From NCBI GenBank assembly GCA_951406725.2, contig OX597816.1:35278001-35342000 (forward strand): a DNA stretch of 64,000 nucleotides. The letters run 5' to 3'. The notes under the pieces are model-generated. The model did not search any database. It was not told the DNA's origin and saw nothing but the letters and a program-made list of their open reading frames with translations. The translations under genes were made by a program, and so were the position numbers. This document shows positions 1 through 64,000 of the stretch, piece after piece (within the stretch, counting starts at the first letter, position 1; every line of letters begins with the position of its first letter). This DNA comes from Octopus vulgaris. Lineage: Eukaryota.

Positions 1-109
1 AGGAATCTTGTGAATTTACAAGAAAACTTGCCGTCAATCCTGAATTAGAGTAAGAAACTGAAACCAAGCAAGCAAAACGAATCAGGCAGATACCTAAAAA
101 GTGTATTGA

Positions 110-185
110 CGCTTTCAGCACGCATGCGCAGAATTGGATTACTTCCGGTAGGCCGCCGGAAGTTTCCTCATGTGCATGCGCAGGA
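110..185. promoter_or_regulatory. CpG-rich patch with NRF1-like (CGCATGCGCA, TGCATGCGCA) and inverted ETS-like (ACTTCCGG...CCGGAAGT) motifs; host promoter or LTR U3
   Basis: Motifs at about 121-131, 140-163 and 173-182; AATAAA near 428; GC content far above the window background. Confidence 0.3.
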
Positions 186-1980
186 ACTGCAACCTGAAAG
201 GTTACCCGCTAAATCCGTCTTTTTGAGAGAGCAGCCCTAACGAACGGAAGTGACTAAAACTTCTCTCAGTGAAAACCCTACGCATAGAGAAGCTCTCTTC
301 GAAGCAGGAACAGAGACCGTATCTTTTTGGCTCACCCGAGGGAACATTTGTAAACAGTCCTGTGGACTTAGCTGCCGGTTCGCCCTTAAGAAATATATAT
401 GTATATATTTTACCTGTGAACCCGAAGAATAAAGTGTTATTTATTGTTATCGAAGATAGCCGGATTTTTGGTTCCTTTTCTTCGACAACTTTATGTGGCA
501 AGATAAGACCAGACACCCCTCAAGTGTTCCTGAAACTCTCATCTTGTTACAAAAGAATGGGCAGAAACAAAGTAAGAATCAGTGGAGCCAGAAATACTTC
601 AAATCACAGCAGCGATTATTTGGTAGTGAACTTAGGCCTCGAACACTCTGTTTATGTATTGGTTCCAGAGATTTTCCTTTGGAGGAAGGAGTGTTTTCGT
701 TTTGTATCCCGCTTGAACTGGGTCACCAGAGAGCTCTATAGGCGCACACAAATGATGGTGTCGAGCACTTCAGAAATAGATGCGTAGAAATTCAATGTGA
801 AAACATCAAAATTAGCTACATTTAACAGTGAAAGAAGAAAGTCTTTTTACCGATGTCCAGCAAATGGAAACCATACATAGAACCATGCTCAGATGATATT
901 CAGAATTTGCAATATAATTCTTATATTTATCACAAAAGATTCTTGCATAATTTTCTGTTCGCCTAGAGCGCTGAGATTAAGTTTGGTTGTCCACACAAGA
1001 AGCAGACTGACTACGAACTCGTAAATTTCTTCCTAAACACAACCATATTACCTACCATGTATACTGATATTTTTTCCCACTGATAGAAAAGTGCCGGCAA
1101 AGAATGATCTCAAACATATTTTCACTATTTAGTGGGCAATTTGCCATAGCACTGGCATAATAATTGGATGCAATCGATGTATAGCTAATATCATCTTACA
1201 TTATTTGTATTATTTTCAAACTTTAATAGCGGATTATGCAATGAGGAACTTTATATTAATATTCTAAGATAATTATCATACAAAGAAAATCGTAAAAAAG
1301 GTTCTTGACTCTGGAGATGGAAATTTAATTAGCTGTTGTCTCGGGAGAGCAAATTAATAATTATATGAACTTAATCAGCCATGAGTAAAGTAGTTTTAAG
1401 TGTAGCAACCATATTAAAAACTACTCATGCTGTATTTATGAAAAATACGGAAACATTTTTTCTACAAAAGATAGCTAAAATGTTTGATCATCGATTGATA
1501 TAGCAGAAGAAATTAAAAGTAAAATACAGAATGTTTAGTTTGAAAACATTTCAGTGACCTTTATAACGAGTGTGTTAAAACTGGAGAAAGTATGACTGCT
1601 GGAAGATTTTACATTTGTCTCATATTTCAGGAAACGTAAAAGTAGCATTGATTATTACAAAACGTACAAGAGCTACTAAAATATCAAAGTAAATAAAGAT
1701 TATGATTTAGTGCTGGTCTACTTCAGATGTTAAGAAGAAATTAGAAAGTCATATATAATCGCTATTTTATGAGATTATTTTCTTTGTATTTGTCACAACA
1801 GTCGTAGTCAAAATAATTGCCAGACACTGTATTATTCAATTAAACCTATGTTTACTTACCAAAATACCTGTGTCTCTGTATTTTGTAATATGGCTATGGT
1901 GTTGTAATTATACATCTCAAAGTATGTATATATATGTGTGTGTGTGTGTGTGTGTATTTATATATATATATATATATATA

Positions 1981-2319
1981 ATTAATTAATAAGGGTGAGA
2001 GAATTAGATACTAATTTAATAGTATATTTATTCCACACCAAGTGGCCTAGTGCTACGAGAAACCTGGATTATTATAATATTTTATAACATATTATAATAT
2101 TTTCACAAAATAAATATAAGAGAGTGGTCACTATATTGATCACTCTAGCACCAGTTAATGCAAGAGGTTTCAACCACGAAAATACATGTTTCCCATGAAA
2201 GCCAGTACGACTGTTAGCTCACACGGACAGGGCAAATAAAAAATAACAAAAATACAGATTATTTTGGGACAATTGTTTCGCTATTAATGAATTAAATGTA
2301 ATATTACTTACAATAATCC

Positions 2320-2320
<1 letters not shown>
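1981..2320 (-). mobile_element. PLE pLTR fragment (family C) between (TA)n tracts, with 3' half of a hammerhead
   Basis: Homologous to 52631-52950; minus strand GAAACAATTGTC at 2269-2279 (palindromic stem III plus UC); ends ...CACCCTTATT next to (TA)n. Confidence 0.6.
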
Positions 2321-2503
<183 letters not shown>

Positions 2504-3602
2504 TGCATCCAGAAAGTGAATGATAGTTGCTTGTAAGTCATTGTCACTTCTATAGTTACATAAATACATAACTGGAATTTATATTTTCTTTACTGGTGTT
2601 GACTGTAGCTGCCTAGCTATCGACCCTCCTCAAACAAATTAGTCAGTCACCTAGACAAATGGCTATGCATTCATCTATTTATGTACCCATATATACCTAT
2701 ATACCTGCATCAATCATCCATGTAAGCAGTTATTTAACTATCTATCAAGTGTATTGGTTAAATGTGAGACAAAACGGCTTTCGTGTCATATCTAAGTATG
2801 CTTTCTGTTACCAGCCTATCTATACGCGACTTGTTCTTGAATTTAGTGCTACATCTGGTGTAGGAATATAGGTATGTTTTTCGAGCATGCTTTAGTTATG
2901 GAACATAATTGCTGGTTGGCTAAAATTATCAACATATTCAAATGGAATGCTAGAAATCGGTGAGTTGTACAACAAAGTAGAATATATATTTGAATCATCA
3001 GCATACAAGTGTTAGTATTTGCATGGACTGTTCCTAAGTCCCTGTGTCCTCATCGATATGACGAAGAATTGTCTATTATTAATGTGAATAACCTTAATAT
3101 GAATTTGTACATTTACTAAATTATGAAAACATAAAAGTTTATATATTATGCTGATACAATAAATGACACTATACTTTTTAAGAATTTTCATACAAATTTT
3201 GTCGTGTTTAGCAAGGCTTAATGATAAACACACGATCCAGTTCAATTTTACTCGTTCATTGATAATCAAATGGTTAACTATATAGCTCTACTAATTAATT
3301 CATCGTTCGTTTAATCTGTTAATTAAACATGCAGACATTTGTCAAAGTTTCTCTTCGTTAACCGCAAACTCATCGGTGGTACGCTTTCTCTACTCTAGGT
3401 CTTTTATCATATCTTACCGTAGATGGGTTTGCTTAGTCATAGAACATTTGGAGTCGAATAAGCATATGACTAAAACCGATATAGCTTTAAGAAATTGCAA
3501 GTAGATTTGCATTATCTAATATCCGTACCGAAAGATTTGACGGCAAATGAGAAATTATTTCTAGCAAAACGCATTCATGATTATTGCTAAGCTTTTATTG
3601 TA

Positions 3603-4892
3603 CGAGGGGCGTTCAATAAGTAATGCCTCTGACCCACTTGCAGTTGTTTGATCTAGCTGAAATTTTGCATTTTGCAATTATTTATATCTCTATAGATTAA
3701 GTGGCAAATTACAGCTCTGAACTAATTGTGGTTTCTGATATACAGGTGTTTGAACTGAGTCAAGTGTGAAATGGAGCCTGTTGAGTGTCGAGCAGTGATC
3801 CGGTTTTTGTATTTGAAAGGACGCACACCACGGGAGACTTTTGATGAAATGAAAGTAACTTATGGTGATGATGCCCCATCATATGACCTTGTAAAACGCT
3901 GGCATCATGAATTCAAACATGGTTGGAACTCTGTGGAAACAGCTCCCAGATCTGGTCGCCCCCCTTCTGCCATTGATGAGGCATCTGTCCGTCAAGTTGA
4001 GGCTGCCATTTTGGGAGATCGACGCATAACTATTCGCCAAATAGCCCATGAGGTCAAGTTTAGTACCGGGTCTGTGGAAACTATCATTCATGACCATTTG
4101 CATATGCAAAAAGTTTCTGCCAGATGGATTCCCAGGTTGCTCACACTTTTCCAGAAGCAAGAACGCGTCGAGTGCTCGAGGATGAATTTGGAGATGTGCC
4201 AAGAAGACGAGTCAAAATTTTTCAAAAGACTGATTACACAGGATGAAACCTGGGTCCATCACTATGATCCAGAGTCAAAAGCCCAGTCAATGCAGTGGAA
4301 GCACCGTGACTCACCTCCTCCAAAGAAGGCAAGGGTGCAGCCCTTCGCTGGCAAGGTCATGCTCAGTCTTCTGGGACCAGGACAGAGTAGTGATGACAGA
4401 TTTCCTGGCAAAGGGTACCGCAATTACAGGAGCCTATTATGCTTCACTTTTGAGGAAATTAAGAGAAGCTATCAAAATCAAGAGGCGGGGCAAGATCAGC
4501 AAAGGCATCCTCCTCCTGCAGGACAACGCTCCGGTCTACAACTCGCGTGTCGCCAGATCAGAAGCACAGGCGTGCGGCTATGAACTCCTCCCCCATCCCC
4601 CTACTCTCCTGACCTTACACCCTCTGATTTTCACCTCTTCCCTGCCATGAAGTTGTTTTTGAAGGAAAGCGTTTCCCAGATGATGCAGCCTTGATTTCTG
4701 AAGTCACGTCGTGGTTGGAGGACCAATCTGGGGTCCTCTACAAAAACGGTCTCCAGAGTTGCATCAAAAGATGGGAAAAATGTGTAACTCTGAGTGATTC
4801 CTATGTAGAAAATGACTAATAACTGTGCCAAGTTTCGTTGCTCTACTGCTATGGGAAGTGGGTCAGGGGCATTACTTATTGAACGCCCCTCG
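3603..4892 (+). mobile_element. Full-length mariner (Tc1/mariner, DD34D, irritans-like), 1290 bp
   Basis: 37-bp TIRs CGAGGGGCGTTCAATAAGTAATGCCyCTGACCCACTT with 1 mismatch; TA target duplication at 3601-3602 and 4893-4894. Confidence 0.97.
3771..4819 (+). pseudogene. Mariner transposase with about 3 frameshifts
   Basis: HTH region, WIPRLL, QDETW, QDNAP, then PHPP/YSPDLTPSDFHLF in another frame; frameshifts near 4366, 4600 and 4665; TAA at 4817-4819. Confidence 0.95.
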
Positions 4893-7162
4893 TATTTATA
4901 ACAGAAGTGTCTAATACGCCAAAACGGATTATTGTTCATTTCTATATTCAAACATTTGGATACATAATTGGTCTAGCAATATAGGGTTCTATTTTTCATT
5001 TATTTATAAAACTATGTAGCAGCTACGTCTCAATGACATAGTGAAAAACTCATTGCATGTACTACAATTAATTACTAGCATGCTCTAGAAAATTCAGAAC
5101 ATTATATCCCGTATGCCTACTGGAAAAAAACTTCAGATTGTCTGAAGTAACCCCCACTTCAAAATAAGGCACACTTTCAACCTTTCAAGTGAAATAAATG
5201 ATTGATGTTTTTTAATGAATGCTTTTTACATATCAGACTAAGAAGAAATTACTTTCGCAGACTAACGACCTATAATCAATTGGTTTATGTGTGCATTTTT
5301 CACGTCGTGGTAAAATATTAGATTCTAGTTGATAACTAGTGAAATGTGATATAGAGAGAAAATCCAGAAAAAGAAATGTACAATTGCAAATAAACCTATG
5401 TGCCTATACCATGCTTAAATGTATTGTTTTATAGAGAAAAACAAAGAAATTCAGTTATCAGGTTAAGTGTTCCATGAACATCAAATAAACATCTGTATGT
5501 GGCGATCTTTTCCAAGCATTAGAAAACGTGAATAGTGCGAAACTCTTATGTTATCATATTCAACACGAACCGGAAAAATATTCACGTTATCGGCAAGGGA
5601 AAACGATCGAAAATATTAAATAACTGCGAGCACATTTTGGTCGTAGATTTTTAGTGAAATTGCAGTGTGCCACTCTAAATCAAGTGTCATTGAAATATAA
5701 CATTTTATCTACATAATATTAATTAGCCAAATGCACTCTAAATTCATGTTAATTATTCATAAACTAGAAATATGTATGAATTCCGTCACACGAGTTGTAA
5801 GAACGTAATCTCTTTAATTATAATTAAAAAATCTGAACACGTAAAATGCTTTATGAATTTCAAAATAACTATTTTGCAAAAAATGATTTATATGCAATGA
5901 CATCGTCATTAATACCAATTCATAGTATTTCCTGCATGCATTTTAATTAAAATTCAGATTTTAAATGAAAATTAACCTCAAATTCATATCAGTAATATCA
6001 TTAATCATGCTCGTTTTCGATATTCTATGGAATTATTGTAAACCAGAATACTCTGCAGATTGAATATAGATTATATTATCCCCTTTGGAGAAGAGGAACG
6101 GAAGATCAGCTGTAGTTCCCGTATAACCCGAGTTCACATATCCTGCTACCATCTGATAATGACTAGAAGATAATTGTCAACACAATTGAATGTTTGTGTT
6201 TGCAAAGTACAAGGCAATAATTAAACAGCATGATACCTACCGACGGATTTCATTTGAAACGATTATTGACTTTACAGCGCTTCCTGAGATTAACCTTATG
6301 AGGAAAAATAAAATGAAAGGAATAGCTTAATGAATGAATTAAGATATGACAAGTGAATCCAGGATAACAATATATAATACATACACGTGTCAAGCTAAGA
6401 TTTTATAGCTTAAAATGCAGCTTTTGTATGACATTGTAGCTTAAAATGCACTGGCATTACTCCTATGACGAACAGCCATCTAATAAGGATTAGCACTAGA
6501 TGGTGAGGTAAGAATATAATTAATGAAGGCTTTTGCATTAACAAATGAAAAAAAAAGAACAAAACTTTGCAATCAAGCAAAATCACAAGCAAGCGTCGTA
6601 AGCATAAAGTGGTAATAGTAGGACCTACATAGGATGATACTACAAGGAACAGAAAGTCGATGAGGACTAAATAAGATGAGGTAAACATAATGATTAAGCC
6701 CATTAAAAATGTTGTATAGTTTATTCAGGAATTATTTTAAAGTTTATGGAGCATACATGTCAAACTATGTGTAATTGCAACTCTATGATTCTCAAAATCC
6801 AGCTAAAAGCGCTAAATTATCCCAGTAAGTAGATGAACAGTGTCAAGCGAAGCGTGGAAATGTCACCGTTTTTCAGAAATAGTAATGAATTGTGATACAA
6901 ACTGTCAATAGTTAAAAACTCAGCCACATTGCTAACACAATTAAAACAGAGGTCGATTACTATGTGCCTCGAAAGAATATACAGCTAAACATTCGTTTAA
7001 CATTATCAGGGCCAGAAACCAAATATGAGCTGTGTTCTGAAATTAAATTCTCTATAAAGTGAATTATCATACAAAAGTGAGATAAGAGGTGAATCTTATA
7101 ATGAAGGAAGAAGAGCAAGAACAATATATACGCGCCTTCACTAGTCAGTTAAGGTGAGACAG

Positions 7163-7490
7163 TGTCACGGGACAACTTGCTAGGGCTGCCTGCTGGAGCC
7201 TTGCGTCAGATATTTAAAGGGAAAAATTTGACAAGTCAGTTAGTCGCCGGCTGACACTCGCTGAAGATACATCGAAGAGGCCAGGGAACAGAAGAAAGAA
7301 GACATGCACCCAACACCAGAGCTGAAAACACCTCCGAAAGGGGGACCCCGCCACGTCAAAACGGTAGAGGAGTAGAGGCCGAAACCGGACGTGGTTCCTC
7401 CTGATGATGCCTTGAGCTAACTGGGTCCTATAAAGGAGCTGTTGTGGTAGCAGACCACGAAACACGGTTGTAATTCCTCAGATGTGTCAA
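7163..7490 (+). mobile_element. GC-rich island with tandem degenerate hammerhead-like half motifs (PLE pLTR, retrozyme or solo LTR)
   Basis: CTGAAGA 7261, AAAACGGTAGAGGA 7358-7371, GAAACCGG 7381, TCCTC-CTGATGA 7396-7407, GAAAC 7459; starts TGTCACGG; no TSD found. Confidence 0.35.
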
Positions 7491-8911
7491 ATGTATAATT
7501 TTTTGAAAATGCTGGGTTAAGAATTCTACTTTATCTCAAGAAAATGGACTCACAAATAAAATTCATTCTTATATTTGCCATCTATCATTGGACTATAGAA
7601 AAGCTTTCAAAATCGAAAAAGACTATCTTCCATAGAACAAAGTTGTATTTAGTTCACCGCACATACTGAGACTTGCCATCTGAAATAACATTGGAGCATA
7701 TCTTGGCTAGTAAAATATATATTAATATTCAGCGTCACTGACAAAGTTTCAAATACCGAATACTATGAGACATTATATAGTCAAAACTTAGAAAATGCCG
7801 GTAGAAGGAGTTTAAATCAGTATCGCCAACGATGAATCTCGATCAACCGCTGATGTGAGACAGTTCAGTGTTTAATATGCGAGAAATATTTGCTCATGCA
7901 CCCTAGTGTTTAACGTCCCCGCAGTGTAATTTAGCGTAAAATTCTCGGGATATAGTCAATTGAAAAGTATAATTGTCAATGCTTATGCTTTATTGTTAAC
8001 TGAAAATGAGGTATCAATGCGACACTATTAGAAATAATTGTATACATAAGACTTGCTTTTACATGTATGCCGTATATGTATATCGAGATTATATTGAAAG
8101 AAAAACTAGAATCGCCAATAATAACTCAACTTAAACGAAATGCTGGTAGATTTATAAAAAAAAAGTCTTATAATAATCAATTCCCTCTTGTTAGCATATC
8201 GTAATTTATTAGAAATCATATCGCATAATAGCTTACAGTGACAATATAACATTCTCAAAATGGCTACGAACACCATCGATGCCAACCAAATCATAAAGTA
8301 ATTTATTATAACTTACAGAAAAAAACATCACCTTAATTTATTTTTTCTTCTAGGAAGGTAATGGTTATTAAAGATTTCAGAAACATATTTTCTTTATATT
8401 GGTATAAGCAATTATTTGTAACATTAATGTGCATTCCATTTATGTAGAACTTCGTAATATTCCCGATATCTATTTATTCTTTTCTTTATCAGGAAAATTT
8501 ATATATGGTATTTTATACTTACATCAGGATAGTACTGACTTGCTCAATCGGTTATAACCTTTTAACCACGTACGGATATACATTTCCTCGTATTATGTGC
8601 TCAGTGTTCGCATGATCTAATAAGCTGCTTCTCCGATTTTTGAATCTTCTGCAGATACGATATTGTGTCACCTAATATCATCTATCACATAACTCGCTGG
8701 CATTAATTACATTACTTGAAGATGACTGACAAAATTATGATAAATCAGACGCAATCAAATTATGAATGACGAGCAAAAAGCGAGGCGAATAGACAACAGA
8801 AAAGCTTTCAGATAATAAGGTTTCAGAGAAGTTCTAAAATTGCACTCATATATGTGTACGGACGGATACGTTTAAGCATATGTGTATATTGAAGACAGCA
8901 GAGCTATTTAT

Positions 8912-9183
8912 TATTTAGAAATAGCAGCCAAAACATTTAGCTATTTCCTCTACTATAAAATAATTCACGTAGGTATAGAGGGAAAAATAACGAAAGATCA
9001 CACGTACATCGATTACTTGAGAACACCTTTTCTTGATTAGTTAGATACAGAGGTGCTAGAAATACATTCTCCTATCAACATTTCCGTCATCAGCCCAAGA
9101 TTTCGTTAGGTTTAAATTTGAGAGCACTAAAAATCAAACATACCCGTCTGATATGAGTAATCCCAAACAAATCATCTTCGACC
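8912..9183 (-). mobile_element. PLE pLTR fragment (family B)
   Basis: Inverted homolog of about 11975-12280; abuts (TA)n at 9185. Confidence 0.75.
9016..9099 (-). ncRNA. Type I hammerhead ribozyme, degenerate stem III
   Basis: cttggg-CTGATGA-long stem II-GAAA-aggtg-TT-ctcaag; stem I 6 bp with one G-U. Confidence 0.6.
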
Positions 9184-9217
<34 letters not shown>

Positions 9218-9302
9218 GCCAAGATAGATAGATACCCATTACACATTCTTTATTTTCTCTCTTTTCTCCCTTTGTTTTCCTTCTTCGTTTCTTTCTGCGT
9301 TC

Positions 9303-9338
9303 CATTCTGCCGAAGAGCATAGGCTCGAAATGTTAAAG
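9303..9338 (+). ncRNA. Minimal hammerhead-like motif, family A (position 6 = C)
   Basis: catt-CTGCCGA-A-GAGC-ATAG-GCTC-GAAA-TG-TT-aaag. Confidence 0.5.
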
Positions 9339-10092
9339 TCTTTTTCACTTCCCGAGGGTTAAACTAATACAACTTTTTGTTGTCTACACCACCTGTCTTC
9401 GTCTTGTGTTTTATTTTGTGAATTCTCCCTATATATATATTGACTACGCACAAGGACCATCCGGACTGCCGCCTTTGCCGTGGACAGGAATTAATAGTCT
9501 CTCTTGGCTACTTTGCGCTACCTGGTTTCAACTCCCCTCCCTTCGTCATTCGACTCCCCTCCTCTCCTAACTTCATCTGATAGCTGCTTCCACTCTTCCT
9601 TCTTCCTCTCTCCCTCTCTTCACCTTCTCTCTTCATTGATATCCCCTCTGTCTACATCCCATCGCTACACATCCCACCACCACATACCCCCACCCACACA
9701 TCCTCACACTACAACCCCAAACTCACACACCCCAACGGTACCACACCACACACACTGGCACTGACCACTTCCCAGCACCCTCATCACATACCATCGTCTG
9801 CACATTCACAAAGCATCATCCACACAGCCGCACATCATCCACATACCCACACATTACAGATGCACACACGCACATATTCATATGTCAAAGTCACTAGCTC
9901 CCATTGACACACACAATCCCACATACATTCATGTACGCGGACCTTCCTTTTGGGATCACCAGTACTTTATTATTTCTCCTTTTCCTTACCTCTCCTGTCC
10001 AACTACCAATTTCTAACCAGTCGCTATGATTGACCGCTAAATCCAAATGTTTTATTTTTTATTCTCTCTCTGTGTTTATTTCCTCGTGTTCC

Positions 10093-10126
10093 TTTCTGTC
10101 GAAGAGCGTAGGCTCGGAACATAAAA
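10093..10126 (+). ncRNA. Minimal hammerhead-like motif, family A, decayed
   Basis: ttt-CTGTCGA-A-GAGC-GTAG-GCTC-GGAA-CA-TA-aaa. Confidence 0.45.
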
Positions 10127-10222
10127 CTACTTTTTCACCTTGCCGAGCGTCTAACTAATACACCTGCTTGTTGTCTATACACCTGTCTTCGTTCTTTGTT
10201 GTTCTGTTAATTTCCGCTATAT

Positions 10223-10429
10223 CTCTTTTACTCTTTTACTTGTTTCAGTCATTTTGACTACGGTCATGCTGGAGCACCGCCTTTAGTCGATCAAATCGAC
10301 CCCGGGACTTATTCTTTGTAAGCCTAGTACTTATTCTATCGGTCTTTTTTGCCGAATCGCTAAGTAACGGGGACGTAAACACACTAGCATCGGTTGTCAA
10401 GCAATGCTAGGTGGACAAACACAGACACA

Positions 10430-10528
<99 letters not shown>

Positions 10529-10686
10529 GACAGGCTTCTTTCAGCTTCCGTCTACCAAATCTACTCATAAGGCATTGGTCGGCCCGGGGCTATAGCAGAA
10601 GACACTTGCCCAAGATGCCACGCAGTGGGACTGAACCCGGAACCATGTGATTGGTTAGCAAGCTACTTACCACACAGCCACTCCTG
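10223..10686 (-). mobile_element. tRNA-derived SINE family 1 (resembles described octopus SINEs)
   Basis: Near-identical reverse complement of 15033-15446; A/B boxes, internal (TA)(TG) tract, AAAGAGT tail. Confidence 0.92.
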
Positions 10687-11498
10687 TATATATGTATATA
10701 TGTATATATACACGCCTTACCCACACAAATGCATGTTAGGCAATAATCAAGCAGGAAACATCGTTGATTAAAGTGAGCCAATGCACGAGCTGCAGACAAT
10801 AAGTAACCCCAGTTTTGTTTTTCTGTGTCTTGGTGCATTAATCAAAATAAATTATGTAACTTCAATAAGACGTTCATTTTTTATTTTCCTTTTTTAAATA
10901 TAAATTTAAAATGTAAAAATTATGAATTTTTTCTTAATTTAAAATAATTTTCGAACTTACAAGTGAAAATCTTGAGTGAAATAAGGTGCCATGTAATTCG
11001 CCGTAACTCCTGTTTTCATTTCTTTTGGGACATTTCTTTTTTATATTTGTTTCAGAAGCTCTATCATTTATGCATGCTTCGAGACACTTGAATAATTTAC
11101 GGCTCGCTGCACATTCCGAAACGAAATGGAATAAAGGAAGCAACACATTCAAAATTTTATGATTTATCATGTTTTAAATATAAACAAGGGATTTGGCTAA
11201 ATTTGACAACAGCTGTGTCTTGTTTTTGCAGGAAAATCTTGATAAACATCCAAAGGCGTTGAAGATCATAAAGATTAAAGCTGTTGTTGAGAAAATGTTA
11301 GGACTGGGAACCATCTGAATATACGGAAGGCTTTATGTGTATCATGAGGATTCGTGTAAGTCGATGATCTGTCAACATTGTAAACACGACATGAACAATT
11401 TCAATTGAATCTACCACCTTTCCTTTTATTCATTATTGTTAAATTTTCCCAACATCACGCAATTCCGAAAAAATTAGAAGTATCGTTAAATAAAACAA

Positions 11499-11529
<31 letters not shown>

Positions 11530-11748
11530 ACGGGAAGGTTTACGAAAATAAACAAAAGACGAAGGCAGGTGGAGTACAAACAGACAAATGTATTAGTACG
11601 GCGTTCAGGAATAGAAATAGAACAAGTCCTTTACGTTTCGAGCCTACGCTCTTCCACAGAAATATACACAGAAAAAGAAACAAGGAGAGAAACAAGGAGA
11701 GATAAAAATGCGTGTAGGAGCTAACGGTCTATCATGGGGTTCTGACCA
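11530..11748 (-). mobile_element. PLE pLTR fragment, family A, inside (TA)n
   Basis: Homologous to 36383-36555 and 9270-9430; (TA)n on both sides. Confidence 0.8.
11629..11662 (-). ncRNA. Minimal hammerhead-like motif, family A (A6U)
   Basis: ttt-CTGTGGA-A-GAGC-GTAG-GCTC-GAAA-CG-TA-aag. Confidence 0.6.
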
Positions 11749-11774
<26 letters not shown>

Positions 11775-11780
<6 letters not shown>

Positions 11781-12433
11781 ATTAGGGTTCAGTAAAAATT
11801 GCTTTCCCACACACCGAAATTTTAATTAATTTTACCCTTATTATTATTGACAATATAATTCTCTCCCTGATATTAAACTACAGATACTTCTGTAGGAATT
11901 TGTTGCTCTATAACCCACGGGGGTGGACAGTGGAGGATGCAAAGACTCATTCGTACGTTTTGAATTCGTTAGTACTGGATGTCGAAGTTGGTTCGTCTGA
12001 GGTTACTCAAATCAGATGGGTAAGTTCGATTTTTAGTGCTCTCAAATTTAAATTTAATGAAATCTTGTGCTGATGAAAGGAATGTTGGAATAGGGATGTA
12101 TTTCTAGCATCTCTATATCTAACTAACCCAGAAACGCGTTCACAAGAAATCAATCTTTCCAGTGAACTTTCGTTATTTTTCCCTCTATACCTACGTGTAA
12201 TGTTTTTGAGTATATATTATCTGGGAAACTCTTCTTAATGTAGAGAAAATAGCTAAATTCTTTGGCTGCTATTTCTAAAAGTTCGGTGGGTTTTAAAGCA
12301 ATTTTTGCTGAACCCTAATTATATAAAATAATGTTTAACTTTACCGTAAATGGGTTTTTTACATACTGAACACTGCTTGGTAAAATGATTAATTACTAAT
12401 TAATTAATTAATTTTACCCTTATTATTATTGAC
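11775..12433 (+). mobile_element. Non-coding PLE-type element (family B) with terminal direct repeat and 5' inverted segment, inside (TA)n
   Basis: ATTAATTTTACCCTTATTATTATTGAC at about 11825-11851 and 12407-12433; 11777-11805 is the reverse complement of about 12295-12323. Confidence 0.75.
12063..12147 (+). ncRNA. Type I hammerhead ribozyme with canonical core
   Basis: Stem I TCTTGTG/CACAAGA (7 bp), CTGATGA 12070-12076, long stem II (GTTGGA/TCTAAC, ATAGGGATG/CATCTCTAT), GAAA 12131, palindromic ACGCGT, predicted cleavage after U12140. Confidence 0.8.
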
Positions 12434-12445
12434 TATATATGTATA

Positions 12446-12510
<65 letters not shown>

Positions 12511-12513
<3 letters not shown>

Positions 12514-13425
12514 CTATTTTATTGTATCTAGTTTCAGCTCACTAGTTGTGGCCATGATGGGGCACTGCCATTCGCTGTTGCTACATGATTTTACTTCACG
12601 AATGCTTTTTAGCAATTGCCATTTGGTGCATGAGAGAGTTCGATGCAGCTGCCCTCATCTCCACCTCCTGCCGTGACGTTGGTTCATCTGGGACACCTGA
12701 CAGGAAGACATCTGCATCCACCCCATGCAGGCCTCTCAGGTTCTTCCGGTGTTATTGAAGAGCTGTGGGCGTCTGAAGCTTTGGCTATCACAGTATCTTG
12801 TCCTGCATCTTGATGGCAAAATTGGAGTTCTTGGCACTATGCAGTGGTGCCCAGTTCTAGTATTTGTGTCACTCTCAATGCCATTGTTTGAGACAAGTCC
12901 TTCTAGGATCTTCCAGATATATATTATGGCATACCTTTCTCGCATACGGTCCAGTATATTTATTGGGTATTGCATTTAGTTTTGCATGCTGATAGCATAA
13001 AGCTTGAAACTTTTCAGCATTGAACTGCATGCTGTTCTTTTCAGCCCACTTGTGTATTTTGTCCAGCTCACATTGCAGGTGCATAGTGTCTTCAGGGTTC
13101 TGTGTTGCCTGTGAAACTTTTGTATCGTCTGCATAACTTGTGATCGTGGCTCTCTGCGTGGCTGAGAGGACCATTATGAACAGTAGTGGTCCCAAAACAG
13201 TGCCTTGCGGAACACCGCTCACTATTTGCGTGTTAATAGAAGTGGTACCATTGGCTACTACCACCTGGCTTCTATCCTTCAGAAAGTCATGAAGCCATTC
13301 TCCCAGTTTTCCAACTATGCCAAGATCACGCAGTTTATGGCATATCATTCCATGATCGACTTTATCAAAGGCCTTTGCAAAGTCGAGATATATGACTTCC
13401 ACATTTGAGTGGTTGAGCAGTCGTT
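12511..13425 (-). mobile_element. 5'-truncated, internally deleted CR1/L2-group LINE (RT plus 3' UTR)
   Basis: YLDFAKAFDKVDH, SGVPQGTVLGPLLF, YADDTK, RERYAIIYIWKILEGL; 3' end abuts (TA)n; clade assignment is tentative. Confidence 0.9.
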
Positions 13426-15032
13426 TCTGTATGTATATATATAAGTATATATATATATATATATAAGATGAATTTTATTGAGTGATTTCAGGCGATACAA
13501 ACAGGAAATTTAAAATATATTAGAAATTTTGAATTTTCCTTTTATTTATAGTCGTTGCCTAATCGTTGATTACCATACACACTCGTAGAAATTATTGAGA
13601 AATCATACGGAGGAATGATTAATCTGAAACAGAGTCTAAGCCTCGCAATATTGCGATTATGTGTCTCCACTCAGAATGTTCTGAAGTTCGCCTATACTGC
13701 TGAGATCCAAATGTAACAAATGTCTTGGTAATCAGACCGCAAATTTCCATGCTTTCCTGCTGTATTTTTTTGTGGCTTGTAAATATTTCATATTAAGTAT
13801 TTTGGTTTTTAGTTATTTATTTATTTTTCTGTGTTGTTAATATGGACGTAGCCGCTGGCCATTGTGCTCTTTGTTATGAAAACTTGGAATCAATTAGTAT
13901 CATTGTATTAAATGTATCAAAACAGCAAATGGCATGAAAATAAATAAGACTATCGAATAGTAAAAACAGCGTTGTGTAACGTCGATCTTGACATTCTGTG
14001 TCGGAAAATAGGAGATGGGTGTTACAAACGCTATGATTTTGGAGATGAGCTGAATTTAACAACAACACAATGATAACATCAAGAAGAGCAGCTGCAATAA
14101 TCACAACAAGCACAATGGCGCCGTCAATAGCAGCACAAACACCAGCGAATAAATATTTGATTAAAGTTCTTTCCGTGTAAAAGGGCATCAGGAAATCCTG
14201 GTTATAGTAAAAATAGTTCCTTAACATAAACACATTTCTAAAGATATTTATAACGCCTTTATTGTATATTTAGGTGGTGGTGGTGGTGGTGGTGGTGGGA
14301 ATTACCATATTGCCCTGTAGAAATTTAGCTAAATGAGGTAAATGCTTGACGTTCTTTTTTCAAAGTACTTAATACATTTTAAGAGTATTGACAAAGCAAA
14401 GCAAAGAAAATGTTTACGCAAGAATGCATTGAATATCTCAAAAATAGTTTTGTACCATTGTCAAGTAACCAACGACAGTCAATTATGCTAATGTGTGAAA
14501 ACGGTTTTACAAATGGACCCTCAAGTCGTTCCGGGTGTCTTGAATATTTGAAGAAAACACACTCTAAACCATCATTCAAAATCTTTGTTATCAGTTACAT
14601 TTGCGAAATTTGCAGAAACTGAAGACTACCAGAAATACATTTCCCAGCATTTCACAACAATGTTGCAATGATATGCCTTCGTTGTATGTCTCATTTCTGA
14701 ATGGTGCACGCGGTAATTTGCTTGCAATTGGAGATCTTATTCTTCTAGAACTAAGAGAAGGTTTGCAGAGTTTTATACAAATAATCCGAAGAGATTTTTA
14801 AAGCTAGTCATCTTAGAATGAAAGAAATATCTAAATCATTGACAACGACATCGTAATATGCTTTTGACAACTGAATTTAGCTTACATTTAGATAAGACCA
14901 TTCTCTCAGACAATAACTGTTTATTTATAAAAGATGGATGCGTGGTTCCGGTGTTATAATTTACAAGAAAACCAGATACACAATCAAAAGTAGAGTAAAT
15001 ATATCATGTTTTTGAAATATGTCGTAGCGATA

Positions 15033-15446
15033 GGCGCAGGAGTGGCTGTGTGGTAAGTAGCTTGCTAACCAACCACATGGTTCCGGGTTCAGTCCCACTG
15101 CGTGGCATCTTGGGCAAGTGTCTTCTGCTATAGCCTCGGGCCGACCAAAGCCTTGTGAGTGGATTTGGTGGACGGAAACTGAAAGAAGCCTGTCGTATAT
15201 ATGTATATATATATATGTATGTGTGTGTTTGTGTGTCTGTGTTTGTCCCCCTAGCATTGCTTGACAACTGATGCTGGTGTGTTTACGTCCCTGTCACTTA
15301 GCGGTTCGGCAAAAGAGACCGATAGAATAAGTACTGGGCTTACAAAGAATAAGTCCCGGGATCGATTTGCTCGACTAAAGGCGGTGCTCCAGCATGGCCG
15401 CAGTCAAATGACTGAAACAGCTAAAAGAGTAAAGAGTAAAAGAGAG
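15033..15446 (+). mobile_element. tRNA-derived SINE family 1, full length
   Basis: A box TGGCTGTGTGGT, B box GGTTCAGTCCC, CTTGGGCAAGTG CORE-like segment, internal microsatellite, (AAAGAGT)n tail. Confidence 0.93.
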
Positions 15447-16382
15447 AAATACCTATTTCAACATAGGTTTATCGAAATAGCATTGTCCTTAAATTTCTGA
15501 ATGAAGAGACCCTTATCTCTTACATAAACTTATTCAGAATTAAAATGTCTATATCGAATGAATTTCTCGTGAGTCGGCGTAGAAAGAATGGACTTTTTAA
15601 GATGCTCAGAGAAAACACATAAAGGTTTTTCCAGTAAGTGATGGGTCAGTGCATATAGAGAGCAAGTTAAAAAAAAAACGCCCTCGTAACAACGGTAAAT
15701 GGAGATTAAAGTCAGCAGCATACATCAAATGGAAGCTCATCTAACTTCCAAATCACAAAACCATCTCGCATAATGGTTTATCATATGTCAGTTTGTGAAA
15801 TAGTGGTTACTAAAGCCACGTGTCATTTCAATTACCTGACCTGCACCTAAAAGTCAACTATCAGTAAGATTCCACTCATGTAGGAAGATTATTTCAATTA
15901 GAGCATACCACTACAGCCGATTGCAAAAACACAGCTCGACAGTTCTCAATTACATACGAGTGCTTAAATATATTGGCGATACTTTTAACAGTGTTTTATA
16001 ATTGGATATAGAACCACAGATTATTATCTATCACTCTTTCACAAATACTACATGGCTAAATATTTGCAAAGGTCAGGACTGAAATACGGTTAAAAAATGT
16101 GTATATGTTAGTGATTGTGCACAAAAGCTTTTTCTTCCAAAAGTCCATCAATATATAGTGTACTGCTTCATGGAGTTGCATTTCAATTATGTGAGTATAT
16201 TTACTAACGCAAATGTGCTTATAAAAATTTATATAAAACCACATTGTGAACCCCTTAACTGTAGGGATTATATAAGTGAGATGTACGTGGTTAGTTGAAT
16301 ATGGTAATTAATCGATGGTGACACACCAGCCAGTGTGGAAACTAGGCCTGTCTATCTTTCCGGTGAATAATTCTCTCCAGTT

Positions 16383-16595
16383 AAGGCAGCGAAGCATCAG
16401 AGTCTGTATCTCACTGGACAAAATGGTTAGCAACATTTCATCCGTCTCTACGACCTGAGTTCTTATTCTTCCGTCGGGGAATCTTCCTTACATCCTTTCG
16501 GGGTCGATAAAAGAAGTACTAGTTGAACGCTGATGTCGATGAAGTTCACCTATCGCCATTGCCTGAATTGCTGCGTTCTGCGACAATTTGAAAGC
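16383..16595 (+). mobile_element. tRNA-derived SINE family 2, decayed
   Basis: CATCCTTTCGGGGTCGATAAAAGAAGTAC and CTGAGTTC segments shared with 38819-39050. Confidence 0.7.
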
Positions 16596-16657
16596 AATAC
16601 TTCTCTCCGAATAATAAATTTTACATGTTGGTTGCTTTTCTTGTAAGTTTCATTATG

Positions 16658-16685
16658 TACACACACACACACACAAACACACACA

Positions 16686-16769
<84 letters not shown>

Positions 16770-16878
16770 TACATACATACATACATGCATGCATACATAC
16801 ATACATACATACATACATACATACATACATACATACATACATACATACATACATACATACGTACATACATACATATAA
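16658..16878. repeat. (CA)n(TA)n(TACA)n compound microsatellite
   Basis: Seen directly. Confidence 0.95.
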
Positions 16879-17859
16879 ATATGTAGTCTTTGTCATACGT
16901 TTTTGTTTTGAAGAGCACATTAATTTATTTTGACTAGGACTTCAGCTTTACCTGTCGGCTAATCCAACACATAGGTTCAGTGGTTAAAATAAGTCGTCTT
17001 GCGAAATTTAAGTGTAAACATATTGGTTTTTTTGCATGATATAATTTATTTGTTCATCAATAAAGAACACGTCTGGACCTCAAACCATCTGTTGTTTTAT
17101 ATGTACATATGTGTGTGCATGAGTACCTGTGTGTGTTTGTATTGCCATGTATATTTATATAATATACATACATGTATATGTACGTGTGAGTGTAACATGT
17201 ATGCCTGCATATATGTATTGCTGTATGCAGGTTTCAGTTTATTTTAGAGTGTCGTTCATTTTCTTAAGAACATTTTGCACTTATTCGAAACTATATTACG
17301 TAATATGAAAACATCGTGTCTACGAGCATAACCAAGAAGATTTGTTCAAATTGCTTTTTGGTGAAATAAACTGTTTAAACATTCTTCGAAAAATAGAGCC
17401 CCAACTTACACGTCTCTCAAAATAGCTTCCTACATGGAATATATTTCTTGTATATGATCTATCTATAGGAGAAATCTGTCCATAAATGGCTTTAATCCGC
17501 CCCTTTCTCAGAGTTGATGCACGTTTTTTTTTATGCTTACATTGCTTGTTATCAATGCAAGATAGATATAATGGTCCATTAAATCGTACAATACACTTTT
17601 CTTGAAAGATGTAATGTTTTTTTAATATAATAGAATTGGACGCATCCCATCATAAAATGATCTTTCACTTCATAGAAAGAATTCTGGAGGGGGTTCATCT
17701 AGTGTTCAAATGTAAACACGTTAATCATGCAGAAAACGGAGTCAATACTCCGTACTTATTGTACTGACTCACAATTCCAATATTTTTAATTCTCCTCCAA
17801 ACCGATTAATTGGTGTAGATGAAAAGAAATTAACACTAATGTCTCAGATATCCGACCGA

Positions 17860-18910
17860 AAAATATGTGAATAAATACGGCGAAATTAACATGGTATTTG
17901 ATTATGATGTAACACCAACAAAAGATTTTAGGATAGCAGCTATGTATAAATCTATATCGTAGAAAAGATAAGATCAACCTTCGATTGATCCTTAAAAATG
18001 CTAGGATGTGGATCAGAAATACCATTACCACAAATCAGGAATTCTTATTGACCATATATGCTTTTAAATTTAGTGTTAATATTGAGTTGCACGGTTGAAT
18101 TTCGAAATGGAAAAGGACGGCGATTATTTCCCAAGCTAATAATTATCGTCGATATTATGACTGAGTTATGAGGTAAAAGTGTGAGCAATAACTTCTCTAA
18201 AGATACGAAAATGGCACGAGAAACTTGGAATGCGAATTTGATGTTTCTCTTTAGTTTTCTTTTGTTAACAAGCAAGTTTATTACGGATCGGAGAGCTATG
18301 ATGATCACTGTAATGTCTTTCTTGATATCACTTTCCTTTTGTGGGATACGGCGCCAAGAAAAAAATTATCGTATCCAGAAGGGATTTTGACAGTAGTTCA
18401 ACTGATTCTGTGTTTCAGAGCATTATATACAATTTCATAAATCCCCATAATAGCACTTACCAAGTGGATGCAGTAATGGAATTCGTATGGGGATATATGC
18501 TCTCAGTATGCTAAGTTGACATCTTTACAAAGTGGTTATTCATCCTATTCAACAATACTAAGATCGTCTGACACACCGTGATTCCTTTGGCATGTGATAC
18601 TATTTATTCGTTTATACATTTGATTGATTTTCATCGAAAAGTCAATTTTCAATACACAAAATTGTCTCACCGCGAGTGCTTATCTTCTTCCTATCATAAT
18701 TTTTTCTGATGAATCGGTCGTGTAACACTTTTCGCAAATTCTACAATAGTATTTGTTTTTCTGCCGGTAGCCCATTTCAGTAAAAAAAAATAGTTATACT
18801 ACTTCATATTTATTTTAGATACATCGCTAGGATAAATATATATGGATCTCGGATACAACTTCGACAGTTAATTGCATGCTGGTTTCTTCGAAAATTGGTT
18901 TCTTCTATAT
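17860..18910 (+). mobile_element. Highly decayed DNA-transposon remnant, possibly AcademX (XPG/PIN-H3TH nuclease)
   Basis: KYVNKYGEINMVFDYDVTPTKD resembles VVFDGY...STKD; DIT..FVGYGAKK near 18325-18365 resembles GCDTTS.F.G.GK; many stops. Confidence 0.35.
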
Positions 18911-20046
18911 TGCTGACTTCATTATTATTTCCACTTGCATGTATTACGCATTTCGTATTTCGTGTTCATTTCGAACTTTTATTTTTTTTTTGTGGGGGGG
19001 GGGGTGTTCAAAAACGTTACGACAGCCCATTCATATACCAACATTTGTTGAGTCTTTCTTTATTCATACTTTCATGCATATTTTCATGCATATTTTACAT
19101 TTTCAATAATTTTTTGGCTTCACTAAATATTCTGGCATTCATACACGATACCCATAATCATTTAATTACATTTTTATGCAATTTCTAAGTAATTCTTGGT
19201 AATCTATTTAATGTTTGCATGAAAATTCCTCCTATCGTGTGAATAATATACACCCACCATTTTACCTTTCGACCGATTTCATGTTCTAAGTGTGCCTCTT
19301 CTATGAATAGATTCTATAGTCACAATATTTCCTTCTATTATATTTTCGATGAATTTTCCTGGATTTTTATTACCGATTTCTCTAGTATAGTTGTTTAGGT
19401 ATTAATAAGAAGTATCTGTAATAGACACGATAGATTCAATGAATTTAAAATTCTAATCATCAGAATTGATGTTGCTAATATTCTGTGTATATAGTATACA
19501 AACAGATCATAAATGACAACGATCGTAGATCGCATCTTCAGTAACGTTCCATTTAAGCATACGAAAACATGTGAATAAAGGTTTAAAATAAGATTAAACA
19601 TTTTCACAATATATTCATTGCGGGTCAGAAATAAATCATATACTATCAAATAGCAAATTTTAGAAGCGAATTCCAGCTGGATTTTAATTTCCTCGAAGCT
19701 GTAGAATGCTGGAGGAATATATATATTAAAAGACTTTCACGTTCAAAATTCAGTTATATTAGCAATAAACGTTAAGAATAGTTAGGATGTTGTTTAACAT
19801 ATATCAAGTGCTTTTTTTATATAAAGATGTCGAAACCTACTTATTCTTCTGACATTTTAGATTTTGCTTGATATGTGCAAGAAATAAACTGGTGTTGCAA
19901 TAATTTACTTGTAGTGGAGAAGATTTTAAAAAGGAAATGTGATAGAAATGCTAAAACAGATAGACACCAAGAGATAGGTGAAGAGGATTAGCTTAATGTC
20001 AACAATTTTCTATACATACATACATACACACACGTGTATATATATA

Positions 20047-20069
20047 TCTTTATATATATAAAACTGAGA

Positions 20070-20152
<83 letters not shown>

Positions 20153-20824
20153 TGTGTGTGTCTGTGTGTTTCCCTAAAACTTGAGAACTACACAATCAAT
20201 TTCATTCAAATTTTTACACACGCCTTACTTAGGGTCCGGGGAGTGTCATCGGAAAAAAAATTAACTTTTTGCCTAGGGCGAGCCCACAGCAATATATCTT
20301 CTCCACTATTTCAGTATTACGTGTTAAAAATGAAACAAAAATATTTCTCAATTTTATGCCAGATGCTTTCACTTTAACAATAAAAATAATAATAACAATT
20401 GAATTATATGTAGTAAGTAATAATTAAAATCAAACTAGAGTATAATATAATCGTAACATACAAAAGTAAAAATTGCATCAATGATTTGAACTTGAATAAG
20501 TGGCTTCACATGAATGGGAATAAATTAAAAATAAAATTAGCGTGCAGAAATGGAATAGTCCAGATAGATAATAAAATATTAAATTAAAGAAAAGACAATT
20601 GTCAATAAAGTATACAATGTAGAGAAAAAAGAAGAGCTAACAATTCCAGTCTGTTATATATTTTGAGTATTGTTATCACTAGCGATATCAAGATATAACT
20701 TTGTATTTTGCATTTTATGTGTAGATGTATATATATAGATGTACATGTAATATGTACACATATATATATACATATATACACGCACTAGCACTATGACCCG
20801 GCAACGACGGGTCTTTGATGCTAG
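20047..20824 (+). mobile_element. Non-autonomous Helitron
   Basis: A|TC start, (TG)n near 5' end, 3' hairpin GACCCG-GCAACGA-CGGGTC (20795-20813), CTAG|T end, no TSD. Confidence 0.85.
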
Positions 20825-20840
20825 TATATAAATATATATA

Positions 20841-20960
20841 TTAGCAGTATAGCTCGGAGTTGTCCGGGATTAACTTCAGATTCTTAAGCTAATCAAGCGC
20901 TTTGTAATTTGAATAAAGAAACTAAACTAAATAAAACGGACGTGAATTTTGAGCGAAATC
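20841..20960 (-). mobile_element. Helitron 3'-end fragment
   Basis: Minus strand CCCGGACAACTCCGAG hairpin remnant followed by CTATACTGCTAA. Confidence 0.55.
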
Positions 20961-20994
20961 CCTTGAAATTGGTAACCGTTTGACTGAATATGTG

Positions 20995-21740
20995 TTGCCG
21001 CCAGATATTGCTGATCAACTTTATCAAAGGCTTTTCAGTGATCTAAATTTATCAGAGCCTCATCCATGCCAGGTTCCTTAACTACCCTGTCTACTATCTA
21101 GCGCATGAGGTGGCGGTTATCGGCAGTGGACCCGTTTGGGATGGCGTCCGATTGTGCGTCTCCAACCAGTTTCTCCACGACGAGCGCTACCCACTTCACT
21201 AACACCGTGGCCAAAATTTTCAAGTCTGCACGAAACAGAGTGATAGTCCTAAACTGTTTGAATCAACCTTTCTCGGCAGTAGCACTGCTCCATGGCTCAC
21301 AGATTTTGGAATTCTTTCATGCTATTGCCACTTGCAGTAAATATCCGCATCTCTCGCTGATCCATCCGCATCTTTTACTGAGAGTCGTGGCAGGCTATCA
21401 AGGTAAGCACTGAAATCCATCTGCTATTTAATCCACTGCACACATCTGATCCGGCTTGTCCACCGTGTGCCCATTTTAGTCCACCAAAGACCAAATGGTG
21501 TTTTTGTTGCTATTTTGCACCTCAGCCACCCGGGTCTATGGGACAGCATTGGGTTCCTCTTGTACCAAAGCACGTGCCTATGGTCTGACAATGCAACTTT
21601 CGAGCTTAGCGTTGAAGTGCTCATAGAGGTGTTACTTGGTCGGCATTTAACAAGGTGTTGAGTTGTGCATCTATTCGTGCATAACATCCACGAAATCTTT
21701 TGATCCAGTAGCCTTGAATCCATCTGGTCCCAGAGCCTTC
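20995..21740 (-). mobile_element. Tx1/L1-clade LINE RT fragment, decayed
   Basis: FRTITLFRADLKILATVL...Q.DAIPNG..DNRHLMR...ALINLDH*KAFDKVDQQYL. Confidence 0.75.
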
Positions 21741-23120
21741 TATTTGCCCCTATTTTTTGCTGATTTCCTTCACTTCTCTAAATGAAATAACTAGATCTGC
21801 GTGTGATTTCGACAGATTACTGTTTACTTCAGTTCTTGCAAGCATTCAGCATCCTTCTTGAGCTCCTTGTCTTTGCTCCAGATGTCACTCTAAAACCTTT
21901 GACCTACAACGTTATCTGGCGTCAACTTTTCATTTCTACACTCTCCATTTATTTCGTTGTCGAATCTCTTCTAATGTACTCTGAACAACCTATTCTGCTC
22001 GTATCCTTTCAATCTTTCCTCCTATCTTACCATCTTCGCTTTCTCTGCAACGAGGCACTGTTTCCGTTCCTCTATTACCTTTTCAGGCCCTTTCTTCCAA
22101 TATCATACTTCCTAATCTGTTCAGTGCCCTGTATTTTCGTTCATGTTTTAGTCCCACCTCTTTTCGATCTAACACATAAATGTCTTTCGAGAGCACATAA
22201 AATGACGCCTGAATTCTTCATTTCCACCATGTTTTTTTTTCTTTTGCCACTCCAATTATAGGTCTTTTTTTTTAACATCAAGAACCGCATTTTCTGCTAC
22301 AATAGTTGCTGCTTTGATCAAATTATTTGTTTCTGTGATGTTTCTTGTTCTGATGTCGTTCAGAATTCCATTCACATTTTTCGTTTCTTGGTTCGATTTT
22401 CTCACCCATCAACCTTTTTAAGGCTGCAAATAATGTCGCTATTGTCCTCCTGTAGCCTTTCTTTTATTATGTTGTAGATTGCTTTTTGCAAATCTGTCAT
22501 GTTACCATGAATTTTATTATCTTCTTCGAAACCATTTATATGTTTCTTATCGAGCAAGCTATCACTATTCCTTTCCTGTGGTTTATTAGAGATTTCACCT
22601 CTGTTTTCTACCACGAGATTACTTTTATCAGTAGGAGCTGTATTTTCCTCGTTTCTTTTACTGCTGTTTTCCAATACCCGTGTTTTGATAGCTTCAATCT
22701 CTACTTCATTCAACCAATGATTTTTTCTTATTGTTCTAGTTTGATCACATTATCTTTGTTACGTGAATTGAAACAATCATTTTCTCTCCATTGATCATAC
22801 CTACGTTGTCGGTTTCCCTTAAGATGAACATCATTTTCGTCTATGGGTTTGCTCAGGTAGTAACACTCCATGACCACAGATTTGATATGTTTGTTACATC
22901 TAGGATGGCTGTGTGCTGGTCTCTTGTTGAATAGCGACTGGCTTGAGTCGGACCAGTATCTCTGAACCAGCATCAAGGACTTCGATTTCATGACCGCCGT
23001 TATTCCCTACCTCATGTGAGGTAGCGATTGTCAGGTTTCGCAATTACCAGTGTTTTTTTTTATTGTGACGCCATCACTAGATTTATCTACGATCATAGCA
23101 TGAGGAGATTCGAACCGCTT
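21741..23120 (-). mobile_element. R4/Dong-clade LINE, 5' part, decayed
   Basis: VMECYYLSKP...RQRRYDQWRE, NEVEIEAIK and NITETNNLIKAA motifs; 5' end abuts (ATT)n. Confidence 0.7.
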
Positions 23121-23225
23121 CCTATCATTATTATTATTATCGTCACTGAAATCATTATTTTCAATGGTTTACTATATGTCATTGTTAATACCTCCTCCCT
23201 TGATCCGACATGAGCTTTGGCTAAA

Positions 23226-23257
<32 letters not shown>

Positions 23258-23760
23258 TATTACTATTATTACCATCATCATTATTATCATTTCCATTTAT
23301 TATTAAAAGGTATTATCAAATGTTTAGTTTCATCTGTTGTCTTGTACTTGAAATAATCATAAATATGTGAGGGTTCAAGGAAATAATTGGTGCAAGTCGG
23401 ACAGCTTGGTGAATAGATTAAATTCCATAGGTCTTCAAATAGATTCGGCAGATGTTAAAGAGATCAGCAATGGGAAAGTTCTTATGCGATAAGGAAACAA
23501 AAGCGGCCTCACACCCTTGGGGTCAGCAGAGATCAAATGTGTTTACTACTACTAGTAATCAATGAGAGCTTTGAGCTGGGCCTTGAAAAGAACCAATTTA
23601 CCTTGCTCTATTTTCAATTACTGATAGAAAAAATAACAACAAATATTTTTTTTCTTTTCATAAGTTATACTATGGTTTACAGTTTTTGTAATTGTGCAGT
23701 TTCTATATATTGGTAGGTGCTTACCTCCTTCTTTTATGGCGCATTTAATTGTGTTGTTGC

Positions 23761-24135
23761 AATAAAAGGCATGTTTACATATTCCGGTATTTAGGGAGAA
23801 AAGAAAGATAAAATACTCACACAAAATTGTAGATATTAAAGTTTTAAAATTTTCTAGTGATTTCCATTCCTATGTCTGATCAGAAAAGACTATAGCGTTT
23901 TTGCAATAATAACGATGCTTACATTTTCGGATACCCAGAGAGAAAGGAAAGGAAAGAAAAAGAGAGTAAAGTTTTACAGGAAATTGTAGATATTAATTTT
24001 TTAAAATTTACTAAAGATGATCTTCTGTTTGTAGTATTCTTAGAATAAAAAGGATGCTTACATTTTTGAATACTATGGGAGAAAGGAAAGGGTACGTATT
24101 CACAGAAGTTGTAGATATCAAAGTTTCTAAAGTTG
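23761..24135. repeat. Three diverged tandem copies of a ~140-bp unit
   Basis: AATAA..ATGyTTACAT...GAGAAArGAAAG...TTGTAGATATyAA at about 23761, 23906 and 24044. Confidence 0.75.
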
Positions 24136-24167
24136 ATCATTTGTGAGCTCGAAAAGTGTATATGTGT

Positions 24168-24202
24168 TATTATTATTATTATTATTATTATTAACATCAT
24201 CA

Positions 24203-24288
<86 letters not shown>

Positions 24289-24298
24289 TGTAGTGGTT

Positions 24299-24348
<50 letters not shown>

Positions 24349-24358
24349 TGTAGTGGTT

Positions 24359-24420
<62 letters not shown>
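24168..24420. repeat. (ATT)n joined to (AGT)n with a duplicated GGTTGTAGTGGTTGT interruption (60-bp period)
   Basis: Seen directly. Confidence 0.95.
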
Positions 24421-24421
<1 letters not shown>

Positions 24422-26234
24422 TATTGGTGTTTGTTATCAGAAATTACCAATATATAGTAGACGAGAGAAGGATAGACCATATTACTGGCCGCACTACTCT
24501 ATTTTCATTTGCTTTATTGGGCCTTGAAGCCTAGAGTTGACTTTGTTACGATCAATTTATGAATTCGAGAATGTTCTGAATTCTAAATATTCAAGATCGG
24601 GATAAGTTATAACGTTTCCGAACGAAACTCTATTAAATTGCATAAATTGATAAAGTTGCATATTAGTTGTAACAATGTACAGGTGAATAAAAAATTCTAA
24701 CATTCCATATGAGATAAATGTGAATTTTAATCTCGAACATAATGGAATGCTTTTTCTTTATATGTATTTTCATTGTTGAATTCTTTACTCCAAGTGAATT
24801 ACCTTTCTGATCTTTGAATGTAATGTATAAAGCTTATAAGGCTGCATTTTATTGTAAGTCAAGTATTTGTTTTCATCTGGTATATCTGCTGTTTCAACAT
24901 GAAATGCATATTACGTAGACGACATAAAAATATCAATGATATTAATAAAACCCAAAGTTTAGAAACCCGAATATTTTGCGTGCATGAGAGTCTTATCATG
25001 ATAATTAATAATTTTGCTTATGTTCTGGTGCAGATTCTAACAATTAAATTTGTTAGAAAAATATTTGACACAAAACATTGGATTACGAGTCAAAAGGGTA
25101 CACTTTCTAGTAACATACTCAACTGCCTTTATATATCTTATGCTTTATCTCATTTATAAGCGAGAAGAGTGTGTGTGGGAGTGTGTATATGTGTATGTGT
25201 GTGTGATAAAGAGAGAGAAGGCGTATATGCACGCGACTTTATATACATCATTACGTATTTTTATGCGTTGTAATATAACGCACTTTTACTTTTCACCACA
25301 AGAGCCCACGAGCGTTGTTTTCTGACTTCCTTATGCACTCACATCTATATCATACGCTCTGAAAAATGTGACACTTGCAATAATATTCTGAATTCTTTTC
25401 ACTATATTTCTAAATATGCTCTTTAAGAGTTTACTTTTCTCATACTAGAATCAATTAAGCTCTATATCATAGGCCATTCATGTTTTATATTAATTATATA
25501 TTAGCATTAAAAAGTCATGTACTCTCGATTCAGCAATGAAAATTTTATATACCTAAGCATTACTATTAATGTCTAAACATGGGGAATAGTATGGGTAAAA
25601 CGTTATAAGAACGACTTCTGAGATAATTTGTCGTGTATTTCAATATACATTGATTTGTTTAAATAAATGCGAAAATATGAAAATAACTAGAAGGTAAATT
25701 GTCGAGTTTAATTATCAATAACACATTTCCACGTTTGGAAATATTTATACATTTATAGATCTAAAAAGTTATTTCAACAAGATATAATTGAATAATTGGA
25801 TTTTCTTTTCGAATACGTGCTGAAGGTTTATTTACTCGGTGAACTTGAATTAAAATATAAAATTAAACATGAAATATATTCTAAATTAACAAATATAAGG
25901 ATATGATATTCACGAAATCCTTATTCACAAATATTTTGATTTGTGTCAAGCAAAACATAATTCAGCTATAAAATATATTACTTCCTTGCTAATATTCAAT
26001 TACTGTTGAAAACTTGTTAAGTGATTTTGATTAGGAATTTAATAGAAATTTAAGAATACTGTTGTAATATATTTACACTTTAATATTCGTAATCCCAAAA
26101 CCTCAAGAGTTTTTCTTTTTATAATTCTCATATCTTCATAGACAATAACATCAGTAATGCACTCACATTAGTTTAACACATTAGCTCTGCAGAATATTAA
26201 CTGCTAATGAAGGTACATATATATATATATATAT

Positions 26235-26580
26235 ATCCTTTTTGCCCCGTGTGGAGCATAGGGCCTCAACTGGGTTTTTCTACTTGTTGCTGTCATTAGC
26301 GTGTTTCTTTGCTGCTTGCCATGTCAGGCCGATGGCGCTGATCTCGTCCAAAATGCTCCGTTTCCATGTCTACTTCGGGCGTCCTCGCTTCTTTTTCCCC
26401 TGCGGGTTCCAATCAAGTGCTTTCGTGTCACATTTGAGGGCTCCTTCCTTAGTGTGTGTCCGATCCATCTCCATTTCCTTCGTCTAATCTGAACATGTAT
26501 GGGCTCCTGGCTAGCCCTTTCTCACAGGTCGGTGTTTGGCACCCAATCGAACCACTTCAGATGGAGGATCTGCCAGAGAA
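26235..26580 (-). mobile_element. RTE-clade LINE 3' end
   Basis: QIRRRKWRWIGHTLRK, LDWNPQGKKKRGRPK, EALCSTRG; ends at (TA)n. Confidence 0.85.
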
Positions 26581-27891
26581 AATTTGTTGTGCATAAGGCA
26601 GTTTATATACAGATCGTTATAGCTACCGAATTACTTATAATGCTTAGATAAAAATTACATTTCGCTTTCATTTGCATAGATTTGGAGATAGTGTATCCTT
26701 ATTAATGTGAATAACCTCAGGTGAAAGATATCTCAATACATATGTATCCTATTCGTAAACCTATTCATAATTTACTAAATATCAAAATACTCTGGTGGCA
26801 TGCATTAGTTTTGCTAATACTTTATTATGGTTAGTTTATTATGGTTCATAATGGTACCCTTACTGGCACGGTGCAGTAACTTCGTAGTGCGTAGCGTATT
26901 CGAAGAAACCGCTGGTATACATTTTTATAGATGTATATTATCTCATATACATAATTGCTTTTTACAATACAAACCTTATTTTGTTTCCTTTTCTGGCACA
27001 TTACTGCAACATCTGAATATTACGTTGCATTTTGTTTCTGTTTTATTTTTTGTTGAACAAGGAAATTAAATACATATATTTTGCAATTACTAGAGGAAAC
27101 ACGTAATTCGTGTTATCTTCCAGAAAATTTCCAAGCTTTTGAACACTGAATGTTAGGGAGCCAAATTATGATTTACAGTAACCTGACTGTGAGATAATAA
27201 GGGAAAATAGTCCCATTTGTATAATCCCAATTGTTGCATACCTATTCCTAACATATGCAGAAAATAAGGCTTTTCATTGTTGTTTTATATTTTGTATTTA
27301 AATTCAGTATACTTTCGCCTGTTTCACTTGAAATATATAAGAACAAATATATTCACTGTATTTAAAAAAGCACGGGGAAAAGAACTGCTTTATAAATATA
27401 TTTTATGTAGAATTCCATTAAAATACGGGTTTCATTTGCAAGTAAAAATGTATTACTTCGTTAATCGAAACGTGATTTGAATTAATGATTGTATGCAACA
27501 GTAATGAAAATCACGAGCATACACTTAGTTTAAAAGTCTAGTTGTGGATTTTGTTAGACAACCTACACATATAATCATGTAGATAATACCAACATCGATA
27601 TTCAATTTCAGGTTACAGAAAACAAATAACTAGTCGCATTTATTCTTCATAAAATGTAGTCCAAAATCAAGGAGTAGATTATTAAAGGGCGGTTACCATT
27701 ACTGTAAGTTTCAATTTTTCTGATATATATATATATATATATATATATTAAATTAATCAACCTATCCAATTTGTAAAGAGCGTACATAATATCAGACAAT
27801 TTGATGCAAAATACGAAGAACGTGATGTTGATAATCCAAAAAATGGCGAAATATCGATGTCGATCACTCCTGAATGGGAGTTAGGGTGAGT

Positions 27892-28790
27892 TGTCGCACG
27901 TGTTTATGTCTATGGCTCTCACGTTTTTTAACAACCGGTGACTAGAGAAGGTCGACTCCACCGAGTCCATTCACAACCCACCGTCGAAATAGCTGTGCAT
28001 ATTCGTTGTATATGTGTGTTGGATATGGTATGCAACAATCACGCTGCTTCTAATTCGTATTTGAATTTATTCCTACGTATTCATCGTTCGGGTATCCCAG
28101 CAGCAGGTCCTTATGCCAGTTTAAACGTAACAACGTAGAAGCTATTCAGTTTGCCCCTGGTTCGGTTCTTGTACGTGAGGTTGATAAGGTAAAACACATA
28201 CATTGATTGTGTCTGTGTATATATATATATATTGGTGGCGAACAATACAGAGGAGGAGATAAGTGAGGCAGGCAGTAAAAGTGACGTTGTTCTCAAGCTT
28301 GAAAGTAAGGCATTGATAGAAACAAACACTCGAAATACAAGGAAGTCAAACTAACAAACACAAAGAGAGCTTACAGAGTTCAGATCGTCTGTAAAATAAA
28401 CATAAATGGCGCGAGAGCACTTGGATAACGGGGAACGGATTCCGGCCTTTTCTGAATAACAAGACAGAAGCATGAAATCATCAGGCACGGACGTGCAGGC
28501 TAATAGAGCGCCAACATGGAAAACAGGTCATATAAGAAAAAGGAAATTTAACACCCCATACTATTTTCACCACTCAAAAAGCAATATGTAGAGGCGTGTG
28601 AATGCTAGCTACCAGACAGCATGACCACAGCTTTGTTGTTTGAGCCTGGCCCAGAATATCGTGCAGCAACTGACATCGGTGCAAAATATGCAAAAGCCAA
28701 GCCAGGCATTTCAATACACAAGACCGCAAAAAGTGATTGACCCAGGTGGTCACTACTAACACCAGTAACACCAGAACTACCTACCTAAAT
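27892..28790 (+). mobile_element. Possible decayed Gypsy LTR, PBS and gag remnant
   Basis: TGTCGCACG start, TGGTGGCGA at 28234, HRCKICKSQARHF zinc-knuckle-like stretch near 28675-28712. Confidence 0.3.
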
Positions 28791-29449
28791 ATTGCTTTCA
28801 TATATCAACATCAGATGTCTACTTAGACCTCAGTAACACAGTTTAATTTCTCTGTCTGAACGAGCTTGCTGCCTGCAATCAAGCAACATGCATGGCGCTT
28901 ATAGAAACACACGTAACCTCTAATATAACAGCTGCGGAAATATATATATATACCAAGGCATACTGTATTTCGTACATACATATACATCCGCAAAGATGGC
29001 ATACTCAAACTCTGTTTACGACAACTTATTAATATGTCTAAAGCAAATTGATATAGTTGTATGTACAATATATGATCCACCAAATACCTCGTAACTTGGT
29101 AGTAAATTTGATGTTAGCTTCTGAAACGGAGAAGAGGTATTGACAAGGCTGAACCAACACATCAATACACTCCTTCTGCCGGAATTAAACTCCAAATGTT
29201 AAATTTTCCTCAAACCATATCAAATTTGAGATGTTACTGTATGTAATTAAAAAAAACATGTAGAAACATTACTTCAATTCCTCATATGCGGCTCATGGAA
29301 CACGTGATAGGCCAGGAAAGCAGGGGTAAGAACATCCTGGATCCCTGCTTCACAAATAATGTGAATATTATTCATCATACAAAGATGAAACCAACAACAT
29401 TTTCAGGCCATAGCATTGTTGAACTAACGATATAATTTCTAGCAAACTT

Positions 29450-29641
29450 CTAACTATCAACTGAGCAAGTTATATGCAGTAAACGTGCTCTGAAAGTACG
29501 TATTCGAATTATCGAACAACTAAATTTCGGGGACGTAAGCACATTAACATCGGTTGTCAAGTGATGGTGGAGGAAAAACACAGACAAACAAATACACACA
29601 CAAATACACACACACACACACACACATACAGACACACAGAC

Positions 29642-29682
<41 letters not shown>

Positions 29683-29805
29683 GGACAGTCTTCTTTCAGT
29701 TTCCATCTAACAAATCCACTAACAGGACTCTGGTCGCCAGAGGTACCAGGCAGTGCGACTGAACCCGGAACCATGCGGTTGGGAAGCAAGCTTTTTACAT
29801 CAAAC
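29450..29805 (-). mobile_element. SINE family 1, decayed
   Basis: GACTGAACCCGGAACCATG and TTCTTTCAGTTTCCATCT segments. Confidence 0.8.
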
Positions 29806-29913
29806 AAACTGCAGAGACAGAGAGAGAGAGACAGAGTGAGAGAGAGGGAAATACAAACTTGCATCTCGTTATCATGTATCTAACTCCCACTTTCTCAGAC
29901 TATATACATATAC

Positions 29914-29964
<51 letters not shown>

Positions 29965-30101
29965 TATGTATATACTTATATATATATATGTGTGTGTGAG
30001 TTTGTGTGTATGTATGCATATGGCATGTGATGAGAATTTATGGAAAGGTATCCCATAGAAACTCAGGAAACTGTTAAATATGGTGATGAGATTTAAATAT
30101 A

Positions 30102-30206
30102 TGCATACGATCGTTTCCAACAGCAATATAAGCATGTAAATAACATGGTGGAATATTTAGAAATTAATTAAATTAAATTGAATTAATTACTGTTCTCCTC
30201 AGTGAA
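30102..30206 (-). ncRNA. Type I hammerhead ribozyme with long stem II
   Basis: ttca-CTGAGGA(30202-30196)-g-AACAGTAAT...ATTGCTGTT-g-GAAA-CGATCG-TA-tgca; palindromic ACGATCGT. Confidence 0.65.
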
Positions 30207-30308
30207 AAAAGAATGCATCAAATTGAATTCAATCTTTTCACACACAAACACAGAAACATACATATATATAGGTATGTATGTATGTATGTATATATAAATA
30301 AATACAAT

Positions 30309-30354
<46 letters not shown>

Positions 30355-30372
30355 GTATGTATATATATTAAT

Positions 30373-30427
<55 letters not shown>

Positions 30428-30665
30428 ATGTGTGTATGCATGTATATATATATATATATATGTGAGATAATGTTGTCATGGGACCCAAAGGTGTCAGGTG
30501 TGCTGCTGAATAAGCGCTATAGACATACCATAGTTAAGTTCCAGATTCGATAATATTGCGAATAAAGGGTTCAACGTTGGTTCTATGTCAGCGTGAGCAT
30601 ATAAGATTTATTTGCGTAATAAGGTAACAAAAAAAAAAGCTATGACTTAACGTTCCTCTAACACC

Positions 30666-30717
30666 GTCTCCGATGAATGGATATCATTAATAAGTATCCT
30701 AAAAACAGCTGTAAGAT
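30666..30717 (+). ncRNA. Decayed hammerhead (U4C, G12A) in PLE pLTR fragment ~30465-30786
   Basis: gtct-CCGATGA-..GGATA..TATCC..-AAAA-CAGCTG-TA-agat; palindromic ACAGCTGT; fragment flanked by (TA)n. Confidence 0.55.
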
Positions 30718-30796
30718 CTTCTATCTACAAATGCTCTAATTTCTATACGACCTTGATATTTTATATTATTACGCAAAAAATTCTTATATATATATG

Positions 30797-31680
30797 TCAG
30801 GTTATCCCATAAGTTCAGTCCGATTTACCTTTTTTAAAATTGATTGAAATTTAATATTATTTTAGAATGTCTAATGGAATTAAAAATTATTTTTATGCAT
30901 TTGCGTACATTTAAACTTATTAAAAATTATTTTACAGAATAATATATTTACAATTTCTTTGATAAAAACCCTTCCTAACATGGAAGTACCCAAAGAGCAT
31001 TTGAAACACAATGTTTTATGAGTACAAAAAAGGAAACTCTGCAGCCGAAGCTACTCGAAACATACACCCATTTTATGAGAAACAATACTTGAATGAAATA
31101 ACTTGTAGATGGTTTGCAAAATTCTTAGCCTTGAAGATGAAGATCGAACAGGATGTCCAGTTGAGTTTGATGATAAGCTCTTTGAGGCACTACTTGAAAA
31201 TAATCGTACATCATCAGTTGAAGAATTGGCAATAAAACTTAGTTCAAAACATACAACTGTTCATCGTCATCTTCAACAATTAGGAAAGGTTCCTAACCTT
31301 GGAAAATAGGTGCCTCGTGATTTGTGCGAAAGCAACCGCTAATCCCGAGTTGACATCTGCTATTTTCTCCATTCTCGCGTACTCATTTCACCCTTTTTGG
31401 ATAGACTTATGACTGGTGACGAAAAATGGATCTTCTATCGAAATGTTAAACGTCGTAAAAAGTGGCTTGGTAAAAGGGGAAAAGCCCCACACTTCAAAGA
31501 TAACATCATAGGAGATCAGAGAGCTTGGCTGGGAAGCGAATTCCTCATCTACCTTATTCCCCCGATCTTGCGACTTCAGACTGCCATTTGTTTCGTAGTT
31601 TACAGAATCATTTGGGAGACATAACTTTCGCAAGCTAGGAGGAGGTCGAAACTGACAATTCAGAGTTCTTCACTTCTAAA
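30797..31680 (+). mobile_element. Decayed mariner with internal deletion and no right TIR
   Basis: Left TIR TCAGGTTATCCCATAAG; MEVPKEHL..FYEYKKGNSAAEATRNI, TGDEKWIFY, PYSPDLATSD. Confidence 0.88.
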
Positions 31681-32699
31681 CCCGAAATTAAACCAGAATT
31701 AATCAGCATCTAAATTTATCAAAATAATAAAGTCAATAAATTAAAATATGCTCTTTTTACAAAGTATGGCTATGCTCGAATTCGAAAGACAAAAGAAGGA
31801 TACATTTTGAAACTTATAAATTATGAAATTCTTTATCCTAAACTGAACCGGATATAGTTGGTAGTAACGGAAAAAAAAACAACTTCAACGCGTGTTTCAA
31901 ATATTGGAAAACCAAAGTGCTAGCACACGAAATGCACATTAGACAAAAAATACCATATACAAACTTCCATAAAGCTTAGTTACATTCTGATAAATAAAAC
32001 ACCTTTTTTTTATAAATAGCTAGTAACTTTTCAAAATATGTCCTTTTTTTGTCACGTGTGTGTATGTGTGTGCGTGCGCATGTGTTTATCTGTTTGTGCC
32101 TCAGTGTCCGTGTCTGTGTGCGTGTGTATGTTCGAGTATATATTTACCTCGTTTTCAACGTTCACGTGCATTTTATCTTATATCTCACAGAACCTCTCCA
32201 GCATGATTGTAAATCTTCACAATCACCATTTCTCTGGAGTTTTGTTTGATTTTCAGATGCTTATTAGTTTTCTTTTCTCCTTCTTTTTCATTTTCTTTTT
32301 CCTACTTATTTTCTTCTTTCTCCCCTTCTTTTCACCCTTTCTCCATTCTCTACTGCACTCTATGTGTTCTTCCTTCCTGTCTACAATATATCATTACCTG
32401 CAGCTTTTATGGTCACTGATATTTTATTTATCATTCAGCGTCTTTTCGTGCTCATGAATCATTCTCTTCTCCCTTCAATCTACCATACAAAAAACCTTTT
32501 GTGTATGTTGTACCTGTCAGGCGTCATGTGAGGCACAAGAGAGTTGTACTGGTTTGTTATGCATATCGTAAAATAAAAGTTATATTATTTTACCATACAT
32601 AAATATATGGTTTCTGTTTCTTCCTGTCATTTAGTTATCTCTCTCCCAGCAGTTCCTACTCGGCACGGGAGAGAAGGCATGTCGAAAAAACGTGACTGT

Positions 32700-32976
32700 C
32701 AGGTAAGATGTTTGCTTCCCAACCACATGGTTTCAGGATCAATGCCACAGCGTGGCATCTTGAGTAAGTGTCTGCTATTACGTCCTCGGGTTTATTAAAG
32801 ACTTTTGAGTGAATTTGGTAGAGATAAAAGAAAATATTGCGTAATCTATTTATGAGTGTTTGAGTGTGTTTGTGTGTGTTTCCCCGATCCTACCACTTGA
32901 TGACTGGTGTAGCTGTTTGTATGTTCTCGTACCTTAAATATTCAGCGATCGATAGTATCAGTACCAGGATTATATA

Positions 32977-33008
<32 letters not shown>

Positions 33009-33070
33009 CGATTAAAAGAAATTCTTCACCTCTTCAAGAGTGAAGCAAGAAAAAGATGAATGATAAAAGA
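32700..33070 (+). mobile_element. SINE family 1, decayed
   Basis: CCAACCACATGGTTTCAGG...GCGTGGCATCTTGAGTAAGTGTC. Confidence 0.75.
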
Positions 33071-33074
33071 TTAA

Positions 33075-33195
<121 letters not shown>

Positions 33196-33267
33196 CTACA
33201 TACACACACACATATATATATATACATACCTACATACCTACATATATATATAGTTACTTAATTCACA

Positions 33268-33578
33268 ATTTTACAACCTAAAGGGATAACTATATACGTC
33301 ACTAAAGTGACAAAGGGTGCGAGTCGACACCAGTATGCTAGAAATAGCCATAGAAAGCACTGATGAGCATTAGGTGGCGTAAGCAATAAAGTGCGAAATC
33401 GTCGATGATCTGGCTGTATCTACTACTGTAGGGAGCTTGCCTCTCTTTTCAATCATTAACATAGTGCTTTCTGTGGCCATTGAGTAGTTTTGCCTCTTAT
33501 TTCTAGCAATACTGATGCGGATTAGTGACTTTTGTCACTTTAGTGATGTATATATATCCACCTTTAAGTCGTAAAATT
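33268..33578 (+). mobile_element. Fold-back PLE pLTR (inverted arms) inside (TA)n
   Basis: 33268-33361 is a gapped reverse complement of about 33464-33578. Confidence 0.75.
33356..33415 (+). ncRNA. Type I hammerhead with complete canonical core
   Basis: CTGATGA 33360-33366, stem II GCATT/AGTGC, GAAA 33395, stem III ATCG-TCGA-TGAT, C17 = 33410, weak stem I AGCA/TGGCT. Confidence 0.75.
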
Positions 33579-33594
33579 TCAAATATATATATAT

Positions 33595-33627
<33 letters not shown>

Positions 33628-33649
33628 GGTTTGTGTGTGTGTAAATAAT

Positions 33650-33963
<314 letters not shown>

Positions 33964-34770
33964 TTGCTGTTCAGATAATGTAGGATCAATGAAGAAATTA
34001 CTTCATCAGGTGAGAGACATGTATCATTTAATGTACACTGTGTTAACATAAGTTTCGTTTGGAAGATATTTTTTGCTATTAAGACACGTGGATATGCAGG
34101 TTTTACGACGTGCATTGTGTCTCTAAGTAATTTCAGGATGTGAACGCATGTTTTGTTGTGTTTGAAAATCAAGACGCTGGTACAATACTAATTGCGAGAA
34201 AGACTAAAATGAGAAATCAGAGGTTGAATAAGAACGAAAAAAGAAGGGGAAAAAAGATAGGAAATTAGAATTACTATCACTTTCACTGCAGAATATACAA
34301 TCAAAATAGTTGTTGTAGAATAGTTCAAATGACAGCTGCTCGATTCGGCGAACTCTACGCGTTGAGTAACTGTCTCAAAGACAGAATTTGGACTTTTCTC
34401 CGTTCAAGTATTCTACAAAAACTATGTTAACTGTGTTACTTGTGAATTCCACGCTAAAAGATAACGTGTCTCTAAATATTTTCCTGTGTCTTTCTTTTTT
34501 TTATATAAATACATCCCCTGTCTTCTCATCCTACTATATGTAACAACCTCCGTCACGTTTTGTTCCCACGGTTTCTCATTTTCCACAGTCCATATCTTCA
34601 GTTACAGACCATGTTCTCGGAGCCTGATAAGTTATAGATACCTGTTTGACCATGTATCTGAATAGCAAGAATTACTAGGTCGCATTTTAATACATAGTAT
34701 ATTAATAAGATATGTATATATATGCATATATGTATGTGTGTATTTATGTATATGTATACACACACACACG

Positions 34771-34826
<56 letters not shown>

Positions 34827-35249
34827 ATGTATACACATGCATATATGAAACACGTATATAGATATTTACACACATCAATACATACATACGTATACAAAAC
34901 TCATGAAAATTCTTCCCGTATATACACACTCATTTGTATATAATTTTTACATATATAAAAATTCTACCATACATAGAGGCATGCATATATACACATCAAC
35001 ATCTACACATACAACACATACTCATATGTATATTATATCCGCACACACATATATACGTGTGTCTGTAACTATTATCGCCCATGCAAGCGCAGGTATATAT
35101 AAACTGCACATATACATACACACATACACAAACACATACACACGCACGCACATAATACACACATACACGTACATACGCACGTACGCACACACATACAAAT
35201 ATAATTAAATGATTGTGATATTCAAGTATGAAAGAGGAATTAGGTAGGG

Positions 35250-35650
35250 ATTAGGAGTTAAAATGTAAATTTATAAGATTATTGGGATTACCTAAGTGGT
35301 GTTGTGTAAATTTCTGGTCATTTAGGCATTTGCATTTGAGGTAGAAACTGAATGTGTGAAACAAGCGGTGGTTGCATGTGCTTAGTGCCTCATTATGTTT
35401 ATTTAGCAGAGTTGGAGAGTTGTGCTTTAATATCTGATGTATGTTGGTTGGCGAGTGTTTTAGATTTACTATGTTAATCGTATCTAAAAGAATGGAGGTG
35501 AGCGGCATATCGTTGCTTCACATTTTTGGCTGAACCTATGCATATGGATGTAGAGTTGTGTAATAGATTAAGGGCAGTGCATTTATAAATTACATTATAG
35601 CTTTTTCAATGGGTTTGTAACGGGCAGATGGTTCCAAGACGGCAGTTAAA
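35250..35650 (-). pseudogene. PLE GIY-YIG endonuclease remnant
   Basis: FNCRLGTICPLQTH*KSYNVIYKC...CIGSAKNVKQRYAAHLHSFR...KCKCLNDQK..NLIN; Cys linker plus VIY/YIG pattern typical of PLEs. Confidence 0.8.
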
Positions 35651-35930
35651 ATTGGGTGAATTTTGGGGATTGTTTTCAGGGATGGAGGAGGTAATATTAT
35701 TAGAGGAGAGATTAGAGAAGAGGTAGAAAAGTCTAGATTAATAGTATTATTAACCTTATCAATAACATCATTGTTAGATTTATGAGGTTATTGGGATTGA
35801 GAGATTACCTCTCATAATTTTTTTCCAGTCAGCGTATGCGGTATAGCACTGTCAGCCATCGTACGGTGATTGGAAAAGCATAAGAGAACAAATCTCTTAA
35901 ATGAGCTCGCAGTGTCGCCTGCTTAGTGTC

Positions 35931-35974
35931 TGTGGCCGATGAGGAGACAACTACTCCGAAATGTTAACACCACA
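35931..35974 (+). ncRNA. Decayed hammerhead (U4C, UH missing)
   Basis: TGTGG-CCGATGA-GGAG-ACAACTA-CTCC-GAAA-TGTTAACA-CCACA. Confidence 0.5.
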
Positions 35975-36305
35975 CAGTCTAGTTAGGTGGCGCTGTGCTC
36001 TTATGTATACATGCAAACACCATTTGTCAACAAACGAGATATATTCTACGTCACAGAACGCTGTGAGTAGATTGTTCCCCAGTTTTAAAAAAATCAAGCA
36101 TATTCGGACTGTTAATAACATTGCAATTTTACTTGTTACTGCTTAGAGTAATAATAAATATAATATTCAAATGAGTAGTTTTATTCTGACTTAATTACCT
36201 AAATGCATTTTGACAGACTAAAAATCTATTATCTAGAATATTTTAATTGTTACATAGACAAAACTATGCGTATACACGCATTACATTCTACTAATATGTA
36301 TATAT

Positions 36306-36382
<77 letters not shown>

Positions 36383-36384
<2 letters not shown>

Positions 36385-36555
36385 CGGGAAGGTTTACGAA
36401 AATAAACAAAAGACGAAGGCAGGTGGAGTACAAACAAGCAAATGTATCAGTATGGCGCTCAGGAATAGAAATAGACCAAGTCTTTTACGTTTCGAGCCTA
36501 CGCTCTTCGACAGAAAGATACACAGAAAAGAAACAAGGAGAGAAAAACAATGCGT
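36383..36555 (-). mobile_element. PLE pLTR fragment, family A, inside (TA)n
   Basis: Close match to 11530-11715. Confidence 0.8.
36481..36518 (-). ncRNA. Minimal hammerhead-like motif, family A (A6U), best-preserved copy
   Basis: TCTTT-CTGTCGA-A-GAGC-GTAG-GCTC-GAAA-CG-TA-AAAGA; perfect stems I and II. Confidence 0.65.
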
Positions 36556-37639
36556 ATGTATATATATGTATATTAAACTTACAGTGTGCTTTCCAGCGCT
36601 TCTATCTGGTTATCGGCTACCAAATGATGTTATAGATTAGTGTTTCTCTTTTTATTGGACATACACGCGAAAATCTGCATGCATTCGTAGAATATATATA
36701 TAAAAGAAATTTAATACGAGGAGATGGAATGAATCTACTTTATTAGAAACCACTACAATACTTTCACCGTGATTTGGTAATATGATTTGGTAATTGTTGA
36801 ACGTTACTTTTTTTTATGCACATTATTGCAGTAATATATTTCTCCAATCACTGTCCACATGTGTGTCTTCAAGTGAGTAGATTCCAAATTCAACGCTAGA
36901 TCATCTTTAGTTGCTCTTTATTTTATACCTTATCGTGATGTTATTTTTAGCCTTCCATTGATAATATAAAACTCGAAAGTTAAAAGAAACAGAGTGTGAA
37001 AAATACGGAAAATAAATGAAAGGAAATAAACAGTCAAAACAAAGAAACTCTCAGTTCATTTTATCCTGAACCACTGATTTGTCTCGACTTTTAAGAAAAT
37101 AAACGAATATTCTAAGATAATAATCTCAGAAAAGTATGTTTAACAATTACTTGTGTCTTGTGTCTGATATTGTTCTATTTCAAAGTAAAACAGTCAATAA
37201 AAATCGAATCATTCGTATTCTGCATTAACCTGTATAATGATAATCGTGTCAAATAGAATATCCAGGCTTTCTGCAAGCAAAGCACAAGTTAATCCACATG
37301 CAGAATATTACAATGTAACATACGCCTGTGTGGGGTGCAACGAACAAATTAAATATACACCTAATAACAGATTGTATTTATTTGGTTTGCAAGAATTTTT
37401 TTTTTTATGTGATTTCGTGTGTTTAATCATATTTTTGTGTGTCTAGCAAGAGTCATTACACCAATATATAAGACACGCGCACGATCAGAGAAGTCACTGT
37501 CAAGATTAGAAATAGCAACGAAAGTACAAACGACTAACTGTTTAACCAACAAATTAAACAAACGCTCGGTTTTATTATATCATCATTAGTAGTATGATGA
37601 TAGCGTTGTCTACCTAAATTATGCAATTTCATGATAATC

Positions 37640-38093
37640 TGCGACTTCAGACTACCATTTGTTTCGTAGTTTACAGAATCATTTGGGGGACATAACTTTC
37701 GCAAGCCAGGAGGTGGTCGAAACTGACAATTCAGAGTTCTTCACTTCTAAACCTGAAATTAAACCAGAATTAATCAACATCTAAATTAATCTAAATTATA
37801 AAGTCAATAAATTAAAATATGCTCTTTTTACAAAGTATGGCTATGCTCAAATTCGAAAGACAAAAGAAGGATACATTTTGAAAATTATAAATTATGAAAT
37901 TCTTTATCCTAAACTGAACCGGATATAGTTGATAGTAATGGAGAAAAAAAAACAACTTCAACGCGTGTTTCAAATAATGGAAAACCAAAGTGCTAGCACA
38001 CGAAATGCACATTAGACAAAAAATACCATATACAAACTTCCATAAAACTTAGTTACATTCTGATAAATAAAACACCTTTTTTTATAAATAGCT
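37640..38093 (+). repeat. ~450-bp direct duplicate of 31569-32021
   Basis: Line-by-line match with scattered substitutions; includes the mariner breakpoint and its flank. Confidence 0.95.
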
Positions 38094-38231
38094 TATTTGG
38101 TTAAAAGAGAAAGAACTACAGGATAGGCGTGTTTACCATAACTTAAAAATGTATATATACTTACAAGACCTAGTTTAGAATGAATATTATATATAATTAT
38201 ATAGTAGCATTATAATGCATGAATGGTCATA

Positions 38232-38640
38232 TCAACTCTATATATAAAACCCAGGATATTTGTCTGTCAGTGTGTTTGTCATCTCGTTAAACCATGAGAT
38301 CCACTCAACCGGTATTAATGAAAAATTACCCATGCATTACATGTCATGGGGCATGTGAAATGTCATGGGGCAAAGTCATTTTCAACTTCTTGCCTAATAG
38401 GGCCGAGGGGCAGATAAACCGCATTTTTAAGCACTTTCGCAGCGTTAAGGCCCGTAAATTGAAGAGTATGAAGTCGCTTTCCTCCAAATTTGCAACAAAT
38501 ATTAATCAGGGTCCTCTAATTGCTGTTCACCTAAAACGAATTCTGATGCCGATTATGGCCTTCAAAATGTTGATTAATCAGATTTGAGTACACTGCACAG
38601 GGTTTTATCTTTGTTTTAGGCCATTTTCGGACGATAAAAT
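38232..38640 (+). mobile_element. Helitron-type non-autonomous element, 5' part
   Basis: TC..CTATATATAAAA start and internal similarity to 20047-20290. Confidence 0.55.
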
Positions 38641-38644
38641 ATAT

Positions 38645-39050
38645 ATTTCATTACTACTCACAGTCGGCTAAACATAGAGAGGACAATCAAATGGATTAAG
38701 TCGTTTAGATCGACCCCAGTGCGTAGCTGATACTTATTTAATCGCCCCTGAAGGGATGAAACGCAAATTTGACCTTAGTGGAATTTGAACTCAGAACGTA
38801 GCGGCAAGCGAAATGCCTATTTCTTTACTACCCACAGGGGGCTAAACACAGAGAGGACAAACAAAGACATACAACCGGATTAAGTCGATTATATCGACTC
38901 CAATGCGTAACTGCTACATATTTAATCGACCCCGAAAGGATGAAAGGCAAAGTCGACCTCGGCGGAATTTGAACTCAGAACGTAACGGCAGAGGAAATAA
39001 GGGTACGCATTTCGCCCGGCGTGCTAACTATTCTTCCAATTCGCTGCCCT
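38645..39050 (-). mobile_element. SINE family 2: full copy (38819-39050) joined to a 5'-truncated copy (38645-38818)
   Basis: Repeated GGAATTTGAACTCAGAACGTA (B box GAGTTCAAATTCC) and GGCTAAACAyAGAGAGGACAA. Confidence 0.88.
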
Positions 39051-41529
39051 CGCTAACTGATAAAATATTGACTCAAATTATGCATTATAAGTAGCGTATA
39101 ATATTTCATGAAAACCCTTTTGTCCAATTTGGCAGAGGAAATAGGAAGAACATTAAATTTTTTGTCGGCACCCTGTTGATGCTTCATATCACCACCCCGC
39201 ACACTATCGGACCATGTGCGTGTGTATGCGACTGGGAAAAGGCACAACAATGCCATTCATTCTTTCTCCAGATGTGCCTTGTTGACGTTTCACGTTTCCA
39301 GTCCTATGCAACGCAGCATGGCACGGCAGTATGACTCATTTGTATGAGCATGACTCATTTGTCTGAACTATATAATGCAAAATGTTGATTAAAAAGAAGA
39401 AACTGATGTTGTGTGTCACTGTGTATTGGCAACGAGTCGTATTTCCTATAATAATGAAGTCAAACAAAATAGTGATATTTTGAAATCGCTCAATACGTAC
39501 ATTTCACGTTTGCATAATATATATTAGGAAATGCAACCATTACTTAGACCTTACCCAGTTAAGAATGTTCAAAAGTATAAAAAGTTTGATGGAAATATTT
39601 TAATGATATGTAGTTAGAGCAGTAAGTCGGCTACAAAGACAGGAGGACATGTATGAATACGGAGGGAGATAGAGAGGGAGAATGGAGAGAAATGGGAAGA
39701 TGATATGTAAAGTGACGTATTGGGAAGAGCCAGAAAGGATGTACGTTGCCTGCTATATTTCTAATTATTTTTTATAGATTAACAATAGTATGTTTATTTA
39801 CACTACTCATGCGAACCGACGTGAGCACTATTATCGTATAAATTATTAGGTCATCTACAGGAATATCACAGAGTTACTTCCTGCAAGTAAACACATTCTC
39901 CGTGACTGTGAACACCTTGTCAAAACTTGTGGGAAAATGCAAATTATAGGATTAGCAGTTGATAAAATCATGGGATCCTAAGATTCCGTGGATGACATCC
40001 AACCGTACCCATGTAATATCTAAGACTTCAAAATGCAGTCATATCTAGTTACAACATTCCAACATGCTATATGAATAGTGCTCGTTCAAACATAGTGATG
40101 ATATTTGATAATCAACCGAGGACAGATTATTGTCATGAAAAATATCGATACTGATCACTCTTACCTCCAGCGACGAATGCTACCAATACCTCAAGAATGA
40201 TTGCCACATTTCGTGTATGGGGCTTGTGATTAAAGCTAGAACGATAAAAGTATACATTAGTAGATTTCTCGTTAAAAGGGAGACAGAGATAACGGAATTC
40301 ACTTAGAGCATACCCCACAATACTTCGCAGTACCAGCACAAGTATCACCACGTAGCATAGAAAACTTGACGAGTGAAGATATCTGCAATTTAGGCATTAA
40401 CACGGAAAACATCGCAACAACTACTGGAAGCTTAATTATTAACAATGAAAGGGTGTACAGGAAGCAGAATCATAGATGAATTGTCATATAGTTGGTCTAA
40501 GTATATTTTTAGTGCCACATAATATACCATAGGCATTACCCACTGAATAGGAATATTTATAAACACAAAAATAAGCGTAACATCATAATATTAGAAGGAA
40601 TCCCGAATACATATTCTATATAAACTGCTGTTGCATACAACCCAAGAGTAACTGAGATAAACTGTATAGGCAGAAACCTCATGCAGCAAGCCTTCCGATT
40701 AGCAACCCTTCCGATCCATCATGTGACAAAATATCAAAATTTACAGGAGTAGCAGCTTTGCCTGGACCAATGATATTTACATCAGATCTCATCTAGAACG
40801 ATATGCCTTTTGCGTGACTATTGTAGCTGTACTCGAGGAACAGAGTACTCATTACCTGATAATCTGAACTATAGGAAGGCCTGTAGGCATTCACGTTATA
40901 ATTGAAAATATCGATTATTAAGTATTAATGTGGGAGGTGGAGAGACTAATGACAGATGTTCAAATATAACGCCAAGAAACTAATTTCAATAGGGCAATGA
41001 CTTTTTCATAAATGAGAAATGCATTGTATGCGCGAAGATGTGCTTTATATAGTTTCAATTAGATTTTATTTCAAACTGTATGTCACTAATATTCTACCAA
41101 CATGAACAATCTTGAAAATTAAATTCAGATACATTGTGATGAAAATCCTAGTAGTCACAACAAACATGCAGTTGCTGACTGCTGACGAGATTCAGAATAT
41201 GTGAAGAAGGTAACATACATGAAGAGCAGCTACAAATATTTTAATGATATCATTTTGTTTAAATACAAACACATTTGTGCAAAAATGCATATTACGTTCT
41301 ATGGTTGTAAAACGGATATACGTTCTTCATTCCCTTAATAGTAAAGAAAATCATTATTCTCTGGCATATATTGAACTACATTAAGATTTCAACAAGCAAA
41401 TTTCTATTTGTAAACCCTCAAATAATTAGTATGAAACCATTTGAAGCTGAGCTTTTTATTTGTTTTAATAAATATATCTTCAAATCATGGCTTAACTGAA
41501 AGGAAAACGAATTATATTGGGTCATCTTC

Positions 41530-42010
41530 TTGCTTGTTTAGTGTTTTATGTCTATTATTATGGCCGGGATCCAACTCGGTCCCCAGCAACAAAGTCCACC
41601 CGCAACACATCTCGGTCCATCATCACAGCCTCGAGATCCTGGATACATTCCAGACCAGTGTCTACAAACAAGTTATCGATGTAAGAGTGACGACGTTTTT
41701 TCTCTTCTTTCATCATGAACTTGATTCCACAACGATAATTTTGATTCATCTATTTCGGAGTGGCATACTCAGCAGTCTTTGTCTTATCTTCTCACTAACT
41801 TTCAGCAGGTCTCAATAAAAACATTCATTTGTCATATGTTGTTGCCGTTTCACATTTAGGGCCATTCGTCGTATCCTTTTGTAGCATCCATTTAACCCGC
41901 TTGATATATACCATTGCCAGTGTCCATATTTCACTGACATATATATGTCACAGATTCGACAGTTATAATGAACGACTTGATTTTCTTTTGCTTCGACTAT
42001 TTAGACTTTC
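41530..42010 (-). mobile_element. RTE/RTE-X LINE 3' end, decayed
   Basis: YIDNLFVDTGLECIQDLEAVMMDR resembles the RTE C-terminal TYID.L..DTGL...M.DR. Confidence 0.65.
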
Positions 42011-43240
42011 AGATCTTTAATATTTGAAAATCAGGAAGGCAGAATCATAGACTGGTTGTCTATGCTTGTGCCTTCCTGATTTTAATCGGATGATAGTGCT
42101 GTGTCATTTTTTATTCATGGCAAATAAGCAAGACTACCATTCATCCAATTATTTTGACTCCAATTTACTATTAGTAGAGGTTTATAGGATCGTATTCAGA
42201 CATTATTATTTCATTAAAAATCAAGCGATATTTAACGACGTTGCACGGGATGATTCTGTTATTTGTTATGCCTAAGAGTTGTACAATGCTTTGGTTGCAT
42301 AAATTCTATTCCCAAGTTAATACTACGAATGTGGGATGAATCATTCTCTTGTTTATTCAAATCGGAAATATGAATCTGTGGTACGTTTTCAAGAATATTA
42401 CTGTAAATTGTAATCTGACATATATATACACAGACACGCCTGTGAGTCAAATAGTTTCTATTTCTACATAGTATATTTTGTAAATTTAGTCGATTATCAT
42501 CATTGGTTATAATCACATGCGGATTAATTTATAAGACAGGCGAAACAGTGATTCATATTCTACAAATATTTCGCCTTGGTTAGAGAATTTGTAATATAAT
42601 CTTGTAATTATCCCCTTTGTGGCAATATCCCAGCGGAGAGAGAGGTCGAGTGACCGACGTCCTTCACCAAGGGCTCATGAAATACGCCATATTTTTCTTG
42701 GCATTTGCAAACTAAGAATCCACTTTTTATGGAGTACTAAATATTTTTAAATGATTCATTATAACAGTAATTATCCCCTATTTAACTCATTCCACTGAAT
42801 ATTATGTTCCATTTTCTTTTGTTTAGGTATGTTAAAATGGGTTCTAATATATACACGGACTTTCTGAAAAAAAGCTCGTTAGCTAGAGATGACGTCAATA
42901 GATAATAGAAACTGCACTACTGTGAGTATCTTCAATAATTATTCTTCAATAACATTTGTGAAAATTGCCTCTTTCCATTTCTATGAACACAATTTGCAAT
43001 GTCAACTTCACATTTTCGAGGACATTTCAAATGTGAAGTATATGGTTGTCATGTGTTCAGCGGGATATAATGTAATGAATGAGGAAATCCTCTATTTTTA
43101 CTATTTGCAATTAATCCTTTATTCTCCCTAATACTTTGACGGAAAAAAGTGTGTTTCTCTAATTTTCAGAAATTTTAAAATCTCAAATGATATATGCCAC
43201 ACACAAATTATGTAATAAGTTAATCTTTTCCTACACACAA

Positions 43241-43316
<76 letters not shown>

Positions 43317-43320
<4 letters not shown>

Positions 43321-43450
43321 ATCCAAGCATTAAAACACAAAAGGAAAACAACAACGCTAGGATGTGGAACAAGTATAGTATTATTGGACGCTCGGGAAAG
43401 AAGGGAAGACGGAAGAAAAAAATCGCCAACGGTACACACGCGGTCACACA
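43317..43450 (-). mobile_element. pLTR-like fragment related to family A, lacking the HHR segment
   Basis: GGAyGTGGAACAAGTATAGT.TTATTGGACGCTC shared with 61706-61742; abuts (TA)n. Confidence 0.55.
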
Positions 43451-43459
43451 TACACACAT

Positions 43460-43546
<87 letters not shown>

Positions 43547-45637
43547 CATACATACATATACATACATACATACATACATACATACATACATACATACGTA
43601 CATACATACATACATACGTACATACATACATACATACATACATATTCGTGTGTATGTCTATGGTTGCATGTATGGCAAACTTCCACATTTTTTAGTGGAA
43701 CTTCATCACTTGAATTATGATAATTTTTAGCGCATAATTAATTTCAGTATCACGAGATAATTCTGCTTATGTCATTAAATTTCGCATTTTTTCTTTCAGA
43801 ATTTTATCATAAGAAACAACATGCACTACTATACTTTTAAGAGACTTTATATTCAGAACGTGATCTGAAATATGATTTTCTCAGTTACGCGACCCGGTGT
43901 TTTGAGAAACAAATTGAATAAGTTTTGTGTTTCGGGTAATTAGTATTTTCTTCCTAAGAAATTTCCACTTAGTATTCGGGTATTTATCATGACGCACCAA
44001 GATTAAACTCAGTTGTAACGAAACATTTAATGAAATTGTTCATGTGTCTTAAAGATTTTTAACTTGTTTTCGTTTTTTCTTCATTCTTGTATAGTTAAAT
44101 AATTATATAAAGTATTTCGTTATTTGCTTCATACTTGCAGTACAGTTACTAATTAACTTGTAATGACTGATGGTTAACGCAATGTCTTATCGCCTTTGTT
44201 TTATTGGTGAATGAAAAACATTCTTCCGTTTGTAGCTTAACAGTTTTTCTCATCTTAATTGTTTTCTTTACAATTTAGTTATATCACTGTGACTATTAAA
44301 TGGAACACGAACGCCAGTTACACCACGCAAGTCCAGTATGCGCAATTTTCAATAACTGAAGACACTTATTCATTTTACAGTCCGAAAAACTTTTTTATCT
44401 TTCAAAATGATTTTAGTATTTCCATGTTTCCATCTTACAAACGATTAGATGATATTGAAAATATTTACTTATCCAGGCTTTCTTGCAAATATGTAACTAA
44501 ACAAGTATGGTATGACATATTTCTATGACAGAATATGTACGATGTGGTGACGGATATTTAACAGCATTGAACAACAGTGTACTATAGGCTTCGTTGATTT
44601 CGTTTCGTAGCTCCAAGCTATTTCTATTTGAAGAGGCTTATAACAAAATGCACTCACATCATCTCTTCTGTTTCTTTTTTCTTACGTGCAGAAAAGACAT
44701 TTCCCAATTAGACGTTTCTAAACTGTTAGGGTATGATTTACTAGAGATTTCTTTTGCATTTAAACTGTCCAAATCCTTTAGTAGAGGTTGTGTTGAAGCG
44801 TCATTTATCTCCGTTATTGCTAAAAAAATAAATATCTAATGAAATGGAAACCTTTTCCAAATACAATATGAATTCACAATTTAAATCATTAAAGTTGTTT
44901 TATCTCAACAAGAATTAGTGAATTTTGAATTATTTTCCTAAAATATAAATGTTTGCTTACAGATGCAAATGAACTAGTGTAATAATTTTTTAAAAAAAAT
45001 AATTAAGTAAAGGATATTTCAGTCAATGTGTCAAGCCCTACAGCATTTATGCCAAAGACACGCGTAGGATTAGGATTAGAACACGTATTCTACCTGCGAT
45101 TAATTTTAATCAACATTCACACCCACATGAATAATCCCCTTCCATGAGCTTGATCTTTAGACATCCCTCTGTAAACTTGCTGACTTGAAATTCTAAACAC
45201 TCTTCCTATCAACATAAATCTAATGTGGAAATATGTTACTATGGAATTTTTGTTTCTGATTTTATAGCACCAATGCTTGGCTATCGGTGTTGTTTTTTTA
45301 AATTCCTGTAACATAGCGGGTCGGCCAAAAATATCGATAGAATACCGACGAAACTTTAATTAAGCTACGTAGTCGATTTGTGGATTTAAATGCCTTCACA
45401 TCTACGTCACTCGAAGACCAAAATCCAGTGAGTGAAACCAGTAACGCATGTTAGATAAAGATACCATAACCTGCGGCACAGTTATTTACAGTTCACTATA
45501 TATTTATTCTAAAACGGCCATATGTTTAAAAAACGTCATTTCCCAACTATATATATAGTTTGTTCAGCAATAACCTAAAAGTTCTGTTTAGTTGTAATAG
45601 TTTATTTTCAATTTTAGGGTCGTCATCCGCGACTTCC

Positions 45638-45678
<41 letters not shown>

Positions 45679-45894
45679 TCGTTTTGTTCTCTTACTTTAT
45701 TATCATCTTATAATCATCTCATAATAATGACCTTTATGACTCATATTACTACCTCAGTCAATCTAAATGTATATATTTGTCACTACCTGTCGTAAAGAGC
45801 CTTTTTCTATTTGCAATATGCATTTTCGTTGATTTTTCATATTTTACTCTTACGTTTCCAAGTGTTTTTATATTTTCTTTTCGTAACATATTTC

Positions 45895-45994
<100 letters not shown>

Positions 45995-47099
45995 CGGCAG
46001 TGTTTGACTATATTATAAAACAATTAATTATAGGTTGCTCGAGATGGTCTGTGTGCTTGCGCTAGATAAATATACGTTGCGACATTCTACATATTTCGTT
46101 TTTGTATAGTACCAAGCGTATAGGAAGTCGGTCACGCTGATTTTCTCATTTACCGATAATGAGCAATATTACAAGGCGTGTATTTCCATTCATTTTGTGA
46201 GCAGTTGATCTGTAGTTTACAGATAAGATATGTATCGTCACCCCATAATATGTAGGATTTCAAACCCAACCCGTCCTGTTGTGAAAGGAAACGAACGACA
46301 CTAATGTATTTATTTAGGCGCTGCATTGTTATTTCCTTTGATAGTATATGTTTCGTAATCAATAGGGGGGAGATCAAACTATAATAATGTTCCCCGAAAT
46401 ACCTTGAGATATGGAAGGGCATTTTTAAAGTTGTCTTTTGATTTGTGGTTTCAACAGAATATCGGGAAATTAGTAAATTTCACGGAAGTTAATCCAGTGC
46501 TACACATCGGATTACGACAGCCAACAACGAACTTACCATCTGACCCTCTCCTGCACTGGTTCCATTTACTAAATTTTTATTCACACGTTATTTGTTAGCC
46601 CGTAGCTTTGTTACACCACAATAGCGTAATATGCAATATATTGGTATCGAAATGATAATCAGTGAGTTACGAAATGATGTCTTAAAAACATATGCTTAGG
46701 ATGTCCCCATTTTTGGGACACATTTAAATTGCCATACGCCTTAATAGTACCAACGTTTACAAAGGGAAGATTATAACACACAATAACTATAAAGTAAACG
46801 AGGAAACAAAATTATACTTCCAAAGTAACCCACAGTTATTTCGGCAAAAATCTTTATTTACAAGGTAAATACATGATTCTGATTATATAGATAACATTGT
46901 CTTACAAGTATGTTATACTTGTAGAGGAATGCTTCCATATGTGAATATTACAGTTCTAATATCTAGATACAACGGGCAGGTGACAGACATACAACTTTGA
47001 CGGAAACTTTTTCTCTAGCTTCCAGGAATTTTAATAATCAAATGACATATGCCACACACAAATTATATAAGAAATTAAGCTTTTCCTACACAGAAGGCA

Positions 47100-47104
47100 C
47101 ATAT

Positions 47105-47139
<35 letters not shown>

Positions 47140-47161
47140 CATATACATATATATATGTGTG

Positions 47162-47219
<58 letters not shown>

Positions 47220-47324
47220 ATATATATATATATATGTATATTATATATATATACATATATATATATATATAAGTATGTATATATATATGTATATATATAT
47301 ATGTATATATACATATATATATAT

Positions 47325-47363
<39 letters not shown>

Positions 47364-47401
47364 TATGTATATATATGTATATATATATATATATATACAT
47401 A

Positions 47402-47450
<49 letters not shown>

Positions 47451-47545
47451 GTATACATGTATATATATATGTATATATATCATATATGTATTATACATAT
47501 GTATATATATATATATATATATATACGTGTGTATGTATATATATG
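47100..47545. repeat. ~440-bp degenerate (TA)n array
   Basis: Seen directly. Confidence 0.95.
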
Positions 47546-47837
47546 GATGTGTAGTCTTATAAACACGCTTGCATGAAGTTATTGGGACGTAAATCGACTT
47601 GAGCATAATCAATATGATATCAGCAATAACAACATAAGCAATAATGGTGTCTCCATAATTGCAGTTTCCATCGACCTGAAGCGGTGAACGAAAATGAAGA
47701 TTGAAAGACAAGAACACAATTTATTTTGACTTCTCCAGAAGTTAGAACAGGATCAATGGCAGCTTTTTGATGCACACCTTCATATATATTTGTGCAGCCA
47801 TTCATGTTTGCGTAAGTACTCACAGACACACACACGC

Positions 47838-47887
<50 letters not shown>

Positions 47888-48412
47888 CCCTGAATATTTT
47901 CTATCTCTAGAAGCACAAATTCACACGCTTGTATTCATACACACACTCGCACAAGCCTGAAGTATTTCAAGTTATTCAACCGTTTACTTTTAAATCCTTG
48001 TAATATTTTCTCAGAAATTTAAAATTTGTTTCAAATATATATTCTGTCTTTTACACTCACTTTAGCTAAATTGATTTTAAATTATCCTTAATTGGTTTCC
48101 CAGTCTGACCGCAAATAAATCTAATTGAATTTTGTGTGATACCCTGGATATTGGTCGAGGGTTTTTATTCTCTTATATTATTAGCATGAAATATATATGA
48201 TTACCGAAGACATTTCGGTTCCGAAGGAAGTCGAATAGCAAGCTGGGATACAACTGGCGCAGAGAGAAATTATATAATAATTTCTATCCTCAGGGTGACT
48301 GTAAGAGCAAATCTAATAACCATAGTATTGTTAGCTCACACAAACTTAGTATTAGAGGAATATTAACATCATGCTCAGAAGAAACTAATTTCTGAAGGAT
48401 ATATACATATTA

Positions 48413-48587
48413 TTCTTTTACTCCTTTACTTCTTTCAGTCGTAACTGTTGCCATGCTGGAGCACCGGCTTTAGTCGAGCAAATCGACCCCAGGACTTATT
48501 CTTAGTAAGCCTAGTACTTATTCCATCGGTCTCTTTTGCCGAAACGCTAATCTTACGGGGACGTAAACACAGACAAACATACACACA

Positions 48588-48651
<64 letters not shown>

Positions 48652-48816
48652 CATATATACGAAAGGCTTCTTTCAGTTTCCATCTACCAAATCCACTCAC
48701 AAGGCTTTGGTCGGCCCGAGGCTATAGTAGAAGGCACCTGCCCAAGGTACCACGCAGTTGGACGGAACCCGGAACCATGTGGTTGGTAAGCAAGCTACTT
48801 ACCACACAGCCACTTC
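48413..48816 (-). mobile_element. SINE family 1
   Basis: Reverse complement of 15033-15446 with a small internal deletion. Confidence 0.92.
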
Positions 48817-48837
48817 TAACAGTGATTTTTTAAAAAA

Positions 48838-49460
48838 TGTGGTGAGCTGGCAGAGTCGTTAGCAGGCCGGGAAAAATGCTTAGAGTCATTTCGTCCGCCT
48901 TGCCGTTGTAATTTCAAATTCCACCGAGGTTGACTTTGCTTTTCATCCCCTTGAAGTCGATTAAATAAGTACCAGTTGCCTACTGGGGTCGATGCAATCG
49001 ACTCCAACCGTCCGCCGGATATGGTGGCCGTGTGCCAAAATTTGAGTCTAATATTGATTCCAAAATGTTGGCACAAAAGCAGCAAGTTCGGGTGAGGGGA
49101 TATGTTTATTACATCGGCTACAATACTGAATTGGTACTATTTTTATCGGCTCCGAAAATTGAACTCAGAATGTACAGAGAGACGAAATGACGCTAAGCGT
49201 TTTGCTCGGCGCCATAACGATTCTGCCACCTGTCCACATTTATTCCCCTCAACATTAGTGAAAAAAATACGGCTGTGTCCCAGCGGATTTGTTAGCAGAT
49301 CACGCAAAATGCTGAGTGACATTTCGTCCGTCTTTATTTGCTAAGTTCAAATTCTCTCGATGTCGATTAAACAAGTGTCAGTTGTACATTTGGGTCGATG
49401 TAATTGATTTGCCCTCTCCCTTGAAATTGCTGGCCTTGAGTTTGAAATAAACATTTGTGG
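48838..49460. mobile_element. Cluster of three SINE family 2 copies (+ 48838-49055, - ~49090-49235, + ~49270-49460)
   Basis: GAGCTGGCAGAGTCGTTAGCA, CATTTCGTCCG, GTCGATTAAA and TGAACTCAGAA segments. Confidence 0.8.
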
Positions 49461-49640
49461 AAATATTGTCGATTTAAGATTAATAATCAATAAGCCAGCG
49501 TAATACAAATGCCAACAATTTCTTCTATACAATAAAAACTGAAAAGTGAGTTTATGATGAATATAGAATATAACGTGTAGAATTATGTAACATGCCAGCT
49601 CTCTTACTGAAAGTAGAATACAAGCTATATATATATATAT

Positions 49641-49835
49641 ACTTTATTTAAAGCAGCAGAAAATTAAACAAAACTCTGAGTTTCATGCTCCCGTTCGTCG
49701 GAGAGTTTTTGCTAGAATAGAACCGATATGCCAATTCTATCAAGACTAGTATAAACGTTACACCTTTAAACATGGACTTGTTTGATTGGTCCTTTACAAA
49801 TACCGGTCAATTTTCGAGCGATAAACACACATGAG

Positions 49836-49840
<5 letters not shown>
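49641..49840 (-). mobile_element. PLE pLTR-like fragment inside (TA)n with decayed hammerhead
   Basis: Minus strand ctct-CCGACGA-ACG-GGAG-CAT-GAAA-CTCAGAG-TT at 49672-49705. Confidence 0.5.
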
Positions 49841-49897
<57 letters not shown>

Positions 49898-52193
49898 AAA
49901 ATTCGAGGAAAAAACCTTACATCGAATATTTGGTTAAAATACATATTGTCATTAATAAAGGAAATATAATTAATACATGGAAATTGAAATTAAAATGTTA
50001 AAATGCATTAAAATATTACACAACTATACATACTCATGCTAAACTATACATATATACATCAACATACACAGATAGATGCGCGCAGACCACATACATATAC
50101 AGACATATAAATACAAAGCTAAAATATACACACAAATGCATGTACACATATGTATACGCAATCAAAATCACTGTATCCATATAGACTATAAGCTAAATTC
50201 ATGGATGGGGAAGGAGCGTCCTTATTTACAACGTAAAGCTAAATATATGAGTAAGGGAGAGGAAGGGGGACGTAAAGGGAGAGAAAAAACGAAAGAAAGG
50301 AAGAGAGAGAAAAAGAAAAAGAGAGAAGGGAAAAAGAAGGAAAGGAAAGAATTTTGTATACAAATTATATAAGTACATATACTGACACATATATATAGAG
50401 ACAAGCACGCAAACACACAAGATACATCTCTCTGACAATACCACAGAAAACACTTATATAACCAGGACACGTACAACCAACATTACTTTTTGCTGATACA
50501 GCAATATCTCACTCCTTTTCCGCTATTAAACTTTTCTAGAAATTTCGAAGGTAAGATATTACAGGAAACCTGTTTCTAGAGTTTTGTCAGTATGAGAACG
50601 TTAAGAAATAGTGAAACATACGTCTACATTTACAGAAAAGAATGAAATTAATATACGTCATCATTCAGTACACTACCTGAATTCTGAAGTGCACATCCTA
50701 TGTAAGTTTGACCCTCCCACCGCACGCGCAAGATGATTCTTTTAAGAATTGGTTTCATATAACGGAATATGTTTGTCATTATAGACGTCAAGTATACTTT
50801 AAAACATTCGATAATTATTTTCCTTCGCTTTACCCTACCGATTAGTCGTTTTTATTAAATAGATCGCTCTTAAACATTCTTTCTCAATCTTTAAAATTAG
50901 AAACAAACAGAGAATACACAAGATTGGCTTTGGAGCTTCTATAACTTGGCCTATCGGAGAGAAATTAATAGATGTCACTTGAGTTCATATTTATAAAAAT
51001 ATAGATTCCTAGTAACAGCCACCGAATATTTATTCTAGAACATTTACAAAATGAAGAAATGAACAACCTACTGAACAATCTAAATTGATATTTGAAAAGT
51101 GATTTCATCCAAAATATCTCTAAATAATAATTAAATGTATTAACATTTATTTTCAAGTATTTCATTGACAAAAAATTCTTACAACAATTTCTGAGACCTC
51201 TGTCATATACGTGTTTCCATGCAATATCTGTAACCATTCAACTGCAATCTAATCGCTTGACTATATCTATAAATGCTATCATATATGTTACTGATTCCTG
51301 TCAAATACACACATTCCGAAATATTAACTTTTGTCTGTAAGAAATTCTCAATAACATGTGCATTCTTATATGAGTAAACATACTGAGCTAGATTCTATAC
51401 GTAGTTTAGATAACTTTAAATGTTAGAATAATTAACGGATCGTACACATTGTTTATTGTTTAGATTTGAAAAACAATGATTATATCTGACGAATTCAAAT
51501 GGATTACAACAATTTCTACCCAACATGCCCTCGTGTGTCTTCCTTTTCTTTCTCCAGCAATTCAAATCAGCATCTGTCTACTGTGTGTATAGGAATAATT
51601 ATTTGCTGATCAAAGTATTATGATATTAAATTGGTCATCCAATTTCCCATTACATTACGTGTTTTTAATATTGTTTCTAATGGAAAATAAAACTGGCATT
51701 CACTGTCACGTGATGAATGCATTACTTCCTTTCGCTAAAAGGCTATCATGTAGCTGTCCTTTAAAATAACAAGGTCATTTTCTGTGTAGCTTCTCAATAA
51801 GAAATATGCGTATTATTTGCCTTATTTGCAAGGTTATTGGCATATGAAGACAGTCTGTTTATTTCAAATAACGATGACAATGGACATGAATATATCAATG
51901 AGCTAAATAATAGGAATGCAGTGAAAGCACTTCACAAATGTGGCAAACATTATCATAGTTGCCACAGGTTTCCTATTCCATACTTAAAAACAAGCTGTAT
52001 GTAATTTCTGTAAGAACATATATTAGTCCTCACAGTAAGATAGTTGCTATACCTTCGAATAAAAGCAAAAACAAACAGCTGATTATTTTGAATATTGTTT
52101 GTGATAGAATGACTTAATGACTTAATAATACTGGACACATCTGTAACTTAACGCGAATAGTTGTTATTTATCTCTCGTTTATTTACTCCGTCG

Positions 52194-52250
<57 letters not shown>

Positions 52251-52270
52251 AGATAAATAGATTGATCTAC

Positions 52271-52345
<75 letters not shown>

Positions 52346-52558
52346 GATAGATAGACAGATATATACTAAGTTTTTGAGATTTCGTCAGAAGAAAACGAGT
52401 AAATTATACTGCTAATAATTTAGCAATGACAATGAAGAAAGCAATTCAGTAAACTTATAAAATGTTCGTAACAATTTTAAACCTAACGCTGTATTGTTTA
52501 CTCCGACTCTCATAATTAATTCAACACAACTGGGTGTTATTCGAGATTTTCTACATAC

Positions 52559-52625
<67 letters not shown>

Positions 52626-52630
52626 AGTTT

Positions 52631-52950
52631 AAAATAAGGGTGAGAAATTACATATTAATTTGATTAACATCGATTTCACACCAGTGGTCTAGCATTAAAA
52701 AAAACCTGAAGGTTCAGTAAAACTGCATTATATATATATTAGAGGGAAACCACTATGTGGACACCCATATGCTAGAAATAGATCCGGTACGGTCTCACCA
52801 CCAAGAAATATTCTCAAGAAAAATTTAGCAAAACAACCAAAACGTAATCGAGCAAAACAAAAGAAAAAGTAATAGAAATATGGATTATTCGTATACATGT
52901 TTCAACAAATTACGCAATCTTACGTAACTTACGTAATTGTCCGTAGATCA
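52631..52950 (-). mobile_element. PLE pLTR fragment (family C), followed by a SINE family 1 3' fragment (52955-53050, +)
   Basis: AATAAGGGTGAGA...CACACCA(A)GTGGyCTAG shared with 1988-2050; minus strand GAAACATGTA at 52894-52903. Confidence 0.6.
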
Positions 52951-53689
52951 TCGTTTGCCAAGCGATGCTGGTTCGTTTATGGTTGATTTGCTTGACTAAA
53001 GTCAGTGTTCCAGCATGGCTGCAGCCTAAATGACTGAAACGTGTAAAAGAATGTCTGGTCAACCTTTTCACATGACTATATTCATCAAAAATAAAATAGC
53101 AATTTTGTTCAATTTTTCTGGATTAAGTAATTAACCAAATCGGATTTATCGTGGAAAATTATTTCGATATACCAAATTTGAAAATGTTCGCGTAATGTAA
53201 AAATTTCACAACATGTGATTGCAATAAGAAAGACCCTGCAAAAGTAGGAGACAGACACTTATATGACGTATCACACACACGCAAACACACCTTCACAAAT
53301 GTAATCACGAATTTAAAATAGTATATATTAGATATAGGTGGTGTATGTACTCATATATATATATACATATATACATATGCATGTGTGTGCGTGTCTGTGT
53401 GTAACTGTTTCTTTGCGATGGGCAGCAGAAAAACCACCTACCCACTTCATGAAAGCTACGTATTCCTCACTCTCTGTGTGTGTACGTGTTTGTGTCTATA
53501 TATGAGGGCGCGTGTGTATGTTGTATCTGTATTTACGAAACTATTTCTGCAGCGTCGCGTGTATATGGCAGCTGTATTAACGTTAATATCCCAATTCAGC
53601 GCTGTTCACGCCTTCATTGATATAAGTCACCTTCTCTATGATATCGCATTTCCAGCAGACTTATACTTTTGCAACCTTCTCATTTTATC

Positions 53690-53871
53690 ATATTATTTGA
53701 CCAACGTCCCCGGGGTGGGGGGCACATTATAGATTTTTATTGAATTCCAATTTATCTGTTATTCAATTGGATTTTCGTGTAACCTGTATGCAAAGTTTCT
53801 TGAAAATTGCGTCGGTGTTTTAGGCATTAAGATGGTAAAAGTCATAACAAAATTGTTGTTTATATATTAGA
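53690..53871 (-). mobile_element. Helitron-type 5'-end fragment
   Basis: Minus strand A|TCTAATATATAAA start. Confidence 0.45.
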
Positions 53872-55004
53872 TTTCATGTTTCATAAATATACATCCTATA
53901 TTAATATATACTTATATACTATTATCATATTCTTAAGTTCAAGGCGGCGAAATGGTAAGATCCATAGAGCTTCGAAACAAAATTTTTCCGTCATTTCTTT
54001 CGCCACTCGGATTCTTTTCTTTGTGAGACAATAATACAAAGTGAAATGTGAAGGGGTCGCTGCCAACAACTTTTTTCTTTGTGTTAACCTTTTTGTCTTA
54101 GTGTGATGCGGTAGAGATTAATATGTATTGGACCAAACGAAAAATATGTACCTCTGTTATTTCTAAAACTATTTAGCTTTAGTGAACCAAATATATTTGT
54201 CTTAAACATAAATTTAAATGTAGTAATTTACAAATTTCTCTTGTATATACGGAAAACCAGTATCACTAAATAGGCAAGATATTGTAGCCATATGACAGCA
54301 CCACATTCATATCATGCCCTGCCATCTTCAGAAGTGAATGAAGGATTCTCGGAAGGACGAATATTTATGAAAAATATTTGTTAGAGAATAGCAGCTATTT
54401 GGTTCACATGTGTATGTGCGCATGTGTATGAAAGTGTGCGTCTGTATGTGTACTATGGGGTTTCGTGAAAGAAACAACAACAATGATGAAGCAGGCGCGT
54501 GTATGTATTACGCGGTAACGCGAAGGAAACAACAAAAATAACGATGCATGTGGAAATAGACACATATTGTTTTACGTTGTGATTTTATATGTGGATTGGA
54601 CAAAGGCGTCCATTACAATACTCACCGCCATCACTGCTTCTCATACGCGGGGCTTTTATTTTCATGGAGATGCATGCAACGTAATTTTTGCTGTACACAT
54701 CCGGTAACATTCGAATGAATGAGGTCAGCAATTCGCCGCGAATCCTTGCAAGTAGCAAACAAATTATTTCCTCATGCTTACCATGTCATCGCTTCGTATT
54801 TTCAGCAACGCCTGGAGCAGAACGGACATTTGTTTTAGAAAAGCGTTCGTGAAATATTTATATTCTATTTGTAGGATATTTTTATTTTCGAAAATGAAAT
54901 GTATGTCAATTAATTCTGATTTTATAAGCTTTCAATTACTGTATTTGTTGGGAAGGTTACTGTATATATAAACATACATATATACACACACATTACACAC
55001 ACAT

Positions 55005-55126
<122 letters not shown>

Positions 55127-55421
55127 CACATACATAAACATATACATAAACACACACATATGCATATACATATAAATATATATTATATATAAGGTCAAAA
55201 GAATAAAATATTTCTTTGCCAATGCGCTTGGGATTCAACATTTCTTTTTTCCGCTCTTATTTTTAATTGTATTTATAATTTTCACCTTAAAATATATTTT
55301 TCATATGCTGGCCACTAATACAATTTTAAAATAAAAATTTACCCTTATATTACAGGTATATACACATACATATGTGTAATTTATCGAAAATGCAATAGTT
55401 ATATGTTTTACAAACACACAC

Positions 55422-55473
<52 letters not shown>

Positions 55474-56039
55474 GTATGTATGCATGTATGTATGTATATG
55501 TATATACGTATGTATGTATGTATATTTTAAGAAAGATTTACATTAAGTAAAATAAAAATTATATAGTTATTTACTAAATACGTATTAGGACGAACTTGAT
55601 AAGGAAAGCATTTTCTCCATATGGTTTCATAGAAGTACTGGTTGATAACGTAGTAGGTGATTACCATATAATATGCCTTTGTAAATGTGAAAACAAAAGC
55701 TCTTCTGATACAATGATTTTCTTGTACAGACGTAGTAGCAGTGTACATTTAAAGGCGATTCAAAGATACTTTTGCACGTAATCAATAATATTCAACTCAC
55801 ATTTCTTTTTCAGATCTTTTTAATGTATCGAGATATTTTTAAACATTTAGATTCATGAACAGCACAAACATGTGCCTGTGAATTTGTATTACCATGCATG
55901 TGCTTCTTGGCTTATATTTTATATTTCTATTATGTAATATATTTCTCTCTCCATCTCTCTCTCTCTCTCTTTGTATATATATGCATATGTGTATATTGAT
56001 ATATGTGTAGACGTACATGCATGCACACACAGACATATA

Positions 56040-57060
56040 TATTGGGTCATCCCATAATTAATGTGGCTTTTTATACTTCTTTTATTTTTCAAAATTAAGG
56101 TAAACATAGTTCTTTCTTAATCTAAAATATACTCTCTTTCATTTTCTACAATGCTATTCCATCTATCTGGTTGACTTGCAAGGCACCTCATCAATAACTT
56201 ACTGGTCCGTGAAGGAAATTACTGTTCTGACATTTTTTCAGTCGAAATTATTTTGAAGACCCCGGAACCATTGATAATCAGATGGGGTTAAATCAACATA
56301 ACATCGTGAGTAGGGTATCGTTTCCCATTCAAACTGTTCCAGCTAAAGGAATATCATCCTCACTGTATGTGGCCGAGCATTATCTTGATGGAAGAACATC
56401 TTGAAACTAATGTTGGTTGTTTTTTCTTGCTAGCGCTGACTTACTCCCCTCAAGTTGCTGGCAGTGGATCACCTTTGTTATCGTAAGGTTTGGGTTGAAG
56501 ACTTCAAATTGAACTAATCCTTTCATATCCCACCAAACAGATAACAAGTTACGTGGGAAAACACCTTCTTTAGCCTGAAGTGCCAGTGTTCCTCCTTTGC
56601 CTATCCACTGTTTTCGGCGTTTTTATAGAGAACACATTTCTTGTTACCATTCGCTATTCGATCCAAAAGCGGTTTATTCGAGAAAGGTGACAGCAAAGAA
56701 AGGTAAACACTCACTCTCTACGCGTGAGTAGACTCGTTAAGTTTGTGAAAAACACATTGCACAATTTGCTGGTATCGATGAATGGTTGAATGAAAAAATC
56801 AAAAATCATCTGTTACAATGGGATTTTGTTCCATCGATGTGTGCAATACGTCCTTTTTTATCTCTACAGATCTCCCAGGATGAAGCACTTCTCCTAGGTA
56901 GTAGTTTTCGGCTCGGAATTTCTGGAACCACCGCTGCCACTGGCTTACGTTTCTTGTCCGATCCCCATACACTGCATTAATATTCATCGCACTTTCCGTC
57001 GCGGCGTTACCTTTATTGAATTCATAAAGCAAAATATTCTGAATATTATAACTTTCAGAA
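56040..57060 (-). mobile_element. Decayed mariner
   Basis: TIR TTGGGTCATCCCATAA at 56042; MLYEFNKGNAATESAMNINAVYG..QRWFQKFR; HQDNARPH motif near 56370-56392. Confidence 0.88.
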
Positions 57061-57216
57061 ACAAACTGTTATAATTGAACAGTACTCTTCATATGCCTAA
57101 GTATACACAGTTACTTTTACTTCATCCCATAAAGAGATTCACCTACGAGGACATGAAAAATGACATTAAAAATTAATTACCGACGTGCATCTAAACTCTA
57201 TCCATGTAGAAGCCTC

Positions 57217-57631
57217 GGATCTTTTCGGTTTGAACGGCAGTTTTTTCTAGCGGTGTCATATGAAATTGTCACCCATAATTATGGCACTAGTATCGATCTA
57301 TTGCATTTCAACCTCTTTTAGGGTTAGGGTTAGGGGTGGGGGAAGGGAATTTTTTCTTCTTCACAAATGTAAATAAACCCAATCTGTTTCTTAAACGAGG
57401 TACATATTCATACGGCACAGAATGTTTTTAACTCAATGGACGTCAGTGATTGGTTGAAATTGCAGAAATTGAAGAAAACAAAACAACAAATATCTTATAA
57501 ACTATAGACTTTTCTCAATAAAGCCAAGAGAAAATAATGTTTTATAAACACATTCTACCAGTATACGAAGTTAAAAAATTTTTGTTACCTAGAAATTATT
57601 TTAAAAAACTGCCGTCAGACCGAAAAGATCC
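57217..57631. mobile_element. 415-bp MITE with ~30-bp TIRs, target-site duplication and internal TTAGGG repeats
   Basis: GGATCTTTTCGGTTTGAACGGCAGTTTTTT / AAAAAACTGCCGTCAGACCGAAAAGATCC; GAAGCCTC at 57209-57216 and 57632-57639. Confidence 0.9.
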
Positions 57632-58149
57632 GAAGCCTCATATGCACAGATCTAAACTTACACTTACGCTTCAGCTACATACACTTTCAACTTTACCTCT
57701 GCACGCCAAGCAAACACTCAGACACACGTACATAGACTTACACTCTCACGCCACCTTCAACACACTTCCGAACGGACGTCGTTTCGTACACCCACCACCC
57801 ACACACACAAACACACATAAACGTACATTTACACTAGCCTACACACTATTACTTATACTATCATAATTAAAACGCACACCCACACGGCGTGACTTTCACC
57901 TTCTACTTGCCCCCCCCATCTTACCTGGTAGTTGTCAAGTGTAAGATAACACTCTTAAAAACACTCAAACAGACACGTACAGCCACAAAATACACAGGGC
58001 AATACTTACACTGACGCACAACATACACAGACAAAAACATACATTCACGAAATTGAACCTACGTACACATTACATACATCATACAGACATATAAATACTT
58101 ATTCGCGCATACACTATCACAAACAACTATATAACAACAGAAGCACACA

Positions 58150-58180
<31 letters not shown>

Positions 58181-58836
58181 CAATATAAGCAATGGCGCTG
58201 TCTTACAACCATACACGCATGCACTGACATACATAGAAACGCTCTCACTTTTATATCTCCTGTGGCATTGCTCTACACCACACCTGCAATAAAATATATT
58301 CTTCCTTCACTACGAACACATGTTGAACTAACGTGCTCTCTCTATATCTAAATCTATCCGAGTTCAATTTATCACCGGAATACCTTGGATATCATTTACG
58401 GATTCTAATCACGATTTATTTAACTCATTTCTGGCTCTCTCCATCATTGCAATTCCTTACTGCTACATCGACTTTATTACCACCTGCGTTTTCAACAATA
58501 TTGTTTCTTATATATTTTCTTTCTGTTTAAATCTTCTTTCGTATTTTAACTGATATTTCTCCGGACTTCAAAAGAAAACTCAATGAACTTTATGCAATTT
58601 CCACATTACTAATGCACTTAATCTACTGTAGCACTAACTTTAAACCGTTTAGTCATATATTCTTCTACTGAAGTACACTAGTTTCCTTTTTGTTTGTTTT
58701 GCATGACTTTTTCCCTCATCGTATTATATGAATTATATATCCCGATCAATTTATATTCACTGCGGTATACTTTTGGTGGTAAATGCACACTGTTGAGGTG
58801 AATAAATTAGATTTGACTGATATATACGTGTGTATA

Positions 58837-58897
<61 letters not shown>

Positions 58898-61016
58898 GTG
58901 TGGATATGTATTATTCGTATGGGTATGTATAAATAGTTGCATTTATGTCATCATATCCGCTCTATATACCTGAGGTCACTCCTCTCTAACATGCTTCTTA
59001 TACACCTACCATCCTTTCTGCACACAATTTTATACGCTTCCTATCTAGCCACTCCACTCCACTTCTTCCCAAACCACCCCTTCATCATACAAATGCGCGA
59101 GTAACCTACGTTTCCTACTGATTCATAGCTTCTCCCACTTTCAAGTGCTAAATTTAGTTTCTCCCCGGACTTTCGTCCACACTGCCGCACCTGTCCATCC
59201 CTCTCAAACACCTCCGTCCTTACCGGTACCTAGCATTACCACTAACACATCATCGACACATTCACTTCCTCGTCTACTAATGCGATTTACTGCATATTAG
59301 TGCATTTGAGAAGTTTCAAAGTTCCGTGCAGATGCAGATTGCTCTTGAAGATCAGTGAATGACCGATACACCTTTGTTGATTGGTCTGCTTAGGAACCTT
59401 CGTGGTGTCCAACAACATTAACAACTGCAACAAAAACAGCAATGAAGAGGTATATATATATAGAAGTATGTTGAAATGAAAACGCCAGACAAAATACCAC
59501 AGATCCACATTGTCTATCCCAGAAATTACAATGCTGGAACATTAGCCAGCTACATATGGCGATTAATATTGTGCGGCACGGCAAAAATAATTTTTTGGAC
59601 TTTGCTGGGAAAACGTAAGCAATAATACATCAAAGGAAGCCAAGCGGAGAATAATCCTAAAGGATTCCCACGATCGGGATACCTTCTTGAATTCAATAAA
59701 TGAAGTTTTTACGAATGTTCTTATGACAGAATTTTTTCATTTTGGAAACATGGTTTTCTCCATTTGTAATATGAGAAATTTAAGGAAATATACAATGGCG
59801 CAGCTGAAACCATTGGGCGAGGTGCAGCTGAAAGCATTCGGCTACTGCTGGGATCGAACAACAAGAGTCGACTCTTCTTTCCCTCAAACGAAAAGGTAGT
59901 TTTTCGTTTCGGTTATTGTCTACAGCAAGCTGACCAAGTCTGCATAACTATCTCCACTATTATAAAGGCTATGTACTTCCAGCTAGTATGTCTGGTGTGT
60001 ATTAAGTCTCGCCAAGTGCAATAGTAGACATGAAACCTAGCAACTTACAAGATAGTTAAATACCATCTATAGTAACACACTCAAACACACACACACACAG
60101 ATATAGGCGACTTGTTAACTGTATATGTGTGAGTGCGAGAGCACGTACATATTTGTGACTATGTCTGCTTGTGTGTGTGTGTGTGAATGTATTTATGTAT
60201 ATATGTATAATTTTTATAAATAAATATGTGTGTATGTATGTATACTGTGTTTATGTATGTATACACATACCCAAATACGCTTATACACGTATATCCATTA
60301 ATCCTCAAAAGTGACGTCACTTACTCGCAAATATAAAAATTTCACATCTCTTATACTTCTATGCATGTACATGCCTGCACAAATGCACGTAATGACTTTA
60401 AATAATTTAACAGAGTAATAATAGATGTACTGAATTTAATTTAATCGTTTAAAATTTCTTTTGCAGCATGTCAAGACGATTTTCTTCGCCTTTTACATTT
60501 CCTTTCTTCACGGGAATAAATAATTAGAATACGAATTTCGATTCATATGTATATATCTATATTCATATAGTTTTCATCTGTCAATTGTAGTTGCTCATAC
60601 ACAGACTGAGATTATTACGATATATATTCTATAAGAACTTCATTATTCTCACTATTAACTTTTGATTAAATTTGGATTTATATTCTATTATGGTTAATAT
60701 TTGTTTTTTATTAATTTAATATCTTGTATTACTTGATCTTTGTATATTTATATTTACAATGCTATTTTAGTTAGATTTTTCCTCCGTTGTATTCTACCGA
60801 TTAAATTATATTCGTTTAGAATAGGTAGAGACATGCCTTGTATGAATATGCTTATATAAATTGTTTCATTTTGTATGTGTCATTGTGTATATTTGCACAC
60901 GTACGTATATATATATGGGAGTATTGTATATAGGTGTACGTGTGCGTAGTGCGTACGCGTACTAGTGTGCCTGAAGGCTTTACATGCAAATGTGAGTTGT
61001 ATGTGTGCATGAGTAC

Positions 61017-61048
<32 letters not shown>

Positions 61049-61113
61049 TGAGAGAAAGAGACAGAGATACTTATATTTATGCATACATATATATATTACA
61101 TACATATGTATGT

Positions 61114-61154
<41 letters not shown>

Positions 61155-61253
61155 AATATTAGGGAGTAAATCAAAACTTACAGGGAAAAATTAGATTCAG
61201 TATTAAATCCAATTTTATAGTTTAAATATATTATATTATATTATATTAATTTA

Positions 61254-61294
<41 letters not shown>

Positions 61295-61919
61295 ACACGC
61301 GTTATTATTTTTAGTTGTATAAGCATTATTATTATTATTATTTTACCGTTGTCTTCGCCATGACCTAAAATCATATTCTGTTTATTTATCTGGTTTTTTA
61401 TCCATCGTCCCTCCTTGTTTGTTCGTCTTGTGCTTGTTTTAGTCCCATAGGAAATTTTCATTCTCCTTTGCGTTACTCCACACTTGTCTGTTAGGACATG
61501 GCTTTTTTGTCGTATATGTATTAATATTTTTATGTTCTATATGTATTATTTTCTTTTGCCGTCTTCGCCTGGCGCTAAGGCAATATTTTGTTTACTTATT
61601 TTGTCTTATGTCCCTCGATCTTCCCTGCTTGTCCGACTTGTTCTGTTTTATGTTGGTCGAATTGTCAGCATGTCCTTGCCTGGTTCAGAAAACACAAAAA
61701 CTCGAGGACGTGGAACAAGTATAGTGTTATTGGACGCTCAGGATATACACCAAATAATTAGGGGTCGAGGACCCAACACACTAAGGGGCAATACTTATCC
61801 AATATACTGTTTGTATGCTACCCCAATTATTAATACACAAGTATTTTTTAATTGCAATGCAAGGAACTTACTTATGGTATTAAATGCGTTTAGGTAAAGA
61901 AATATTTTACCATCAATTT

Positions 61920-62129
61920 ATATTACAAATAAGAAAATGGAGAAACACATCAGTTGGTTATCAGCTTTAGGATATTAGAATGTTGCCTTATTTAATTAAT
62001 AAAACTTTAACCACAATAACAAAAATATTTACAATATAAAATTCAATACATTTAAGATAAGAATACAAATATTTATTAAAAGCATTAATATAAAATGTTA
62101 GAATCATTAATATTCCTTACAGCCGTTTC

Positions 62130-62199
<70 letters not shown>

Positions 62200-62355
62200 A
62201 ATTGAGATAGGGATTGTAAATGCAACCCTCCATGTTCTGCTTTTTACATTTAACCCTACAGTCTTTTATGTGGTGGTTTAATAAAGTATGTGATTGAGTA
62301 TTATCTGGTAATTAATATTTGATTTAGATGTATTTCTCCATTTTCTTATCTTGTA
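61920..62355. mobile_element. Two oppositely oriented pLTR-like fragments around a (TA)n tract
   Basis: GATGTrTTTCTCCATTTTCTTAT on minus at about 61927-61950 and on plus at about 62327-62350; minus strand GAAACGGCTGTA at 62118-62129. Confidence 0.6.
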
Positions 62356-62949
62356 TATATATATATTTATATATATATATATATATACACAAATACACGT
62401 AGATTCATATAGATTCATGCACACTTATACGTACACACATACACACATATTGCTATGTATATATAAATATACATACACATAGACACACATATACATCATA
62501 CACATATATGCATATAAATATAATAGACATTTAATATAACCAAAAGTATAGTAATTACCACATCAGTGTAAGTATGATAAAATCAAATGCAACGATCAGA
62601 ATAAATTGTCACGAATAATATGAAAAAAATGTAATTGTATTATTAGTATATTGCTATGTATGTTTACAGTACAGAAAATATTTATATCTAAAATGTTGAC
62701 ATATTCGAATATGTTTCTCATACCGATTAGTCATATTTACATCATTTTTACTATTTTTATTAATGTAAAATGCCTATGATATAGAAAGGCCACATTATCA
62801 TTTACCACCACTATAAGATTGTGCATAACATGGAATTCGTAATTAATATCATCATCCATTTCTTGATGTACAAATTTATTATTAAGTTTATATCTAAATG
62901 TAGGTCTATGATTATTCTATTTAATTTTGAATGATGAATGGGATGCACA

Positions 62950-64000
62950 ACTGTAGACGTAATGATGGTCGGAAAAACGATTAACGTAAGTTAATGTTTG
63001 GTTTGGCTAGTGGATAGGTCTATAAAGACCAGCGGGGAGACCTTGAGTTGCACTTTGGAAATTAACTGGTGTCCATCAAAAGCAATAGACATACCTTAAG
63101 TTTTAAACAGTGTAATAATTCCATTTTTTATAGCTAACACATTCTACATTACTAGAATTATGCAGAATAATTAAAGCATTATCCCTACAAAGATTTACAC
63201 TAATATTCAGAAGGTCATCTTTAATACATTATAATAAAGAAATTCTCACAAGTTTAGGGATATGAGTTGAATCATTGTATCCCATAGTAATATCGAATAT
63301 TTTGTGTATCGTTTCAAGTACTAAGTTTGTTGTTAAACTTAATAAAAGTTATCTTTGCCGTTAAAATATTATCATTTTTATTCCTGTTTAAATTAGAGTT
63401 TTTCATAGCAAGTATAATAGCCTAACTGAGGAGAATTGGAGAGATAGAAGAGTAGTAATTATCAAATTGCAAAAATTTAATATTGATTTTATACTTAATA
63501 TAAGTAAACCATTTAGTACACTAAATACTTTTAGACCACAGGATGAATAATAATTTTCTCTGCAGTGTAGAGATCTATTAATAATATGTTTACTAATCTT
63601 CTCAATATCCGATTCAGTCGGGGAAATTAATTTGATAGGTGATTTACTTATAAAATTTGATATATGATTTATTCTTGTAATTCTTGATATAAAATCTTCA
63701 GCTCTATTTTCTAAATCTTGTGATTTTTCAATACAATGATCTTGTTGATTAATATAAAAAAATACCGAAGTTTGTGTCAATTTATAATCCTTAATTAGTT
63801 CTTTTATTATTAGTTTGTTATAAGTGTTGAGATCAAGACTATTTAATTACTCGTTTCATCAGACAGAACCAAGATTTCAGGAGCTTTATTTAACTTTGAA
63901 AGTAAATCCTTCAATTTACAGAACTGGTTATAATTTTTAAATATATTCTTCTTGAATTTAATATTTCGTTACAATAGTTATTATATCGTTTTCAAAGTTT
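62950..64000 (-). pseudogene. PLE reverse transcriptase remnant, running off the window edge
   Basis: ILVLSDETSN (PADKT), PIKLISPTESDIEKISK, KWF..IK..FLQFDNYYSSIS, FDITMGYND, LCRDNAL (LYRDD decayed), PNQTLTYVNRFSDH. Confidence 0.85.

Follow-up and report, generated by a model that had tools for sequence, protein, structure and literature searches.

The locus at positions 36481-36518 raises the question whether a hammerhead-like motif that has lost one defining core base can still cut, or is kept for another reason. It lies on the minus strand of a 64,000-nt stretch of Octopus vulgaris DNA (contig OX597816.1; the window), and its consensus A6, a base that hammerheads hardly ever lack, is replaced by U6 at 36510. 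An earlier note on this stretch had described four copies, had placed the substitution in the master element, and had seen in it either an active non-canonical ribozyme or a catalytically dead fold. The motif and the remains of the retroelement that carries it are arranged as follows:

36514..36518, minus strand: 5' strand of stem I, from sequence reading (pairing probability 0.59-0.90 in the 38-mer)
36507..36513, minus strand: core strand C3-U4-G5-U6-C7-G8-A9 (C3 at 36513, U6 at 36510, C7 at 36509)
36494..36506, minus strand: extra A after A9, followed by the 4-bp stem II (G10.1-C11.1) with a 4-nt loop
36486..36493, minus strand: G12-A13-A14-A15.1, palindromic ACGU (36490-36487) and A17; the layout is that of the min-HHR consensus described in PMC4209133
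36481..36485, minus strand: 3' strand of stem I (5 bp with 36518-36514)
36378..36555, minus strand: solo pLTR copy, the 5'-truncated 3' end of a Penelope-like retroelement (178 nt)
36300..36383, no strand: (TA)n microsatellite on which the element's fixed 3' end lies; it is the insertion target, and its left edge is approximate
11524..11745, minus strand: second truncated 3' end, with motif 11627-11664 (U6/G7)
9262..9417, plus strand: older truncated 3' end, with decayed motif 9302-9339 (C6)
9449..9561, plus strand: degenerate C-terminus of the GIY-YIG endonuclease encoded by the element (blastn 74%, tblastn 57% to the L311 element)
10065..10200, plus strand: 3' end belonging to the 9449 fragment, with decayed motif 10091-10128 (U6, A13G)

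All four copies (at 9303, 10093, 11629 and 36481) were present, could be aligned across approximately 190 nt and fit the hammerhead layout with some decay, as had been claimed; position 6 indeed reads U in the copies at 36481, 11629 and 10093 and C in that at 9303, never A, and N7 reads C, G, C and C, respectively. In the 36481 copy, the stem II-loop (36505-36494, minus strand; pairing probability 0.99-1.0 in the 38-mer) is followed by GAAA at 36493-36490, U16.1 at 36487 and A17 at 36486, which places the predicted cut site between 36486 and 36485 (minus strand). The earlier description of stem III as nothing but the palindrome ACGU holds for the copies at 36481 and 11629, the only two of the four in which it is intact, and fails for the decayed copies at 9303 (AUGU) and 10093 (A13G and ACAU); the conclusion drawn from it, that such a motif implies a dimer, agrees with the dimer-type minimal hammerheads of PMC4209133. 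Copy 36378..36555 matches the final 189 nt of a young full-length unit (L311) at 85% identity and 39 other genomic copies at 95-98%, and it shares its 3' end at (TA)n with other loci. It is truncated and stands alone, no partner lying on its strand; as such a relic it is a poor test construct compared with young full-length elements. Loci related to the fragment at 9449..9561 translate to the endonuclease. A search of Rfam (E<=10) gave no hammerhead among the matches listed (150 of 243 weak ones).

Some other features lie near these copies. A conserved motif approximately 20-25 nt 3' of the cut (window 36465-36455, minus strand, and equivalents) is present in families A, B and C and has the potential to base-pair either with stem II's 3' strand or with GAAACGU. 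A stem III formed in cis via a downstream GAGCG motif was considered and rejected: in the youngest subfamilies that place is taken by GCGCC, and it is the proximal site with which stem I covaries. A CUGAUGA...GAAA arrangement with a 5-bp stem II but without stem I (33360-33400, plus strand) is probably due to chance. From their motifs, we take the segment at 3759-4650 (plus strand) to be a frameshifted remnant of a mariner-type transposase and that at 12875-13474 (minus strand) to be a fragment of a non-LTR reverse transcriptase. Dispersed, SINE-like 210-nt repeats of approximately 90% identity are found at 10253-10686, 15037-15408 and 48609-48817.

The genome (2.8 Gb, 227 contigs) was searched for exact matches to a 29-nt pattern that leaves positions 6 and 7 unspecified, the reversed pattern serving as control; 15,817 matches versus none in the control place the abundance of the motif far above chance. 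U6 was present in 96.4% of the matches, and among the first 100 listed of the 565 non-U matches 71 C, 19 A and 10 G were counted by hand, corresponding to A6 in approximately 0.7% of the 15,817; this spectrum is that of neutral decay. Selections made on other grounds concurred: with flanks alone, the first 100 listed of 11,464 loci gave 96 U, 2 C, 1 G, 1 unclear base and no A, and at young loci selected by their open reading frame the motif was found downstream in 27 of 30, each time with U6 (27/27). Two samples from the oldest subfamilies that could be defined contained 83 U, 11 C, 5 A and 1 G (first 100 listed of 513) and 86 U, 9 C and 5 A (first 100 listed of 370). A6 copies were found on every subfamily background, and a hidden A6 master within family A was rejected, as the five A6 copies per hundred in each old-subfamily sample were scattered over a low-support tree; with 14-17% non-U in these samples, small old A6 or C6 lineages may exist within the family. 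U6 is thus the master state, family-wide, and the substitution was already in the master element, as the earlier note had supposed; the consensus whose determination it had called for carries U6, not A6. Family A was also present in sequencing runs under four organism labels, with N7 variants listed in all four; the variant tables of these runs are incomplete (known H17 and N7 variants are missing), and their lack of a position-6 row was given no weight. A metagenome scan gave no matches.

Conservation was assessed on 173 copies clustered by their flanks alone, excluding family B and loci picked for non-U6; each of three thresholds yielded six subfamilies, which together comprised 84, 101 and 130 copies, respectively. 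Subfamily majorities varied at 62/132, 64/139 and 62/140 flank columns (approximately 45%) versus 3 of 38 motif columns, namely N7, H17 and the outermost base of stem I (Fisher p about 1e-5), a contrast inflated by the collection of copies with a fuzzy anchor (stem II-GAAACG) and of many loci with core-fixing patterns; the flank- and ORF-based selections, the only core-blind ones, gave the same core. Within the 28-nt core only N7, with four states among the six subfamily majorities as befits the free position that it had been taken for, and H17 (A/U) varied, and these are exactly the positions left free by the published consensus (PMC3088659). The consensus C3 U4 G5 A6 N7 G8 A9 is departed from at position 6 alone; G12 A13 A14 A15.1 and U16.1-H17 conform to it, H17 being A or U in every subfamily majority, and the other catalytic bases, the NUH triplet and the palindrome were kept over 5-38% flank divergence. 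C3, G8, A9, G12, A13 and U16.1 are unpaired in the predicted zipped fold (see below) and yet never change, so a plain hairpin does not suffice as an explanation. Stem II showed no change at all within the U6 family, and its loop was likewise invariant among subfamilies. Since position 6 never changed among the masters, U6 behaves as constrained, not free.

The same search with the canonical A6 core and identical spacing gave 1,269 genomic matches versus 63 in the control. Among them, family B has the stem II of family A with another loop and a flipped stem I pair; it carries A6 in 46 of 52 matches, the remaining six being U6 motifs with family A flanks, and its downstream flank resembles that of family A (2/300 shuffles as high). 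Several other min-HHR families with canonical A6, some with other stem II pairs, were seen at L151-L179 and L210-L239. Stems I and II were examined for covariation in 34 rows (30 unfiltered canonical-pattern loci and the four window copies; one row misaligned): 58 double-change cells were counted versus 24 after shuffling, none of 500 shuffles was as high and all slid controls were beaten. The stems, whose lack of conservation or covariation would have spoken against the proposal of the earlier note, therefore show compensatory changes across the families of this genome; it is the A6 families that supply this signal, the U6 family contributing none of it. The additional nucleotide separating 9 from 10.1, G10.1-C11.1 and the palindromic 15.2-16.2 are further min-HHR traits found here. 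Judged by outgroup, A6 to U6 is the derived change, as the other families of the genome and 44 published min-HHR rows carry A6; the tree of 3' ends, in which family B forms a clade (100) of unsupported attachment (66 or less), was discarded as a guide to the order of change, its branching being unresolved, and the direction rests on the outgroups.

Constraint could in principle act on the DNA, the segment being kept as part of a promoter in the pLTR or of an endonuclease site and the hammerhead shape reflecting ancestry only. The invariant loop II would suit this, and a cluster of 5' ends approximately 96 nt upstream may mark a transcription start, with the motif lying where internal promoter elements could lie; however, the variable sites are those that RNA chemistry predicts and the stems covary across families, which makes an origin of the conservation at the DNA level very improbable.

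The carrier is a Penelope-like retroelement of the Neptune/Nematis type, the clade being assigned by shared traits, and the motif is located in its terminal repeat (pLTR). This assignment follows from a frame with reverse transcriptase and GIY-YIG endonuclease, the linker between them, the fixed 3' end on (TA)n and the variable 5' ends (PMC8557442). A 359-aa C-terminal piece (from L240) gave 113 scored genomic matches of 92-100% identity and 705 database homologues, with PF26215 in most and PF00078/PF01541 in some; the piece alone had no Pfam and no PDB match. All 12 long-frame loci fetched contained an open frame of 1,024-1,214 codons with RT, CX4CxxC linker and GIY-YIG (965 aa between the Met common to them and the end of the nuclease); in the domain search RVT_1 scored above the cut-off (E=1.6e-7) and GIY-YIG below it (E=0.0076), and the CX2-5CxxC motif between RT and endonuclease, common to Neptune and Nematis, was seen in the translations. 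In nine of these 12 loci two same-strand U6 motifs, one in each pLTR, lie 4,470-4,573 nt apart, giving a full unit of 4.5 kb, and two of the two-motif elements are 99.8% identical over 5.7 kb. These 4.5-kb elements are intact and recently inserted, and the retrotransposon was recently active. Copies in general show partial tandem pLTRs, 5' truncations of varying length and a fixed 3' end, which lies on (TA)n approximately 110 nt beyond the cut, and a second same-strand motif within approximately 1.5 kb occurred in only 3 of 90 sampled loci. The earlier note had missed that the carrier is a Penelope-like element with an already described motif class, of which only U6 is unusual. A fragment of a related endonuclease linker at window 59174-59296 (plus strand; 61% identity over 41 aa) has neither 3' end nor motif behind it.

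According to nearest-neighbour prediction for the 38-mer, P(G5:C15.2) amounts to 0.45-0.98 with U6, the highest value being that of the youngest subfamily (U7, together with U17, as in L311 and L320), and to at most 0.10 with A6. U6 is thereby predicted to zip the monomer core, U4-G5-U6(-U7) lying on (A14)-A15.1-C15.2-G16.2 with U6 paired to A15.1, so that the dimerisation palindrome would be hidden. In the same models some N7/H17 combinations misfold with A6 too, in other ways, and longer sequence contexts weaken stem I of the window copy.

If the motif cut freely, its traces might be sought in the ends of genomic copies. The start of the 5' UTR was located in 168 copies, and 87 distinct copies were examined for their ends: 78 read through the upstream cut site, eight begin downstream of it and one was not aligned. 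No pile-up of 5' ends was seen at the cut (1 of 47 within 5 nt in a 560-nt window, about 0.9 being expected; farther upstream, some of the ends reflect alignments that stop in simple repeats), the upstream cut site was exact in 73 of 77 cases, and the inserts of these 87 copies bear no sign of cutting at the predicted site. Such silent ends are compatible with cutting, as only uncut or re-ligated RNA yields such inserts. The 5' ends of eight loci (L335, L336, L340, L356, L382, L389, L394 and L403) cluster 91-101 nt upstream of the cut, several of them fused to the 3' end of another copy's short 5'-UTR piece; the cluster, centred about 96 nt upstream, may represent the transcription start. The paired pLTRs of an element share private variants (0.22 substitutions per 460 nt within versus 1.74 between elements; 9 elements), so one template was copied more than once, and this repeated copying fits a circle closed at the cut. 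At L403 (G000:C8:18599500-18604000), however, a tandem of 4.5 x 492-nt units, 99% alike and with one U6 motif each, is joined at about -96/+396 from the cut; repeated copying can therefore arise without the ribozyme, and a ribozyme-made circle was rejected as the source of this array, found at one locus only. Its units combine pLTR and 5' UTR, an inverted 5' piece accompanies them and (TA)n lies on either side; the array is a retrozyme-like derivative. Three UTR starts approximately 4,470 nt apart at G000:C6:117391933-117400905 (L320, L411) form a full head-to-tail tandem.

The earlier note had offered two readings. A fully working non-canonical ribozyme would cut in the dimer, the 4.5-kb unit would be ligated to a circle, and more than one round of reverse transcription would generate the pLTRs; the paired motifs at unit distance in 9/12 long-frame loci, the private variants common to both pLTRs, the existence of the three-unit and 492-nt tandems, the scarless cut sites and the circularisation of retrozyme RNAs by RtcB (PMC7229834) are in its favor. 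The junction of the 492-nt array away from the cut, the eight loci whose ends lie at -91 to -101 and whose upstream motif is uncut, and the strongly deleterious effect in Mg of known changes at position 6 render it quite unlikely. The alternative is that the fold has been catalytically dead since A6U and persists as a rod or junction that is bound by the RT-endonuclease or positions the RT start about 113 nt downstream. The missing 5'-end excess together with the 73/77 exact upstream sites, the zipped monomer (0.98 in the youngest subfamily), the invariant loop II and a U6 that never reverted while N7 took four states are what one would expect of it, and insertion of Poseidon in vitro was unimpaired by hammerhead mutants (PMC11167929) while Naiads spread without canonical motifs (PMC8557442). 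It is put in question by the retention of the remaining catalytic bases, NUH triplet and palindrome, and by the RT-initiation RNA feature described in PMC11167929, a separate stem-loop downstream of the hammerhead; a dead fold is the main rival explanation, possible albeit doubtful.

The evidence fits a middle state better than an active or a dead one. We regard the U6 minimal hammerhead as a putative damped ribozyme, probably protein- or dimer-assisted, whose cleavage is predicted, and give this reading about an even chance of being correct. Loss of A6 would weaken the chemistry and the monomer would be zipped shut, slow cutting taking place only when two copies pair through ACGU or when the element's own protein refolds the motif. 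Reverse transcription, presumably starting about 113 nt 3' of the cut, would have to pass the cut site, and low cleavage would leave the template usable; it is thus likely, as a prediction, that without A6 the motif cuts more slowly and the RNA remains intact during its copying into DNA. The residual cut might free the element from read-through transcripts or supply unit-length molecules for circularisation, by which selection on the rest of the core would persist. A damped ribozyme is supported by the A6C change elsewhere, which lowers and does not abolish cleavage: the natural A6C hammerhead reacts at under 0.1 per minute, slowly in Mg and well in Mn (PMC3088659, PMC7151607). Moreover, min-HHR dimers cleave weakly (PMC4209133), and a Poseidon hammerhead needs its own protein in order to cut, the cut being dispensable for insertion in vitro (PMC11167929). 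Against a damped ribozyme count the lack of a 5'-end excess at the cut with 78/87 copies reading through, the behaviour of a fast hammerhead made A6C, whose rate in 0.3 mM Mg fell more than 10,000-fold below that in Mn (PMC7151607; for A6U, no cleavage rate was found in the literature, classic core-mutagenesis work aside), the invariant stem II loop, which catalysis alone does not need and which suits protein or DNA-level constraint, and the fact that N7 and H17 would be equally free in a same-shaped dead fold. A more specific version, in our view unlikely, is a built-in lock: U6 would shut the free RNA until the element's own RT-endonuclease or the second pLTR opens the motif, whereupon both ends would be cut and a circular template would yield the tandem pLTRs.

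One lineage has lost a consensus core base and kept all others through at least six subfamilies. U6 motifs outnumber like-spaced A6 motifs (15,817 versus 1,269), a comparison between different patterns and ages that is suggestive only. It remains an open question why Penelope-like elements keep a hammerhead (PMC8557442), cleavage being dispensable in vitro (PMC11167929), and an A6 sister family with the same stem II, together with intact young elements, offers a natural experiment that could tell whether selection acts on catalysis or on shape. Descriptor searches that require A6 undercount such motifs. Should the lock exist, an animal retroelement that is amplifying at present would contain a naturally occurring, protein-gated hammerhead whose core is altered, and CUGANGA-based surveys would overlook entire high-copy families.

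Architecture with palindromic stem III, dimer logic and link to Penelope-like elements are already known (PMC4209133); the fixed U6 appears to be new. As the consensus fails at one defining base, the motif is placed by its sequence as a variant derived from the min-HHR of Penelope-like elements, not as a proven hammerhead ribozyme. The literature search revealed no natural U6 hammerhead and no cephalopod Penelope-like hammerhead; Lunse et al. 2017, by its title on variants of these elements cleaving as dimers, may bear on this, and a literature match for "A6U" was dismissed as it concerns twister. With Neptune/Nematis (PMC8557442) the element shares the RT followed by a C-terminal GIY-YIG, the CX2-5CxxC linker, the DKG motif, partial tandems, inverted 5' pieces and (TA)n targets, and it differs in its non-consensus hammerhead core. 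The L403 derivative is like the non-LTR retrozymes (PMC7229834; bioRxiv 10.64898/2026.07.22.740005) in its short pLTR-derived tandem units with one motif each; such units are absent from the window copies, which are solo ends of a Penelope-like element with a minimal motif, not the canonical loop-loop type. Poseidon PAc of the green anole (PMC11167929) likewise has a hammerhead in the pLTR, uncut RNA as the main template and no RNA ends at the cut, and its RT start lies roughly 85-92 nt past the cut (111-118 minus 26), here about 113; it belongs to another clade, its protein-assisted activity was shown, here it is predicted, and the available part of that account mentions no change at position 6. 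The min-HHR, minimal type I hammerheads that metazoan Penelope-like elements carry (Cervera and de la Pena 2014, PMC4209133), likewise occupy both pLTRs, have a short stem I, one more base behind A9, G10.1-C11.1 and a palindrome at 15.2-16.2 where stem III would be, and occur mostly as solo, truncated copies; they differ in A6, found in all 44 alignment rows examined from Fig. S3 and demanded by the descriptor, and the core variant reported there is U3-A8. The hammerhead of phage Bcep176 shows a natural A6C with the rest of the core kept, as here (PMC3088659, PMC7151607); it is, however, a single, monomeric phage locus with C6, whereas the octopus motif is of the dimer type and has U6 fixed in a lineage of six or more subfamilies with more than 15,000 copies.
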